Source of the DNA: Deltaproteobacteria bacterium
GTDB taxonomy: Bacteria > Myxococcota_A > Polyangia > Fen-1088
Reading direction: 5' to 3'
NCBI GenBank assembly: GCA_033763315.1
Contig: JANRKS010000027.1
Location: 1-64,000 of the forward strand
Length of the DNA: 64,000 nucleotides
Shown here: positions 1 through 64,000 of the stretch, piece after piece
Numbering within the stretch: position 1 is the stretch's first letter
How the letters are laid out: each line of letters opens with the position of its first letter
Translations under genes and position numbers: made by a program
The notes under the pieces: model-generated
What the model was told of the DNA's origin: nothing
The model's input: the letters and a program-made list of their open reading frames with translations, nothing else
Database searches by the model: none

Positions 1-111
1 GGAATCGCCAGGTACGTCGGCCACATCCAAGGATTGTTCGCCCCCTGGCCCCGCCACCCCCACGCGCAGCCATCCGTGGCAGGGGGCTCCGAATGTCAAA
101 GCAAGCGTCAT
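1..111 (-). CDS. Integron cassette ORF, hypothetical protein (5' part; runs off window start)
   Basis: ATG at 111 lies about 20 nt inside the core site GTTAGCC (136-130, minus strand). Frame is open to base 1: MTLALTFGAPCHGWLRVGVAGPGGEQSLDVADVPGDS. Not in the ORF track because it is truncated. Confidence 0.6.
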   Translation of the reverse strand, partial: MTLALTFGAPCHGWLRVGVAGPGGEQSLDVADVPGDS

Positions 112-129
112 CGAGTCGCGGACCTATCT

Positions 130-256
130 GGCTAACGTGTGGAGTTCAGCTGCAAAGCTCAGCTGCGTGCACAACCCCAATGGTGCTGGAAACACCAAAG
201 CGTGTCTAGGTTTTAGTTGACGCCTAAGCTTTGACAGCTGAAACGATCGGTTGTGC
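130..256 (-). repeat. attC site
   Basis: Minus strand: R'' GCACAAC, 5 nt, L'' GTTTCAGC (extra base) ... L' GCTGAAC, 7 nt, R' GTTAGCC. The stem continues (TGTCAAAGC/GCTTTGCA). R'' is complementary to the GTTGTGC at 701-695 that opens this cassette. Confidence 0.88.
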
Positions 257-694
257 AGCGGGGCTACAACCAGCGGCGCGATGAGGTTCGATACGCAGCC
301 GAGCACCGACCCCGGTGGCCGGGTTGCACAGGGCCATCGCCGTTGCGCGCAGCGATACCCTGTTACCGCGTGCCCCTTCTTGTTGTTGAGTTTGCAGCAT
401 CGTTGGCACGTGCGGCCCGCTGACGCCCGCATACTGAGCTCGAACGTGCACTGGTGCATGCCCGGTGGCGAGTCAACACCAAGGGCGTTTGTTGGCCCGC
501 ATGCGTAGCCACTTCACCGCCCCTGCACCGGTACCGAGCTCGCGCGTCCTGCACGTCTCGTTAGACCTGTGAGCCCGCCTTGCGCAAGAGCGCGTTCGCA
601 GCTGGGTGGTTCTGCCAGAGTCACTGACACAGACGGCGCGATTTGTTGCGCGGCCAGCTCATGCAAGCTTGTTCGATGACTGAGCCGCGTGTCT

Positions 695-825
695 GCACAA
701 CGTGTGTGGCTTAAGCTGCGGCGCCCATTGAGGCCCCAAGACCGCATTGTCGCTCGCAGACCGATAGCATGTCTAGGTTCAAAGTGACCTCCGAGGCGCC
801 GTCTGCCTTCAAGCCAGAGTTATGC
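695..825 (-). repeat. attC site
   Basis: Minus strand: GCATAAC, 5 nt, CTTGAAGG ... GCTTAAG, 8 nt, GTTGTGC, with an inner GGCGCC stem. Lies just after the stop of 851..1258. Shares an identical 23-mer (770-792 = 1337-1359) with the next attC. Confidence 0.85.
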
Positions 826-850
826 GGCGGCCTCAGTGTCGAGGTGAACG

Positions 851-1258
851 TCAAAGATGCTTTCGGCGTTTGACGTAGTCGCTGACGACGTTCTCTTTGA
901 ACTCCTGGAACGTCTTGAACAACGGGCCTCCCGCACCTTGCACCGCTCCGGTCTCTGCGTCGACTCCTACTCGCTTGTTTGACGGTTGGCCTGCATATCC
1001 AAGCCTGAGTTCGAACATCCATGTCTTACCCTGCAATACGGGAGGATTCGGCGCTCCGCAGCCGGCTACGTATTCGTTCATGTATGCCTGCGCAATCCGT
1101 TCAGCCTCCGCCGCGTCGATGCCATCAGCGGGATAGACGGTCGCCAGCTCTGACTCCAGCTTATCGACTTCAGCTCGAAGATGCTCGGGCATGCATTGCG
1201 AACACACGAGAAGTGCGCTCATGCAGACCTGCAACATTTGCGATCGCTGTTTGCTCAT
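851..1258 (-). CDS. Integron cassette protein, putatively exported; PepSY-like pattern (AEAERIA ... W.FEL ... VGVDAETG)
   Basis: ORF fills the space between core site GTTATCC (1270-1264) and attC 695-825. Hydrophobic Cys-containing N-terminus. Confidence 0.75.
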   Translation of the reverse strand: MSKQRSQMLQVCMSALLVCSQCMPEHLRAEVDKLESELATVYPADGIDAAEAERIAQAYMNEYVAGCGAPNPPVLQGKTWMFELRLGYAGQPSNKRVGVDAETGAVQGAGGPLFKTFQEFKENVVSDYVKRRKHL

Positions 1259-1263
1259 CGTCC

Positions 1264-1390
1264 GGATAACGTGAAAAATTCAGCTGCAAAGCCCCCTGAG
1301 GCTTAAGGCCAGATTGTCGCCCGCATGCCGACCCACTGTCTAGGTTCAAAGTGACCTCCATGCTTTGTCAGCTGCAATGATCGGTTAGCC
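1264..1390 (-). repeat. attC site
   Basis: Minus strand: R'' GGCTAAC, CGATC, L'' ATTGCAGC ... L' GCTGAAT, 7 nt, R' GTTATCC. R'' is the exact complement of GTTAGCC at 1784-1778. Confidence 0.9.
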
Positions 1391-1412
1391 AGCGGCAAAG
1401 CAGCAACTCACT

Positions 1413-1766
1413 CTACCCAGATTTGCTGCGCCAATCTTGATCGTACCATTGCGGCCGTTGGTCTTCGGGACCGAACCACCCCCAATCAGCAAGTGTCTGC
1501 ATGAACCGCCTGCGCGAGTAAGGTTCGTAGTAGCGGGGACTGAGACCTGAAGTGCGATATGGGGTGTCGTCAACGAGTTCGTACAGTTCGTCAGGATCGA
1601 AGCGGCACGTAAGTAGCATGCCGTCTTTACATCCGAAGTCAGGTAAGAAGACGCCGACTGTCTCTGCCGCGATACCCGACGCCGTGGTGAACCGAAAGGG
1701 GTGCACAACGCGAATGCCGAGGTCGTCCGCAGCATCCAACCAGCTTTGTGCCATAGGATTTGTCAT
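1413..1766 (-). CDS. Integron cassette protein, hypothetical
   Basis: 117-aa ORF exactly between core site GTTAGCC (1784-1778) and attC 1264-1390. Confidence 0.8.
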   Translation of the reverse strand: MTNPMAQSWLDAADDLGIRVVHPFRFTTASGIAAETVGVFLPDFGCKDGMLLTCRFDPDELYELVDDTPYRTSGLSPRYYEPYSRRRFMQTLADWGWFGPEDQRPQWYDQDWRSKSG

Positions 1767-1777
1767 CGTGTCAGTCT

Positions 1778-1861
1778 GGCTAACTTATAGGTTCTCTCGA
1801 GTTCGATGATGCCACGAAGCACAAACGAACGTAATGACATTCGAGAGAACCGTCGTTGAAC
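1778..1861 (-). repeat. Atypical attC-like site (or attI region)
   Basis: Minus strand: GTTCAAC, 5 nt, TTCTCTCGA ... TCGAGAGAA, 7 nt, GTTAGCC. Same 5/7 spacer geometry as the sibling attCs, but a perfect stem with no extrahelical base and unrelated inner sequence. Confidence 0.5.
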
Positions 1862-2129
1862 TTAGCCGCTGGCCAGTTGCGTTGCGACTATGGGAGATTC
1901 AAGCGCGGTGGTGCGGCCGAACAAGCGATCTGCGCAAGGAGTGGATGCGGCGGTAGCCGTACGAAGCCCGCTGGCCGTATTGGCTGAGGTTTACAGGGCC
2001 AGCGGATTTCGTGGCGACGCTCACGAAAATGGCGACACAGGGATGTCGCGAGCGAACGGGTGCATTGAAGCTCAATGGATCCAAAAGTTGGTCGCGAGTT
2101 TTGTGGTTTTGGTTTGCGCCCATGGCGAT

Positions 2130-3302
2130 TCAGGAGGTGTTTGGCGTTCGAGGTTGTCCTTTGCGGTCAGTGAGGGCTTGTGCTCGACACGAGTCGCATA
2201 GATCAACGTCGATGCCAGTAAGATCTTCAAGAAGCTCTTTCCAAGAGCGGGTGGGCGCTGCTAAACGGCCAGACACTTCGGCGTCGTTTGATGACGCTGA
2301 ACTCAAAATGCCTCGCGCAGTGGCCATGCTACCGTTCAGATTCGCAGATGCCGCCAGCCCATAATGCCGTATTTTGACGAATCCTCTGGGCAGGACATGA
2401 CAAAGGAATCGTCTGATGAATTCGATGGGATCCAAAGAAGCCACCTTGCCGTCTTTCGTGCTGAAGACCACGGCTTCTTTGGTAATGGAGCGGATCCTGT
2501 AGTTTGAAATGCCAACGCGGTGAGTGTACTGGCCCAAATACCGGAAGATTGCTTTGGGCCCCGCGAAGGGCTTTTTCGCATACACGCCCCACTCAACAGA
2601 GAAAAGCTCCCGCTTAAGCTCGCGAAGGTCTTCAAGTTCTAAAGGAATTTCGTCTGCCATCACGAGCTTTGTCAGGCCATCCAAAAACTTCCCCCGAAAC
2701 AGTCGCGACAAAAGCTTTACGGGCAATAGATATTGCCCCGATGACGAGACCCAAGCGGTGGAGTCAAGTGACAAGCCACCGGCGCTCACGATGCAATGCA
2801 CGTGCGGGTGAAAACGCAGGTCTCTTGTCCATGTGTGAAGGACAGACGTGATGGCCAGCTGGCATTTCAGTTTCGTTTGAGCGGCGTCAAGCAGGGTCTT
2901 ACTGCTGCTTGAAAACAGCAGTGCGTACATCGACTCTGGATGAAGCTTGCAAAACCTCCGCAGCTGCTGCGGAAGCGTGAAAACAACATGGAAGTATTTC
3001 ACAGGAAGGATCTTCGCTTCGCGCGCCTGAATCCACCGAGCCTGCGCGAGACCTTGACACTTTGGACAATGCCGGTTGCGACACGAATTGTAAGAAACGG
3101 TTGTCTTGCGGCAAGCGCGACAAGTTTCACCATGGCCACCAAGCGCAGGCGTACGGCACTGCACAATGGCGTTGATGGCACGCCTTTGAACATGAGTGGT
3201 GCGATGCGATCCCAGATAGCCGCTGCCATGGCGAGCAAAAATTTCCGCCATGTCCCAACGAGGGCGTGCGCCACCGCTCCCAATGCCTGGGTGCTGATGC
3301 AC
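2130..3302 (-). CDS. IS91-family (Y2 HUH) transposase
   Basis: Zn-binding YNSCRNRHCPKCQ, YFHVVFTLP, HUH motif HPHVH, YxxxY motif YLGQY, KIRHYG. Confidence 0.95.
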   Translation of the reverse strand: MHQHPGIGSGGARPRWDMAEIFARHGSGYLGSHRTTHVQRRAINAIVQCRTPALGGHGETCRACRKTTVSYNSCRNRHCPKCQGLAQARWIQAREAKILPVKYFHVVFTLPQQLRRFCKLHPESMYALLFSSSSKTLLDAAQTKLKCQLAITSVLHTWTRDLRFHPHVHCIVSAGGLSLDSTAWVSSSGQYLLPVKLLSRLFRGKFLDGLTKLVMADEIPLELEDLRELKRELFSVEWGVYAKKPFAGPKAIFRYLGQYTHRVGISNYRIRSITKEAVVFSTKDGKVASLDPIEFIRRFLCHVLPRGFVKIRHYGLAASANLNGSMATARGILSSASSNDAEVSGRLAAPTRSWKELLEDLTGIDVDLCDSCRAQALTDRKGQPRTPNTS

Positions 3303-3319
3303 GATGACTCCTCGTGTCG

Positions 3320-4168
3320 TTAACGCTTCGCTTTTGTGGTTACATCAAGAGGGCTCGTCGTGCGGCTTAGGTGTCGTGTCGACACATGTACGTATCGAGC
3401 GGTAGTAGATGGCGAACTGTGCCCCAGCAGCACTTGAATTATCCGCAGATCCGCACCGTCATCGAGGAGATGGGTGGCAAATCCGTGGCGCAACGAATGC
3501 AAGGTGAAGTGCCTATGCGGCAGTGTTGTCGAGACGACGGTCTTGAGCACCTTGCGAACGGCATCAATGCCGATGTGTGTGCCTTCAGCCGCGCCGGGAA
3601 ACAAGAAAGGTCCTGAGGGACGCTCCTGTCGCCAATATGCACGAAGCACCTGTAACGAACGCTGACTTAGAATGACCGTGCGATCCCTGCGAAACTTTCC
3701 GTCGCGGATGCGTATCACCATACTTTTGCTGTCGACGTCTTGCGGCGTAAGTCGAAGCGCTTCGTTTATGCGAAGCCCTGAGCCGTAAGCGACCATGAGA
3801 ATGGCCCTGTATTTCACTGATTTTATGGCAGCGAACAGCTGTTCAAGCTCATCGCGCGTAGGGACGGCGGGAAGCTTGTGCTCGACTCGCGGAGGACGAA
3901 GTTCTGCGCCAACACTTGGTTTACGCAAGGCAAACCGATACATGAACTTGATCGCTGACAGCGCTTGAGCTTGGCTCGAACGAGAGACCTTACGATCTCT
4001 AGCAAGGTGCAGCATGTAGGCTTCGATGTCATCGTCCCCCATGTCCGCGGGGTTTCGCCGGTGAAAAACAACGAAGCTTCGGCAGTGCATGAGATACGAC
4101 TTGCGCGTTGTCGGGGCGATTCGCCGAATCTCAAACTGCTCTTCCAATCGATCACGTATCCAACCCAT
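3320..4168 (-). CDS. Tyrosine recombinase (IS91-associated type with N-terminal SAM-like domain)
   Basis: YGSGLRINE, HSLRH, LLGH, TARY catalytic set intact. Lacks the IntI-specific insertion. Start placed at ATG 4168 behind AGGACGAGG (ORF track begins at 4249). Confidence 0.93.
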   Translation of the reverse strand: MGWIRDRLEEQFEIRRIAPTTRKSYLMHCRSFVVFHRRNPADMGDDDIEAYMLHLARDRKVSRSSQAQALSAIKFMYRFALRKPSVGAELRPPRVEHKLPAVPTRDELEQLFAAIKSVKYRAILMVAYGSGLRINEALRLTPQDVDSKSMVIRIRDGKFRRDRTVILSQRSLQVLRAYWRQERPSGPFLFPGAAEGTHIGIDAVRKVLKTVVSTTLPHRHFTLHSLRHGFATHLLDDGADLRIIQVLLGHSSPSTTARYVHVSTRHLSRTTSPLDVTTKAKR

Positions 4169-4282
4169 GGCCTCGTCCTTTCTGTGGTAGAAAGAACAAG
4201 ATCTCGGCGGATTTACCTCAACACCTTCTCCCAAGGTGCAAGCGGCCACCGGTAGCCAACAGACCGCCGCGCCAGCGGCTTA

Positions 4283-4340
4283 GTTCAACGTGAATTGTAC
4301 CGTTCAAGATATCCGATCTTCTCGACTTTTGGCAGGGCGC
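4283..4340 (-). other. Candidate attI region 3' of intI
   Basis: Minus-strand CAC-GTTGAAC core about 50 nt past the intI stop. The same CAC precedes R' in all three attCs. A second TTGAAC lies 19 nt upstream. Confidence 0.45.
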
Positions 4341-5462
4341 CTATTTCTTCGGTCGCATCGGGACGCCATGTTTTCCCTCAGCCAAAAGTGTCGATAAACC
4401 AATATCTCGAACCGTAAGTGCGGATAAGCCAATATTGGTGTTCGAGTTAACTTGATTTATTCGAGCAGACGTATCCAAGGGACTCGATACGCCCATGGGG
4501 CCGCGGTTGAGGACGTGGGTGTAGATCATGGTGGTGGTGACGTCGCTGTGGCCAAGCAGCTCTTGGATCGTTCGAATGTCTTGACCAGCTTCCAGCAAGT
4601 GCGTGGCAAAGGAATGCCGTAGCGAGTGAGCCGTAGCGGGCTTCGTGATGCCGGACTCAAGTACCGCTGCACGAATAGTTCGCTGCACGCCAGATTCGTG
4701 AAGGTGGTGCCTTCGCATCTGACCTGACTCCTGATGAAGATAAAAGCCTTTGGCAGGAAAGATCCATTGCCATGCCCATTGCTTTGCGGCCCCGGGCATC
4801 TTTCTGGACAGAGCGTTGGGCAATGCCACAAACCCCGCACCTTGGGCTAGATCCCGTTCGTGCTGTTGCCTGCAGCGAAAGATGTGCCTGGCGAGGTCGT
4901 TTGCCACAAAATCGGGCAGCATGGTGTGGCGATCCTTGGCGCCTTTGCCACGGCGAACGGTGATCGTGCGACGCTCAAAGTCCACGTCTTTAATTCTCAA
5001 AGTTAAGGCCTCCATCAAGCGCAGGCCCGATCCATAGATCAAAGCTGCCACCAGCCACGTTGGCTCACGCAACCTGTTCAAGACTGCAAAGACTTCGTTG
5101 CGGGTAAGCACACAGGGCAGCTTCGTGGGGCCCTTGGCGCGCTGGACACCATCAAGCCAATCAAGGTCCCGCCCGAGGACGTGCTGGTAGAGAAACAACA
5201 GGGCCGCAAGCGCCTGACTCTGCGTCGACGCACTCACCTTCTTATCGATGGCGAGATGGCTCAAGAACTGAGTGACCTCAGCTTCACCCATTTCTTTGGG
5301 ATGGCGTCGGTTGTGGTAGGCCACGAACCGGCGAATCCAGTGGCAGTAGGCCTTCTTCGTGCGGTCGCTGTAGTGGCGAACGGTTAAGACCATGCGCGCT
5401 TGTTCCAGCAGCGTTCGGGGCTTGGATGGTGAATAGGCAGACGCCGTCGTTTTTGATTCCAC
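4341..5462 (-). CDS. intI: Integron integrase
   Basis: HYSDRTKKAYCHWIRRF, YGSGLR, IntI-specific insertion (VALPNALSRK...WAWQWIFP...RRHHLHE), HSLRHSFATHLL, LGHSDVTTTMIYTHV, SPLD. Start uncertain (GTG 5462 chosen; frame open to 5552). Confidence 0.96.
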   Translation of the reverse strand: MESKTTASAYSPSKPRTLLEQARMVLTVRHYSDRTKKAYCHWIRRFVAYHNRRHPKEMGEAEVTQFLSHLAIDKKVSASTQSQALAALLFLYQHVLGRDLDWLDGVQRAKGPTKLPCVLTRNEVFAVLNRLREPTWLVAALIYGSGLRLMEALTLRIKDVDFERRTITVRRGKGAKDRHTMLPDFVANDLARHIFRCRQQHERDLAQGAGFVALPNALSRKMPGAAKQWAWQWIFPAKGFYLHQESGQMRRHHLHESGVQRTIRAAVLESGITKPATAHSLRHSFATHLLEAGQDIRTIQELLGHSDVTTTMIYTHVLNRGPMGVSSPLDTSARINQVNSNTNIGLSALTVRDIGLSTLLAEGKHGVPMRPKK

Positions 5463-5546
5463 ACCTATTCTTCGTGCGCCAGCAGCAAAAGTTGCGCGAA
5501 TTGGGACGTAAATGGAGCTCCTGGGCGCTTTTCTCCCGCTTCCAAT

Positions 5547-5561
5547 TGACAACGATTCTCA
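5547..5561. promoter_or_regulatory. Fur-box-like operator overlapping a TTGACA -35 hexamer
   Basis: TGACAAC-G-ATTCTCA resembles the 7-1-7 Fur repeat TGATAAT-N-ATTATCA. It lies 30 nt upstream of a TonB-dependent receptor. Confidence 0.7.
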
Positions 5562-5591
5562 AAGTCAATAACACAGCAAGAGCCATATCCC

Positions 5592-8003
5592 ATGCGAACC
5601 CTTGCCTTGAGTTTTGCCCTCGTTTTCGCTCCCTTGGCGCTTGCGGCACCCTTGTCCCAGGCGCAAGAGCCCGTTCCGCCCGAGAACACAACGGCGCCCG
5701 CGACGCCTGACACCGCAGGCGAAACGCCCACTGAAACGCCCCCTGCCCCACCGCCATCGCCCCCGCCATCGCCCCCGCTACCATCGCCCACGGCGGCCCC
5801 GACCGAGGCGCCCCCCGCCAAAGCGGAAGCCCCCTCGCCGCCACCCGCCCCGCTTCCTCTGCCGCCGCCCGAGGCGCCCTCGCCTGCTGCGAAAAGCGAT
5901 CCTGGCATTGAGGTGACTGTGGTGGGCACGTCCACGGCGAAGACGGCTGGATCGGCGCACGTGTTGAAGGCAAAGCAGCTTGAGCGTTTCGAGTACGACG
6001 ATCCGCACGCGGTGGTGGCGCAGGTGCCGGGCGTTTATAGCCGCGGTGAAGACGGCGTTGGCTTGCGGCCCAACATTGGCTTGCGGGGCGTGAACCCCGA
6101 TCGCAGCAAGAAGCTTACGTTGATGGAAGATGGTGTGTTGTTTGGCCCCGCGCCCTACAGCGCGCCCGCCGCGTATTACTTCCCGCTGATCACGCGCATG
6201 AGCCAAGTGAAGGTCGTGAAAGGCCCCGGCAGCATCAGCTTCGGCCCGCAAACGGTGGGTGGCGCCTTGGACATGCTAACCCGGCGGGTGCCTTCGTTCT
6301 TTTCAGGTGGCGTGGATCTGGCGATCGGCCAATACGGTTACGGCAAGGCGCACGCATACGCCGGCAACAGCGACGGCAAAACCGGCTACGTGATTGAAGG
6401 CATTCACCTTCGCGATGATGGCTTCAAAGAATTGCCCAATGGCACTGACATTGGCTTTCACCGCAACGAGTGGATGTGGAAGGGTTTCTATAAATTCGAG
6501 CCCATCCGCGGCCACGCGAGCCAACTACAACTCAAGCTCACTTATGCAGATGAGCTTTCCAACGAAACGTATTTAGGTCTCACCGACGCAGATTTTCGGC
6601 GCAACCCTTACATGCGTTACGACGCCACGCAGTTGGATCGCATGCAGTGGTTCCGCACCAGCGCCGTGGCCAGCTATCAGCTTGAGTTAAGCGACAAGGC
6701 CACGCTTAGCGTGGCTGTGTACCGCCACGATCTGACGCGCACGTGGCGCAAGGTGAATGGGTTCGTCGGAACATCGCTGTTTGACGTTCTAACCAATCCC
6801 ACAGATCCGCGTAACGAGCTCTATTATTCGTTGCTCTCTGGGCAGCGTTCAAGCACCCAAGCGGGCGACATCCTGATGGTGGGCCCTAACCAACGCGACT
6901 TCGTTTCTCAGGGAATTCAAGCCATCATTCGATGGAACCCACAAACCGGCAGCGTGAGCCACCGCGTAGAAGCGGGAGCACGATTGCACTACGATCGCAT
7001 TCGTCGGCGGCACAGTGAAGACGGCTACCGCCTGCAAGCGGGCCAATTGGTGGCAGCGGGCGTGCTTACCAAAGTAACAGCCCTAAACGAAGCCACAGCG
7101 TTGGCAAACGCGCTGCACTTGACGGACGCGATTACATGGAAGGGTTTGAATGTGACGCCCGGGGTGCGCGTGGAACTTATCCACACCGAATACTTGAACC
7201 TAATTCCCACGCCGCAAGGCACGTTTGAAGACAACAGCCGCTTTCAGGCCGCCGTGTTGCCGGGTGTGGGCGTTTACCAAGCGTTGACGAATAGCTTTGG
7301 CCTGCTGGCGGGCGTTCACCGGGGGTTTTCACCAGCTGTGCCCGAGGCGGCCAGCAACACTTCACCTGAAAAAAGCATCAACTACGAAGGTGGCGCGCGC
7401 TTTGCCAAAGGCGCGGCGCAGGCGGAAGTCATCGGCTATTTCAATGACTACCAGAACTTGACCGACGTGTGCACGCTTTCAAGCGGGTGCCTGGACGCGA
7501 ACATCGATCGGCAATTGGACGCGGGCAAAGCGCGCATCTACGGCGTGGAAGTTTACGGCCGCCACGAAAAGCGTGTGGGGGCCTATACAGTGCCCGTCAC
7601 GTTGGCATACACCGCCACCAAGGCTGAGTTCTTGCGCGATTTCGCGGCCAGTGACCCCATTTACGGTGAAGTGAAAAAGGGTGACCAACTGCCCTATGTG
7701 CCGCGCCATTTGTTGAACGCGGCCTTGGGGCTTGAACACATGCGTGGCGGCATCAACGTTTCGGCCACGTATGTTTCGGCGATGCGCGAACAACCGGGCA
7801 AGCTTCCCGTAAGCCAAGTGCTGGCCACAGATCGCCAATTCGTGATGGACGCGTCTGCGCAAGCCCGGCTTCATGGCCCCTTCGTGCTTTACGTGAACGT
7901 GCGCAACATCTTCAACGAAGCCTATATCGTTTCACGTCGGCCCTTTGGCGCCCGCCCCAACATTCCTCGTTGGGTGCAAGTGGGCGTGCGGGCCACGTTC
8001 TAA
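5592..8003 (+). CDS. TonB-dependent receptor (FecA-like subfamily)
   Basis: Signal peptide, Pro-rich linker, plug (VPGVYSRGEDGVGLRPNIGLRG ... EDGV ... VVKGPGS), barrel ending in C-terminal Phe. Confidence 0.95.
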   Translation: MRTLALSFALVFAPLALAAPLSQAQEPVPPENTTAPATPDTAGETPTETPPAPPPSPPPSPPLPSPTAAPTEAPPAKAEAPSPPPAPLPLPPPEAPSPAAKSDPGIEVTVVGTSTAKTAGSAHVLKAKQLERFEYDDPHAVVAQVPGVYSRGEDGVGLRPNIGLRGVNPDRSKKLTLMEDGVLFGPAPYSAPAAYYFPLITRMSQVKVVKGPGSISFGPQTVGGALDMLTRRVPSFFSGGVDLAIGQYGYGKAHAYAGNSDGKTGYVIEGIHLRDDGFKELPNGTDIGFHRNEWMWKGFYKFEPIRGHASQLQLKLTYADELSNETYLGLTDADFRRNPYMRYDATQLDRMQWFRTSAVASYQLELSDKATLSVAVYRHDLTRTWRKVNGFVGTSLFDVLTNPTDPRNELYYSLLSGQRSSTQAGDILMVGPNQRDFVSQGIQAIIRWNPQTGSVSHRVEAGARLHYDRIRRRHSEDGYRLQAGQLVAAGVLTKVTALNEATALANALHLTDAITWKGLNVTPGVRVELIHTEYLNLIPTPQGTFEDNSRFQAAVLPGVGVYQALTNSFGLLAGVHRGFSPAVPEAASNTSPEKSINYEGGARFAKGAAQAEVIGYFNDYQNLTDVCTLSSGCLDANIDRQLDAGKARIYGVEVYGRHEKRVGAYTVPVTLAYTATKAEFLRDFAASDPIYGEVKKGDQLPYVPRHLLNAALGLEHMRGGINVSATYVSAMREQPGKLPVSQVLATDRQFVMDASAQARLHGPFVLYVNVRNIFNEAYIVSRRPFGARPNIPRWVQVGVRATF

Positions 8004-8078
8004 CATTGCGGCTCGCCCGCTCTCAGGCGGGCCTGCAGCCACGCCTCGGCCGCAGGAAGACCGTCAAAAATGCGCTGA

Positions 8079-9458
8079 TCACGGTGCGCGAGCCGCGCTG
8101 ATGGCTCGCAAGCGGGGCACTGGCAAGTGGGGATCGGGGGCAATCCATGCGGCCTTTGCGATGCCGTCGTGCGTTTGTGCGAGGTTCACGTTGGGGTCGA
8201 TAAGGTAGGCCGCCGGGCGGCCATTGAGCGAGGCAAGAGCTTCCACCTTCACTTGCACGGGCCCCAGGCCACGCGCAACGAAGTCGCGTTCGATGTGGTG
8301 GGCCAGCTGCAAAATGAGATCGGGTTGGCCCGCCATCTCGTTTTCTTGAATGCGGTTGAGGTAACGGCCGGGGCTGACCTCCCATTGCCGGCCCGTGCTG
8401 GTTTGCTTCACAAGGTAAGTCACGCTGCCGTTCTTTTCGCGCACCATCACGCGCCAGGAAAAGCGCATGCCCTGCTCGTCCCACAGTACGTTGCCGCGGT
8501 AAAGCCAGTGGCGCAGCGGCATCAGAAGCTGAAACACAACGAACACCGAAGCGAATGCGAGGACGGCCGGGGACCACGTGCGATCCACCATGGCTGGCAT
8601 TGGGGGCGACGACGACGCGCGCCTGCGAACCCGCGCCCACAGCTCGCGTGGCCACGAGGGCGGAAAAAACACCAATGCCGATAGCACCATGATCACGGGG
8701 AACATGCCGATCGGGAACAGCACCCTCGTGAGGATGTGAAACACGATGATGATGGCGTAAGCAAATGGGCGCGTGCGCCGCCACGACATCCACACCACGA
8801 TGGTGGCGTCGAATAGAAAGCCTGCCCAACTCATAAGCAGCGCGGCCGGATCCCACGCAAACAATGGCCCAAGCACAGGCAGCGTTGTGAGGGACGATAG
8901 CCAGATCCGCAGCGGCTGGCCTTCCAACAACCAATCGCTTTGCGCCTTGGCCAGGCCCGCGTAAGTGTAAACGATGCCCACCTGCACGCGCAGCAGCCAC
9001 AACCATCCCGCAGGTACGTGTGTAAGGGCGCGCTTGCGCCGCCAAGCGTCCACCGACCACGCACGATGTGCGGGTGAAAGCGCCAACAGTGCCGAAAGCA
9101 GCAACGCCAGGTAGTAATGGTTGAGGTAGGTGGTGGCGTCGATCAGCTGAATGTACGCGAAGCCCACGGCGAACAGCGGCGCCGCCACACGAAACCAAGC
9201 GCCCACGCACACGCAGGCCGCGAGCAACGCCATCACCCAGAACAACGCATGCGCCACGGTGTGGCTGGGCGCTGGCACCCACGCAAAACCCCAGTACTTG
9301 AAATGGAACGTGGGTTTGACGAAGAACTGATCGATCCAGCCGTATGCAATGAACCGAAACATGCTCACGCTCATGATGAGCCCAAACAAAAAGCGGAACG
9401 CGGCCAACCAGGCAACGTCCACGGGGCGGTTCACTGCCTCACGCAAGCGGGCAAGCAT
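8079..9458 (-). CDS. HTTM-domain membrane protein, vitamin K-dependent gamma-carboxylase-like
   Basis: LAAFRFLFG, FHFKYWGF, YLNHYYL, YAGLAKAQSDW, IGMFP, FSWRVM, SLNGRP; multiple TM helices. Confidence 0.92.
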   Translation of the reverse strand: MLARLREAVNRPVDVAWLAAFRFLFGLIMSVSMFRFIAYGWIDQFFVKPTFHFKYWGFAWVPAPSHTVAHALFWVMALLAACVCVGAWFRVAAPLFAVGFAYIQLIDATTYLNHYYLALLLSALLALSPAHRAWSVDAWRRKRALTHVPAGWLWLLRVQVGIVYTYAGLAKAQSDWLLEGQPLRIWLSSLTTLPVLGPLFAWDPAALLMSWAGFLFDATIVVWMSWRRTRPFAYAIIIVFHILTRVLFPIGMFPVIMVLSALVFFPPSWPRELWARVRRRASSSPPMPAMVDRTWSPAVLAFASVFVVFQLLMPLRHWLYRGNVLWDEQGMRFSWRVMVREKNGSVTYLVKQTSTGRQWEVSPGRYLNRIQENEMAGQPDLILQLAHHIERDFVARGLGPVQVKVEALASLNGRPAAYLIDPNVNLAQTHDGIAKAAWIAPDPHLPVPRLRAISAARAP

Positions 9459-9466
9459 CGTGCGCC

Positions 9467-10762
9467 TCAGTCGTTGTCGCCTTCGACAGACATGGGAAGA
9501 TCCAAATTCAATAGGCTTCTGAACTGTGTCTTTAAGAAAGTTGTCAACGCTCCCACGGCGGTTCGCACCGCAACGACGTTACCGGGCGCCGTTGTGATCG
9601 CGTCTTCCAAAGGTGGCGCCAGCGTTGTTGCCGCACCCACGGCGTTGCCAAACAGACCACGCAGCTGTTGCGCTAGATCTGCTTGACCTACAGAGATCAG
9701 CCAATCATCAAAACCGATGCCCTCACCATTGGCATCGCAGCCCAACAATACGCGCTTGAGGCCCACAAGATTGTTGACGATGTTCGCGGTTGATTCGCGC
9801 GCGTAGGGAGATTCAAGGGCGCCTGGGCAAGGCGTTTGCGCGCAGTTTTCTGTGCCGCCCAGGGGATCAAGGGTCTTTTCATGACGAATCGCATGGTCTA
9901 CGGGAAGCACGCCCGCGAAGATTGCGTTAAGCGCCGCCTGATCCGTGGTGAACAGCTGGCTTGATTTGCCTGCCGCCTCCAGCTGATTCTTAAAGCCTCC
10001 ACCTTCCCATGCGTTCACCAGCGCCTGGCTTCTTGGCACCAGGGCCGCCGCAACGGCCGCGGCATAGTCGGCACGACGCCTGGGCAGTTCAGCCGCAGGC
10101 ACGGCGGCCCACGTTCCTTTGACGTTGATCTCACTTGAGACGGCACAAGCGTTCGTTGTGCCTGCGTAAAACAAGAGATACTCCAAAGCACCAAGACCCC
10201 GTGCGTTGATGAACGAATTGCCGAACTCGGGCTTGGCATAAAGTTGGTTCACGAGCTGAATGTCCACCTGGCAGCGCGACACCGATGGGAATGCATAAAT
10301 CTGATCGCGTAAGCCTTGGCCACCCAACTCGGCGGATCCCGCGGCGGGCCCGAATAAAAAGGCCTCGGCCTGCTGCCACGTGGCCATCGCCAATCGCCAA
10401 GCCGTTTGAGCGGCGGCCAGATCTTCAGGTGAAAGCGTCGCAGCGTACGCGGCCACGGCCGCCTGCAGCCTACCTGCGTCCAGGGCAAATTGTTTATAGA
10501 GGCCTAGCGCACAATCACCGGTGGCCTTGATCAAAGCAGCTTTTGAAAACTGCACAGGGGTGACTGGTGCGTCGGGGTCAAAGCCACCATCGCCCAGACC
10601 GCCACCATCAAAAGTGAACCCTCCCGTTCCTGGGGCGGCACCCATGCCTGTGGCGGGAGTGCCCCCGGTGCCGGTGAAGACGGGCTCGCGCGGCGAGTTC
10701 TTCTCACATGCCCAAACCAGCGTTGCGATCGAAATCAGCGCAAAGAGCCCGTACTTCTTCAT
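9467..10762 (-). CDS. Imelysin-like (peptidase M75 family) lipoprotein
   Basis: Lipobox LVWAC, AAQTAW...WQQAEAFLFGP, RGLGALEYLLF, ESPYA, C-terminal EGDND. Confidence 0.85.
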   Translation of the reverse strand: MKKYGLFALISIATLVWACEKNSPREPVFTGTGGTPATGMGAAPGTGGFTFDGGGLGDGGFDPDAPVTPVQFSKAALIKATGDCALGLYKQFALDAGRLQAAVAAYAATLSPEDLAAAQTAWRLAMATWQQAEAFLFGPAAGSAELGGQGLRDQIYAFPSVSRCQVDIQLVNQLYAKPEFGNSFINARGLGALEYLLFYAGTTNACAVSSEINVKGTWAAVPAAELPRRRADYAAAVAAALVPRSQALVNAWEGGGFKNQLEAAGKSSQLFTTDQAALNAIFAGVLPVDHAIRHEKTLDPLGGTENCAQTPCPGALESPYARESTANIVNNLVGLKRVLLGCDANGEGIGFDDWLISVGQADLAQQLRGLFGNAVGAATTLAPPLEDAITTAPGNVVAVRTAVGALTTFLKTQFRSLLNLDLPMSVEGDND

Positions 10763-10765
10763 TGT

Positions 10766-12349
10766 TTAGTTTCCTTCTGCGCGGCCCGCCAGCACAACTT
10801 TGCCGTCAGCTTGCACCACCAAGGCGGTGGCCGCTTCTAAAATGCCGTTACCAACAGATACGTTCTTCTTGGCGACGCCGGCCGCTCCAAACGTATTGTC
10901 GCGGGTGCCATCGGCATTGTACCGGACGACCACAAGGGCCGTGTCTTTGTCAGATTCAGCCACGAAGCCCGCTGCATAGAATTTGCCCTCGGTGCCGAAG
11001 GCAACCGCGGCAAAGCGGTCGTGCCCGCTGTCAGAAACGGGATCAAGCTTCACAGCCGCTGTGCCTGTGCCATCCAAAGGAATCACGCCAATCACGGCGT
11101 CGTCGTCTTGGTTGTTGCCCGTCGAAGCTCCCGCAACAACGGCCACTTTGCCGTCCGTGCTCGTGGCAACGCCGAAAAAGGCGTCATTGGCGCGGCCCAA
11201 ATCCCAAGCCTTGTATCCGGTGGTGTTGAATGTTGTGTCGAGCCCGCCATCCTTCGTGAGCACGGCAACCAATCCATCAATCGCGGCCGTACCTGCGGCG
11301 GTGGCTGTGCTGCCCGCAACCACGATGCGACCATCGGGGAGCATGGCAAGGTCGCGACCACGGTCGTCAAAGCTGGTTGCAGAAAGATCAACCACCGACG
11401 CGCCCTGGTTGCCGAAGGTGGTGTCAAGCGCACCGCTGGCGTTGAACCGAGCGGAGATCACGTCTACTGTGCCTGTGGCGGCGGCGCGGCCGTAACCCGT
11501 GGTGACGTAGTTGCTGTCTTGAAGCCCCACGGAGTAAGCCTCGGCGTAGCCCCAAAGCGTGTTCGCCACGTTCGATCGGAAAGGATTGCTCACGGAAACG
11601 CCGCCCACGCCAAACCCGTTGTCGGGTGTGCCGTCGGCGTTCAAACGCAAAAGAACGATCGCGTTCGCCGTTTGCGTGCCAACGCCGGTGGGCAAGGGTG
11701 AATAGCCGGACGAGATGATCTTGCCGTCGCTTTGCACGATGCCACGACGAGCGTTGTCGGCCACGTTGCCCATGTTGAGGACGTAGACGTTGTTGATCCC
11801 GTTGGCGGGGGCGGAGGGGAATTGGGGAGACGCAACGAACGTTGTATCAAGCGCACCTCTATCAGTTAAGCGGAACACGACACGATCAGCATCGCTGCGA
11901 TCCTTGCCCTTCACGCCCCCAAAAACCACCAGACGGTTCTGTGCATCGCGAGCGATGCTTGCAGGCGTGTCATAAACGCTGCCCGCGCGGCCGCTGAGGT
12001 TCAAGGTGGCCACACCTGCGGTGCCGAAGTCGTTGTCGATGGTGCCATTGGTGTTGAAGCGAACGAACACCATGTCCACGTCAGGCTCAGCCATCACGAT
12101 GGGTGCGGTGTCGCCGCCTGCGTCCGTGGCGCCATCGGTGCGGGAATCCACGCCGCCGTCGCTGCCGCCCTGGGCGGGGCCGCCACCTGTGCCGGGCGAG
12201 CCGCCTGAGCCACCCGTGGCCGCGGCATCGGGGTTGAAGCCCCCGTCGGGGCTGTCGCTGTCGGAATCGTCACATGCGGCGAAAAAGCCAGTAAAAACAA
12301 GGGCGACGGCCAGAGCGCCGGCCGGCCATCGGGAAGAACTTACGGTCAT
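10766..12349 (-). CDS. Delta-60 repeat (beta-propeller-type) lipoprotein
   Basis: Lipobox FAAC, Gly-rich linker, six R[FLY]NxxGxxDxxFG-type repeats, QxDGK motifs. Confidence 0.85.
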   Translation of the reverse strand: MTVSSSRWPAGALAVALVFTGFFAACDDSDSDSPDGGFNPDAAATGGSGGSPGTGGGPAQGGSDGGVDSRTDGATDAGGDTAPIVMAEPDVDMVFVRFNTNGTIDNDFGTAGVATLNLSGRAGSVYDTPASIARDAQNRLVVFGGVKGKDRSDADRVVFRLTDRGALDTTFVASPQFPSAPANGINNVYVLNMGNVADNARRGIVQSDGKIISSGYSPLPTGVGTQTANAIVLLRLNADGTPDNGFGVGGVSVSNPFRSNVANTLWGYAEAYSVGLQDSNYVTTGYGRAAATGTVDVISARFNASGALDTTFGNQGASVVDLSATSFDDRGRDLAMLPDGRIVVAGSTATAAGTAAIDGLVAVLTKDGGLDTTFNTTGYKAWDLGRANDAFFGVATSTDGKVAVVAGASTGNNQDDDAVIGVIPLDGTGTAAVKLDPVSDSGHDRFAAVAFGTEGKFYAAGFVAESDKDTALVVVRYNADGTRDNTFGAAGVAKKNVSVGNGILEAATALVVQADGKVVLAGRAEGN

Positions 12350-12388
12350 CTACGAGCTCCTACAACAGGTTGCTAGGGAAAATGAATT

Positions 12389-12436
12389 TGAGAGGCATTC
12401 TCAACACGGAATATGATATATTGAGAATGAATGTCG
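12389..12436. promoter_or_regulatory. Fur-box-like operators in divergent promoter
   Basis: TGAGAGG-C-ATTCTCA (12389-12403) and a weaker TGAGAAT-G-AATGTCG (12422-12436) in an AT-rich gap between the delta-60 operon and tonB. Confidence 0.68.
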
Positions 12437-13327
12437 GGTGCAAGATCAATCTCACTTCCCCTCGTCGATACCGATTCGGAGCCGAAGGCTCCGCAAAAGG
12501 TGGCTGCGCCGGTGGCGATTGAACAACAGCCTGCAGCGCCGTTTGCGCATTTCATGGTGGCGCATCAACGCATTCCGGCCCGCACGCGGGGCAAGCAATC
12601 ACTGTTGTTGGCTTTCGTTGCGGTGCTGCATGTAGCGGCGTTTGCCGCGGTTGCGCGCCAACGGTTGAGCGGGCCGCGACAAACGAAACCGCCCGTTCAT
12701 TTGTTGCTGCCGCGTTTGGCGCCCCCGCCCCCGCCACCCGTGGCAGCGGTGGCAACCGTGAAGGCTGAGTCTGCGGCACCGCTGCGCAAAGGCCACGCGG
12801 CTCCCCCTCCCCCGCCACCAACGCCAACGCCTGTGGCTGCACCTGTGGAAGTACCGGCCGCGCCTGTCGCGGCACCAAGTGAAGCGCCCGTGCAAGCCGC
12901 AGGTCCAGTGGGCGATCCGCAAGGGCCTGCCACGGGGGGCATCGCCGCAGGCGTTGTGGGAGGCACAGGCACAGCGGCCGTAACAGCGCCCGTGGCTGCC
13001 GTCGCCGCACGCACGTTAGATCCCAGTGAGCGGCGGCGTCTGCTCGAACAGTATCTGCGCGAGATCATGGCTTCGAGCATCAACAAGAAGCGCTTTTATC
13101 CAGCGGAAGCGGAAGAAGCAGGCCTGCAAGGCGTTGTGGTGGTGCGCGTTGTGATCGATGGTGCAGGACGCTTGCAAGGCGCCAGTGTGATCACGGGCGA
13201 TCACATGCCTGTGTTGGCTCACGCCGCTGTGAAGACGATTCAGTTGGCGCAACCGTTTCCACCACCGCCAGAAATTCTAGGTGGCCGCGTGCAAGTGGAC
13301 GTTACGCTGAACTACGAGTTGCCGTAG
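12431..13327 (+). CDS. tonB: TonB family energy transducer
   Basis: TM helix with His (VLHVA), Pro/Ala-rich spacer, C-terminal YPxxAxxxGxQGxVxV domain. Confidence 0.85.
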   Translation: MSGARSISLPLVDTDSEPKAPQKVAAPVAIEQQPAAPFAHFMVAHQRIPARTRGKQSLLLAFVAVLHVAAFAAVARQRLSGPRQTKPPVHLLLPRLAPPPPPPVAAVATVKAESAAPLRKGHAAPPPPPPTPTPVAAPVEVPAAPVAAPSEAPVQAAGPVGDPQGPATGGIAAGVVGGTGTAAVTAPVAAVAARTLDPSERRRLLEQYLREIMASSINKKRFYPAEAEEAGLQGVVVVRVVIDGAGRLQGASVITGDHMPVLAHAAVKTIQLAQPFPPPPEILGGRVQVDVTLNYELP

Positions 13328-13336
13328 GCGCGCGGG

Positions 13337-14542
13337 CTACCGAATCGCTTCGATCTCGGCGGGCCACAGCTCGAGTTCGGGATCTACGGCCAGTGCAGAC
13401 AGGAAGTATTTCCGCGCGCCATCGATGTCGGCGCGGGCGAAACGAACGCGGCCCAGATCGCCCAGCGCCACTGAATGGCAAGGCGCCACGGCCAAGATCT
13501 GGCGCAGCTGCGCTTCGGCCTCGGGAAAGCGTCGCGCCTTCGATTCACGTTCAGCGGCGGCCAGCAGCGTGGCCACTTCAGCATTGGCTCCGCCTTTGGA
13601 CGCGGGCAAGTTGTGAACGGCTTTTTGCAGCAGCGATGAAAGTTCGGTGACACTGGCCGCGTAGTCGCGCTCAAGCTCGGGCTCTTGGCCTTCATCTTCG
13701 GCGCGCGGGCTGTACTCCTCAAACAGCATGGCCATGCGGTTGAGCGTGCGGATCAGCGTGCGCGGTGGCAGCGGGAGGTTGCCTTTGCGCAACACCGAGA
13801 GGCGCGCCTCGCATTCATCGCGGAATGATGTGCGAGCTCCGCATTGGTTAAAGGCGCGTTGAACGCCTTCATCGAAAACCATCAGCGGCTCGTTGATGTA
13901 ACAAAAGTCGCCAGACACGAACAACTGCAGCGCCAGCTCCATCGCCGCCGCAAACGCCAGGTCCGATCGATATCGAAGCGCCCGCAGATCGATGGCGCTT
14001 TTGCGCATGAGGTGAGCGCTGGGAGGCCCTACGAAACTGCTGGACGTGAGCGCGTGCACCAAGGCGCTCGGGCCCGTCATGCTACGCGGCCCCGCGAAGG
14101 CAGGCGTCTCGATCAGCTGCCCTTCACGCAGAACGGCGGCGCTGCAGCGAAGCAACGCGGTCTCTGGATCACTTCGCATCATTTCGATGGCGCAAGCCAT
14201 GAAGACGGGCAGCAAATAGTCGGGCGCCTCTAACAACTTCGTAAAGTCGCCGAAGCTCAAGTCTAAGCAGCGGCTCCACAAGGCGCTGCGGCCCATAGGC
14301 TGAGCCGCCTGGTAAACCACCACGTGCGGGTGTTGATCGGCAAACTCGCACGCCATACGGTGCGAAGAGTCGCTTGAAGCGTTGTCGACGATGATGATCG
14401 CGAAATCGCGGAAGGTTTGCGCCACGAGTGACGCCAACGCGCGGCCAAGCACGGCGCCTTCATTCCACACGGGCACGCATACCGTGGCCGCAAAGGGCAT
14501 GGAACGCAGCGACTGATGGCGCCCTTTCGGGTACGCCAGCAT
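13337..14542 (-). CDS. Glycosyltransferase family 2 with C-terminal TPR
   Basis: VCVPVWNE ... IIIVDNASSD GT-A N-terminus; TPR-like helices at the C-terminus; start behind GAGGGG. Confidence 0.85.
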   Translation of the reverse strand: MLAYPKGRHQSLRSMPFAATVCVPVWNEGAVLGRALASLVAQTFRDFAIIIVDNASSDSSHRMACEFADQHPHVVVYQAAQPMGRSALWSRCLDLSFGDFTKLLEAPDYLLPVFMACAIEMMRSDPETALLRCSAAVLREGQLIETPAFAGPRSMTGPSALVHALTSSSFVGPPSAHLMRKSAIDLRALRYRSDLAFAAAMELALQLFVSGDFCYINEPLMVFDEGVQRAFNQCGARTSFRDECEARLSVLRKGNLPLPPRTLIRTLNRMAMLFEEYSPRAEDEGQEPELERDYAASVTELSSLLQKAVHNLPASKGGANAEVATLLAAAERESKARRFPEAEAQLRQILAVAPCHSVALGDLGRVRFARADIDGARKYFLSALAVDPELELWPAEIEAIR

Positions 14543-14689
14543 GCTTTCGCCCCTCACGCTGATAATTTCGGAGGACGCAAAAAGCCCCGCGGAGCCACTC
14601 ATCTGTTCCATTGTTGAGCTCAAAGGTTCAACAGTGACTTCGAGTGATCCCAAGCGGGACTTGATGCGCGTTGCGGCGCGCAGGTGCTT

Positions 14690-15181
14690 TTAAATCTTTT
14701 GCAGGCCAAGCTTGGCGCGCTGGGCCGCCGTGACCTTCTCTTGCACCAAGCCAGCCAAAGACGGATTCGTCAGCACGGCATTTTGATAAAACGCGATGGC
14801 GTCATCATATTGCGTGGTGACCATCGCGATGTCGCCTGCCAAAGCCAAGGCTTCGCCATCCTTGGGATTCGCGGTCAGCACCGTTTCAAGCGCGCGGGCT
14901 GCGGCGGCCGGCCGGCCCCGCGCCATTTCGATGGCCGCTTGGTTACGTAGAACGTTTGGATCATTGGGTGCCAATGCGAGCGCAGCCGAGATCGCCGCGT
15001 AGGCGTCTTCAAGCTGGCCCTTGGCGTGATAAAGCACGGCCATGTCATTGTGCGCGTCAACGAACGAAGGTTCGTCCTTCACAAGCGTCACAATCTGAGC
15101 CAGAGCCTCATCGATGCGACCTTGTGCGGCCAAGGATTCGATCGGGGCCAGACGCTGCTGGTTGCTCTGTGTCACTTGCAT
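14690..15181 (-). CDS. Tetratricopeptide repeat protein
   Basis: Repeated A..G....A......A...P pattern; ATG 15181 behind AAAGGA. Confidence 0.85.
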   Translation of the reverse strand: MQVTQSNQQRLAPIESLAAQGRIDEALAQIVTLVKDEPSFVDAHNDMAVLYHAKGQLEDAYAAISAALALAPNDPNVLRNQAAIEMARGRPAAAARALETVLTANPKDGEALALAGDIAMVTTQYDDAIAFYQNAVLTNPSLAGLVQEKVTAAQRAKLGLQKI

Positions 15182-15229
15182 GTCTTCATTTCCTTTGTTC
15201 GTAAGTGCCAAGGTCCACCTCTGGTCGAA

Positions 15230-15245
15230 AGCAACCGGCGGGCCA
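15230..15245 (-). promoter_or_regulatory. Sigma-54 promoter (-24/-12) for TPR-GT2 genes
   Basis: Minus strand TGGCCCGCCGGTTGCT, GG-N10-GC, about 50 nt upstream of ATG 15181. Confidence 0.7.
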
Positions 15246-15329
15246 AGCGGCGCGCCTTTCACCCGAAGCATGGAATTCGTGGGAATTGGCGCAGAACTTT
15301 AGGAAAGGCCCACATCAAATCGAAAAATC

Positions 15330-15377
15330 GGCCACAAACATGACGCCGCCCGAGGGGGGACTGTCGCAACGTTGACA
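15330..15377. promoter_or_regulatory. Paired putative enhancer-binding-protein sites
   Basis: GGCCA-caaaca-TGACG (15330-15345) and TGTCG-caacgt-TGACA (15362-15377) resemble the CGTCA-N6-TGACG pair upstream of fliL. Confidence 0.5.
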
Positions 15378-15378
15378 G

Positions 15379-16893
15379 TTAGGCGACGCCGCGGCGGGGG
15401 GGCGCGGGGATCGAAGACGTGCGGATGCGCCGGGTGGTCTTTGATAGGCGCAAGGCTTGAATTGCCTTCGCCATCAAGGTGCGCGGCGAATTTGCGTCGT
15501 TGGCCATGGCCGCACAGCCAAACGTTGCTGTCACGCTGACCGATCGGCCCGCTCCAACCTCGAAGGCCGCTTCACCCAATTGCCGACGCAAGCGTTCGGC
15601 CACCAAATCCGCACCGGCCAGCGGTGTTTCCACCAGCACAAGCACAAAGGCAGCGCCCTCGAAGCGGACGCACACGTCGCGGCCACGCAGCCGCATTTTG
15701 AACCAGTGGCCCAAGACCTTGAGCAAACGATCGCCCACCGCGCGGCCCAGATTGGTGTTCACACGCGCGAAGCCGTCGATGTCCACAAGCACCACGCTGA
15801 GAACTTTGGAAGCGCGCGCAGACTCTTCCACCATCATTAGCAACGCCCGTTCAAGAGCTGGCTCTTCGTAGTGCACCAAAAGTTCGTTGCGCAGCTCCTC
15901 ACCCAAAGGATCGTCTGGGTCCACCAACGGTTGGGAGGCCTTCTGGGCGGCGGCCACGGGATCAAAACTATCGATCTCCCCGGGACGCAAGCCCACAACC
16001 ACGCGCTGCAAAGTGGTTTCGACTTCTTCTTTTGAGCCAACCGAAATGTCAAACAAGCTAGCGGCCTCTTGCAGCGACGAAGCGATCGCCGCGAATAGAG
16101 TCTCAAGCGCTTTGACATCAAGGCCCAAAACTTCATCGGCAAGGCCCGCGAAGGCACGCGCAGCCAACGCGCCATCGCTGGCCAGCCACACATCGGCGGC
16201 GGGCCCCGAGAGGGACATCACACGTGAGGATTTCTCCTCGCCTTTGGGTGGCGGCGGCGCTTCAAGCGGATGCGTTTGGGCGGCCAGCGCCTGGATCTCG
16301 CTGGGCAGACGCCATCGCTTTAGCAGCCAGCGAGAAACGGAAGCGTGGCTGTCGCCAAACTGCGCCTTTTCCTTCTCCAGCAAAGCGTCGTGCGGGCCAT
16401 TGTTGGCAAGCAGAAACTCACCGTAAGCCGGCTCGATCTGGGCCAGCGCCAACATGCCAATGTCTTGCGTGAGCGCCGCCAAGAATGGCTCTTCGGTGCG
16501 CGGCAAACCTGCGAGCTTCGCCAACTCGCGCGCGGCCACGGCACACACCAGCGACCGACGCCAGTAGGCTTCGTAATCGAAGCCGGGCTTCTCCGCGTCG
16601 CGAACGTCTTTGACGAGCGCGAACGAAAGCGCCACATTGCGAACCGCTTTGGCGCCCAAGAACATCAAAGCTTGTTGTATGGCGGTCACTTCACGCTTGA
16701 TGCCGAAGGCGGCCGAGTTCACTAGACGCAACACCTTCGCAGCCAGCACCGGATCGCTGCTCACGGCGCGCGCCATGTCTTGCAGATCAAAATTGGGGCG
16801 CTCGCACAGGCGCACGACGTGCAACGCGACAGCGGGCAGCGTCGGTAAAGTCCGACACCTCTCAAGCCGGTCTTGTAGCACTGCGCTAACCAC
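15379..16893 (-). CDS. HDOD + degenerate GGDEF domain protein
   Basis: LPTLP...DPVLAAKVLRLVNSA...LG HDOD domain; VDIDGFARVNTNLG...GD; active-site position reads FEGAAF; RGRD I-site retained. Confidence 0.88.
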   Translation of the reverse strand: MVSAVLQDRLERCRTLPTLPAVALHVVRLCERPNFDLQDMARAVSSDPVLAAKVLRLVNSAAFGIKREVTAIQQALMFLGAKAVRNVALSFALVKDVRDAEKPGFDYEAYWRRSLVCAVAARELAKLAGLPRTEEPFLAALTQDIGMLALAQIEPAYGEFLLANNGPHDALLEKEKAQFGDSHASVSRWLLKRWRLPSEIQALAAQTHPLEAPPPPKGEEKSSRVMSLSGPAADVWLASDGALAARAFAGLADEVLGLDVKALETLFAAIASSLQEAASLFDISVGSKEEVETTLQRVVVGLRPGEIDSFDPVAAAQKASQPLVDPDDPLGEELRNELLVHYEEPALERALLMMVEESARASKVLSVVLVDIDGFARVNTNLGRAVGDRLLKVLGHWFKMRLRGRDVCVRFEGAAFVLVLVETPLAGADLVAERLRRQLGEAAFEVGAGRSVSVTATFGCAAMANDANSPRTLMAKAIQALRLSKTTRRIRTSSIPAPPRRGVA

Positions 16894-16907
16894 TGATTGA
16901 CCCCTCG

Positions 16908-17636
16908 TTAGTCATCGTCAGAAACAAGATTGGACCGTAGCCGCTTCATCGCGTCGCCATGCAGCTGGCACACGCGCGGCTCGCTGACCCCCATAATCTG
17001 GGCGATTTCCCGGTAAGACAGGCCCTCAACGTAGTGCAGCGACACCAGCACTTGCAGGCGTTCGGGAAGGCTTTCCACGGCTTTGGTTAGGTGAGCCAAG
17101 ATTTTTCCTCGGTCTAGGTCGTTTTCCACCTCTGACTCGAACGACAAGGTGGGCAAAATGCTTTCAAGCGGCACTTGCGGTTCACGCAAGGCTTCAAGGC
17201 CGCCCAGATCTTCGAGATCCATCTCCATCTCTTCGGCCAGTTCCTCTTGCGAGGCCTCGCGTCCAAGCTCGTCTGCCAGCTTCTTTTTTGTTTTGTCGAC
17301 CTCATCAGTGCGCGCCCGCAGGCGCCGGGGCAAGTGATCCAAACGCCGCAGTTCATCGATCATGGCGCCGCGGATGCGGTGTGCGGCAAACGTCTCAAAT
17401 GATGCGCCTTTGCTGGCGTCAAAACGCGCGTGTGCCTCAATCAAACCAACCGCACCTGTGGACCACAAATCATCGTAGGCGCTGTGTAGGCCCGTGCGAA
17501 AACACACCCGTCGAGCGATGCGGTCAATTAAGGTTCCGTATCTCTTTAAAAGCTCGTCGGCTGAGTTGTTGCTCGCCGCCGCGTATTTGGCCAAAGCTCG
17601 ATGCATCGAAGCGGGGCGGCTTCCCTCATCCGGCAA
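16908..17636 (-). CDS. fliA: RNA polymerase sigma-28 factor FliA/WhiG
   Basis: FETFAAHRIRGAMIDELRRLD, region 4 LSYREIAQIMGVSEPRVCQLH; position after flhG. Confidence 0.93.
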   Translation of the reverse strand: MPDEGSRPASMHRALAKYAAASNNSADELLKRYGTLIDRIARRVCFRTGLHSAYDDLWSTGAVGLIEAHARFDASKGASFETFAAHRIRGAMIDELRRLDHLPRRLRARTDEVDKTKKKLADELGREASQEELAEEMEMDLEDLGGLEALREPQVPLESILPTLSFESEVENDLDRGKILAHLTKAVESLPERLQVLVSLHYVEGLSYREIAQIMGVSEPRVCQLHGDAMKRLRSNLVSDDD

Positions 17637-18498
17637 TGGCCTGCGATTCGCGCAGCAACCGCTGCCACATGAACTTCAGGCCGCTTTCCAAATTTGCGTC
17701 GGCGTCGCTCTCGAACAATCGTTCGGCGGCGCTGGCGTAGGCGCGGGCTGATGGCGCGGAGGGAAACATGTCCACCACCACGCGCTGGTGCATAACGGCC
17801 TTGTGAACGTTTTCGTCACGCGGGATGTAGCCCAGAAGGCGAATTTTGGCCTTCAGAAACCGGCTGACCACGCTGGTGAGCTTGGGATAAATGTCACGTG
17901 CCGCCAGCTCGTCGACCACGGGGTTGATCAGCACCGCAAAGCGGCTTACGCCCGCGTCTTGCGAAAGCACCTTGACGGCGGCATAAGCATCCACCAAGGA
18001 TGTTGGTTCGGGGCTGACCACCAAGATCGATTCTTGCGCGGCGCCCGCGAAGAAGCAGACGTTGTCGCCAATGCCGGCGCCCGTATCGATGAACACCACA
18101 TCGAACTTATCTTCCAGCGCATCCAGACTATTGATGAGCTGCATCTTCTGTTCGGTCTTGAGCTCGGTGAGGCTTTGCACACCAGAGCCCGCCGGCAACA
18201 AGTAAAGCCCGTGAGGCCCTTCCATGATCACATCATCAAGTGACACGCCTTTATAAAGGAGATCGCCGATGTGGTGCTTGGGTTTGCAGCCCAATAGAAT
18301 TTCGATGTTCGCCAGGCCCAAGTCTGCGTCTAACACCAACACGCGTTTGCCCGCTTTCGCAGCCAAGACGGCCATATTGGCGGTGGCGTTTGTTTTGCCT
18401 ACCCCCCCTTTGCCGCTCGTGACCGCAAACACGCGAAGCGGAGCGCGTCCAAGCCGCCCTTTCGCCGCCAACTGCCTAAGACCTTCTGCCTGATCCAC
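17626..18498 (-). CDS. flhG: Flagellar number regulator FlhG/FleN (MinD-like)
   Basis: N-terminal DQAEGLR, SGKGGVGKT, DADLGLANI. Confidence 0.93.
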   Translation of the reverse strand: MDQAEGLRQLAAKGRLGRAPLRVFAVTSGKGGVGKTNATANMAVLAAKAGKRVLVLDADLGLANIEILLGCKPKHHIGDLLYKGVSLDDVIMEGPHGLYLLPAGSGVQSLTELKTEQKMQLINSLDALEDKFDVVFIDTGAGIGDNVCFFAGAAQESILVVSPEPTSLVDAYAAVKVLSQDAGVSRFAVLINPVVDELAARDIYPKLTSVVSRFLKAKIRLLGYIPRDENVHKAVMHQRVVVDMFPSAPSARAYASAAERLFESDADANLESGLKFMWQRLLRESQAIAG

Positions 18499-18513
18499 AT
18501 GACCTCCAAAGAC

Positions 18514-19656
18514 TCAAATGCCAAGAACGATGCCTGCGATGCCTTTGGAGGACGCAGCGACGATGTCTTCGGGCACGCGTTGCCCGTTGGTCATACAACT
18601 GACAGGACGTGGCAACTGCGTGAGCGCCGACATCATGCTGCCAGGTCCTTCTGTCTCATCCAGTTTGGAGAAAATGATCGCGTCGGGTGCGCACTCGGCG
18701 TATCGCTCGGCCATCATGCCGATTTCGCGGCCACCTGTGGCGGCAGACAGGACGAGATGCGTTTCCACTTTGGGCAAAGCGCGCAGCAGGCGCATTTGAG
18801 CGCGTCGGGCTTCGGTATCTGAGCGTCCCGCGGTATCAATCAGAACGAGATCGAAGGGCCGGCATTTTTCAGCGGCTTCTTCGAGCGATTTCTCGGTGTT
18901 GGCAAGGTGAGTGGGCACGCCCATGATTTTTCCGTACCTGGCCAGCTGTTCACTGGCTCCCAGGCGGTATGTATCGACGGTGATGAGTGCGACCTTGAGC
19001 TGTGAGTCAAGCAAGGCGCGCGCGGCTATCTTCGCGATAGTGGTCGTCTTTCCCACGCCGGTGGGCCCGACCAGAGCCATGAACCGGGGCCGGGGGGCGG
19101 TGCCCAGGTCGGGCATGCGCCAGGGTGCGTTCACACAAGCCACGCGCTTGCGGATGAGCTTGCCAACTTCTTCGTTGTAATCGCCCTTGCGCGCGCCCGC
19201 ACCCATGCGTTCGGCTTGGCGCACGAATTCAAAGGCCAAATCTTCTTCCAAGCCACGCCGCACGAGACGGTTGTAGATGGCGGCACGCTCAGATGGGTTG
19301 CCCCCCTCGCCCACCGCGGTTGTGGGTGTGGGCTCGCGCATCTTATCAAGCTGCGTTTCAAGCCGCCGCGCGACGCGAAGCAGTTCGTCCCATCCCGCGG
19401 CCGAGCCCAAACGCTCCGTGGTCTTGGCGGGTTCAGGCGCCACAGGTGCGGCAGGCACAGGCGTTGGTTGGCTGGATTTGGCGGCTGTGACTTCGATTTC
19501 GCGACGGCCGAACAATCCTCCCACTTCACGTGTGTCAAGAATGACAGCGTCGGGCCCAAGCGCGGCCTTGATGGCAGCCAACGCCGAGCGCGTGGTTGAG
19601 GCGCGAAACGTACGGATATCTGACGCGACAGGTTCTTTATAGGCTTGAGCGTTCAC
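18514..19656 (-). CDS. flhF: Flagellar SRP-family GTPase FlhF
   Basis: GPTGVGKTTTIAK, DTYR, DTAGRS, SKLDE, GQRVPED. Confidence 0.94.
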   Translation of the reverse strand: MNAQAYKEPVASDIRTFRASTTRSALAAIKAALGPDAVILDTREVGGLFGRREIEVTAAKSSQPTPVPAAPVAPEPAKTTERLGSAAGWDELLRVARRLETQLDKMREPTPTTAVGEGGNPSERAAIYNRLVRRGLEEDLAFEFVRQAERMGAGARKGDYNEEVGKLIRKRVACVNAPWRMPDLGTAPRPRFMALVGPTGVGKTTTIAKIAARALLDSQLKVALITVDTYRLGASEQLARYGKIMGVPTHLANTEKSLEEAAEKCRPFDLVLIDTAGRSDTEARRAQMRLLRALPKVETHLVLSAATGGREIGMMAERYAECAPDAIIFSKLDETEGPGSMMSALTQLPRPVSCMTNGQRVPEDIVAASSKGIAGIVLGI

Positions 19657-21749
19657 GCGGCCCTCCCAATGGCACGGGGTCCAAGTTCAATCGTTCCCAC
19701 CGGTTGAACCGAAGTTCCCGGCGTCAGTTCGCGGGCTGTGACAACGAACAGGTCGTTCACAAAGCGCGAGCCGAAGTCAAACAGCGGCCGGCGCAGGTCG
19801 GGCGAGGTGATCACCACCATCGATCGGCCTTCAGCCGCTTGCCTTGCGGCCATCTTTTCAAGCTCAGCCACCAAGCGGCGAGCCGTATCAATGTCAGGCG
19901 CTAACACGGCTTCACCTTCGCTTGCGCCAAGACTGCGACGCAGAACATCTTCGCTTTCACGATCCAAAGTCACTGCATGAACGGTGCCGGTCGGATCCGC
20001 GATGCGCGCGGTGATCTGACGGAACAAGCGGCGGCGCACTTGCTCCACCAAGAACGCTGGATCTTTGCTGCGAGGCGCGGCGTCGGCCACGGCTTCAAGC
20101 ACGCTGGGCAGATCGCGCACCGAAAGACTCTCACGAAGCAGGCCGCGCACCACCCGAACGAACTCGCCCAGGCTGACGGCGTTGGGAATCACATCCTCAA
20201 CCAACTTTGGCGATTCTTTGCCAATCACGCCCAGCAGATCTTGCACTTCCTGCCTGCCAATCAGCTCGTGGGCGTTCTTCTTGATCGTTTCAGATAGATG
20301 CGTGGTGAGCACAGAGGCGGGATCGACGATCGTTAAGCCGCGCATTTCGGCCTGGGCGCGGTTCTCGTGGGGAATCCAAACCGCTGGCAAGCCAAAGGCG
20401 GGCTCACGCGCGGGGATGGCGTCAACGTCATCGAGTTGCGGCTCGGCGCCCAACGGATCAAGCGCCATCAAACGATCCGCGTAAGCGGTGCCTTTGCCGA
20501 TGTCCATACCGCGCAAGCGAATGCGGTATTCGTGGGCATCGAGGCGCAAGTTATCGCGCAAATGCACAGGCGGCAGCATGACGCCGAACTCGGTGGCAAT
20601 TTGCCGGCGCAAGGTGGTGACGCGGCCCGGAAGTTCGCCGCCCCGTTCAAGGTCGATCAGTGGCAAGAGCGAATGGCCCACCTCGACTTCAAGGACGTCG
20701 AGCGATATCAGATCTTGCAGACGATCACCTTGAGGCTTTTCGCTTTCGGCGGCCTTGGCAGCCGCGCGTGCCACCGCTTCCTTTGTGGGCGGCTTGCGCC
20801 GCGAAAGAATGTAGGCGCCCGCTGAAAGGCCCAAGAAGGGAATGGCTGGCATGCCCGGCAGCAAGGCAAAGACGCCCATCGTGACCGAGGCGAAGCGCAG
20901 CGTGCGCGGCTCGCCGAAGATCTGCGAGGCCACTTCAATGCCGAAGTGTTGGCCGCTGCCCGCGCGTGTGACCACCACGCCCGCTGCGGTGGAAACCAGT
21001 AAGGCGGGGATCTGCGACACCAAGCCGTCGCCAATGGTCAAGATGGTGTAGGTTTCAAACGCGTTGGCGAGGCTGAGACCATCGCGCACCATGCCGGCCA
21101 CCAAGCCGCCGATGATATTGATAACGGTGATGATGAGGCCGGCCACCACGTCGCCGCGAACGAACTTACTGGCGCCGTCCATCGCGCCGAAGAATTCAGC
21201 TTCACGTTGCAACGACTCGCGCCGCGTGCGGGCCACAAGTTCAGTGATATTGCCGGCGGCAAGATCGGCGTCGATCGCCATCTGCTTGCCGGGCAAGGCG
21301 TCCAAGGTAAAGCGCGCGGCCACTTCAGCGATGCGGCCCGAGCCCTTCGTGATGACGGCGAAGTTCACCACCATCAAGATGGTAAACACCACGGTGCCCA
21401 CAACGATGCTGCCACCGACGGCGAAACGGCCAAAGGCTTCGATGATGCCGCCTGCCGCACCCGCGCCCTCGCCACCCGTGCCCAAGATCAAACGCGTGGT
21501 CGCCACGTTCAAGCCAAGCCGGAACAACGTGGTCACCAGCAACATGGAGGGAAACACCGAGAACTCAAGCGGCTGCTTAAGCGACAGCGAGATCAGAAGA
21601 ATCAGGATCGAGATCGAGACGTTGAACGCGATGAGCACGTCCATCACCGGCGCCGGCAGCGGCAGAATCAAGATCGAAAGCACGCCGACCACGGCCAAGG
21701 CCATGCCGGCTTGCGACGAGGCTATGCGTTTGTCTGAAACTTCGTTCAT
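19653..21749 (-). CDS. flhA: Flagellar export protein FlhA
   Basis: EVAARFTLDALPGKQMAIDADL, GAMDGASKFVRGD. Confidence 0.96.
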   Translation of the reverse strand: MNEVSDKRIASSQAGMALAVVGVLSILILPLPAPVMDVLIAFNVSISILILLISLSLKQPLEFSVFPSMLLVTTLFRLGLNVATTRLILGTGGEGAGAAGGIIEAFGRFAVGGSIVVGTVVFTILMVVNFAVITKGSGRIAEVAARFTLDALPGKQMAIDADLAAGNITELVARTRRESLQREAEFFGAMDGASKFVRGDVVAGLIITVINIIGGLVAGMVRDGLSLANAFETYTILTIGDGLVSQIPALLVSTAAGVVVTRAGSGQHFGIEVASQIFGEPRTLRFASVTMGVFALLPGMPAIPFLGLSAGAYILSRRKPPTKEAVARAAAKAAESEKPQGDRLQDLISLDVLEVEVGHSLLPLIDLERGGELPGRVTTLRRQIATEFGVMLPPVHLRDNLRLDAHEYRIRLRGMDIGKGTAYADRLMALDPLGAEPQLDDVDAIPAREPAFGLPAVWIPHENRAQAEMRGLTIVDPASVLTTHLSETIKKNAHELIGRQEVQDLLGVIGKESPKLVEDVIPNAVSLGEFVRVVRGLLRESLSVRDLPSVLEAVADAAPRSKDPAFLVEQVRRRLFRQITARIADPTGTVHAVTLDRESEDVLRRSLGASEGEAVLAPDIDTARRLVAELEKMAARQAAEGRSMVVITSPDLRRPLFDFGSRFVNDLFVVTARELTPGTSVQPVGTIELGPRAIGRAA

Positions 21750-22831
21750 AGGCGGGCCTCACGAACAGCGGTGGCGGGCGCCGTGGGTGCACGGCGACGG
21801 GTAACGCGGTAAACGAACGCCAATACGGCAGCGACGGCCTTATACGTTTCGGAAGGAACGGCGCGCCCCACCTTGACCTTCTTGTGCAGCAAGCGCGCGA
21901 GCGGAATGTCTTGGTAGATGGGGATGCCGTGCGTGCGCGCCAACTCGCGCATGTACTCAGCCAATTCGCCTTTGCCCTTCGCGGTCACAACGGGGGCGCG
22001 GTGCTTGCCGGGCTCATAACGAATGGCCACGGCGATATGCGTGGGGTTCACGATCAAGGCATCGGCCTTGGGCACTTCGATGGCGGCGCGGCCGCGGGCG
22101 AGCTCTCGGTGCTTGGCCCTGCGACGCGCGCGAACTTTGGGATCGCCTTCATCGTCTTTGGCTTCACGTTTGAGTTCCTCCTTGCTCATCTTCAGGCCCT
22201 TGAGGTGCCGGTACTTGGTAAGTGCAAAATCGAGGCCCACCAAAAGCAGCATCGATGCCAGGACTTTGACGGCCGCGTGAGCCAAAGGTTTGAACATCAA
22301 GCCGAATTGCTCGGCTTGCGGCGCCAGGGAGATGTCAGGCAGTGCCATGAAGTCGGCGCGCACAGAGCGCCAGAACACCCACACCACAAACGCCGTCTTA
22401 AACAGCGAGATCACCAGATCCAGCATCATCTTTTTGCTGAACATGTTGGTGAGGCCGCGCGCGGAGATCAGGTTGTCGAAGCCTTTGAAGATCAGGTTCG
22501 GCCAAAACCGCCCGCCGGTTTGCGCCACGAAGCCGACGATCACCGCCAACACCGAAAGGCCACACAAGCCAAGCGTGACCTTGATGGGCGGCACCAAGAG
22601 CGGCCACAGCCGGCTGGGATCGGGATCCACCATCATGGTGGCGCTGGCCCTGAACATCGCGATGAAGGACTCCTGCAAAGTGCCGCCCATCGCGAACAAA
22701 CCAACCGTGCCAAAACACATGCCCAGCCACTGCGGAACATCGCGTGACAAGGGCATCTGACCTTCGCTTACCGCTTGGCCAAGCCGCCTCCCAGACGGCT
22801 TTTCTGTTTTCTCTCCCTCTTCTTCGGCCAC
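21746..22831 (-). CDS. flhB: Flagellar export protein FlhB
   Basis: EKTEKPS N-terminus, EGDPKV, NPTH autocleavage motif. Confidence 0.95.
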   Translation of the reverse strand: MAEEEGEKTEKPSGRRLGQAVSEGQMPLSRDVPQWLGMCFGTVGLFAMGGTLQESFIAMFRASATMMVDPDPSRLWPLLVPPIKVTLGLCGLSVLAVIVGFVAQTGGRFWPNLIFKGFDNLISARGLTNMFSKKMMLDLVISLFKTAFVVWVFWRSVRADFMALPDISLAPQAEQFGLMFKPLAHAAVKVLASMLLLVGLDFALTKYRHLKGLKMSKEELKREAKDDEGDPKVRARRRAKHRELARGRAAIEVPKADALIVNPTHIAVAIRYEPGKHRAPVVTAKGKGELAEYMRELARTHGIPIYQDIPLARLLHKKVKVGRAVPSETYKAVAAVLAFVYRVTRRRAPTAPATAVREARL

Positions 22832-22841
22832 GCGGGCCTCC

Positions 22842-23591
22842 CTAGCGACGCAGGTTGATGGCGGCCAGCGCTTCGCGTGCTGCGATCTCCATGATCTGCG
22901 GCGTCACCGCCGCAGCCACCGCGGCCCCTGCGACGATCGTCACAGAAAAGCCAACGCTGGAGATGTTCAGCTGAGGAGAGGTTCGGCCCACAATGGCCAA
23001 GCCCACCTGACCCACCAACACCGCCGCCAACACCGGGTACGCCAGCTTTACCGCCAAGCCGATCGACTGCAAGGAGCTTGCCACCACGGCCCAACTTACG
23101 CGTTGCACGTCAAACTCACTGCCCGGAGGAATGTCGACCAGCGATCGGCTGAGCCAAATGATCAACGTCTCGATGCCACCCATCGCCACGAACATCACCA
23201 TCGCCAACGTGCCCGCGATTTGGCCGGTGGACGATGTTTCACCACCTTCGTTGGGATCCAACACTTGCGCAAACCCAATGCCCATCGCCAAGCCGCCGAG
23301 CGACCCCGCGGCTTGTGCGGCCAACAACACCAAGCGAACGCATGTGCCTGTGGCCAAGCCTAAGAACACTTCTAACAACGCGCGCATCGCGTACGCGGCC
23401 AAATTCGGCGAGGCGTCTTGCGGGAAGTTTGCGCCGGCAAACGCGGCAAAGGCCACGGGCATCGCGACCGTCAACCGCAGCGGCATCGGGATGGATTGTG
23501 CGCCAATCACAGGCGCGCCCACAAACAAACCTCCGCAACGCAGGAACACCAGCCAGTAACCCAACATATAGGGTTGCCAAGCTTCGATCAT
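22842..23591 (-). CDS. fliR: Flagellar export protein FliR
   Basis: Multi-TM protein, MGIGFA..DP, RTSPQLNI; position between fliQ and flhB. Confidence 0.92.
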   Translation of the reverse strand: MIEAWQPYMLGYWLVFLRCGGLFVGAPVIGAQSIPMPLRLTVAMPVAFAAFAGANFPQDASPNLAAYAMRALLEVFLGLATGTCVRLVLLAAQAAGSLGGLAMGIGFAQVLDPNEGGETSSTGQIAGTLAMVMFVAMGGIETLIIWLSRSLVDIPPGSEFDVQRVSWAVVASSLQSIGLAVKLAYPVLAAVLVGQVGLAIVGRTSPQLNISSVGFSVTIVAGAAVAAAVTPQIMEIAAREALAAINLRR

Positions 23592-23594
23592 GGT

Positions 23595-23855
23595 TCAGGC
23601 GCCTCCGGCGATGCGCTCGATCGCCGAAGCCAAGTACTTCGCACACCGTTCCATCACCCAGCCGCCCATCAAATACGAGCCGAGGATCGCAACCAACAAG
23701 CGCGGCAAGAAGGAAACCGCCGGATCGTTGATTTGGGTTGTGGCTTGAAAGATGCCCATCACCACGCCAACCACCAACAAGCCCAGCACCAAGGGGCCGC
23801 CAGTGGCGCCCAACAACGTGAAACCTTCATGGGCCACCGCTGATACGTCGTTCAT
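23595..23855 (-). CDS. fliQ: Flagellar export protein FliQ
   Basis: IFQATTQIND...FLPR; ATG overlaps the fliP stop (ATGA). Confidence 0.92.
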   Translation of the reverse strand: MNDVSAVAHEGFTLLGATGGPLVLGLLVVGVVMGIFQATTQINDPAVSFLPRLLVAILGSYLMGGWVMERCAKYLASAIERIAGGA

Positions 23856-24550
23856 GCGAAGCTCCGCACCAACGCTGACACCACCAAGTGCCAACCACCG
23901 GCCACCAAGAACACGCCCACTTTGAGCGGCAATGAAACCATTTGCGGCGGCACCATCATCATGCCCAACGACATCAAGATGGCGGCCACCAAGACGTCGA
24001 TCACCAACATAGGGATGAAGATGAACAAGCCCATTTTGAACGACGTCGTCAACTCAGAAACCATGAACGCCGGAATCATCACCGACATCGGCACCACTTC
24101 GCCGCGCGAAGGCCGCGCACGACCCGAGACTTCATAGAACAGGCGGATCTCTTCGTCGTGGGTGTGCTTGGCCAAAAACGCGCGCACAGGCTCTTCAGAA
24201 CGCTCAAGCGCTTCGGACAGCGTGATTTTGTCGGCGAACAACGGCTCCAAGGCCTTTTCGTGAACCGCACGCGCGGTGGGCGTCATGATGAAGATCGTGA
24301 GAAACAAGGACAGCCCCATCATCACCTGGGTGGGCGGCAACTGCGGCGTTCCCAAAGCTTGGCGCAGAAACGACATCACAACCGCAATGCGGATAAAGCA
24401 GGTGACGGAAGTGAGGATCGCCGTGGCGAAGCTCAACAGCGTCATCAGCAGGAACAGCTTCACCGCGGCTGAGCCCCCGGCGGGGGTCATGGCGCTGGCG
24501 GTGTCTATGAAACCCGCCAACCCAGGAGCGCTGGGCGCCGTGGGGTTCAA
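23852..24550 (-). CDS. fliP: Flagellar export protein FliP
   Basis: LRQALGTPQLPP, PAFMVSEL, MSLGMMMVPP. Confidence 0.95.
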   Translation of the reverse strand: MNPTAPSAPGLAGFIDTASAMTPAGGSAAVKLFLLMTLLSFATAILTSVTCFIRIAVVMSFLRQALGTPQLPPTQVMMGLSLFLTIFIMTPTARAVHEKALEPLFADKITLSEALERSEEPVRAFLAKHTHDEEIRLFYEVSGRARPSRGEVVPMSVMIPAFMVSELTTSFKMGLFIFIPMLVIDVLVAAILMSLGMMMVPPQMVSLPLKVGVFLVAGGWHLVVSALVRSFA

Positions 24551-25719
24551 CGTACGCGGGCCTCCATGCCCATGGCCAACTTCTCGCGCAGTTCTCGATC
24601 CTCAACGGATTCTTCCATCAAGCTGGCATCCAATACGTTGGCGAAAGGCCACGCTTCGGGAATGTCTTGCCGGCGCTTGCGAAACAAGCGCGACAGCATG
24701 GTGGCTTGACCATTTTCATCTTCATCGTTGGCGGGTTTGGGTCGAAAATCTGCGGGCAGAACGTCCGCCCATTTTGGAGACACATCAATGTCTTCTTCGG
24801 TCTCGGGGCGCATGGAATCTTCCACGGCGTTCGAAGGCCGCACCTGAATCAGCGCGATGCCCGCTTCGCTTGCGCCTAACAGCAAGGTTTCGTTGCCCAC
24901 CTTCGCAACGATCAACGAACGCTTCGGCCCAAGTTGCGTCGTTTCGAGGATCTTCACGTGGCGGCCCACCGCCCGACGCTTCTTTGCGAAGCGCAAGCCA
25001 AGAACAGCCAGGCCGCCCAGCAACAACACGGGGAACAGAGCCTTCATGGCAGCGCCCCACAAGCTGGCCTGTGTCGCTGCCGGCGCGGGTGCAGCGGTTT
25101 TCACGGGAGCCGCCACGGCCTTGGGAGCTTCTGCGACGGGTGTTTGCACTTTGGGTTCAGGCTTCACTTCGGGCTTAGGCGCCGGCGTGGGCTTTGCCAA
25201 TGCGACAGCGGCAAGCAAGGCATCGTTTTCTGAGGCGCCTGGTGCCTCTTTGTTCTCTGGCGCGGCCTTAGCCGGCATCGCCTCCACAGGCTTCGCCACA
25301 GGCACGGCCTTGGGTGCAACCACGGCCACAACATCCACCGTTGAGGCTTGCTTGCCGGCAGCGAGCGTCGGGCAACTGACGCTCGCCACAACCACGCCCT
25401 CGCCTCCCGCCGCAATGTTGACGCGGCCACCGCAATCGCTGGGCAAGGGCACTTCGAGTTCAACCTTGCCTTCATGTCGGTGCGCTTTAACGCGCTCTTG
25501 GCCTTGGCCCCAGCTGCGGTTGTCGGCGCGCACTTTGCCGCCCACCACGTAAAGCGTGAGCAAGCGTTTGTCCAAACGCGCTGTGACCTGTGAGGGATCG
25601 ATGGCTGATTCGCCGCGGATCTCAACCACGTATTTGCCACCGTCCGCGCTGCCATTGGCGGCCGCCAAGAACACGGGATTTGCTGTAAAAAGCGCGAGCA
25701 ATGACAATACGGGTGACAT
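24547..25719 (-). CDS. fliO: FliO/FliZ with long exported N-terminal extension
   Basis: TM helix followed by ILETTQLGPKRSLIVAKVG..LLLGAS; position between fliN and fliP. Confidence 0.82.
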   Translation of the reverse strand: MSPVLSLLALFTANPVFLAAANGSADGGKYVVEIRGESAIDPSQVTARLDKRLLTLYVVGGKVRADNRSWGQGQERVKAHRHEGKVELEVPLPSDCGGRVNIAAGGEGVVVASVSCPTLAAGKQASTVDVVAVVAPKAVPVAKPVEAMPAKAAPENKEAPGASENDALLAAVALAKPTPAPKPEVKPEPKVQTPVAEAPKAVAAPVKTAAPAPAATQASLWGAAMKALFPVLLLGGLAVLGLRFAKKRRAVGRHVKILETTQLGPKRSLIVAKVGNETLLLGASEAGIALIQVRPSNAVEDSMRPETEEDIDVSPKWADVLPADFRPKPANDEDENGQATMLSRLFRKRRQDIPEAWPFANVLDASLMEESVEDRELREKLAMGMEARVR

Positions 25720-25728
25720 GGCAGCTCC

Positions 25729-26025
25729 TTAGCGCAGACGCGCCACACGTTCGCTTGGGCTAATGATGTCGGTGATGCGCACGCCAAACTTGTCGTTCAC
25801 AACGACAGCTTCGCCACGCGCCACCAGCCGTTGGTTCACCAAGATGTCGAGCGGCTCGCCCGCCACCTTGTCGAGTTCAACCACCGAGCCGGGGCCCAAG
25901 TTCAGCAATTCCTGAATCGACATACGTGAACGCCCAAGCTCAACAGAGATATCGAGCGGCACGTCCAACAGGATCTCGAGGCGGCGGGATTCGATCTCTT
26001 CTTTCGAGCGTTCAGTGGGATCCAT
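25729..26025 (-). CDS. fliN: Flagellar motor switch protein FliN
   Basis: LLDVPLDISVELGR...GEAVVVNDKFGVRIT. Confidence 0.96.
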   Translation of the reverse strand: MDPTERSKEEIESRRLEILLDVPLDISVELGRSRMSIQELLNLGPGSVVELDKVAGEPLDILVNQRLVARGEAVVVNDKFGVRITDIISPSERVARLR

Positions 26026-26066
26026 GTTTTACCTCGGAGCTGTCAGACATCCGTCTTACGGTGCAG

Positions 26067-27095
26067 TTATGCAGGTGTGGTGCCATCGCGTTTGGGCAGC
26101 CCGGATTTGCGTTTGGGCAAGGTGGGCGCCTGTTCGATGACAACAGCCATGCTGCCACTCGACACACGCGGCCACCCCGTAAGCTTGCGCTTGCCCTCGA
26201 TGTAGATCGGAATGGGCGCGCTCTCGTTCTGATCCAAAGTGATGAGATCGCCCACCTGCAGCTCAAGCAGCTGCGAAAAAGGCAACCGCGCGCGGCCTAT
26301 CTCCGCACGCATCTCAACCTCGACCTGCGAGATCTCGCGCGCCAACAACGCCGACATGCGTTCATCCACAGCGCCGCTTTGTCGCGGTGGCGACGACAGA
26401 GCCTTCTTCACCGGCTCAACCGTGGCGTAAGGAATGATCACCTGCAGACGACCGCTGGCGGCGCCCGAAAGTTCATAGCCGCACAAGAGGGCCAAATCGC
26501 TGGGGGCAGCGATCATCGCCATGCGCGGATCGCTTTCAAAGCGCAGCAGTTCAGGATGAATCGGCAAAATCTCGGCCCACGATTGGCTCATAGCATCGCA
26601 AAACAGGGACAAAACGTGACGCAGGACCAAGCGCTCCACGTTGGTCAGATCGCTTTTGCCATCCACCGGATCCACGCTGTCGGCGCGCGCTTTGCGATCG
26701 CCTAAGGCGCCTGCCACCAACGCGCGGGCCAAGGTGTGCTCAAGCGTGGCCACTGCCAACCCGTGACCGGGCCCCAGGGTCATCATGCCCACCGTGGCCG
26801 GTGGTGTGAGCAAGGCTGACACGTCGACGAACTTCAACAGTGTGGCGGGTGTGGCCATCACGCGGATGTCCAAACGAATGCGCGCCGCCAACGCGCCACC
26901 AAACAAAGACGCGGTTCGATCGTCGATCGAGTCGAGCGTGGGCATTTGCCCGCGGATGATGCGATCTTGGTTTGTAAGATCGTAACTCATCACGGGGCCG
27001 CCGCCGGGGCCGCCCGCTTCGGAGGACACACGGCCCTCCTGAATGGCGGCCATTAAGGCATCGACTTCGCTTTGATCGAGACGCGATGAAGACAT
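26067..27095 (-). CDS. fliM: Flagellar motor switch protein FliM
   Basis: LDQSEVDALM CheY-binding N-terminus, C-terminal SpoA domain. Confidence 0.93.
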   Translation of the reverse strand: MSSSRLDQSEVDALMAAIQEGRVSSEAGGPGGGPVMSYDLTNQDRIIRGQMPTLDSIDDRTASLFGGALAARIRLDIRVMATPATLLKFVDVSALLTPPATVGMMTLGPGHGLAVATLEHTLARALVAGALGDRKARADSVDPVDGKSDLTNVERLVLRHVLSLFCDAMSQSWAEILPIHPELLRFESDPRMAMIAAPSDLALLCGYELSGAASGRLQVIIPYATVEPVKKALSSPPRQSGAVDERMSALLAREISQVEVEMRAEIGRARLPFSQLLELQVGDLITLDQNESAPIPIYIEGKRKLTGWPRVSSGSMAVVIEQAPTLPKRKSGLPKRDGTTPA

Positions 27096-27110
27096 GGTGG
27101 TGTGTGTGAC

Positions 27111-27665
27111 CTATTGAACGATGAAGCTTGTGACATAGACGCTGCGAATGCGGCGCCCTGGAACGACCTCTTGCAAGCGATGCAACACTTCCGTTTTCAC
27201 GTTGGTCATGCCCTCGCTGCCGCGCAGCTCGTCGGCGGTGCGGTCCGCGAGGTAGCCGATGATCAAGTCGCGGATGCGGGGCATGTAGTTGCCCACCACT
27301 TCCTTATCTTTCTCATCGCCAAGCTCGATCTCCATTGTGATGTGCGCGTACTTCTCAGCCTCAACCGCGCGCAGCTGAACAATGAAGTTCTCAAGCGCCA
27401 CGGTGGGCCCCACGGCGTTGGGCTTGGGTCCCGCCCCCTCACCTTTTTCGCCGTGTTCTTCCGGCTTGGCCTCTTCGCCATGCGCGGGCTCTGCATGAGC
27501 TGCCGCCTCGCCCGCCGGAGCCGGTGGCTTGCGCAAGAGCGTAAAGGCCAAAACACCCGTCACCAAGAGCGTGTTGACGCCAAGAAGCATCGGCACCAAT
27601 TTGCTCTTTTTGGCCGGGGCCTCTTCTTCTTCAATTTCGTTTGTCTTTTTCTCCGCAGCTGCCAT
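27111..27665 (-). CDS. fliL: Flagellar basal-body protein FliL
   Basis: N-terminal TM, FIVQL, PRIRDLI, C-terminal YVTSFIVQ. Confidence 0.92.
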   Translation of the reverse strand: MAAAEKKTNEIEEEEAPAKKSKLVPMLLGVNTLLVTGVLAFTLLRKPPAPAGEAAAHAEPAHGEEAKPEEHGEKGEGAGPKPNAVGPTVALENFIVQLRAVEAEKYAHITMEIELGDEKDKEVVGNYMPRIRDLIIGYLADRTADELRGSEGMTNVKTEVLHRLQEVVPGRRIRSVYVTSFIVQ

Positions 27666-27693
27666 GGCACCTAGATCTCCAGGCAGCGCTTAA

Positions 27694-27709
27694 AGCAAGG
27701 CTTGTACCG
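27694..27709 (-). promoter_or_regulatory. Sigma-54 promoter of the fliL operon
   Basis: Minus strand CGGTACAAGCCTTGCT (GG-N10-GC), 28 nt upstream of the fliL ATG. Confidence 0.75.
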
Positions 27710-27753
27710 CACCGCTTCTGGCGTTAAGTGGCCGGAAACAAAGGCCCGCCACC

Positions 27754-27797
27754 CGTCAGGGGACTGACGCGAGGCCCGCGCCGTCAGGGAAATGACG
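27754..27797. promoter_or_regulatory. Tandem palindromic activator sites CGTCA-N6-TGACG (FleQ-box-like)
   Basis: CGTCA-ggggac-TGACG (27754-27769) and CGTCA-gggaaa-TGACG (27782-27797), 28 bp apart, upstream of the sigma-54 promoter. Confidence 0.72.
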
Positions 27798-27863
27798 AAG
27801 TCTGGGCGAGGTTACGTTTTAAGCTCAGGCTTCGTACCCGCGCTGCCGATGCCATCCGCGTAG

Positions 27864-28787
27864 ATGACCTTGCCTTCGGCACCCACGAGTGCAGACAGCG
27901 GAACCGTTGAACACCTACTGAAGCCGGCGGATCCGGAAGTGGCCGAGCTGCGCTTTGCACTCGATCAAATTGGAATCTCACTAAGCACTTCGCAAACGCC
28001 TCCCCGTCGCAGCTTGCCGGAGGTCGCAACGGAGCTCTTACGCGTGGTGCAGAATCCCAAGACCGACGTCGCTGCGATAGAACGCATCGTCTCGCGCGAT
28101 CCCTTCGTCAGCGCTCAGGTTCTGTCAGTGGCAAACTCGGCGCTTTACTCGCCGCGCAGCCCGATCACCAGCATCAAGGATGCGGCCGTGCGCATCGGAA
28201 TGGAAGCCGTGCGTGACATCGCCTTGATGGTGATCACCACGTCGCGCATGTTCCGTGTGGCAGGGCTGGAAAGACAAACCACCATTCTTTGCAACCGCGC
28301 CGTTGTTACCGCTGTGGCCTCGCGAAAGATCGCGCAGCTGTTGGGCGCGAACACAGATTTCGCATTTCTCGCCGGCCTGCTGCACGACGTTGGGCATTTG
28401 CTGATACTGGAACAAGCCTCGAACGACGGATTGGTGTCGCGGCATTTGCTTGGCAACGCCGATTTGCTTACCGTGCTGTTCGAGAAGTCAGGGCAATACC
28501 ATCAAAGTGTGGGCGCCGTTGCGTGCGCTGGATGGAAGCTGCCGCAGGCAGCCGTTGATGCGGCTTTGTTCCATCACCGTTACCGTCACGAAGGTAAGCA
28601 TTATCTGGCAGCTCACTTGGTCGCCGTGGCTGACACGGTGGCCGACGCCCTAGGCGTGGGTTGCACCCCCTTGCCAATCACGGCCGATCACCCGCCTTTT
28701 TCTGACATGGGCCTAAAGCCAGCGATGGTCAAAGCCCTGCTTGAAGAAACGCGCGCCATCTCAGTGTCGCTGGGCGTGCCCATTTAG
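27864..28787 (+). CDS. HDOD domain protein
   Basis: SLPEVA...DPFVSAQVLSVANS...AFLAGLLHDVG. Confidence 0.9.
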   Translation: MTLPSAPTSADSGTVEHLLKPADPEVAELRFALDQIGISLSTSQTPPRRSLPEVATELLRVVQNPKTDVAAIERIVSRDPFVSAQVLSVANSALYSPRSPITSIKDAAVRIGMEAVRDIALMVITTSRMFRVAGLERQTTILCNRAVVTAVASRKIAQLLGANTDFAFLAGLLHDVGHLLILEQASNDGLVSRHLLGNADLLTVLFEKSGQYHQSVGAVACAGWKLPQAAVDAALFHHRYRHEGKHYLAAHLVAVADTVADALGVGCTPLPITADHPPFSDMGLKPAMVKALLEETRAISVSLGVPI

Positions 28788-28820
28788 AATCTCGCGCCCG
28801 AGCTGCTAGATTGCGCGGTT

Positions 28821-29561
28821 ATGCGCACTATTTCGGCAGCGTCGGTGATGGTTCTTGCTCTGGGTCTTTCGCCGGTGGCTTTGGCAACCCCTTCGGGCTT
28901 GGTTCAACCCAATGGCCGTTTGGAACTGGACTTTGGTTTTGGCTTGGCCCACAGAGATCCGCCCGACGTTACCGGCATGGGCTTTAACATCGAAGGGAAA
29001 TACGGATTGGGCGGCGGCACGGAGTTCGGCTTCCGCACGGCGGTTCGCAGCGACGATGGACGTGGCACCGGCGCTGACGTTTACGCGCGGCCCTTTGATC
29101 GCGAGACATTCGGCACGGGCGGTGACACGTTCGCCAACCCCGAACTGCGATTGCGTCAGTTGGTCACAAGCGCGCTTGCGCTTGAGGCGCGTGTGTATGT
29201 GCCGTTTGACGGCCCCTTCGGCTTCATGTTGGCTGCGCCGCTGCAACTATCGGGCGGCAACCTGCGCTTTGACTCGGGTGTGTATGTGCCCATCATCTTT
29301 GCCGATCCATCCACATTGAGCTGGGTCAGCATCCCCGCACAGCTGTGGTTTTACGCTGGCAGCGCGTGGCATATCGGCTTGCTGTCGGGTGCGCGTTTAT
29401 CGAACCCTGGCGGCGATTGGAGCGTGCCCGTGGGCGTAGGCCTTGACCGCACCCTGTCGCAGGCCGCCGACTTGGTGATGTGGTTTCTGTTTCCGGACAT
29501 CACACAAGACAGCGCCGCCAAACAATTTGGCGCCGGTGTGGGTTTACGCATCCGGATCTAG
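28821..29561 (+). CDS. Exported protein, possible outer-membrane beta-barrel
   Basis: Signal peptide, alternating amphipathic strands, C-terminal GVGLRIRI. Confidence 0.6.
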   Translation: MRTISAASVMVLALGLSPVALATPSGLVQPNGRLELDFGFGLAHRDPPDVTGMGFNIEGKYGLGGGTEFGFRTAVRSDDGRGTGADVYARPFDRETFGTGGDTFANPELRLRQLVTSALALEARVYVPFDGPFGFMLAAPLQLSGGNLRFDSGVYVPIIFADPSTLSWVSIPAQLWFYAGSAWHIGLLSGARLSNPGGDWSVPVGVGLDRTLSQAADLVMWFLFPDITQDSAAKQFGAGVGLRIRI

Positions 29562-29602
29562 CGTCGCGCGGGCTCGACCGCGAACTGGTGTATCATGAAA
29601 CG

Positions 29603-30904
29603 ATGAGCGAGCCCCAGCTGCCACGCGGCCGCCTTTATGCCCGCGCCATCTTCATCGGATGGTTGCTCGCGGCGCAGGGCTTGGCTTGGCTTGGCGGCTG
29701 GGTGTGGTTGCGGTTGCGGCTGAAGAATAAGGCGGAACGCAAAGAGTGGTTTGCGCACAACGTGTTGGCGCTGTTTCGCAAGCTCGGCGCCACGTTCATC
29801 AAGGTGGGCCAGATCATGAGCACACGGCCCGATCTGTTGCCTGGCCACATCACACGCGCGCTGGAACACCTGCAAGATGACGTGGGCCCCTTCCCATTCG
29901 CCCAGGTGCGCGAGATTCTGATTGCCGATCTGAAGCGCCCGCTTGAGGAAGTGTTTGCAGAGCTTGCGCCAGTGCCCATTGCATCGGCATCCGTATCTCA
30001 AGTGCATAAGGCGCGCTTGCCTGATGGGCGCGTGGTGGCCGTGAAAGTGCGGCGGCCCGACATTCACGAGATCTGCACCTTCGACCTCGCCGTCATGCGC
30101 TTCGTGGCGCGCACGCTGGCTCGCCTGCCTCGGTTTGCCAACCTAGATCCAGAAGGTGCCGTGTCGCAGTTCGGGCACGCCGTGATGGAGCAATTGGATT
30201 TTCGCAAAGAAGCACAGAACAGCCGGCGCTTTCGCCAGAACTTCGCCGGCGATCGTGACGTGGTGTTCCCCGAAGTATTCGAAGACCTGTGCAGCGCCCG
30301 TGTGCTGTGCATGACCTTCATCGAAGGCACGAAGATCTTGGCGGTGGGCAACACGCGGTTTGATCCGCAGCACGTGGCGCGCGTGGGCCTGCGGGCTTTG
30401 TTAAAGATGATCTTCGAGGACGGCTTCGTTCACGCGGATCTGCACCCCGGCAACATCCTGGTGACCTCCTCAGGCACAGTGGCGCTGCTTGACGTGGGTT
30501 TGGTGGGCGAGCTGGATGTGCCCCACCGCGAACAGTTTGCGCGTTTCTTCGCGTCGTGGGCCACGCGCGATGGCGACACCATGGCCAAGCTGATGCACAG
30601 CATGTCGGCCGACCGACCCATTGACCCCGAAGCGTTTGAAAAGTTCCGCGCCGCGATCATCGAATTTGTGGGCAAGTATTGGGGCCAGAGGCTGGGGCAA
30701 GTTCAGGTGGGGCGCGTCCTGCTCGATTTGATGGCGATCCTGCGGCAACACCGCATTCGCATGAACCCCACGTTTACAATTGTGAACATCGCCATCGCCG
30801 TGACCGAGGGCATCGGCAAGCAGCTCGATCCTCAGCTCGACGTGATGAGCGAGGCGCTGCCGTTTTTCATGGCCCATCCGGTGCACAAAGCTGACCACGC
30901 GTAA
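29603..30904 (+). CDS. ABC1/UbiB (AarF) family atypical kinase
   Basis: LGATFIKVGQ (KxGQ), PIASASVSQVH, VAVKV, HADLHPGN, LLDVG. Confidence 0.93.
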   Translation: MSEPQLPRGRLYARAIFIGWLLAAQGLAWLGGWVWLRLRLKNKAERKEWFAHNVLALFRKLGATFIKVGQIMSTRPDLLPGHITRALEHLQDDVGPFPFAQVREILIADLKRPLEEVFAELAPVPIASASVSQVHKARLPDGRVVAVKVRRPDIHEICTFDLAVMRFVARTLARLPRFANLDPEGAVSQFGHAVMEQLDFRKEAQNSRRFRQNFAGDRDVVFPEVFEDLCSARVLCMTFIEGTKILAVGNTRFDPQHVARVGLRALLKMIFEDGFVHADLHPGNILVTSSGTVALLDVGLVGELDVPHREQFARFFASWATRDGDTMAKLMHSMSADRPIDPEAFEKFRAAIIEFVGKYWGQRLGQVQVGRVLLDLMAILRQHRIRMNPTFTIVNIAIAVTEGIGKQLDPQLDVMSEALPFFMAHPVHKADHA

Positions 30905-30951
30905 ACCGGGATTTCCGAGGCGCCTGCGGGGCTGCTAGGCTGCGGCCCGCC

Positions 30952-32220
30952 ATGAGCCAAGATTCTCACCCCCTGTCAGCCTTCCGTCCCGTCCCTCGCA
31001 CTGGCGTTATTTACGTCACCACGGAGGCCGGCAAGGCCGGGTTTGATCCAGCCGACGCCGACTGGTGCAACCTGGGTCAAGGCCAACCGGAGACAGGTTT
31101 TCTGCCTGGCGCCCCTGATCGCATGCCCTCGGTGCCCGTAAACCCCGGCGATGTGGATTACGCGCCCATCCCTGGCATTTGGGAATTGCGTGAAGCGATC
31201 GCGCAGCTTTACAACCGGCTTTACCGCCGCGGGCACAAATCGCAATACACCGCCGAAAACGTGAGCGTTTCGGGTGGCGGCCGCGCGGCGCTCACGCGCG
31301 CGTGCGCCAGCTTGGGCCCGATCAATCTGGGCCACTTCTTGCCTGACTACACAGCCTACGAAGAGCTGTTGGATATTTTCAAAGCGTTCACCGCCATTCC
31401 GATCTTGTTGGAAGGCGATCGTGGTTATGCGTTTTCGCCCGAAGATCTGCGACGCGAGATCCAAGGCCGCGGGTTGGGCGCTTTGTTGCTTTCGAATCCG
31501 TGCAACCCCACCGGCAAATTGGTGCAAGGCGAAGATCTAGAAAAGTGGGTGGGCTTGGCCCGCCAGTTCGATTGCTGCATGTTGCTGGATGAGTTCTATT
31601 CGCACTACATCTGGACGGCGCGGCCCGGTTCACTGCCGATCGAAAGCGCGGCTCGTTACGTTGAAGACGTGGATAAGGATCCGGTGGTGATCTTTGATGG
31701 CCTGACCAAGAACTGGCGTTACCCTGGCTTGCGCGTGACGTGGACCCTCGGTCCCAAATCTGTGATCGAAACATTGGGCAGCGCGGGCTCATTCTTAGAC
31801 GGCGGCGGCAACCGGCCGGCACAGCGCGCGGCCGTTGCGCTGCTCAGCGAGGATCATGTGCAACGTGAAACGATGGCCATTCACGAGGCGTTTCGCGAGA
31901 AAAGACAACTGATGTTGTCGCGCCTGGAACGCATGGGCGTGCGCTTTGATCGCGCACCGGAAGGCACCTTCTATGTGTGGGGCAACGTTTCGAAACTGCC
32001 GGCGCCGCTTAACGACGGCATGAGCTTCTTTCGTGCGGCCTTGGCTGAAAAAGTCATCACAGTGCCAGGTGAGTTTTTCGACGTGAATCCCGGCAAGCGG
32101 CGCAGCGGCCAGCACTCGCGCTTTCGCTCGTATGTCAGGTTCTCGTTTGGGCCCGAACGAGCTCAGCTTGAAAAAGCTCTTGATCGTTTAGATGCCCTGG
32201 TCGCGCGCGTTTCGTCATAA
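30952..32220 (+). CDS. PLP-dependent aminotransferase class I/II
   Basis: SNPCNPTG, DEFY, GLTKNWRYPGLR (PLP lysine), YVRFSF. Confidence 0.92.
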   Translation: MSQDSHPLSAFRPVPRTGVIYVTTEAGKAGFDPADADWCNLGQGQPETGFLPGAPDRMPSVPVNPGDVDYAPIPGIWELREAIAQLYNRLYRRGHKSQYTAENVSVSGGGRAALTRACASLGPINLGHFLPDYTAYEELLDIFKAFTAIPILLEGDRGYAFSPEDLRREIQGRGLGALLLSNPCNPTGKLVQGEDLEKWVGLARQFDCCMLLDEFYSHYIWTARPGSLPIESAARYVEDVDKDPVVIFDGLTKNWRYPGLRVTWTLGPKSVIETLGSAGSFLDGGGNRPAQRAAVALLSEDHVQRETMAIHEAFREKRQLMLSRLERMGVRFDRAPEGTFYVWGNVSKLPAPLNDGMSFFRAALAEKVITVPGEFFDVNPGKRRSGQHSRFRSYVRFSFGPERAQLEKALDRLDALVARVSS

Positions 32221-32247
32221 CTTTTTGTTCAACGCCGGCGCCAGCCG

Positions 32248-32263
32248 TGGCACGCGTGTTGCT
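32248..32263 (+). promoter_or_regulatory. Sigma-54 promoter, consensus match
   Basis: TGGCAC-GCGTG-TTGCT, 12 nt before ATG 32276. Confidence 0.8.
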
Positions 32264-32275
32264 GCTGTTTTGCGC

Positions 32276-32518
32276 ATGGTAAACGCAAATCAAATCAAAC
32301 CGCACACGCCCGTCGTTTGTTCAAACAACGGGCAATTCGCCGAAGTCGATCACGTCGAAGGCACCACCAGCATCAAGCTTAAGCGCGATGACAGTGGCCA
32401 ACACCATTATATTCCGTTGAGTTGGGTCACTTTCGTGGACGACAAGGTGCACGTGGATCGCCCCGGTGAGCAGGCGATGCAGGAGTGGAGCAACCAACCT
32501 CCGTCAGGAAACGCATAA
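32276..32518 (+). CDS. DUF2171-like small protein
   Basis: IKPHTPVVCSNN...VDHVEG...IKLKRD..GQHHYIPLSWV. Confidence 0.8.
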   Translation: MVNANQIKPHTPVVCSNNGQFAEVDHVEGTTSIKLKRDDSGQHHYIPLSWVTFVDDKVHVDRPGEQAMQEWSNQPPSGNA

Positions 32519-32558
32519 CGGTTTCAACATACAGCACCGTTACGTCAAGCCCTCTTAA

Positions 32559-32855
32559 GTGCGGGCGAGTTACGTGACGGTGCGATCGGATTGTTCATTG
32601 TTCGCGGCAATTGTTGGTTGGGCCAGTTCGGCCATCTTGTGCGGTACGCTCATCGCACAGGTTTATAAGCAATGGAAGGCAAAGCGCGCCGCGGGCGTAT
32701 CGCCTTGGCTGTACGTCGGGCAAACGGCGACATCGGCCGGTTTCGTCACATACAGCGCCCTCAGAGGCGATATGGTTTTCATCGTGACCAACAGCGTTTT
32801 GCTGGTGGTGGCCTTGGTAGGTGTGTGGATCGATCGACGCTCACACAAGACGTAA
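32559..32855 (+). CDS. SemiSWEET/PQ-loop-like small membrane protein
   Basis: Three TM helices, QVYKQWK...GVS, FIVTN; start uncertain. Confidence 0.75.
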   Translation: MRASYVTVRSDCSLFAAIVGWASSAILCGTLIAQVYKQWKAKRAAGVSPWLYVGQTATSAGFVTYSALRGDMVFIVTNSVLLVVALVGVWIDRRSHKT

Positions 32856-32856
32856 G

Positions 32857-33465
32857 CTACGGCGGCATCCACTTGGCGCCGGTCTCACAATCCACGTGCC
32901 AAAGCCGCAGTTGAGCGGGCGTCAGCTCAAGCACGCCAAACGCGATCGGCAGCGCAAACCGACGCGGCCCGATCGAGCCCGGGTTGAAGATCGTAAGGCC
33001 TTTGTCCACGCCAATGAAGGGCACGTGGGAGTGGCCGCATACAACGATCTGGGCGTGCTTTTGTGTGGCCGCACGTGCAGCGTCAGCGCGCAGCTTCGGG
33101 CCATTGACACCAATATGCAGCAGCAGGAGGCGCGCAAGGGGTGCCTCGCCCTCCCCCGCTCCCAAGTCGATGGCGAGGTGATCTGGCAACGACGGTGCGT
33201 GACCATCGATGTTGCCCCGCACAGCAAGCACGGGCGCGATCTGCGCCAGCTGCTCAAGCACATCTAGATCGCCGATGTCTCCCGCGTGCAAGATCGCCTC
33301 GGGTTTGTGTGACGCTATCAGTGCCGCGCTGTTGGGGTGCGGCTGGCTGTGCGTGTCCGCGACAACCACCAGGCGCAGACCGCCGTCGGCACGGCAAGGC
33401 ACGCTCGCCTGCTTTTCGAGCAGCGGCGCGCCACCGCCCCAGGCGCTCTTGCGTGCGTAAGCCAT
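32857..33465 (-). CDS. Metallophosphoesterase (YfcE-like)
   Basis: DTH, HAGD, RGNID, GHSH, NPGS motifs. Confidence 0.92.
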
Positions 33466-33641
33466 CGCGAGACACTAGGCGGTGGCCAGATCCGGTGCAA
33501 GCAACGGCGCCGCTGCTCTCGACGGGCGCTGGACGGCGTGAGCATGCTGCCGGACATCGGGCGACATGTGGGCAAACTCTTTTTACGTTCACATAAATAT
33601 CAGCATAAAGAATGTAATGAATATAACCGAGTTTATTATGC

Positions 33642-36600
33642 ATGAAGTTCGGGGCCCGTGGGCGGTCGCTCGGGAGCGCGTGGATTGCGCTGATCCTCGG
33701 ACTTTTGTCTACGGCGTGCGGCGACAACAGGGGCCCTGAATCTGTTCACCGGGCCCTTCCCAACCGCAACGTCCTGCAAACCTCAGATGGCGTGCAGTAC
33801 CAAGCACACGAAGTGATCGTGAAGCCTGCGGCAGGGTTGGCGGCAACCGATTTGGATCCTTTGCTCGCATCCATGGGCGCGTCTCGCTCGCAAGAAGCGG
33901 TGGATCCCGCGTGGCCCTATCTCAAAATTCAGTTGCCCGCGAGCATGACGGCGGATGAAGCCATCGTGCAGTTACGTGCGGCTGGGCTCGTGCAAAGCGC
34001 CGAACGAAATTTTATCATCATGCCGTTTGCGAACGCGGTCACGCCGAACGATCCGCGCTTCGGTGAGCTGTGGGGCTTGAAGAAGATCCAAGCGCCAGAA
34101 GCGTGGTCGTTCGGCACGGGCTCGGCCACCATTGTGGTGGGCATCAGCGACACAGGCGTTGATTACAACCACCCTGACCTTGCCGCGAACATTTGGACCA
34201 ACCCCGGTGAGATTGCCGGCAATGGTAAAGACGATGACAACAACGGCTATGTCGATGACGTGCGCGGTTGGGATTGGTTAAACAACGACAACGATCCCAT
34301 GGACGATCACGGACACGGCACACACGTCTCCGGCACGATCGGCGCCGTGGGCAACGAGGGTGTGGGCGTGGCAGGCATCAACTGGCGCGTAAAGCTTGTG
34401 CCTTTGCGCTTCTTGGGAAGCTCGGGCGGCACGCTGTGGGCAGGCGCGCAAACGATCTTGTATGCCGCAAAAATCAAAGCGCGTGTGTTGAACGCCAGCT
34501 GGGGTTGCAGCGGGCCGTCTTGTTACTCGTCGTATCTAGAAGATGCGATCAAGCAGCTCAACACGGCGGGCGGATTGTTCGCCGCCGCGGCAGGCAACAA
34601 TTACGGCAACAACAACGACAGCTATCCCACGTATCCAGCGAACTACGATGTGGCAAACGTGCTGGTGGTGGCGGCCACCGATAGCAACGACAACCTGGCC
34701 AACTTCTCGAACTATGGGCCCACGAAGGTGCACATCGCCGCCCCTGGGGTCAGCATCTTGAGCAGCCTTCCCGGCAACAAATACGCGGCGTGGAACGGCA
34801 CCTCGATGGCCACGCCGCATGTGGCGGGGGTGGCCGCGTTGATCCTCTCGAATCAGCCAAACCTCACCGTGGCGCAGCTGCGAGACAAAATCTTGAGCAC
34901 CGCCGATAAGGTTAGCGCGCTGACCGGCAAGGTATCGTCAGGCGCGCGGCTCAACGCTCAAAAGGCTGTGTTTGCCGACAATGTGCCGTCCGCCGTGCCC
35001 GCCAACCTCAAAGCCACGCCCGGTGTGCGTAACGATGTCACTGTGACGTTCGATGCGGTGGCCGACGCTGACGTGGCCGCGTACCGCGTGTTCTGGGGCA
35101 CCACGAGCTTGGCGTATACGGAGCAACGCGATCTCGCAATCGATCAAACCCAGCTCTATCTCAGCGGTCTGCCAGCGGGAAAAACTCACTTCTTCACCGT
35201 GCAAGCGATCGATCGCGCCGGCAACGCCAGCGCCAAGGCTCCTGAAGTCTCGGCAGGCATTGTGGATGCCACGCCACCGCCGCAAGTGATCGACTTGCAA
35301 GCCAACACGATCCCCGGCAACCCCGCTTTGGTGCACGTCTCAACCGCAAGCGGGCAGTTCTCGTCGTATTGGGCGGCGTCGTTTGCAGCCGATGGCAACA
35401 TCGATACAGCGTGGGTGTCACCCGGGCGTTTTGTGCCACAAGAAGAGTCCATCGTGGTGGCCCTTGAATCGCCGTACATGATCGATCGTGTCGAGCTCAC
35501 ACCACCGCCCGCCTACCCCCAGTTCTTCCCCATCGACTTCGACATTGATGTGTCGCCTGACGGCCAAGATTGGACCACCGTGGGCGGCATGCGCAATGCG
35601 AAGGTGGGCGCAGGCCAAACGCTGCCCATCTTCTTCCCCGGCACGTTCGCCGCGGCCGTGCGTGTGCGTGTGTTGACGTCGCGGGTTCACGACTCGGGAC
35701 TATCTTATGCTGGCATCGCAGAGATCGCGGTGCGTGAGATGTCATCAAACCCTGACGGCATCGAGTTGCGGTTCACCGCCCCCGGTGACGATCCCGGCAG
35801 CGGCGCGGCCACAACCTATGAGCTGCGGTATTCGACAAGCCCCATCACAGAGAGCAACTTCAGCGCCGCCACGCGCGTGAACACGTCGCAGCCCGCCGTC
35901 TCGGGCTTGACAGAGATCGTTTCGGTGGCCGGCATGGCGGGCGAAAGCGGCTACTACTTTGCCGTGCGCGCGATCGACGACGGCAACAATGTTTCGCCGC
36001 TCTCGAACGTGGCTCACACGCAGCCCCTCACGATTCCGCCCGGTGGCATCAATGATCTTCGCCAAAGCGATGGCGGGCCCACGTGGGTGAAACTTTCGTG
36101 GACCGCGCCCGGCGGTGACGGCGCCTTGGGCCGCGCGGCAAACTATGAGATTCGAATGTCTTCGGAGCCCATCACGCCTGGCAACTTCGGCGCGGCGCCA
36201 TTGCTGCCAAACCTGCCCTTGCCCAGCGTCTCTGGCACCACCGACAACTACGTTGTGGAGAATCTGCAGGCCAACGTGGTGTATTACGTCGCGGCGCGTG
36301 CGTTCGATGCGCAAGGCACTGTGGGGCCCGTATCGAACGTGGTGACGCTGCGGCTGGAGACGACGCCCGACACCACGCCGCCAGCGATCATCAAAGAGCT
36401 GCAAGTTTATCCCTCGCAAGCGCAGCGCAAACTTTCTATGGTTGCCGAGTCTTCGTCATCGTCGCTTTCAACATCGCTTATCGCCAGCCGGTTGGTGGAT
36501 GGCAACATCGATACGGCGTGGGTGGCCACGTCAGAGGCACTCGACACGCCCGCGTGGGTGGTGTTCGATCTTGGCAGCACAACAGCGCTCACACGCGTGC

Positions 36601-39600
36601 GCATGAACCCGGGCCTGACGTCATCGAACCTGGCCGCTTACCCGCAGGCATTCGAATGGCAAGCGAGTGCCGACAAACAAAACTGGGTGGCCCTGGCGCA
36701 AGTTCAAGATTACAAGGGCCGGCTTGGCGAGTGGGACGAATGGAGCTTTGCCCCCACAAGCACACGTTATCTGCGGCTATGGATCAGCAAACGCGGCGTC
36801 GCGGGCGGCGTGGGTCCGCAATATGTGTGGTTGGGCGAAGTGGAGGCTTATGCGCTAACCCCTGAGCTGGAGGTGGATCTGACTTGGCTCGCGCCCGGCG
36901 ATGACGATTATGTGGGCACGGCCACACGATATGATTTGCGCGTCGGCAACGGCCACATCACGGAGGCGACTTTTGCTTCGGCCACGCCGGTTACCACGGG
37001 AGTGCCCCGCCAAGGCGGCAACATCGAAGTGCTGCATTTGCCACCGTTGCAGCGCGAAGCCCTGCAGTGCTTTCGATTGACCGCCACCGACAACGCCAAC
37101 AACACAAGTGGCCTATCGAACGAAGCGTGCCTGCAAACGCCGGGCATTCCGCCCGCACCCACGTCTGATCTCGCGGCCTCGAGCGTGTCACGCAACGCCG
37201 TGACGTTGACGTGGACCGCCACGGGGGACGACGGCTTGCTTGGCACCGCATCAGCTTATGAGCTGCGCTATAGCACGCAGTTCATCACACCCGATCGATG
37301 GAACTTGGCTTCGGCGTTCGCGGTGGATGCGCCTCGTGCGCCCGGCAGCAAAGAAACCGCCACGGTGACAGGGCTTGCTTCCAACACCACGTATTACTTT
37401 GCAGTCAAAGTTGTGGACGATATGGGCAACCGCTCGCTCGTATCGAACGTGGTTTCGGCACAAACGTTAGATGGCATGACTCCTGCGGGTGTGGTGGATC
37501 TTTCCGCCAAAGTTGTAACCAGTGAACAGACGGCGCCCGCCGCGGCCACGCTGCTGGAATCCACGGGCGCCTATTCATCACAAACCAAAGGCGACAACGT
37601 ATTGGATGGCGATGTCAACACAGCGTGGATCTCCGCGGCACGCGCCGCCATCACAGAGGAGTCGCTGCGTGTTGGGTTCGCCAGCGCCAAGGCAATCGGC
37701 AAAGTTCGGCTGCGCGCGGCACCTGGCTATGTGGATCTGTTCCCCGTAGATTTCCGCGTGGAAACCCGCCCCGACGCCACAAGCGAATGGACCCCGGTTA
37801 TTTCCGAAACGGGATTCACTTCCGCGGGTGACTGGGAAGAATGGGCCATCGGACGCGCCACCGCGCTTGAGGTGCGCTTGGTGGTCACGAAGACGAAGAC
37901 GTGGGCTGGCGCTTACTACACGGCTTTAGGTGAACTGGAAATTTACGAAGACGGCGGCGACAGCACCCGTTTGCAACTGACGTGGACGGCCACGGGCGAC
38001 GACGGCACTGTGGGCAAGGCAACAAGTTACGATGTTCGTCGTGCAAGCAGCAGCATTACGGCCGCTTCATTCACTGCGGCCACGCGTTTAACCGGCGCCC
38101 CCACGCCGCGCACCAGCGGATCGCTCGAGCGCATGGATGCCACAGGGCTTACGCCACGCACGCAGCATTGCTTCGCGCTCACCGCCACGGATGACGTGGG
38201 CCTCACGTCGCCGATATCAAACAGCGCTTGCGCCACCACGCCAGGTTTGCCGCCTGGCACGATTTTGGATCTGTCGGTGGGCGCACTTTCAGCCAATAGC
38301 GCGGTGCTTTCCTTTACGGCCCCGGCCCAGGGCAGCAGCGCGGCCAGCCGCTATGACGTTCGCTTCTCCACCGCGCGCATCAATAGCAGCAACTGGGATC
38401 AAGCCACGCCCGCGACAGGCTTGCTTGCGCCGAAGGCACCAGGTGCCGCCGAGTCGATCACGATCAGCGGCCTTGCCGGCGTCACCACCTATTACTTCGC
38501 CGCACGCGCCGTCGATGCCGATGGGGTCAGCGGCGCGCCCTCGAACAACGCCAAAGGCCGGACGCTCGATAACATCGCGCCCTCTGCGGCGAGCGGTTTG
38601 GTGGCCACCACGGTCACAAGCGCGGGCGGCACAATTCGTGTGGCGTTCACTGCACCCGGTGACAACGGTCCCGTAGGCCAAGCGCTGCGCTACGATGTGC
38701 GCGTATCGCCGACCGACATCAATGCCAGTAACTTCGCGAACGCCACCCCGGTGGCCGCCCCAACACCCAAAGCCGGGGGTCAAACTGAAGCGTTCGACAT
38801 TTCGGGCCTTGGCGCCGAACAGTTGTATTTCGTGGCCTTGCGCGCGGTTGATGCCGCGGGCAATGTGAGCGATCTATCGAACACGGCGAGCGCGCGCACG
38901 CGCGACGAAGCTCCTTCCGCGATATCGGATCTAACGTTTACCGGCGGCAGCGGCACGCAAAACGCGTACCTCGTCTTGCAGTGGACGGCGCCCGGCGACG
39001 ACGGCAGCTTGGGCACAGCCACGGCGTATGAGATTCGCTATTCGACCACGGCGATCACGGCCTCAACGTTCGCGCAAGCGACGTTGGCGGCCGCACCGCC
39101 TTTGCCTAGCATCTCGGGCAGCAAACAAACGTACACGCTCACGGGTCTGCAACCGGGCACCAAATACTACGCAGCTATGCGCGCGGTTGACGATCGCGGC
39201 GTGGTTTCCGCGATGTCGAATGTGGCGTCGTTCAGCTTGCCCGACGAGTGGGCGCCTGACGCGATCACGGATCTCGTCGCACAAACAGGGATCTCGCGCG
39301 GCACAGTAAAGTTGACGTGGACGGCCCCCGGCGACGACGGCCGAACGGGCAAGGCAACAAAGTATGAATTGCGCTACAGCAGCTCGCCTCTGACCACGGC
39401 GAATTTCGCGGCAGGAACGCTGCTCACAGTACCCACGCCCAGCGCCGGTGGCACGGTTTCCACCACAACCCTGGGGGGCCTGCCCGATGAAACGCAGCTG
39501 TACTTCGCGATGCGTGCGCAAGACGATGGCGGCAACTGGAGCGGCGTTTCCAACAGCGCCGCCGCACGCACGCCCGACGTCGCGCCGGCGGCGATCGCAA

Positions 39601-42434
39601 ACCTAGCGGTGGTTGCACGTACCAACAGCAGCGTGACCCTCAGCTTCACGGCCCCAGGTGATGATGGCAGCGTAGGCACGGCCTCTTCCTATGCGCTGCG
39701 GTTTAGCTCGCAGCCAATCACAGACTTGCTTTTCAACACGGCCACCACGGCCGCAGCGCCGGCGCCTGCGGTGGCGGGCTCACAACAAACGGTGACGATC
39801 AGCGGCTTGCAATCAACCACCACATACTATGTGGCGATCAAAGCCACGGATGAGCGCGGCAACGTGTCAGCATTGTCGAACGTATTGGCGGCTTCGACGG
39901 TGGATGAGATCCCACCCGCAACGATCACGAACCTCGTGGCCACGACGGGCAGCGGCACGGGCACAGTTGTGCTGACGTTCACGGCCCCGGGCGACGACGG
40001 CCCGCAAGGACGCGCCACATCGTATGAGATCAGACGCTCGGAGGCTCCCGTCAACGCGGCTAACTTCGGGAGTGCAACACTTGTATCAGGTGCGCCCTCG
40101 CCCAGCATCGCCGGCGCCAGCGAAACTGTCACAGTGTCGGGGCTCAGGGGCGAAACAATTTATCACTTTGCGGTGCGCACGATCGACGACGCCAACTTGA
40201 CTGGTGGCGTTTCAAATTCGGCGAGCGCCAGCACGCGCGCTGTGCCGCCCGCCGCCGTGGTGGATCTCAAGGCTGTGGCCTCCGCCGGCGCGGCCACGCT
40301 CACCTGGACCGCGCCGGGCGACGATGGCAACGAAGGACAAGCGACGTCCTACGATCTGCGCATCAGCACGCAAACGATCACGCAGCAGAACTTTGATCAG
40401 GCCACGACCGTCCCCGCGCCCGCCCCCGCCCTGGCCGGCAGCGTGCAATCCACAAAGCTCACGGGCCTGCTTGAATCCACAACATATTACTTCGCGCTCA
40501 AGACAAAAGACGACCTTGGCACCTGGAGCGGCATTTCCAACGTACCGCAAGTGACCACGCCGGACGTGACGGCGCCCAGCGCACCGCTGAATTTGCAAGT
40601 GCGCGCGCCCGATCCGCGCGACACCACCGTGCTTCCGATCAAGGGTGAGGCGAGCTCGATCTTGGGCCCCCCTTGGAACGTGACCTATGCGGTGGACGGC
40701 AACGAGATGACTTCGTGGGCCTCTGCGGGCAGTGCGGATGACGTGGCGCGTACGTTGACCGTGGAGCTTGAAGCCACCAAAGACATAGATCGGGTGCGCT
40801 TGCTGCCTGACACGTTCTATCCAGGCTTGTTCCCGCGCGATTTCACAATCGAGGTGAGCCAAGACAAGCAAACCTGGCAAACGGTGGCGATCGAAGAAGA
40901 ATTCTCCAGCAGCACGGCGTCGTGGTTAACGTGGGGTTTTGCACCAAAAACCGCGCGTTTCGTGCGGCTTTCAACCTATGCCACCAATATCAGCGACGGC
41001 CAGCACTACGCGCTCGTGGGTGATGTGCAGACGCAAGAGGCGGATTGGACGGACGGACGGGCGATGCTCACGTGGGTGGCCCCTGGTGATGATGGCGCCA
41101 AGGGCACCGCAACCAGCTACGAGATCTACTATGCCACCACGCCGTTCGATGCCTCGTCTTTGGCCAGCGCAAAACAAGTGGTGGGGCCGCCGAAACCCGG
41201 TGCCGTGGGATCGCTGCAGTCGATGACCGCCACCGGATTGCAAGGCGAAGCCACGTACTATTGGGCGGTGCGAGCGATCGATGAAGCGGGCAACGCAGGG
41301 CCGCTCTCGAACGTTGTGGCAAGCAAAACGAACAACGTGGCCCCCGGCATCGTGAGCAACCTAACGGCGAAGACGCTGAGCGCGAACCGCGTTTCGCTCA
41401 CCTGGACAGCCCCCGGCGACGACAACCTAACCGGCAAAGCCACAAGTTATGAATTCCGATACGCGACCTACGCGCTCGGCACCCAGAACTTCCCGTTGGC
41501 CACGCTTGCCACCGGCGCGCCGGTGCCCGCCAATCCGGGCACCAGCCAAACCTTCGAGATCGCCAACCTTCTGCCAGGCAAGGTGTATCGCTTTGCGATG
41601 GTCACGCGCGACGAAGCTGGCAACACGTCATACGTGTCGAACGTGGCCGTCACCACCACCACGCGCGCGGCCGACACCACGGCGCCTGATGTGATCACAG
41701 ATTTGCAAGTGCGCTTGCCGCAAGCCGCAGGCGAGCCACTGCCGGCCACCGCCTCGGCGTCATCAAGCGCCCAGGCGCCGCAATTTCCCGCCACCGCGCT
41801 AACCGATGGCGACACCAACACAGCGTGGGCCAGCGCTGCACGCACACAAGATCAACTTGAATGGGTGCGTTTGGATCTGGGCACGAGCAAAGCAATCGAT
41901 CACGTGTCGTTGTGGCCCGCAAGCACGCAGTCGGATCTCTTCCCGCGCGGCATCGACATCGCGGTCAGCAACAACGGCTTGTCGTGGCTGGTGGTGTCGA
42001 GCCTCAAAGGCATCGTGGCGGTGGCGGGGCAACCAGTGGTGGCCGCCTTCGCCAATCAAAGCGTGCGCTACATCGAGGTGCGCGCCACCTCGCTGGCCTC
42101 TTACAGCAACGGCCTTTACTACGGCGTGATCGCCGAAGCTGAAGTGACCAGCGCGCAGGAGCCGCCTGGCACCATCTACACGTCGTTCACGTCGCCTGCC
42201 GACGATGACGCCACGGGGCGGGCCGCAAGCTACGAAATGCGCATGAGCCCGTGCCCATGGAATTACCCCGCCGCCTGGCTGTTGACCACCAGCGCACCGC
42301 AAACCGCAGGCACGCCCGAGCGTTACCGGTTCACAAACATCAGTAAGGGCGAAAAATGCATCGCGGTTCGTAGCAAGGACGCCGCCGGCAACACGAGCGC
42401 CTGGTCGGCGCCCGCCGCCTTCACGATGCCTTAA
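33642..42434 (+). CDS. Giant S8 subtilase lipoprotein with about 16 FN3 and 5 discoidin (F5/8-like) modules
   Basis: Lipobox LSTAC; catalytic DTG, HGTH, GTSMATP; repeated LTWTAPGDDG...YxxRYS...NF units; five DGxxxT[AS]W modules. Confidence 0.93.
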   Translation: MKFGARGRSLGSAWIALILGLLSTACGDNRGPESVHRALPNRNVLQTSDGVQYQAHEVIVKPAAGLAATDLDPLLASMGASRSQEAVDPAWPYLKIQLPASMTADEAIVQLRAAGLVQSAERNFIIMPFANAVTPNDPRFGELWGLKKIQAPEAWSFGTGSATIVVGISDTGVDYNHPDLAANIWTNPGEIAGNGKDDDNNGYVDDVRGWDWLNNDNDPMDDHGHGTHVSGTIGAVGNEGVGVAGINWRVKLVPLRFLGSSGGTLWAGAQTILYAAKIKARVLNASWGCSGPSCYSSYLEDAIKQLNTAGGLFAAAAGNNYGNNNDSYPTYPANYDVANVLVVAATDSNDNLANFSNYGPTKVHIAAPGVSILSSLPGNKYAAWNGTSMATPHVAGVAALILSNQPNLTVAQLRDKILSTADKVSALTGKVSSGARLNAQKAVFADNVPSAVPANLKATPGVRNDVTVTFDAVADADVAAYRVFWGTTSLAYTEQRDLAIDQTQLYLSGLPAGKTHFFTVQAIDRAGNASAKAPEVSAGIVDATPPPQVIDLQANTIPGNPALVHVSTASGQFSSYWAASFAADGNIDTAWVSPGRFVPQEESIVVALESPYMIDRVELTPPPAYPQFFPIDFDIDVSPDGQDWTTVGGMRNAKVGAGQTLPIFFPGTFAAAVRVRVLTSRVHDSGLSYAGIAEIAVREMSSNPDGIELRFTAPGDDPGSGAATTYELRYSTSPITESNFSAATRVNTSQPAVSGLTEIVSVAGMAGESGYYFAVRAIDDGNNVSPLSNVAHTQPLTIPPGGINDLRQSDGGPTWVKLSWTAPGGDGALGRAANYEIRMSSEPITPGNFGAAPLLPNLPLPSVSGTTDNYVVENLQANVVYYVAARAFDAQGTVGPVSNVVTLRLETTPDTTPPAIIKELQVYPSQAQRKLSMVAESSSSSLSTSLIASRLVDGNIDTAWVATSEALDTPAWVVFDLGSTTALTRVRMNPGLTSSNLAAYPQAFEWQASADKQNWVALAQVQDYKGRLGEWDEWSFAPTSTRYLRLWISKRGVAGGVGPQYVWLGEVEAYALTPELEVDLTWLAPGDDDYVGTATRYDLRVGNGHITEATFASATPVTTGVPRQGGNIEVLHLPPLQREALQCFRLTATDNANNTSGLSNEACLQTPGIPPAPTSDLAASSVSRNAVTLTWTATGDDGLLGTASAYELRYSTQFITPDRWNLASAFAVDAPRAPGSKETATVTGLASNTTYYFAVKVVDDMGNRSLVSNVVSAQTLDGMTPAGVVDLSAKVVTSEQTAPAAATLLESTGAYSSQTKGDNVLDGDVNTAWISAARAAITEESLRVGFASAKAIGKVRLRAAPGYVDLFPVDFRVETRPDATSEWTPVISETGFTSAGDWEEWAIGRATALEVRLVVTKTKTWAGAYYTALGELEIYEDGGDSTRLQLTWTATGDDGTVGKATSYDVRRASSSITAASFTAATRLTGAPTPRTSGSLERMDATGLTPRTQHCFALTATDDVGLTSPISNSACATTPGLPPGTILDLSVGALSANSAVLSFTAPAQGSSAASRYDVRFSTARINSSNWDQATPATGLLAPKAPGAAESITISGLAGVTTYYFAARAVDADGVSGAPSNNAKGRTLDNIAPSAASGLVATTVTSAGGTIRVAFTAPGDNGPVGQALRYDVRVSPTDINASNFANATPVAAPTPKAGGQTEAFDISGLGAEQLYFVALRAVDAAGNVSDLSNTASARTRDEAPSAISDLTFTGGSGTQNAYLVLQWTAPGDDGSLGTATAYEIRYSTTAITASTFAQATLAAAPPLPSISGSKQTYTLTGLQPGTKYYAAMRAVDDRGVVSAMSNVASFSLPDEWAPDAITDLVAQTGISRGTVKLTWTAPGDDGRTGKATKYELRYSSSPLTTANFAAGTLLTVPTPSAGGTVSTTTLGGLPDETQLYFAMRAQDDGGNWSGVSNSAAARTPDVAPAAIANLAVVARTNSSVTLSFTAPGDDGSVGTASSYALRFSSQPITDLLFNTATTAAAPAPAVAGSQQTVTISGLQSTTTYYVAIKATDERGNVSALSNVLAASTVDEIPPATITNLVATTGSGTGTVVLTFTAPGDDGPQGRATSYEIRRSEAPVNAANFGSATLVSGAPSPSIAGASETVTVSGLRGETIYHFAVRTIDDANLTGGVSNSASASTRAVPPAAVVDLKAVASAGAATLTWTAPGDDGNEGQATSYDLRISTQTITQQNFDQATTVPAPAPALAGSVQSTKLTGLLESTTYYFALKTKDDLGTWSGISNVPQVTTPDVTAPSAPLNLQVRAPDPRDTTVLPIKGEASSILGPPWNVTYAVDGNEMTSWASAGSADDVARTLTVELEATKDIDRVRLLPDTFYPGLFPRDFTIEVSQDKQTWQTVAIEEEFSSSTASWLTWGFAPKTARFVRLSTYATNISDGQHYALVGDVQTQEADWTDGRAMLTWVAPGDDGAKGTATSYEIYYATTPFDASSLASAKQVVGPPKPGAVGSLQSMTATGLQGEATYYWAVRAIDEAGNAGPLSNVVASKTNNVAPGIVSNLTAKTLSANRVSLTWTAPGDDNLTGKATSYEFRYATYALGTQNFPLATLATGAPVPANPGTSQTFEIANLLPGKVYRFAMVTRDEAGNTSYVSNVAVTTTTRAADTTAPDVITDLQVRLPQAAGEPLPATASASSSAQAPQFPATALTDGDTNTAWASAARTQDQLEWVRLDLGTSKAIDHVSLWPASTQSDLFPRGIDIAVSNNGLSWLVVSSLKGIVAVAGQPVVAAFANQSVRYIEVRATSLASYSNGLYYGVIAEAEVTSAQEPPGTIYTSFTSPADDDATGRAASYEMRMSPCPWNYPAAWLLTTSAPQTAGTPERYRFTNISKGEKCIAVRSKDAAGNTSAWSAPAAFTMP

Positions 42435-43342
42435 GCGCGCACCAGCGTTCCCACGCCCTTTTCGGTAAACAGCTCCACCACCACGCTGTGCGGGGCGCGG
42501 CCATCCACAACATGCACTTCCTGTACGCCACCTTCAAGCGCCGTGAGGATCGCTTGCGCTTTGACCTGCATGCCGCCCTTCACGTTCGATCCCTCTTGCA
42601 GTTTCTTGCGCAACTCATCCGCGCTGATCTCCGTGATCAGCTGCCGGTTTTCATCCAAGATGCCCGCCACGTCAGTTAAGAAAATCAGCTTCTTGGCCTT
42701 GGTGGCCACAGCGATCGCGGCGGCCGCCACGTCCGCGTTGATGTTGTAGCTAGCGCCATCGTTGCCCAAGCCCACAGGCGATACCACGGGCAGGTACTTG
42801 CGATCCGCAAACATCTCTAAAATGTCGGCGTTCACCTGTTCGATTTCGCCGACGAAACCCAAGTCGCGCTTGCCCGGCGCCGTGGCCATCTTGCGGGCCT
42901 GCAGAAGTTTGGCGTCTTTGCCTGAAAGCCCCACGGCCGTGGCGCCCAAGGTGTTTAGCAACCCGACGATTTCTGTGTTCACGCGGCCCGTAAGCACCAT
43001 TTCAACGATGCGCACATCTTCTTCACCGGTGATGCGCTGGCCCTCGAAGAACTCGGTGGTTTGCCCCATTTTATCAAGCGTGCGCGTGATCTCAGGCCCA
43101 CCACCGTGAACGATGATGGGACGCAAGCCGGCCGCCTGTAGCAACACCATATCTTGCGCGAAGCTGCGTTTAAGCTGTGGATCGATCATCGCGGCGCCGC
43201 CGTATTTGATCACGGCGCGCGTGCCCGAGAATTTTTGAATGTAGCGAAGCGCTTCAACCACAAGGGTGCGCTTTTCCGCCAGCGAGTCGCCGGTTTCTTT
43301 GCCCGCAAGCACTTCGCTGAAATTCAAATTCGGTGTGGTCAT
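42431..43342 (-). CDS. argB: Acetylglutamate kinase
   Basis: VIKYGGAAM, VHGGGP, YNINAD, GGMQVK. Confidence 0.96.
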   Translation of the reverse strand: MTTPNLNFSEVLAGKETGDSLAEKRTLVVEALRYIQKFSGTRAVIKYGGAAMIDPQLKRSFAQDMVLLQAAGLRPIIVHGGGPEITRTLDKMGQTTEFFEGQRITGEEDVRIVEMVLTGRVNTEIVGLLNTLGATAVGLSGKDAKLLQARKMATAPGKRDLGFVGEIEQVNADILEMFADRKYLPVVSPVGLGNDGASYNINADVAAAAIAVATKAKKLIFLTDVAGILDENRQLITEISADELRKKLQEGSNVKGGMQVKAQAILTALEGGVQEVHVVDGRAPHSVVVELFTEKGVGTLVRA

Positions 43343-44406
43343 GGCTGGTGTCCCATCAGATCATCAAGGGCCAAAGTTTCGGGCAAACCAAACATCAGGT
43401 TTGCATTCTGCAGCGCCTGGCCGGCAGCGCCTTTGACAAGGTTATCGATCGCACCAAACGCCACCACCACTTTGCGTTCCACATCCGCGCGCACACCCAT
43501 CACCACACGGTTGGTGCCCACCACGGAATGCAATGTCACGGCTTCCGCATCCACGACGCGCAAAAACGGCTGATCCTTCGCAAAACTTTGCAAGGCGGCT
43601 TCCGCAGCTTTGCTTGCATCGGCGCCCACGCCATCGGCGAGCCGCCCGTAAGCGGTTGCCAAAATCCCGCGCCGCACGGGCAATAGATGCGCGGTGAAGG
43701 TCAGCTTGATGTCAGGCACGCCGCCCAACGCCAAAATGTTTTCGATCTCAGGCGTGTGCTGGTGCTTGAGCACGCGGTAAGCGCGAAAATCATCGGCCAC
43801 CTCTGAGAACGACATCGCTTCGGTGCCCTTGCGCCCCGCGCCCGTGGTGCCACTTTTGGCGTCCACAATGAGGCCTTCACACTCGATGATTCCAGCGCGC
43901 AGCAATGGCAACAGCGGCAGTGACGACGCCGTGGGATAGCACCCAGGGTTCGAAACCAACTTTGCCGAACGCAAAGCTTGGGCGGTGTTCGTCACCTCGG
44001 GCAACGAATACACAGCTTGTGCCAGCAGCGCCGCTTGGTGATGCTCAAAGCCATACCACCGGGGGTAAGCGCTGGCCGGCAAGCGGAAGGCGCCTGACAG
44101 ATCCACCACGCGCGCGCCCGCAGCCAAAATTTTTGGTGCGAGCTCGATCGACACTTCCGGCGGCGTGCACAAAAACACCACCTGCACATCACCAAACCGG
44201 CCTTGCCCCTCTTCCTGGGTCACACACAGCAAGCCGTCAAGCCGCGCGCCCACAGGGCTCATGCTGCCCAGCGTTTTGCCCGCCCAACGATCGGTGGTGG
44301 CCCATTGCACCACGAACTGCGGGTGGCGCGACAGCAGGCGTGCCAGTTCCACTCCGGAATAGCCCGAAACCCCGACGATGCCTGCTGTGATCTGCGCGTT
44401 GGCCAT
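43339..44406 (-). CDS. argC: N-acetyl-gamma-glutamyl-phosphate reductase
   Basis: GVSGYSG, NPGCYPT, SGTTGAG, HQHTPEI, DNLVKGAAGQA. Confidence 0.96.
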   Translation of the reverse strand: MANAQITAGIVGVSGYSGVELARLLSRHPQFVVQWATTDRWAGKTLGSMSPVGARLDGLLCVTQEEGQGRFGDVQVVFLCTPPEVSIELAPKILAAGARVVDLSGAFRLPASAYPRWYGFEHHQAALLAQAVYSLPEVTNTAQALRSAKLVSNPGCYPTASSLPLLPLLRAGIIECEGLIVDAKSGTTGAGRKGTEAMSFSEVADDFRAYRVLKHQHTPEIENILALGGVPDIKLTFTAHLLPVRRGILATAYGRLADGVGADASKAAEAALQSFAKDQPFLRVVDAEAVTLHSVVGTNRVVMGVRADVERKVVVAFGAIDNLVKGAAGQALQNANLMFGLPETLALDDLMGHQP

Positions 44407-44536
44407 AGCGCGCGTTATCTAACAGGCTGCGGCCCTGTTGCAACAAAACCCCCGCGCCAGATCGTCTCGTGGCGGCGAATGACACCCCGCAAGATGGTCT
44501 CAGGCGCGTCCCCCGCTCGTCTTGAGCGGGCAGACG

Positions 44537-46384
44537 TCATGGCACCACGTCGTAGATGTCGCAGGGATCTTCAGGGCAAGCCACGCGATGGCGCAACTTT
44601 GCGCCCAACGCTGCAACCACACGTGCGGCAGGTGGCTTGCGCCCCAGCAAAACACCACGCACACGGTTTTCACGCAACCACGCGACCGGATCGGCCGGGG
44701 GGTTGGTGACATCCAGATGCACCACGCGGGTGCGGCCGTCGCGTCGCCACAACAAGCCTGGCGCTTCAACGGAATTGTCGTACGCCAACGCTTCGCCCGG
44801 CCGCAGGGGCGCTTTGAGCGCGTGCCACAGCAACGGCGCCCCATCGATGCTGACCGCGCGCAAACGTTGATCGAAAGAAGCGTTCACCAGCGACAGCAGC
44901 GGCGTGCCATCGTTGCCTGTGAAGGCCGGCAGCGCGCGCACCACCCCCACCAGCGCCGCAACAGACAGAACGCCCACCGCCGCCGTACGCACACGCTCCC
45001 CTGCCCGCTCAATTAACAACGCCGCCGCCACCAACAAAGCGGCGGGCACAGCCAACGAAAAACGCGGCCACTGCGCCATCGGCAACGCCGCGGTGGCACA
45101 CACCACCAACGCGGGCCCCATCAGGGCGCGGGCCGCTGGTTTAGCCCACCGGGGGCGTCGCCACAGCAGCACGATCGCGACCACCGGCAGCACCACCATC
45201 AACAACTGCACCAACGGCCCAAAGCCACCCAAGCGCATGTCGTAAAGGTAATGGCGCGGCTCTGCCAACAACGACACCACAAATCGCAGCGGCGCCGGCA
45301 ACGCCGCCACACTTGGATCCAGGCCTTGCACATACATGGGGCCCACAGGATCTTGGCCCGCAAACCGCAAAGGCCCCAGCACAACTTCCACGGGCCACAC
45401 GGGGTTGCCGTAACGAAGCAGGTTGCGTGCATACGCCCCGCAGCCGCAACAAGCCCCCACACAAGCCACAAGCACAAGCTTTGGTTGGTGCGCGCGAACC
45501 GCACGCACAAGATACACACCACCGCAGACCGCTGCCGGCACCAAGGCCACCGCTTTGCAGGCCAACAACAGGGCCAAAGCCACTCCCGCAAGCACGGCAC
45601 GGCGTAAGTCCAGCGCGCCGGTCACAAAGTACGCGGCACACAAAAGCCAGCACGCAAAGTACACGTCCACGTAGTTCGTGGGGATTTGCAGCGCCACCGC
45701 CGGCACCGTCAACCACAAGCTTGCGCATACGAACGCCAGCGGGGCGCGCACGCCCGCACGCCGCGCGAAAGCAAACGTCACAGCCGCCGCGCCCAAGGCG
45801 CCCGGAAGCTGGGCCAAATCAAGCCACGTATCATCACGCAGCAGCAGGCGCGCGAACGCAAACAACCGCTCACCCCCGCGCGGATACACGTTTATGTAGG
45901 GGATATGCGTGGGCACCTCCCGAAATTGGCGCATGTCCATCGCGTCGTACAACAACGGCAAGTGGTAGCCCAACGAATCCCAAGACCACACTTCAAGGCA
46001 ACCCGCCGCCACCACCACCAGCAGCATCGTGATCACCGCGGGCGCCAACGCCACGGCGGCCATGGGCGAGCGAAACGTGGTGACCACACCAATCATGTAC
46101 AAGCGAGCGTCTTGCCATGCGCGATTGCGTGCGGCCGCTCCCGCGACGGCGCCCACCACCACGGGCACGACGCTGCCGAGCAGCACCATCGGCAAAGGCG
46201 AAAGCCGCCGCGCGGTTGACAGCGCCGTGACCTCAGCGATGGCCAGGGCGGCTCCAAACATCACCGTCGCACACAACCGGTCACCGCGGTCGCTCGCCTG
46301 TGGGAGCAGACGCGCGGACAGCACCATCGCGCTCACGACTTGCAAGGCCGACAAAACGGTTGGGAGAATCAGTTGGTGCAGCAC
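44537..46384 (-). CDS. Polytopic membrane protein, GT-C glycosyltransferase-like
   Basis: WDSLGYHLP, NYVD, RNLLRYGNPVWP motifs, many TM helices; start uncertain (frame open to 46597). Confidence 0.75.
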   Translation of the reverse strand: MLHQLILPTVLSALQVVSAMVLSARLLPQASDRGDRLCATVMFGAALAIAEVTALSTARRLSPLPMVLLGSVVPVVVGAVAGAAARNRAWQDARLYMIGVVTTFRSPMAAVALAPAVITMLLVVVAAGCLEVWSWDSLGYHLPLLYDAMDMRQFREVPTHIPYINVYPRGGERLFAFARLLLRDDTWLDLAQLPGALGAAAVTFAFARRAGVRAPLAFVCASLWLTVPAVALQIPTNYVDVYFACWLLCAAYFVTGALDLRRAVLAGVALALLLACKAVALVPAAVCGGVYLVRAVRAHQPKLVLVACVGACCGCGAYARNLLRYGNPVWPVEVVLGPLRFAGQDPVGPMYVQGLDPSVAALPAPLRFVVSLLAEPRHYLYDMRLGGFGPLVQLLMVVLPVVAIVLLWRRPRWAKPAARALMGPALVVCATAALPMAQWPRFSLAVPAALLVAAALLIERAGERVRTAAVGVLSVAALVGVVRALPAFTGNDGTPLLSLVNASFDQRLRAVSIDGAPLLWHALKAPLRPGEALAYDNSVEAPGLLWRRDGRTRVVHLDVTNPPADPVAWLRENRVRGVLLGRKPPAARVVAALGAKLRHRVACPEDPCDIYDVVP

Positions 46385-46634
46385 TGGAATGAGACACGCG
46401 CAGCTTACACGCAACCGCGCGCCAGGCCATCCGCGCACCCGGCACCGTGAACTCCCGAGCCGCGCCGAGGGGGGCCGCCTGTGGAACACTTTGGGTCCGG
46501 CGAGGGCATCATGCCGGAACTGCCTGCGTAACCGATCCTCGTGCCATTGGGGCTCAGGTCCACAAAGCAGCCCCGCCCAAGGACTGCCGTTCCTCAATTG
46601 CTTCTGGGGCGTCGGCGCTGTTGCCTACGCCCTG

Positions 46635-49600
46635 ATGCTCAAGACTGACGGCAAGCGGGACGTCTCGGTTTGGCAAAACGGTGCACGCGGCCGTTCGGCC
46701 CGGGGCGCCCTGATGGTTGTCGGCACGTTGGCAGGTTTGCTGCTTGCCGGGCCAGGGCACGCGGCAGGCCCCCTTGACTTCAAGACGGCGATCGAACCCA
46801 TCTTCGAGGCGCGTTGTTGGAGCTGCCACGGAGCGGATGCACAACGCGGGGGTATGCGCCTCGACGTGCGCAGCCAGGCTCTTTACGACGATGGCGTCAT
46901 CGTGCCCGGCAAGCCCGAAGCCAGTTCGCTTTTCCGTTTGCTCGTGGCCGAGGATCCCTTGGATCGTATGCCGCGAGAAGCGCCGGCGTTACCCGCTGAT
47001 GAAATTGAACGCATCAAACGGTGGATTGAGCAGGGCGCCCCTTGGCCCACGGACGCGGCGCGCACGCCCTCGGCGAAAATGCATTGGGCCTACGTGCCCC
47101 CCACCCTGCCACCGCTGCCGAAGGTCCGACGCGCTGGATGGATTCAAACGCCCATCGATGCCTTCGTTTTGGCGCGCCTCGAGCAGGCTCACCTTTCGCC
47201 TTCACGCCCGGCCGATCGAGAGACGCTCATTCGCCGCGTGACGCTGGACCTCATCGGCCTTCCACCGTCGCTTGCCGAGATCGATGCCTTCTTGAAAGAT
47301 CGCACGGCGAACGCGTTTGAGCGCGTGGTCGACCGTTTGCTGGCGTCACCTCACTATGGCGAGCGCTGGGCACGCCCTTGGCTTGACCTGGCCCGCTACG
47401 CCGACTCGAACGGATACGAAAAAGACAGGCTTCGCTCGATCTGGATGTACCGCGATTGGGTTGTGGCCAGCATGAACGCCAACCTGCCCTTCGATCAATT
47501 CACGATTGAGCAGATCGCCGGCGATCTGTTGCCGGGCGCCACCGTGCAGCAGCAGATCGCCACTGGCTTTCACGCCAATACGCTGCTCAACGAAGAAGGA
47601 GGCGTGGATCCTCTCGAAGCGCGCTTTGAAGTGATGGTGGATCGCGTGAGCACCACCGCAGCCGTGTGGCTGGGCTCAACCCTGGGATGCGCCCAGTGTC
47701 ACAACCACAAATTCGATCCGTTCTCGGCGCGCGATTTTTTCCGCTTCATGGCGTTCTTCGACAACACGCAAACCATCACCACGGGTGACTTCGCGGGCAA
47801 TGGACGTCCCATGGGAGATCCGAAATTGCTCGTGCCCAATGAAGCGCAGGCCCGTGAGCTGGCGCGGCTTGAACGTCAAATGGAAGACGTGCGCACGCGG
47901 CTTCGACAAGACACACCACAGCTTACGGCTGAGCGGCAACGTTGGATGCAGACCACGAAGGACTGGGCCAGCGCGTGGCATGTGCTTGAGCAGGTTGAGG
48001 GGCGCTCGTCGCGCGGCACGCGCTTCACCAAACGCGCCGATCACGCGCTGCTTGCCACGGGCAACGTCGCACAAACCGATCGTTATCAAATCACTGCCAC
48101 AAGCTTGTGGGATGGCCCAGTTCACGGTTTGAAATTGGAGGTGTTGCCGGATCCGTCCTTGCCTCAGCATGGCCCAGGCCGCGCGCCAAACGGATCATTC
48201 ATGATTTCTCGGCTCCGCGTGTTTGCGGCGCCTCGAAAGCAACCCCAAGCTTGGCAGCCTGTCCCGCTTGACGAGCCTGTGGATTCCGTGGGCAACAAGA
48301 CGTCTTTGGCCCGCGACATGCTTGATGACGATCCGCAAACGGGTTGGTCAATCGGCACGGACATGGGCAAGGCCAATCTGGCAGCCGTTCGTTTTGTTGC
48401 GCCGGTGTCCCATGCGGGCGGCAGCGTCTTTCGCATCGAAATTGAGCAAGAGAGCATTCATCCCGAACACCTGCTCGGCTGTTTTCGTCTTTCGATCAGC
48501 ACCAAACGCGAGGCGATCGACTTTCTCAAGTTGGCCGCCCCCGTGCGCGCCTACTTTGATCAGCAGCCCGGTCAGCCCGTGCCACCAGTGGTTGTGGAAC
48601 ATCACCGGGAGATGGCCACCACGCTTCGACCTTTGCGCGAGCGTTTGGCCGCGCTCGAGAAGGAGGTCGACTCGCTCAATGTGCCAAGCACGTTGGTGAT
48701 TCGAGAAAGCCCAGGCACGGCCACGCCGCGGACGCGTTTCCGCGAAAAGGGCGCCTACACCAGCCCGGGCGATTGGGTGGAGGCAGCCACGCCCGCTATT
48801 CTGCCGCCTCTGCCTTCGGGCGTACGTGCCGATCGCTTGGCGCTTGCCAGGTGGCTCGTCTCGCGACAGAACCCGCTGACGGCGCGTGTGGCGGTGAATC
48901 GCGCCTGGGAAACCTTCTTTGGCCGCGGCCTGGTTGAAACCGCGGAGGACTTTGGCACGCAGGGAGCGGCGCCTTCGCATCCAGAGTTGCTCGACTGGCT
49001 CGCTGTCACTTTCATGGACGGCGGTTGGGACCAAAAGGCGATGCACAAGCTAATTGTGATGTCGGCGACGTATCAGCAAAGCTCCGTTGCCACGCCCACG
49101 CTGTTGAAAAAGGATCCGGCGAATGTGTTGCTCGCGCGCAGCCCCCGCTTTCGCGTGGAAGCTGAGATGTTGCGAGACATCTCGCTTGCCGTCAGTGGCC
49201 ATCTTTCGATCAAGCGCGGGGGGCCGAGCGTGTTTCCGCCCCAACCCGACGGTGTTTGGGAGATCCCCTACAACGACAATCCAGACGCGCCCCGCTGGGC
49301 AACCGCCGCGGGCCCCGATCGTTTCCGCCGAGGCCTGTACACGTTCTTGAGGCGCTCGGCCACTTACCCCTTGTTGACGACTTTCGATGGCAGCAGCCGT
49401 CAAACGTGCACCGTGCGTCGCATCCGCACGAACACGCCTCTGCAGGCATTGAACCTGCTTAACGACAAGGCCTTCCTTGAGCTGGCCCGGGGCTTGTCAG
49501 AACGCATGGCCGCCGAGGGTGGCCCGAGCCTTACACAGCGTTTGGCGCATGGGTTTCGACTCGCGACCGGCCACCACGCGCGACCGCGCGAGCTTCGAGA

Positions 49601-49792
49601 GCTTCTTCGCCTGTACCACGCAGAACGTGCTCGCTTCGTCACGGTGGGAGGCGCCCAGGCGTTGCTGCTTGACACGCAAGCGGGATCGCATGGCCCCACC
49701 TCAGCGGCTGCGGTGGGGTCGATTGAAGATCAAGCGGCCCTCCTATTGATCGCCAACGTTTTGCTTAACCTCGACGCCACCTTGAGCAAGGA

Positions 49793-49796
<4 letters not shown>
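46635..49796 (+). CDS. Planctomycete-type cytochrome c protein (PSCyt1/DUF1549/DUF1553-PSD1)
   Basis: CWSCH and [11 protein letters not shown] heme motifs, [41 protein letters not shown]; start moved from 46029 to ATG 46635. Confidence 0.92.
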
Positions 49797-51226
<1,430 letters not shown>

Positions 51227-51282
51227 GCCCTTGGTGACTTAAAGGATCGTGATACGTCGCCCGCATTCGATCTCGAAATGGC

Positions 51283-51322
51283 GCTCCAGGGCCCCCGGTC
51301 GATGTCGCCGGGGGCCCCGAGC
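51283..51322. terminator. GC-rich hairpin between convergent genes
   Basis: GGGCCCCCGG (51289-51298) / CCGGGGGCCC (51308-51317) with an outer GCTC/GAGC pair. Confidence 0.65.
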
Positions 51323-51343
51323 CCTTTGTGTGGCAATCCGCGC

Positions 51344-52606
51344 TCAGTCGAATACGCCCTGCGGCGCATCGCTGCTGATGTTGGACGTCACGAGGATGCG
51401 TCGCAAACCGGCGCCATCCTCACGGTAGCCGAATTCGATCGAGTGGCTGCCTGCCGTCAATGGCAAGAGCACCGGCTGGCCCCCTGTGTCGGAGTTGTTG
51501 ATGTCGTCCCAGTTGTACGGTTCCCGCGGTTGCATGTTGTTCCACTTGAACCACGTTCCGTTGTCGATGCGCACCCACATTGAATCGTCTGCCGCGCTTG
51601 GTGCCACCACGATGGCCCAGAACCTATAGGTTGCGGTCGTTGGCACGGTGAAGTCGTAGCGGGCTCGCCCCGTCGCTGGCGGTGCGTTCAGGCTGTTGTT
51701 TCCAGGTTGAACCAGCAGGGTTTCGGTGTTGTCGTCGAAATATAGCGGTGCTGTGATCACGCCAGAATCCACGTTGATCACTTGGTACACAGGCTCGCCT
51801 GCTTGTGCACACGTTTCGTTCGATGTTCCACCTGCCACACCGTTGCGCAACGAGACCACTCGGTAGCAGTACACCTCGTACGCAGACGCGAAGTCGACGA
51901 AGGTGAAATCGGTTGCGGTCCCCAGCACATTGAACGCACCGGAGAAGCCGAGGCGTCGCTCGATACGGTATGAAGTGGCGCCACGTGCGTAGGTCCAGAA
52001 GATTTGGTTTGCGTCCCACCTGGCATCAATGAATCCCAGTGACTTGGGTGCTTCGGCAGGCGAGACCGCCGCCGTGGGAGAGAAGTTGGCGTCGTCGGTA
52101 AACACCATCAGGTCGAGTTTCGTGTTGCTTTCGCGCGACGAAACCTCGAATACGTGGGTGCCTTGGCTCAACGCGAACTGGACTGCTGGCTTGGCCCCAT
52201 TGATGTTGTCGTGCACGAAGTCCCAGTGCCAATCAGCGCCCAGCGCGATGTCCATCCACCGCACCCACGCACCACCGTCCATACGAACCCACAGCGAGTT
52301 GGAAGCGTTGTCAGGTGCCTTCACACGGCCAAACACTCGGTAGTTGCCTGCTGTGTTCACATTGAACTCGTATGCCGCTGCAAATGGCAAAGGAGCCGCA
52401 AAGGCATTGGACTGCGCCACAATAAAGCTGTTGCCGGAAGCAGTTGCTTCGTCCAGCAGCTGAAATGTGCCGTATTCGCCCCCTGGGTTGTAAACCGGGC
52501 TTTCAACCTCTTTCCAAACAGTGTCGGCAAATGCTGGCGCTGCCGTGAAGAGCAGCGCAAGTGCGGCGCCATACTTTAGGACTTGTTTGTTTGAATGCTT
52601 TAACAC
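51344..52606 (-). CDS. Secreted protein with two CBM-like jelly-roll repeats flanking an FN3-like domain
   Basis: Signal peptide AFA-D; duplicated Y.F.V....YR.....AP....S.WVR.D module; GTG start behind AGGGAG. Confidence 0.75.
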   Translation of the reverse strand: MLKHSNKQVLKYGAALALLFTAAPAFADTVWKEVESPVYNPGGEYGTFQLLDEATASGNSFIVAQSNAFAAPLPFAAAYEFNVNTAGNYRVFGRVKAPDNASNSLWVRMDGGAWVRWMDIALGADWHWDFVHDNINGAKPAVQFALSQGTHVFEVSSRESNTKLDLMVFTDDANFSPTAAVSPAEAPKSLGFIDARWDANQIFWTYARGATSYRIERRLGFSGAFNVLGTATDFTFVDFASAYEVYCYRVVSLRNGVAGGTSNETCAQAGEPVYQVINVDSGVITAPLYFDDNTETLLVQPGNNSLNAPPATGRARYDFTVPTTATYRFWAIVVAPSAADDSMWVRIDNGTWFKWNNMQPREPYNWDDINNSDTGGQPVLLPLTAGSHSIEFGYREDGAGLRRILVTSNISSDAPQGVFD

Positions 52607-53074
52607 GTTCTTGTTCTCCCTGGTTGGTAGTGGATTGAGCACGCCACCGAAGGATCGAAATCGCATCCCTTGCGGCGGCCTTGATCACCGCCACCGTAAT
52701 AGGGGTGTGAAGTGGTGAACGATAGTTGAGCAACCTCAAGAATCTGGCCCAAAACAGAAGTGTTTCTGTGCGCGTTCCATTTGTGAACGACGCATGAGTT
52801 GCAGCGACCTTTCCTATGAAACTTTGTCTGAAAATTTTTGCGACAAAACCTTTCGGCATCGTCATTAAAAATCGTCGTGGGAGCGAAGAGCTAAACGTTT
52901 CCATGTCGGTTGCGGCGCGTGGAATTGGCGGGCGACCAGTCTGTCTGTACCGCCCTCGCCCCACGAGTGGTTTGGTCCCTTGCCTATTGACGGACCTCAA
53001 CACAATCAGCGGGTCGTGATGGAATAGGCTTGTGGATGCGGTGCCTTTGCGCTGCGTTACACCAAGGGAGTACG

Positions 53075-54244
53075 ATGAGTGTCACACGCGTTTACAAAGC
53101 GGCTTTGGGATTGACGCTGGTCTTCGCCTGGGTCGGCTGTGCAGGTTCAACGAGCAACGACGACGAGGTTGAAAACTCTGGTGGCGCTGCGGGCGACGAC
53201 AACCCGGGGGGCGGTGGTGCAAAGGGTGGCGTCGGGGGTGAAAAAGCTCCCAGCCCTTCACCCCAAGGTGGCAAGGGAGGCACGGCACAGCCCGGCACTG
53301 GTGGCGCCGCTGAACCAGCCGGCGGCAATGGTGGCGGGGGCGCCGCGGGCGGCATAGGAGGGGTCGTGGGCAGCGGGGGCAGCCCATCCGGCAATGCTGG
53401 CCAGGGCGGATCGCCCACCGGCAGCGGTGGCACAGCAAGCCCAGGCGATGAACCGGGCCCAGCCCTGTCCTCCGAGCAGCAAGACGCCGCTATTGCATTT
53501 TGGAAGAGCAAACTCGATCGAGTCGCTGGCCGTCGCGAGAACGGTCAAATCGTTGAGCTGGCTTTGTGGGAGCCCATCGGCGCTGACGCACCGGCATCGC
53601 GCATGACCGACGAAGTCTTGGCGAAGCTGCTTGGTTTCAACAAACTTCGTCGCCTCGAGATCCACCACCCAAACATGACGAAGGAGGGCGCGCAGGTCAT
53701 CCGGCGGCTTCCTAGCATTGAATTCCTCGGCTTCCAGTACACGGCCAACACCAACGAGACGCTCGATCCCGACTTCATGTTGGTTGCCACCGCCCACCGC
53801 GAACGGCTCAAGGTGTTGAGCTTGAAGCATCTGTTCTCTCAGAAGGGTACGTCCGTTCACAAGCTGGGGGTCTTTCCAAAGCTTGAGTATGCCGTGCTCG
53901 ACAACATGACGGCTCAGTCCGAGGGCGTGCAGTTCCTCAAGCAAAACCCAACCATCGTGGGCCTCGAAATGCACCGAACCAGCATTTCGGGCGCCGAGCT
54001 TAAGGAGATCGCAAGCGCCCTACCGAAGCTTAAATGCTTTCACCTGAAGAAAGCGGGTGGCAGCCTGTCGAGCGCAGACATCGCAAATGCATTCCGCAAT
54101 CATCCCTCGCTTGAGGTCTTCTGGCCGCACGGGATCAGCGCAAGTCTGCCGAACGTTCAGGTTGTCAGCAACGACAACAACGGTGTGTTCAGCAAGCCGT
54201 GCGGAAACCTGCGCCCGGTGGACAAGCCCGACAACACTTTCTGA
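53075..54244 (+). CDS. Lipoprotein with Gly-rich linker and leucine-rich-repeat-like domain
   Basis: WVGC lipobox; LxxLxL periodicity (KLRRLEI, RLKVLSL, KLEYAVL, KLKCFHL). Confidence 0.72.
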   Translation: MSVTRVYKAALGLTLVFAWVGCAGSTSNDDEVENSGGAAGDDNPGGGGAKGGVGGEKAPSPSPQGGKGGTAQPGTGGAAEPAGGNGGGGAAGGIGGVVGSGGSPSGNAGQGGSPTGSGGTASPGDEPGPALSSEQQDAAIAFWKSKLDRVAGRRENGQIVELALWEPIGADAPASRMTDEVLAKLLGFNKLRRLEIHHPNMTKEGAQVIRRLPSIEFLGFQYTANTNETLDPDFMLVATAHRERLKVLSLKHLFSQKGTSVHKLGVFPKLEYAVLDNMTAQSEGVQFLKQNPTIVGLEMHRTSISGAELKEIASALPKLKCFHLKKAGGSLSSADIANAFRNHPSLEVFWPHGISASLPNVQVVSNDNNGVFSKPCGNLRPVDKPDNTF

Positions 54245-54386
54245 TGTGTGAGTGACGTCAGAAGCGTCTGGCTTGGTACACTCGGCCATTGGGTCCCACA
54301 ACCGCCCATCGGGCGCGACAGAATGCCTGGAATTATCGGCAGGCGTTGATATGCGACCTGCGGCTCCCGTTGTGGATAGAAGGGGC

Positions 54387-55556
54387 CTAGGGCACGCAAG
54401 CACCAAACACGGCGTGATCTGGATTCGTAAGCTTTTGGCAGCTGCGGCCGGCTTGGCACGTGGTGGGCTGGTCGAGGCGGCAAATCGGTCGACACACGGG
54501 CACGCCAGTGTTTACGCAGATGAGACCGGGCCCGCAATCGCCCGTGGTTGTGCAAGCCCCACCGTCAACCCCCACGCGTTGAGGGGTCACACATTCGCAG
54601 TCAGTGACTTCGCCGGGCAGCACAAAGCAACGCAAGCCAGTGACACAGCCCTGTTGTGCAGCGCCCCGCGGATCGCACGGCTGCGAACACAGGCGAGCGC
54701 CCGCGGCAGGTTCGTTGGGGCATGACACAAAGTTTGAGCAAGTTCCTGCCATCGGGCATTGCGCGTCTTGCGTGCAGTAGCGTCTACACACGCTGATGCC
54801 ACACCCACGGTTGTAACACTGCGAACCAGGCGCGCACTCTGCGTTGCCGGTGCACACTTCGCCCGGTTGCTTTTGGCCTGCGGGAACGCACATCGTTGCA
54901 GCGTTGCCTGATGCCAAACACGACAGCACACACGCTTGCCCTGTTGTGCATCCCACCGCCGTTGCCGGTGTGCAGATGGTGGTAGGTGTGCCAGCGTCAA
55001 GCGCCCCCGCGTCTGCAGTGGGCACCGCAATCCCTTCGTCACCGGGCTCTTCAAGTGCAAGGCCCCACAGTCCGGATCCGCTGCTATCGCCTTCCCACTG
55101 TTCATAACCCTCCACGTTGGCGCTTGCCGCTTGAACAAGACGCGCGCGGCCCCGCACCAAAAATTTGTTTTCCCCATCGGGCACAACCACCACGCGATAC
55201 ACGCGGCCCACGGGTGGCGGTGGCACAAACTGCCGTGTGCGTACGGGCACGGCGAACGCCGTGTTCTGGGGTTCGATCAAAACTGCCGTATCGGTCAGGG
55301 GCGCACGCCCTCGCCGCGCCACGCCTGTGGCCAAGCCGACGCGCAACGGTCGAGGCGTCGCCAAAGCGTCTGCCGGTATGAACAACTCCACGCGCTGGCG
55401 CCCCTTGCCCAAGGTCACCATCGCATCAGTGCCGCCCGCTTGCACAGACTGCTGCTCTGCCAGCACGTTGAACAATTTGTCGGTGTCGCCAAAACAAGCG
55501 ACCACCAGCGCCGCAGATACCGTCGCACCCAGCACAACAAATTTCGCCGACCGCAT
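54387..55556 (-). CDS. Cys-rich repeat lipoprotein (myxobacterial type)
   Basis: VVAC lipobox; C-terminal GxxCxxxxxCxxGxxC and CxxxC repeats. Confidence 0.8.
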   Translation of the reverse strand: MRSAKFVVLGATVSAALVVACFGDTDKLFNVLAEQQSVQAGGTDAMVTLGKGRQRVELFIPADALATPRPLRVGLATGVARRGRAPLTDTAVLIEPQNTAFAVPVRTRQFVPPPPVGRVYRVVVVPDGENKFLVRGRARLVQAASANVEGYEQWEGDSSGSGLWGLALEEPGDEGIAVPTADAGALDAGTPTTICTPATAVGCTTGQACVLSCLASGNAATMCVPAGQKQPGEVCTGNAECAPGSQCYNRGCGISVCRRYCTQDAQCPMAGTCSNFVSCPNEPAAGARLCSQPCDPRGAAQQGCVTGLRCFVLPGEVTDCECVTPQRVGVDGGACTTTGDCGPGLICVNTGVPVCRPICRLDQPTTCQAGRSCQKLTNPDHAVFGACVP

Positions 55557-55628
55557 GTAAGCCAACATCGGCAGAAAGGCGGTCAAGCCTTAACAACGTC
55601 CCTGGCACCTCACGGCAAAGATGGCCCC

Positions 55629-56678
55629 TTAGTCACCAAAGCCACCGCCTGAGTCACCTCCGTCCCACCCGCCTCCGTCAGAGGACTCGAAGCCACCGCC
55701 CCCGTCGCCATCATACGCGGCGTCCCACACGCTGCCCCCCTCATCAACAGAGCTCATGTCATCACTATAATCATGCGCCGCCGTTTGTTCGGCGTAGGCG
55801 ATGTTGTCGTCAGACGCCAACGAAGGTTCGGCCTGAACATCAGCCAAAGACGCAATGGGTGCACCGCCCGAACTGTAGAGCATCATCGGCGACGGCATCA
55901 TCATGTGCATCATCGTTGAGAACATCATCATGTCCAACATCATGCCCATGGGGGATGGGTAGTAAGTGACGAATGGATCGTAGCCAGGTGCCATCGGTTG
56001 TGCTGGTCCCTGCTCAGGGCGCGCCAGGTCTTTGCTGCGCGGCTTCACCAAGCGTGATTCGGTCTTCTCAAGCACCACTTGGGCCTCAGGCAAAGCCGCC
56101 GCAAGCGCTGCCTGCAGTCTTTGCACAAACGACTCGAACGCCAAGCGCGACGCTTCGAGCATGCCCGCCTGCTTCACCAAAGGTTCAACGCGCGCCTGGT
56201 ATGCATCTGCCGTCTCGCCAGGAAAGGGCTCAAGGGTACGAATGCGTCCCCCCACCGAAACAATGGCCGCGGGCTCATCACGCAAGTGCTTCGTGCGGGC
56301 CCGCGTTTCGATAACCATGTGAACGCCCGCTTCCTCGTGTTCTGCTGCAAAACGCAGCTCTTTGAATCCGCGGCCAAACACAGACGCGTGTTCCGAAAGC
56401 GCTAAAATAAGATCGCCCAAATCGTCGGGGCGGCCTTGCGTGTCCGAGAAGATCGTCGTGTCATCAATGACGAGTGACAACGCGTTCGTCACGCCCAGTT
56501 TCGCCAACGAGCGTCGCGTGCTGTCGACCACAGCCGTCGCCTCAAGCTCATTCTCCACTTCGCCGGTCTCAAGATTGACCTTCGCACCCAAGCCCCCCTT
56601 CAAACGTTCCCACATCGTAGGATCCCGCCGAACCATGTTGCCCCTCACCGTGATGTGAATCTGCCCGACAAGCCGCAT
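55629..56678 (-). CDS. Hypothetical protein with Met-rich segment and Asp/Gly tail
   Basis: 349-aa ORF; PMGMMLDMMMFSTMMHMMMPSPMML followed by a DGGGGF-type tail. Confidence 0.75.
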   Translation of the reverse strand: MRLVGQIHITVRGNMVRRDPTMWERLKGGLGAKVNLETGEVENELEATAVVDSTRRSLAKLGVTNALSLVIDDTTIFSDTQGRPDDLGDLILALSEHASVFGRGFKELRFAAEHEEAGVHMVIETRARTKHLRDEPAAIVSVGGRIRTLEPFPGETADAYQARVEPLVKQAGMLEASRLAFESFVQRLQAALAAALPEAQVVLEKTESRLVKPRSKDLARPEQGPAQPMAPGYDPFVTYYPSPMGMMLDMMMFSTMMHMMMPSPMMLYSSGGAPIASLADVQAEPSLASDDNIAYAEQTAAHDYSDDMSSVDEGGSVWDAAYDGDGGGGFESSDGGGWDGGDSGGGFGD

Positions 56679-56817
56679 GCTGTGCTTCTACTACCCTCGG
56701 GGCCCAGATGCCATTGGGGAACCCATCAACGGCAACACGGACGTCGCGTTCTGCACGCCCACTTTGCGGTAAGTGCTTCCGGTCAATCCCTATTCCGCCG
56801 CGCCAAGTGCCTTGCGA

Positions 56818-58248
56818 TCACGCCCGCAGCACGTCTTTGATCGTGCCCTCGCCTTTTCCAAATTTCGTCACGTCCGTAAGGTCCGCGGCCTGGGCCAGCG
56901 TGGCGTAGGCCGCCCCCATGTGCTGCGACCCCTTGAGCACGAAGTCTTTGTCGCCCTCGTCAGGCACCTCGCGCGTGAAGAAGTCGGGCCAATACGGCGC
57001 CTTCACCCGCGTGTTCTTGCCAGCCAACATAAACAACAGTTGCGCGTCGAAACCGTTGTGGTGCCGCAAGCCGCTGTTGGTGAGCCAGATCATCACAGTG
57101 TTTTCGCCCATCGTGCCCGACCCCTCGGCGAACTCATCCATACGCTTGCGCATCCACGCGATCTCACCCGCTACGTATTTGTGGATCTTCGCACACTCAG
57201 TCACAGCCGCGTCGGTGCGCGAATGAAAAAGGCCATTGTGCATCTCTCCATAGTTATTGAAGTCGGGACCCGCCAAGTTCTTCCACGGATCTTCGCTGAA
57301 ATACGCAAACCCGTTTAGCGTCAAATGCGAGACGTGGGTTAGCTCATAACCCTGCACAAGCACCGAAAGATCTGCCAAGGCCCGCACCACATCACGATTC
57401 ATCGTCGTGTCATCCAACGTTGGCGCCGGTGGCTTCTCGCCTAAGCGCGAAGGCGTCTTCGTGAGGCCCGTGGCTTTGCGTTCGAATTCACGCAGCGATT
57501 CGATCGCTTGATCCAATTTCGCCCTATCGGCCCCCGCGGCCAGCTTCATGCGCGCCCGGTTGAGATCGTCCACCATGCCGTCAAACAGGGATTTCTTGTC
57601 CACCAACGTTTTCTCAACGGCCGGCGTGGAGACGTTCATGACCGAGCCAAAGTAGGCGGCATACGCTTTGACGGGGCTTGTGTAGCAAGGCGCCAATTTT
57701 GCTGCATCATCATAGCTTGGGCACGCGGCGCTTTTGTACGTGCTGCAGAACGGTCCCATGTTTGTGGACTGGTGAACGTCGCCATAACGCTGCTGTAGGC
57801 GCTTGCCAAGGAACCTATCGATCGAAATGCCGCCCGCCGCGGGTTCGTCGAACGTTTGCCGAAAGTTCGCGGTCAAAAGCATGGAGTCCATGCCGTGGTT
57901 TGGAAAGAACGTCAGCGAATCGTTGTATCCGTAAAGGCCAAACCACAGGGCCACGTCGTTCTTGTAGGGCGCAAAGCTTTGGGCCCACGCGGGCAGATCG
58001 AAATCTGTGGGCGAGGCATAACGTGCAGAGAAAAGTTTGCTCTTCTTGCCGGTGTTCGTGGCAGCCGTAGAGCCAAGCAAATCCGCTGAGTGCGACCATG
58101 CGTTTCCCTGCGTGAGAAACAAAAAGCGGCGGCTCGGGCCCGAAGCCGCGCGCGCGTCCGAGATGATGCGACCCATGAGGCCGCCCAGCAGCGGCGACGC
58201 CGCACCCAACCCCAAACCTTTGATAAGCGCTCGACGTTTGAACAGCAT
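56818..58248 (-). CDS. DUF1552 family protein (Tat-like signal)
   Basis: KRRALIKG, GISID, DKKSLFD, DRAKLDQ..SLREFE; paired with the upstream DUF1592 gene. Confidence 0.85.
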   Translation of the reverse strand: MLFKRRALIKGLGLGAASPLLGGLMGRIISDARAASGPSRRFLFLTQGNAWSHSADLLGSTAATNTGKKSKLFSARYASPTDFDLPAWAQSFAPYKNDVALWFGLYGYNDSLTFFPNHGMDSMLLTANFRQTFDEPAAGGISIDRFLGKRLQQRYGDVHQSTNMGPFCSTYKSAACPSYDDAAKLAPCYTSPVKAYAAYFGSVMNVSTPAVEKTLVDKKSLFDGMVDDLNRARMKLAAGADRAKLDQAIESLREFERKATGLTKTPSRLGEKPPAPTLDDTTMNRDVVRALADLSVLVQGYELTHVSHLTLNGFAYFSEDPWKNLAGPDFNNYGEMHNGLFHSRTDAAVTECAKIHKYVAGEIAWMRKRMDEFAEGSGTMGENTVMIWLTNSGLRHHNGFDAQLLFMLAGKNTRVKAPYWPDFFTREVPDEGDKDFVLKGSQHMGAAYATLAQAADLTDVTKFGKGEGTIKDVLRA

Positions 58249-58284
58249 GCGAAGGTCGTCCTTTCTATATGAGGCGGGGGAAAG

Positions 58285-59937
58285 CTATTGATCGCGGGGC
58301 GCCGCGCGGAAGCGGAACGCCTCGCTGGCCACGGTCTCGGCAAACAAGCCAAGCACATCGCCGTCGACAGCGGCGCGCGTCGCCGCAAGAGCGGCTACGT
58401 GGCATTCATCGGTCTCGCTTTGCTTGCGGCCTTGCAGGTACTCAAACACTTGACCCGCAAAGCAGGATCGTACGGCTTGTGACTCCGCCAGCTTCAAACC
58501 AAGCGCACGCGCGTTTGCCACCTCACCCGAAAGCGTGGGCAGATCAACTGTGGCCGATGTGGCAAACGGCTTCGACGTTTCGGGATCTTTGTCGCGCCAC
58601 ACGCCCAAGCGATCGTAAGCCGCGAAGGGTTGGCCCAGCGGATCCAGTATCTTGTGGCAAAAGGCACAATCGGGGCGGTTCACGTGCTGGGCCCGCGCCT
58701 CTTCCGTGGTGACGGAGCGGCCCACCATGGCCTCCAATGCCTTCTTCGTGGCATCCAGATCGGCAGAGACGTTGTTGGGTGGATCGGGCACCGGCGTGCA
58801 CAGCAAGCGCTCACTTACAAAGCGACCGCGCGCACTTTGGTTCGTGTGCCGGCCCATCACCAAACCCAAACTCAAAAGGCCCGCCGTGTCGGCATCGGCC
58901 TTCGGCGTGTACTTCATCCACATGCCCTCGGGCACGCTCACATTTGCGTTTGTCAACTTCGCAAGGGGCGCGTTCAAGAACGTGTAGTTGGCCGAAAGCA
59001 AAGTGGAAAGTTTTCCGCCGTCTTGCCACAACACTTGGTCTAGGAAGCGTCTGGCCTGCTCGGCATAATCGGCGTTGGCGGCGGGTTTGCCTTGGTCTAC
59101 GAAGTCCTCGAAGAAGGCCTGCACACCCTGTGCGAGCGTTGCGCTTTTGAGAATGCGTTGTGCGGCCTTACGAACGTCCTCTGCAGACGCCAATTTGTTG
59201 TTGGCCGCGGCCTGCAGAAGCTCCGCGTCCGGCGGCCCATCGGTGAGCCCGTAAGAGAGTGCGGATGCAATTTCATATGAGGACAGCGCAAACGTAGCGC
59301 CACGTTTTTGGCCAATCTCAAGACGAAACAAGACGTCGGGTGCCATCAAAAGTCGTTGCACAACGAACGTCAGCGCTTGCTGCGGGTTGGCTGCCTTGCT
59401 TACTGAATCGAAGAAGCCAAGGTAGATGTCACGCTCTTCCTTTGTGAAAGGCCGGCGCCAGGCGCGCAGGCCAAACCCGTCCAGCATCTCGCCCACGCAG
59501 CTTCTATTGATGCCTTTGCTCATGCAGGCGGCCAGGCGCTCGGGGTTCGCGATCGCCGCCGCCGCCGCGGCTTCTACGGCTCCCATCAGCGATTCAGTGA
59601 CGCCTAAGTTGTTCGAGAGCACCTGCTCACCATTCGAGAACGGCTGGGTGCGCGGCAGGTTCGTCTGCAGGTCTTGAATCAACTTCTTGTCGGGGGCCGC
59701 TGGCCCCAGCAGCGCCGCAAATGTGTTCTGTAGCTGCACCGGCGTCAGACGGTATATGCGCTGTGGAAGCACAGCACACGCCTGGCCATTGGCACCACCT
59801 GCCGAAGGCTGCTCGGGCACGCCGCCATTCGCCGTGTCACCAGCGATGGTGCCCGAACAGCCGGCAAGGCTGACAACAAGTGACAACATGCCCGCGGGGC
59901 CAACTACCAAACTGCCCATAGAAAGCCGCATGGCCAT
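58285..59937 (-). CDS. DUF1587/1595/1592/1588/1585 family lipoprotein with CxxCH
   Basis: LAGC lipobox, RLT..QLQNT, RAWRRP, YEIASALSY..GPPDAELL, RGRFV..LLC, CAFCHKILDPLG. Confidence 0.88.
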   Translation of the reverse strand: MAMRLSMGSLVVGPAGMLSLVVSLAGCSGTIAGDTANGGVPEQPSAGGANGQACAVLPQRIYRLTPVQLQNTFAALLGPAAPDKKLIQDLQTNLPRTQPFSNGEQVLSNNLGVTESLMGAVEAAAAAAIANPERLAACMSKGINRSCVGEMLDGFGLRAWRRPFTKEERDIYLGFFDSVSKAANPQQALTFVVQRLLMAPDVLFRLEIGQKRGATFALSSYEIASALSYGLTDGPPDAELLQAAANNKLASAEDVRKAAQRILKSATLAQGVQAFFEDFVDQGKPAANADYAEQARRFLDQVLWQDGGKLSTLLSANYTFLNAPLAKLTNANVSVPEGMWMKYTPKADADTAGLLSLGLVMGRHTNQSARGRFVSERLLCTPVPDPPNNVSADLDATKKALEAMVGRSVTTEEARAQHVNRPDCAFCHKILDPLGQPFAAYDRLGVWRDKDPETSKPFATSATVDLPTLSGEVANARALGLKLAESQAVRSCFAGQVFEYLQGRKQSETDECHVAALAATRAAVDGDVLGLFAETVASEAFRFRAAPRDQ

Positions 59938-60111
59938 ACCCTCAGCAAGGATGGTGCCGCATAACCAATGCATCCACGCTCAAGCCAGACGCACCTTTAC
60001 GTCGATGCTAGCTGTGCAGATGTGCACAGGTGCAACATTCGCGCACACCGCACAAAGCATTCGGCCACGAATCTCCTTACGTGCCCGATCCCAAAACACA
60101 ATGAATGTCCT

Positions 60112-61212
60112 ATGATCTCTGTTGTGCGCGCGCGACCCGCGATCCGCTTGATATTCACGCTCGTCTTCGGGCCTGTATCCGCTTGCACGCTGGTGGTGGA
60201 TCCGGGGCACTATGGCGAAGGGGCGAACGAAGCGTCGCCCGCGCTTTTGCTCGGCGGCGAGCGTGCGTCCAGCCAACCCACGGCCACGGCCGATACGCTG
60301 CTCGCGAAAGCCACGGGCGAAGGGCTTCCGCTCGGTTGGTCGCCGCAATTGGCTTTGCCGCAAGCGGGGATTTGGCACGGACACGCGTCCGCCAAACAAG
60401 TGGTGGCGTTTTGGTATGATCGCATGGGTTCGGTTCTGGCCAACGCATCTTGGAACGGCAAAACGCTTGGCCCGTGGACAAAACAACCCGGCCCACTCGT
60501 GCCGGTCGAGCAGTTGGAAGCCGGCCTGGCTCTCACCGAGGGCGCCATCTTCTTGGTGGGCAGCACACAAGGGCCAGGTGACGACGACAAGAGCAAAGTC
60601 TCCATCGCTCGACGTAACAACGGCGCGTATGGCGAATTCGAGGCCGCGCCCGTAAGACTCATCAACGGCCGGTTCCGTCCCACGCTGCTCGTGTGCCAGG
60701 GCCATCTGCTGGTCTTGGGCGGCGAAGGCAACCATCTTGGCGATCCTGTGCCGGTCGAACACTTCGATTTCGCGAAACTCACGAACCAAAACACTGGCGT
60801 CGCCCAATTTGCGGCGGGCCCAAGCTTCGCCATGGATGGGCGTCCCCACCGCGTTTCAAACGCCGCTGCGGTCTGCGCGTTTGGGTCTGTGTATGTCCTT
60901 GGTGGTCTTTCCCCCACCGTGAACGAAACCACCGACGTGGTGTTATCGGCAGCGTTCACCGCCGAAGGGCGTGCAGGCCCGTGGAGGCCACAAACACGTT
61001 TGCCATCCCCTTTGCGGCAAGCTGCGGCGTTCGTTTCCGGGCGGCGTTTGGTGGTCGCGGGAGGCCGCTCGGGACCAAACGCCCCGGCCAACACCAAGGT
61101 GATCTCGAGCCAAATCGGCGCCGATGGGTCGCTGAGTCCATGGGTCACCGAAACCGCCGCCGCCTTACCCGATGGCTGGGTCAACGCGCGCGCGGTGCCG
61201 CTCTCCAACTAG
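60112..61212 (+). CDS. Kelch-like beta-propeller lipoprotein
   Basis: VSAC lipobox; LLVLGG, VYVLGG, LVVAGG ... W ... LP repeats. Confidence 0.72.
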   Translation: MISVVRARPAIRLIFTLVFGPVSACTLVVDPGHYGEGANEASPALLLGGERASSQPTATADTLLAKATGEGLPLGWSPQLALPQAGIWHGHASAKQVVAFWYDRMGSVLANASWNGKTLGPWTKQPGPLVPVEQLEAGLALTEGAIFLVGSTQGPGDDDKSKVSIARRNNGAYGEFEAAPVRLINGRFRPTLLVCQGHLLVLGGEGNHLGDPVPVEHFDFAKLTNQNTGVAQFAAGPSFAMDGRPHRVSNAAAVCAFGSVYVLGGLSPTVNETTDVVLSAAFTAEGRAGPWRPQTRLPSPLRQAAAFVSGRRLVVAGGRSGPNAPANTKVISSQIGADGSLSPWVTETAAALPDGWVNARAVPLSN

Positions 61213-61244
61213 GCCGCCCCACACACATAAGCGCCACTCACGGT

Positions 61245-62654
61245 ATGATAGATGTGTCCTTGCCCATGAACGAGCTTCCCGAGACAGCCCTTGACGCTCT
61301 AGGCGCCGCGGAGCCCTCGCCTGCCATTTCGCGCGTGCTGCTCATCGTGGAACGCGCAAGCGCGGATGCCACAAGCGACGTGATCGAACTGGGTGAAGGC
61401 GCAGAGCTGCACATCGGACGCGTGGCTGGCACACACACGCTGGCCATTGACGATCCGCGCGTGTCGCGGCAGCACGCCCGGGTGTGGTTGGAAGCGGGCG
61501 TGCTGTCGGTGGAAGATTTGGGCGGCCGCAATGGCACGCTCGTCAACGATCGCTTGCTGATGAAGGGTCGCTTGCGCGTCGAAGGTGGCGACTGCATCAA
61601 AATCGCCAACGTCACAATCACCGTGGGCGCGTTTCGCGCGCGTGAGGTGGCCGCCGATGTGACGTTTGAATCACAAGGCGAAGTCACGCCTGGCGCGGGC
61701 GTCATCGTGGCCGAGGCGTCTATGAAGCAAGTGTTTGCTTTGGCGCACCGCCTGGCGCACCTGCCCACCACGGTGCTTTTGCTGGGCGAATCCGGCGCGG
61801 GTAAGCAGATCGTGGCCGAAGCGATTGCGCGCGGAGGCCCCCGGCATGCCGCCCCGTTTATTCGCGTCAACTGCGCGGCGCTGCCTGAGCAGTTGGTGGA
61901 AAGCGCGCTCTTCGGTCATGAGAAAGGCGCGTTTACGGGCGCCGATCGGAGGCACATCGGGTTCTTTGAAGCGGCAGGCAGTGGCACGCTTTTCCTCGAC
62001 GAAGTTGGCGAGTTGCCCCCACCCGCACAAGCCAAGCTGCTTACGGCGCTCGAAAGCCACGTGATCATCCGCGTGGGCGACACACGCGAGATCCCGGTGC
62101 TGGCGCGCGTGGTGGCCGCCACCAACCGCGATCTGTGGCAAGAGGTCAAAGCGGGGCGGTTCCGCGAAGATCTGTTCTTTCGGTTAAGTGCATTCACGCT
62201 TGAGGTTCCGCCGTTGCGAACGCGGCCCCAAGAAGTGCGCCTGTTGGCAGAAGTGTTCGTCAAACAGCTGGCCAAAGCGGCCGCCACGCCCGCCCCCGTG
62301 ATCGCGCCCGACGCGCACGCGCTGTTGCGAAGCCATTTTTGGCCCGGCAATGTGCGCGAGCTTCGCAACGCCATGGAATACGCATTTGTTGTGGCGTCCG
62401 AAGGCGTGATTCACGCCCATCACCTGCCCACGAGCGTAAGCAGCAAAGCGCAAGGTGTGCCCAATCCATCTGCATCGGCAAGCGCGCTGCCCGATTCGAT
62501 GGACGATCTTGAACGCCGCAGCGTCGAAGCCGCAATGACCACGGAGCGGGGCAACCAAACACGCGCCGCTTTGCGCTTGGGTATCTCGCGGCGCGCGCTG
62601 ATTCACAAGCTTGATAAGCACGGCATCTCGCGCCGCCATGGGGCCCCGCCGTGA
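61245..62654 (+). CDS. FHA-domain sigma-54-dependent enhancer-binding protein
   Basis: FHA (IGR...VSRQHA...NGT), [32 protein letters not shown]-terminal HTH. Confidence 0.94.
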
Positions 62655-64000
62655 ACGCGCGCGCAGCCAGATTGGCGGCCGCACCGCCACGGCAAGTGGG
62701 TCGGTGTTTGTTGTTTTCTCCGCTGGCCTCCGGTGGCATGGCAACCGTGTTCTTGGCGCGCATGCAAACGGCCGCGGGCCTGGTGCGCACCGTGGCCGTC
62801 AAAGAGATGCACCCGCAGTTTGCGAATAACCCTGACATCGTGGCGATGTTTTTGGATGAGGCCCGCTTGGCCACCCGCATCGCCCACCCCAACATCGTGC
62901 CCACGCTCGACGTGATGTTGGAAGCCGGTGGCCTTTACCTTGTGATGGATTACGTGGCCGGCGAGCCTTTGGGCAACGTGCTGCGCAGCTGCCGCAAAGC
63001 AAGCCTCAAACTCGATCCCGCGTTCGCTAGCGCTGTGATGCGGGACGCGTTGATGGGTTTGCACGCCGCCCACGAAGCCACAGATGAATTCGGCGAGCCC
63101 TTGTCTGTGGTGCACCGAGATGTGTCACCACAAAACATCATCGTGGGCCAAGACGGCCTTTCGCGCGTGCTTGATTTCGGGATTGCGAAGGCGCGTGGGC
63201 GCGTGCAGGAAACAACTGACATCGCCGTCAAAGGCAAGCTTCGCTATATGGCGCCCGAACAGCTCACGCGCCAACCGATCGATCAGCGAGTGGATGTGTT
63301 CACCGCTGGCATCGTGCTGTGGGAATCACTTACGGGGCGTGCGTTGTTCGAGAGTGAAGACGTAGGCAGCGCGCTTGCGGCCATCTTGCACGCCCCCATC
63401 GCGCCGCCCAGCCACTTCGATTCGCGTTTGTCTGCAGCGTGTGACGCCGTGGTGCTGCGCGCGCTTGAGCGTGATCCACGCAAGCGCTTCGCGAGCGCGC
63501 AAGAGTTTGCGGATGCGCTAACCAAGGCCATCACGCCCGCGACGCCGCAACAAGTGGCCGCGTTGTTGGCCAAAACGTGCGGCCCCAGCCTGGCTGCGCG
63601 CGCTGCCAAGATTGCCGATATAGAAGCGGAGACTCTTGGCGATGAGTGGCCGCCCAAGCACCTGCTCACTCTGCGCACCGTGCCGGACGTCGCCACCAAC
63701 CCCGCGGTCACCGCGCTCACAAAGAAGCGGCCAACCACACTCTGGTTGTGGCTCGGCGGCGTGGCCGCGGTGGGCGCGGGTGCGATCTATCTTAAGGCAA
63801 CGCCGCGTGAGCAGCCACGCCCCCAAGAGATGCGGGCTTTGCCCACGCCTTCCCCTACCGTGACGCAAATCGCAGCTCCACCCGCGCCGGTGATTGAGAC
63901 GCCTGCGATCACAGAGCCCATCGTTGCAGCACCCGCGCCGCAAAGAAAAGCGAAGCCACGCCGCGCGCCCATCAAGAAGGCCGTGGCAAACAAGGCCGCA
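62651..64000 (+). CDS. Eukaryote-like Ser/Thr protein kinase with TM segment (runs off window end)
   Basis: GTG overlaps the EBP stop; LASGGMATVF, VAVK, HRDVSPQN, DFG, GKLRYMAPE; then TM and Pro-rich region with no stop. Absent from the ORF track because it is truncated. Confidence 0.93.
   Translation, partial: MNARAARLAAAPPRQVGRCLLFSPLASGGMATVFLARMQTAAGLVRTVAVKEMHPQFANNPDIVAMFLDEARLATRIAHPNIVPTLDVMLEAGGLYLVMDYVAGEPLGNVLRSCRKASLKLDPAFASAVMRDALMGLHAAHEATDEFGEPLSVVHRDVSPQNIIVGQDGLSRVLDFGIAKARGRVQETTDIAVKGKLRYMAPEQLTRQPIDQRVDVFTAGIVLWESLTGRALFESEDVGSALAAILHAPIAPPSHFDSRLSAACDAVVLRALERDPRKRFASAQEFADALTKAITPATPQQVAALLAKTCGPSLAARAAKIADIEAETLGDEWPPKHLLTLRTVPDVATNPAVTALTKKRPTTLWLWLGGVAAVGAGAIYLKATPREQPRPQEMRALPTPSPTVTQIAAPPAPVIETPAITEPIVAAPAPQRKAKPRRAPIKKAVANKAA

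Follow-up and report, generated by a model that had tools for sequence, protein, structure and literature searches.

A two-gene IS91-family element with a cassette-like build at the attI site of a deltaproteobacterial integron

The attI site of an integron is normally recognised by its cognate integrase, IntI, and is the place where IntI inserts gene cassettes, whose attC sites carry extrahelical bases in the L stem. In the CTX phage, a folded single-stranded hairpin is recombined with the double-stranded dif site by XerC and XerD. In HUH relaxases, a hairpin is likewise followed by a nick, 5-8 nt away on the 3' side. Within the IS91 family there is a subgroup with an upstream 'phage integrase' gene, presumably including elements listed in ISfinder as ISAzo26 and ISShvi3. 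A preprint assigns recombinases carried by IS91 elements to an 'Integron-like' subgroup that also contains IntI (10.1101/542381). A study on IS91 relatives describes subterminal palindromes at oriIS, single-stranded circles and the choice of GTTC, CTTG or GTCC (PMC13181058). The IS1111-attC group of IS110 and the group IIC-attC introns use a DEDD transposase and a reverse transcriptase, interrupt the attC and form no cassette-shaped unit. Both are named as invaders of integron arrays at attC (PMC9229058). ISCR1 lies at the 3' conserved segment, not at attI, and lacks a recombinase and an attC-like site; its IS91-like transposase is physically linked to complex class 1 integrons (PMC8876359). 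A 2022 paper noted an IS91-like element next to an attC and took the attC to be its neighbour. Our literature search found no published description of the architecture reported below, or of the ends and targets of the subgroup.

We analysed a window of 64,000 nt from a Deltaproteobacteria bacterium (contig JANRKS010000027.1, positions 1 to 64,000), in which a two-gene unit lies in a chromosomal integron, between the integrase gene and an array of cassettes. The integrase gene, intI (4341..5411, minus strand), scored 441 bits against TIGR02249, for which the cut-off is 265. A 48-aa tail of its product extends through attI; relatives terminate just past the residues SPLD, and the IntI homologues in two genomes of the same genus, G080 and G081, align from window position 4473 onward only. 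The attI region (4290..4478, minus strand) was taken from the end of IntI homology to the crossover ...GTACAATTCAC/G, where the slash marks the point of exchange. An earlier sequence-only reading placed the unit about 50 nt past the intI stop, which holds for the stop of the open reading frame at 4341; measured from the end of IntI homology, near 4473-4478, the attI region is about 185 nt long. The first ordinary cassettes in G080 (GTACAATTAAC/GTTGGAC), G081 and G041 start at the same point of attI. A long imperfect hairpin was predicted in the attI region and was dropped as a true structure, its z being only -1.70 and 7 of 200 shuffles being as good.

The ordinary cassettes (122..1400, minus strand), whose attC sites span 122-265, 695-835 and 1258-1400, belong to an array that extends past the contig start. 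In agreement with the earlier reading, the opening of an ordinary cassette is complementary to its own R'', exactly in two (GTTAGCC with GGCTAAC, GTTGTGC with GCACAAC) and with a single mismatch in one (GTTATCC with GCATAAC). The element follows this cassette rule as well, in that it opens with TTGAAC, complementary to its R'', GTTCAAC, and has its boundary at G/TT.

The mobile unit (1784..4288, minus strand) spans 2505 bp from G/TT to G/TT, reads TTGAAC, int, tnp, hairpin and a closing G, and is placed precisely at the crossover point that separates attI from the following cassette. These limits, hairpin included, had been proposed from the window and agree with two further copies: a same-genus copy (G081:C1), on a contig that begins AAC-TTATAGG and finishes GTTCAAC, and a soil-metagenome contig (X5) that matches window 1782-1941 and 2008-4289 and is dissimilar outside both ends. 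Two near-identical copies in genome G070 diverge directly after the GTT of R' (GTTGGGC versus GTTAGCC). At the R' core G/TTAGCC (1778..1784, minus strand), the G at 1784 closes the element and TTAGCC starts the cassette that follows, which has GGCTAAC (1384-1390) as its own R''. Target duplication is absent from the junctions, and the genome holds a single copy of the element. Logan contigs from public runs (best, 0.32 of words) contained the boundaries with other flanks, and neither a circle junction nor an empty site was found in them.

The terminal inverted repeats, 1855-1873 and 4271-4289, match at 18 of 19 positions; direct rereading reproduced this, as well as the outermost 7 nt, GTTGAAC and GTTCAAC, and a repeat search returned arms of 20 nt (1854-1873 and 4271-4290) with 95% complementarity. 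By our own estimate, a position pair would give such repeats by chance with a probability of about 58/4^19, which amounts to about 0.004 pairs in 6 kb. On the minus strand, the Int-side repeat (4271..4289) reads GTTGAAC-TAAGCCGCTGGC, with the motif GTTGAAC-nAAGCCGC kept among relatives, and the transposase-side repeat (1855..1873) reads GCCAGCGGCTAA-GTTCAAC, in which GTTCAAC is R''. Between the tnp stop and this repeat is a non-coding stretch (1874..2129) that is also non-coding at the same position in relatives; a Pfam search with its sole open reading frame (1890-2201, plus strand) gave no match.

The upstream gene (3320..4168, minus strand; longest open reading frame 3320-4249) encodes Int, a tyrosine recombinase of 282 aa from its ATG with Pfam matches to Phage_integrase and SAM_4. 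Alignment showed that residues R133, K158, H224, R227, H250 and Y259 are invariant across 10 relatives and that the IntI-specific insertion is missing. The top NCBIfam match of Int was the integron integrase (TIGR02249), in two separate stretches; its 186 bits fall short of the cut-off of 265. Int and IntI are reciprocal best paralogues in this genome, at 137 bits compared with 75-105 bits to the two Xer proteins. Our recombinase tree of 31 sequences contains Int, IntI and just two Xer proteins, so that sister order lies outside its reach, and it includes one wrongly cut open reading frame (L074) on a very long branch. The second gene (2130..3251, minus strand; longest open reading frame to 3302) encodes an IS91-family Y2/HUH transposase of 373 aa from its ATG, which matches Y2_Tnp (4e-49) and, with its N-terminal zinc domain, Zn_Tnp_IS91 (5e-32) in Pfam, passes NCBIfam transpos_IS91 at 379 bits (cut-off 125), and has the motifs HPHVH and RYLGQYTHR (Y-LGQ-Y). 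Both Int and the transposase look intact.

Outside the transposase-side repeat is an attC-like hairpin (1785..1854, minus strand), composed of a spacer GAC, the stem GGTTCTCTCGA / TCGAGAGAACC, a 40-nt inner part and a spacer TATAA. The stem is perfect over 11 bp (1841-1851 with 1790-1800) and is followed by a 10-nt bulge; folded in situ, the hairpin has -21.5 kcal/mol and a z of -2.87, equalled by 1 of 200 shuffles. The distance from R'' to R' is 84 nt, which is inside the attC size range. Spacers of 5 and 7 nt, as in the array attCs, had been claimed for the hairpin too. The 2-nt asymmetry is indeed common to both, and the exact figures apply only partly, since the hairpin has spacers of 3 and 5 nt at maximal pairing and of 5 and 7 nt only with two outer G-C pairs open. 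Likewise, CAC was said to precede R' throughout; it does precede G/TT at attI and in all three attCs of the array, and the element's own hairpin has TATAA there. Unlike attC sites, the L stem of the element has no single extrahelical bases in its first 11 bp, whereas the L'' arm of the host array's attCs has an additional G and A.

The same build is conserved among relatives, in the order flank, TTGRAC-nAAsCCGC, int, tnp, GCGGsTTn-GTYCAAC, spacer, hairpin, spacer, boundary. This order is present in other genera of the window's bacterial family at 45-50% protein identity, and on plasmids of Sinorhizobium, Bradyrhizobium, Rhizobium and Paraburkholderia found by protein search; a DNA search of plasmids returned only short 68-77% matches inside genes. 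It was also found in 29 of 52 genome-contig loci with scorable repeats, mainly from Acidobacteriota and Alphaproteobacteria. That survey examined 80 of 597 candidate Int+Y2 loci, and an intI-type match within 4 kb on either side was found at none of the 80. A perfect stem of at least 7 bp beginning no more than 9 nt from the repeat occurs in 33 of 44 relatives, compared with 55 of 880 shuffles. Stem sequences vary from clade to clade with pairing retained, the spacer CCTATTR / TATAA tracks the lineage of the element and not the attC type of the host, and the junction lies at a constant 5-8 nt on the 3' side of the hairpin. The R'' and R' boxes of the family's copies fit RYYYAAC and GTTRRRY. 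In Sinorhizobium, tandem copies meet at hairpin-GCTCTGCA/TTGGAC; the joint is the unit boundary, as predicted for a circle. The earlier reading had asked whether 1785-1854 travels with the element, and it does so in the same-genus genome, the soil contig, other genera, alphaproteobacterial and Burkholderiaceae plasmids, and Acidobacteriota. Because the hairpin travels in relatives across genera and phyla, a chance match to core sites can be dismissed. The entire Int+Y2 subgroup of IS91 shares this cassette-like build. The 2022 paper differs on this point, as the hairpin here belongs to the element itself, across phyla.

Insertion sites were compared within the window's bacterial family, to which all intI-linked copies belong. 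In the clade closest to the window, 9 of 9 copies adjoin attI or attI-like sequence with the same junction, six of them directly downstream of intI (63 intI matches were found, in 49 of 89 genomes). Three of these six intI genes are broken, by TAG in G059, by TGA in G037 and by a split into two frames in G074. The elements in G070 and G076 hardly differ over their first ~70 nt and the attI regions of the two genomes are widely different, so the two represent separate insertions. Read-through that carried attI-like sequence along was considered and rejected, as the flanks of the near-identical G070 copies are alike only at the ends. Presence of the element also varies within the genus, G080 and G081 having ordinary first cassettes. 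Members of a second clade sit at the G/TT of ordinary attC sites, in cassette orientation behind the attC in G035, G046 and G084, and inverted at the R'' of cassette 3 in one copy in G041. A third clade is represented in G038 (95% complete) by four identical copies, all 2668 nt long and with differing flanks; a search of that genome for intI at E<=1e-60 gave no match. As a general target rule, perfect stems of at least 7 bp in the 5' flanks were not significant (8/40 versus 93/800 shuffles). The two flanks of one G038 copy (C37a) are inverted copies of the 3' half of tRNA-Leu; we suspect an insertion into tRNA-Leu-like sequence and a later inversion between two copies.

We think that the unit is probably a self-mobilising element of an IS91 subgroup, with its own enzymes and an attC-like folded site, that uses integron core sites as targets. 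In a circular or single-stranded form, the 19-bp repeats would pair as an R box (GTTCAAC with GTTGAAC), the outer 7 nt of the Int-side repeat becoming R', and the hairpin beside it would form an L box, with unequal unpaired spacers between. Exchange would take place at G/TT, at a fixed distance of 5-8 nt from the hairpin on its 3' side, a geometry shared with HUH relaxases; either Int or the Y2 transposase may act there. We infer that the Y2/HUH transposase would produce the single-stranded circle, and that the IntI-like Int would join the folded site to a target G/TT core. Within the bacterial family, integron sites are the preferred targets: the window's clade goes to attI and attI-like sites, its sister clade to attC cores. 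The element therefore comes to look like, and is placed like, a first cassette. The CTX phage offers an analogy only for the mechanism inferred here, as its recombinases are host-encoded and no HUH enzyme takes part. Independence from IntI is argued from the 80 loci with no intI nearby, from G038 and from the inverted G041 copy; help from IntI is possible, yet not needed. Between the two alternatives that had been left standing, mobilisation by IntI as a cassette or a recombinase of the element's own that uses integron-like cores and targets attI, the relatives with no integron nearby, namely the 80 loci and the plasmid copies, together with G038 and the inverted copy, favour the latter. Counting against self-mobility, the closest clade is at attI-type sites only, the boxes of the family's copies fit RYYYAAC and GTTRRRY, and all direct-orientation insertions are the product that IntI would give too.

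A rather unlikely alternative is a true integron cassette, moved by the host IntI through the hairpin as an attC, with the two enzymes as cargo or a second route. The element does share with cassettes the order R''/L''/L'/R', the unequal spacers, the G/TT crossover, an opening TTRRRY complementary to R'', an attC-sized R''-to-R' distance, placement behind attI (in first position in six genomes) and, in G035, G046 and G084, cassette orientation. Against this, it encodes two recombinases of its own, has the same site where no intI was found (the Sinorhizobium plasmid tandem, the 80 loci and G038), lacks extrahelical bases in its L stem, keeps spacers that go with its own lineage, has been inverted once at R'', and adjoins a broken intI in three of six cases.

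We regard as improbable a classical IS91 rolling circle in which the hairpin is oriIS, Y2 alone cuts and joins, and Int resolves multimers or aids target choice. The element resembles IS91, IS801 and IS1294 in a transposase that passes the equivalog, in the Zn, HUH and two-tyrosine motifs, in the lack of target duplication and in a palindrome at the transposase-distal end. IS91 relatives have oriIS palindromes, make single-stranded circles and choose tetranucleotides; here R'' contains GTTC (GTCC in other clades) and the junction is constant 3' of the hairpin. It departs from them in the upstream IntI-like recombinase, a protein conserved across the clades, each of which keeps the full set of catalytic residues, in conserved terminal repeats of 15-19 bp (19 bp here) where IS91 has oriIS/terIS ends without long repeats, in a hairpin outside the repeat, and in highly specific integron core-site targets instead of a bare tetranucleotide. 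In the element and its relatives, GTTC or GTCC is within R'', whereas for IS91 it is described in the flank (PMC13181058). The two-gene order is that of the IS91 subgroup with a 'phage integrase'. Least probable by far is an ordinary IS that landed once beside attC or attI and was then inherited, for which the single genomic copy and the confinement of intI-linked copies to one bacterial family could be cited. It is contradicted by the hairpin moving with the element to unrelated flanks (G081:C1, relatives, X5), by the differences in presence within the genus, and by an element far more conserved between G070 and G076 than the adjoining attI.

These elements bear on the origin of integrons and on the path from ordinary Xer-type recombination to that of a structured single-stranded attC. 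A widespread transposon family with an IntI-related recombinase, a site on the attC plan and the G/TT of cassettes is a concrete and testable intermediate, and its pairing with an HUH enzyme suggests a source of the single strand. Speculatively, Int+Y2 elements may be 'selfish cassettes' with a free-living existence and a sister relation to the recombination module of integrons, with integrons arising by domestication of such an element or the reverse, and the element described here may parasitise attI. Each Int+Y2 element would then combine a recombinase akin to IntI with a folded site like attC and an HUH enzyme supplying the single strand, and the one described here would take the best-expressed slot, directly downstream of intI. 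Integron annotation will mis-call such elements as cassettes or as an 'IS next to attC', and an element in the first cassette position may influence expression of the array.

The window covers the initial 64 kb of its contig, and the cassette array therefore runs off the contig start. On the minus strand intI (4341-5411; 441 bits against a TIGR02249 cut-off of 265) is followed by some 185 nt of attI region and then by the crossover (...GTACAATTCAC/G, the slash here and below marking the crossover point), the element (1784-4288) and the ordinary cassettes, whose attC sites lie at 1258-1400, 695-835 and 122-265; intI and its cassettes therefore share one orientation. Domain and family matches identify the tyrosine recombinase Int (3320-4168, minus strand), and these together with motif matches identify the IS91-family Y2/HUH transposase (2130-3251, minus strand). 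A repeat search and direct reading bore out the claim that 19-bp inverted repeats, matching at 18 of 19 positions, bound this two-gene module. Fold and stem analysis found the proposed hairpin outside the transposase-side repeat, with a perfect 11-bp stem; its spacers measure 3 and 5 nt at full pairing, which corrects the proposed match to the 5 and 7 nt of the array's attC sites. The placement about 50 nt past the intI stop holds from the ORF stop at 4341, which ends a 48-aa tail; relatives end right after the residues SPLD, equivalent to about 4473-4478. Apart from these two points, the details of the sequence-only reading hold. In the window the usual stop after SPLD is lost and the frame stays open across the attI region for another 48 aa (4341-4478); relatives in G081, G076, G070 and G059, genomes of the same order, stop immediately after SPLD, and that of G080 has a shorter tail. 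A 103-aa antisense ORF downstream of the transposase gene (1890-2201, plus strand) has no Pfam match and is probably not a gene.

The sequence-only reading had asked whether 1785-1854 moves with the element, and copies elsewhere show that it does. A 77%-identical copy in G081, of the same genus, opens its contig at AAC-TTATAGG and so includes the hairpin; on a second G081 contig another copy, next to a different flank, is cut off within its opposite end. X5, a 20.8-kb soil-metagenome contig, aligns at about 90% to 1782-1941 and 2008-4289, and past both ends of the element it no longer resembles the window. Contigs from sequencing run X1 end at 4289 or run on into other flanks, one of which is the attI-like site found beside uvrA in the window's genome, and two near-identical copies in G070 diverge directly after the GTT of the core site R'. 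These boundaries define the mobile unit as 1784-4288, cut on both sides at G/TT and lacking a target duplication. All of the evidence is comparative, and the contigs compared showed neither a circle nor an excision.

Across the order's 89 genomes, an Int profile recovered 32 family members (at least 238 bits), distributed over 23 of them, with a clear gap to Xer and IntI proteins, which score at most 168 bits. Every copy with readable ends shares one plan: flank/TTGRAC-nAAGCsGC, int, tnp, GCGGCTnn-GTYCAAC, 1-5 nt, hairpin, 5-8 nt, crossover. This plan is kept far outside the window's bacterial family, in plasmid copies of Sinorhizobium, Bradyrhizobium, Rhizobium and Paraburkholderia. A scan in which a single genome stood for each species retained 80 loci; the transposase follows Int in about 60 of them, and the family motif is present in the terminal repeat at 29 of the 52 scorable loci. 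A perfect stem of at least 7 bp beginning at most 9 nt from the repeat occurs in 33 of 44 elements versus 55 of 880 shuffles, and stem sequences vary between clades. Two tandem copies in Sinorhizobium medicae are joined as hairpin-GCTCTGCA/TTGGAC, which would be the junction expected of a circle. Judged by these comparisons, the cassette-like build is a family trait and not a coincidence. ISfinder lists an IS91 subgroup carrying an integrase. Full-text literature searches returned no description of the element's ends, hairpin or attI targeting, and ISfinder entries may record the repeats.

Integron integrase genes are common in the window's bacterial family (63 matches in 49 of the 89 genomes). 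All nine copies of clade A, the group of elements with 5' end GTTGAACTAAGC that is nearest the window, lie at attI or attI-like sequence. Six stand directly after intI (the window, G076, G037, G070:C13, G059, G074) and three at attI-like sites elsewhere (G081:C1, G081:C236, G070:C15); ordinary first cassettes in G080, G081 and G041 open at the same attI nucleotide. Since presence varies within the genus, and since G070 and G076 have nearly identical elements and dissimilar attI sequences, these placements are repeated insertions, not inheritance. Three of the six intI genes with the element directly downstream are broken, by TAG (G059:C139), TGA (G037:C21) or a frame change (G074:C2).

The window's genome also holds attI-like sequences without intI, at C16:97107-111098, C1:310712-310878 and C4:155-297. 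The C16 copy, beside uvrA, stands at the head of an array with 11 window-type attC sites, inside which are an IS3-type integrase core fragment and a group II intron maturase domain (L048 6163-7054); further attC sites of this kind occupy the ends of C40, C32, C39 and C1. Just past their attI-like junctions, C16 and C1 (loci L048 and L049) have about 100 nt of sequence in common (...GTCTGGCCAAC/), and thus the two arrays share a first cassette. Such arrays may lack intI and be served in trans.

Clade B copies occupy the R' G/TT of ordinary attC sites, with three in G035, further ones in G046 and G084, and probably one in G037; the G041 copy is in inverted orientation, precisely at the R'' of cassette 3. 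The first 24 nt of a G084 cassette (L160 2442-3025) are 100% identical to those of the element, and unrelated sequence follows, with an ordinary attC at the far end; this cassette could represent a footprint or else a hybrid from recombination at G/TT. Clade C includes four equal-length copies with different flanks, two of them tRNA-Leu-like, in G038, a 95% complete genome with no intI match at E<=1e-60. One of these copies (G038:C37, L154) sits between inverted tRNA-Leu 3' halves that are 84% alike, where ARAGORN found no intact tRNA. Two identical copies in G033 (C9 and C7; L059 and L064) have swapped flanks with TTATG...CATAA palindromes, which fits inversion by recombination between copies. 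At the 80 loci in other phyla, the 4 kb on either side gave no intI-type match, and a general hairpin rule for insertion targets was tested and failed.

All six catalytic residues of Int are present in 10 relatives, and the transposase has both its HUH and two-tyrosine motifs. The best NCBIfam match of Int is the integron integrase model, below its cut-off and split in two because the IntI insertion is missing. Int and IntI are mutual best paralogues in the window's genome (137 bits, versus 75-105 bits to two Xer proteins), and the solved structures best matching Int are an XerA-like protein from an archaeon (207 bits) and IntI4 (197 bits). A preprint (10.1101/542381) groups IS91-borne recombinases with IntI and remarks on the missing insertion. 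Single-base bulges are absent from the element's hairpin, consistent with a recombinase that lacks this insertion.

The original observation is confirmed, and of the two mechanisms offered earlier, recombination by Int at integron-like core sites and attI is favoured: the enzyme and hairpin evidence, the intI-free copies and the one inverted insertion make self-mobilisation the best reading, and a reasonably probable one. Mobilisation by IntI as a cassette is a live rival, though considered rather unlikely, and a mechanism using the transposase only is possible but quite improbable. IS91 itself inserts as single-stranded circles (PMC13181058); on that basis, the HUH enzyme would supply the strand that folds.
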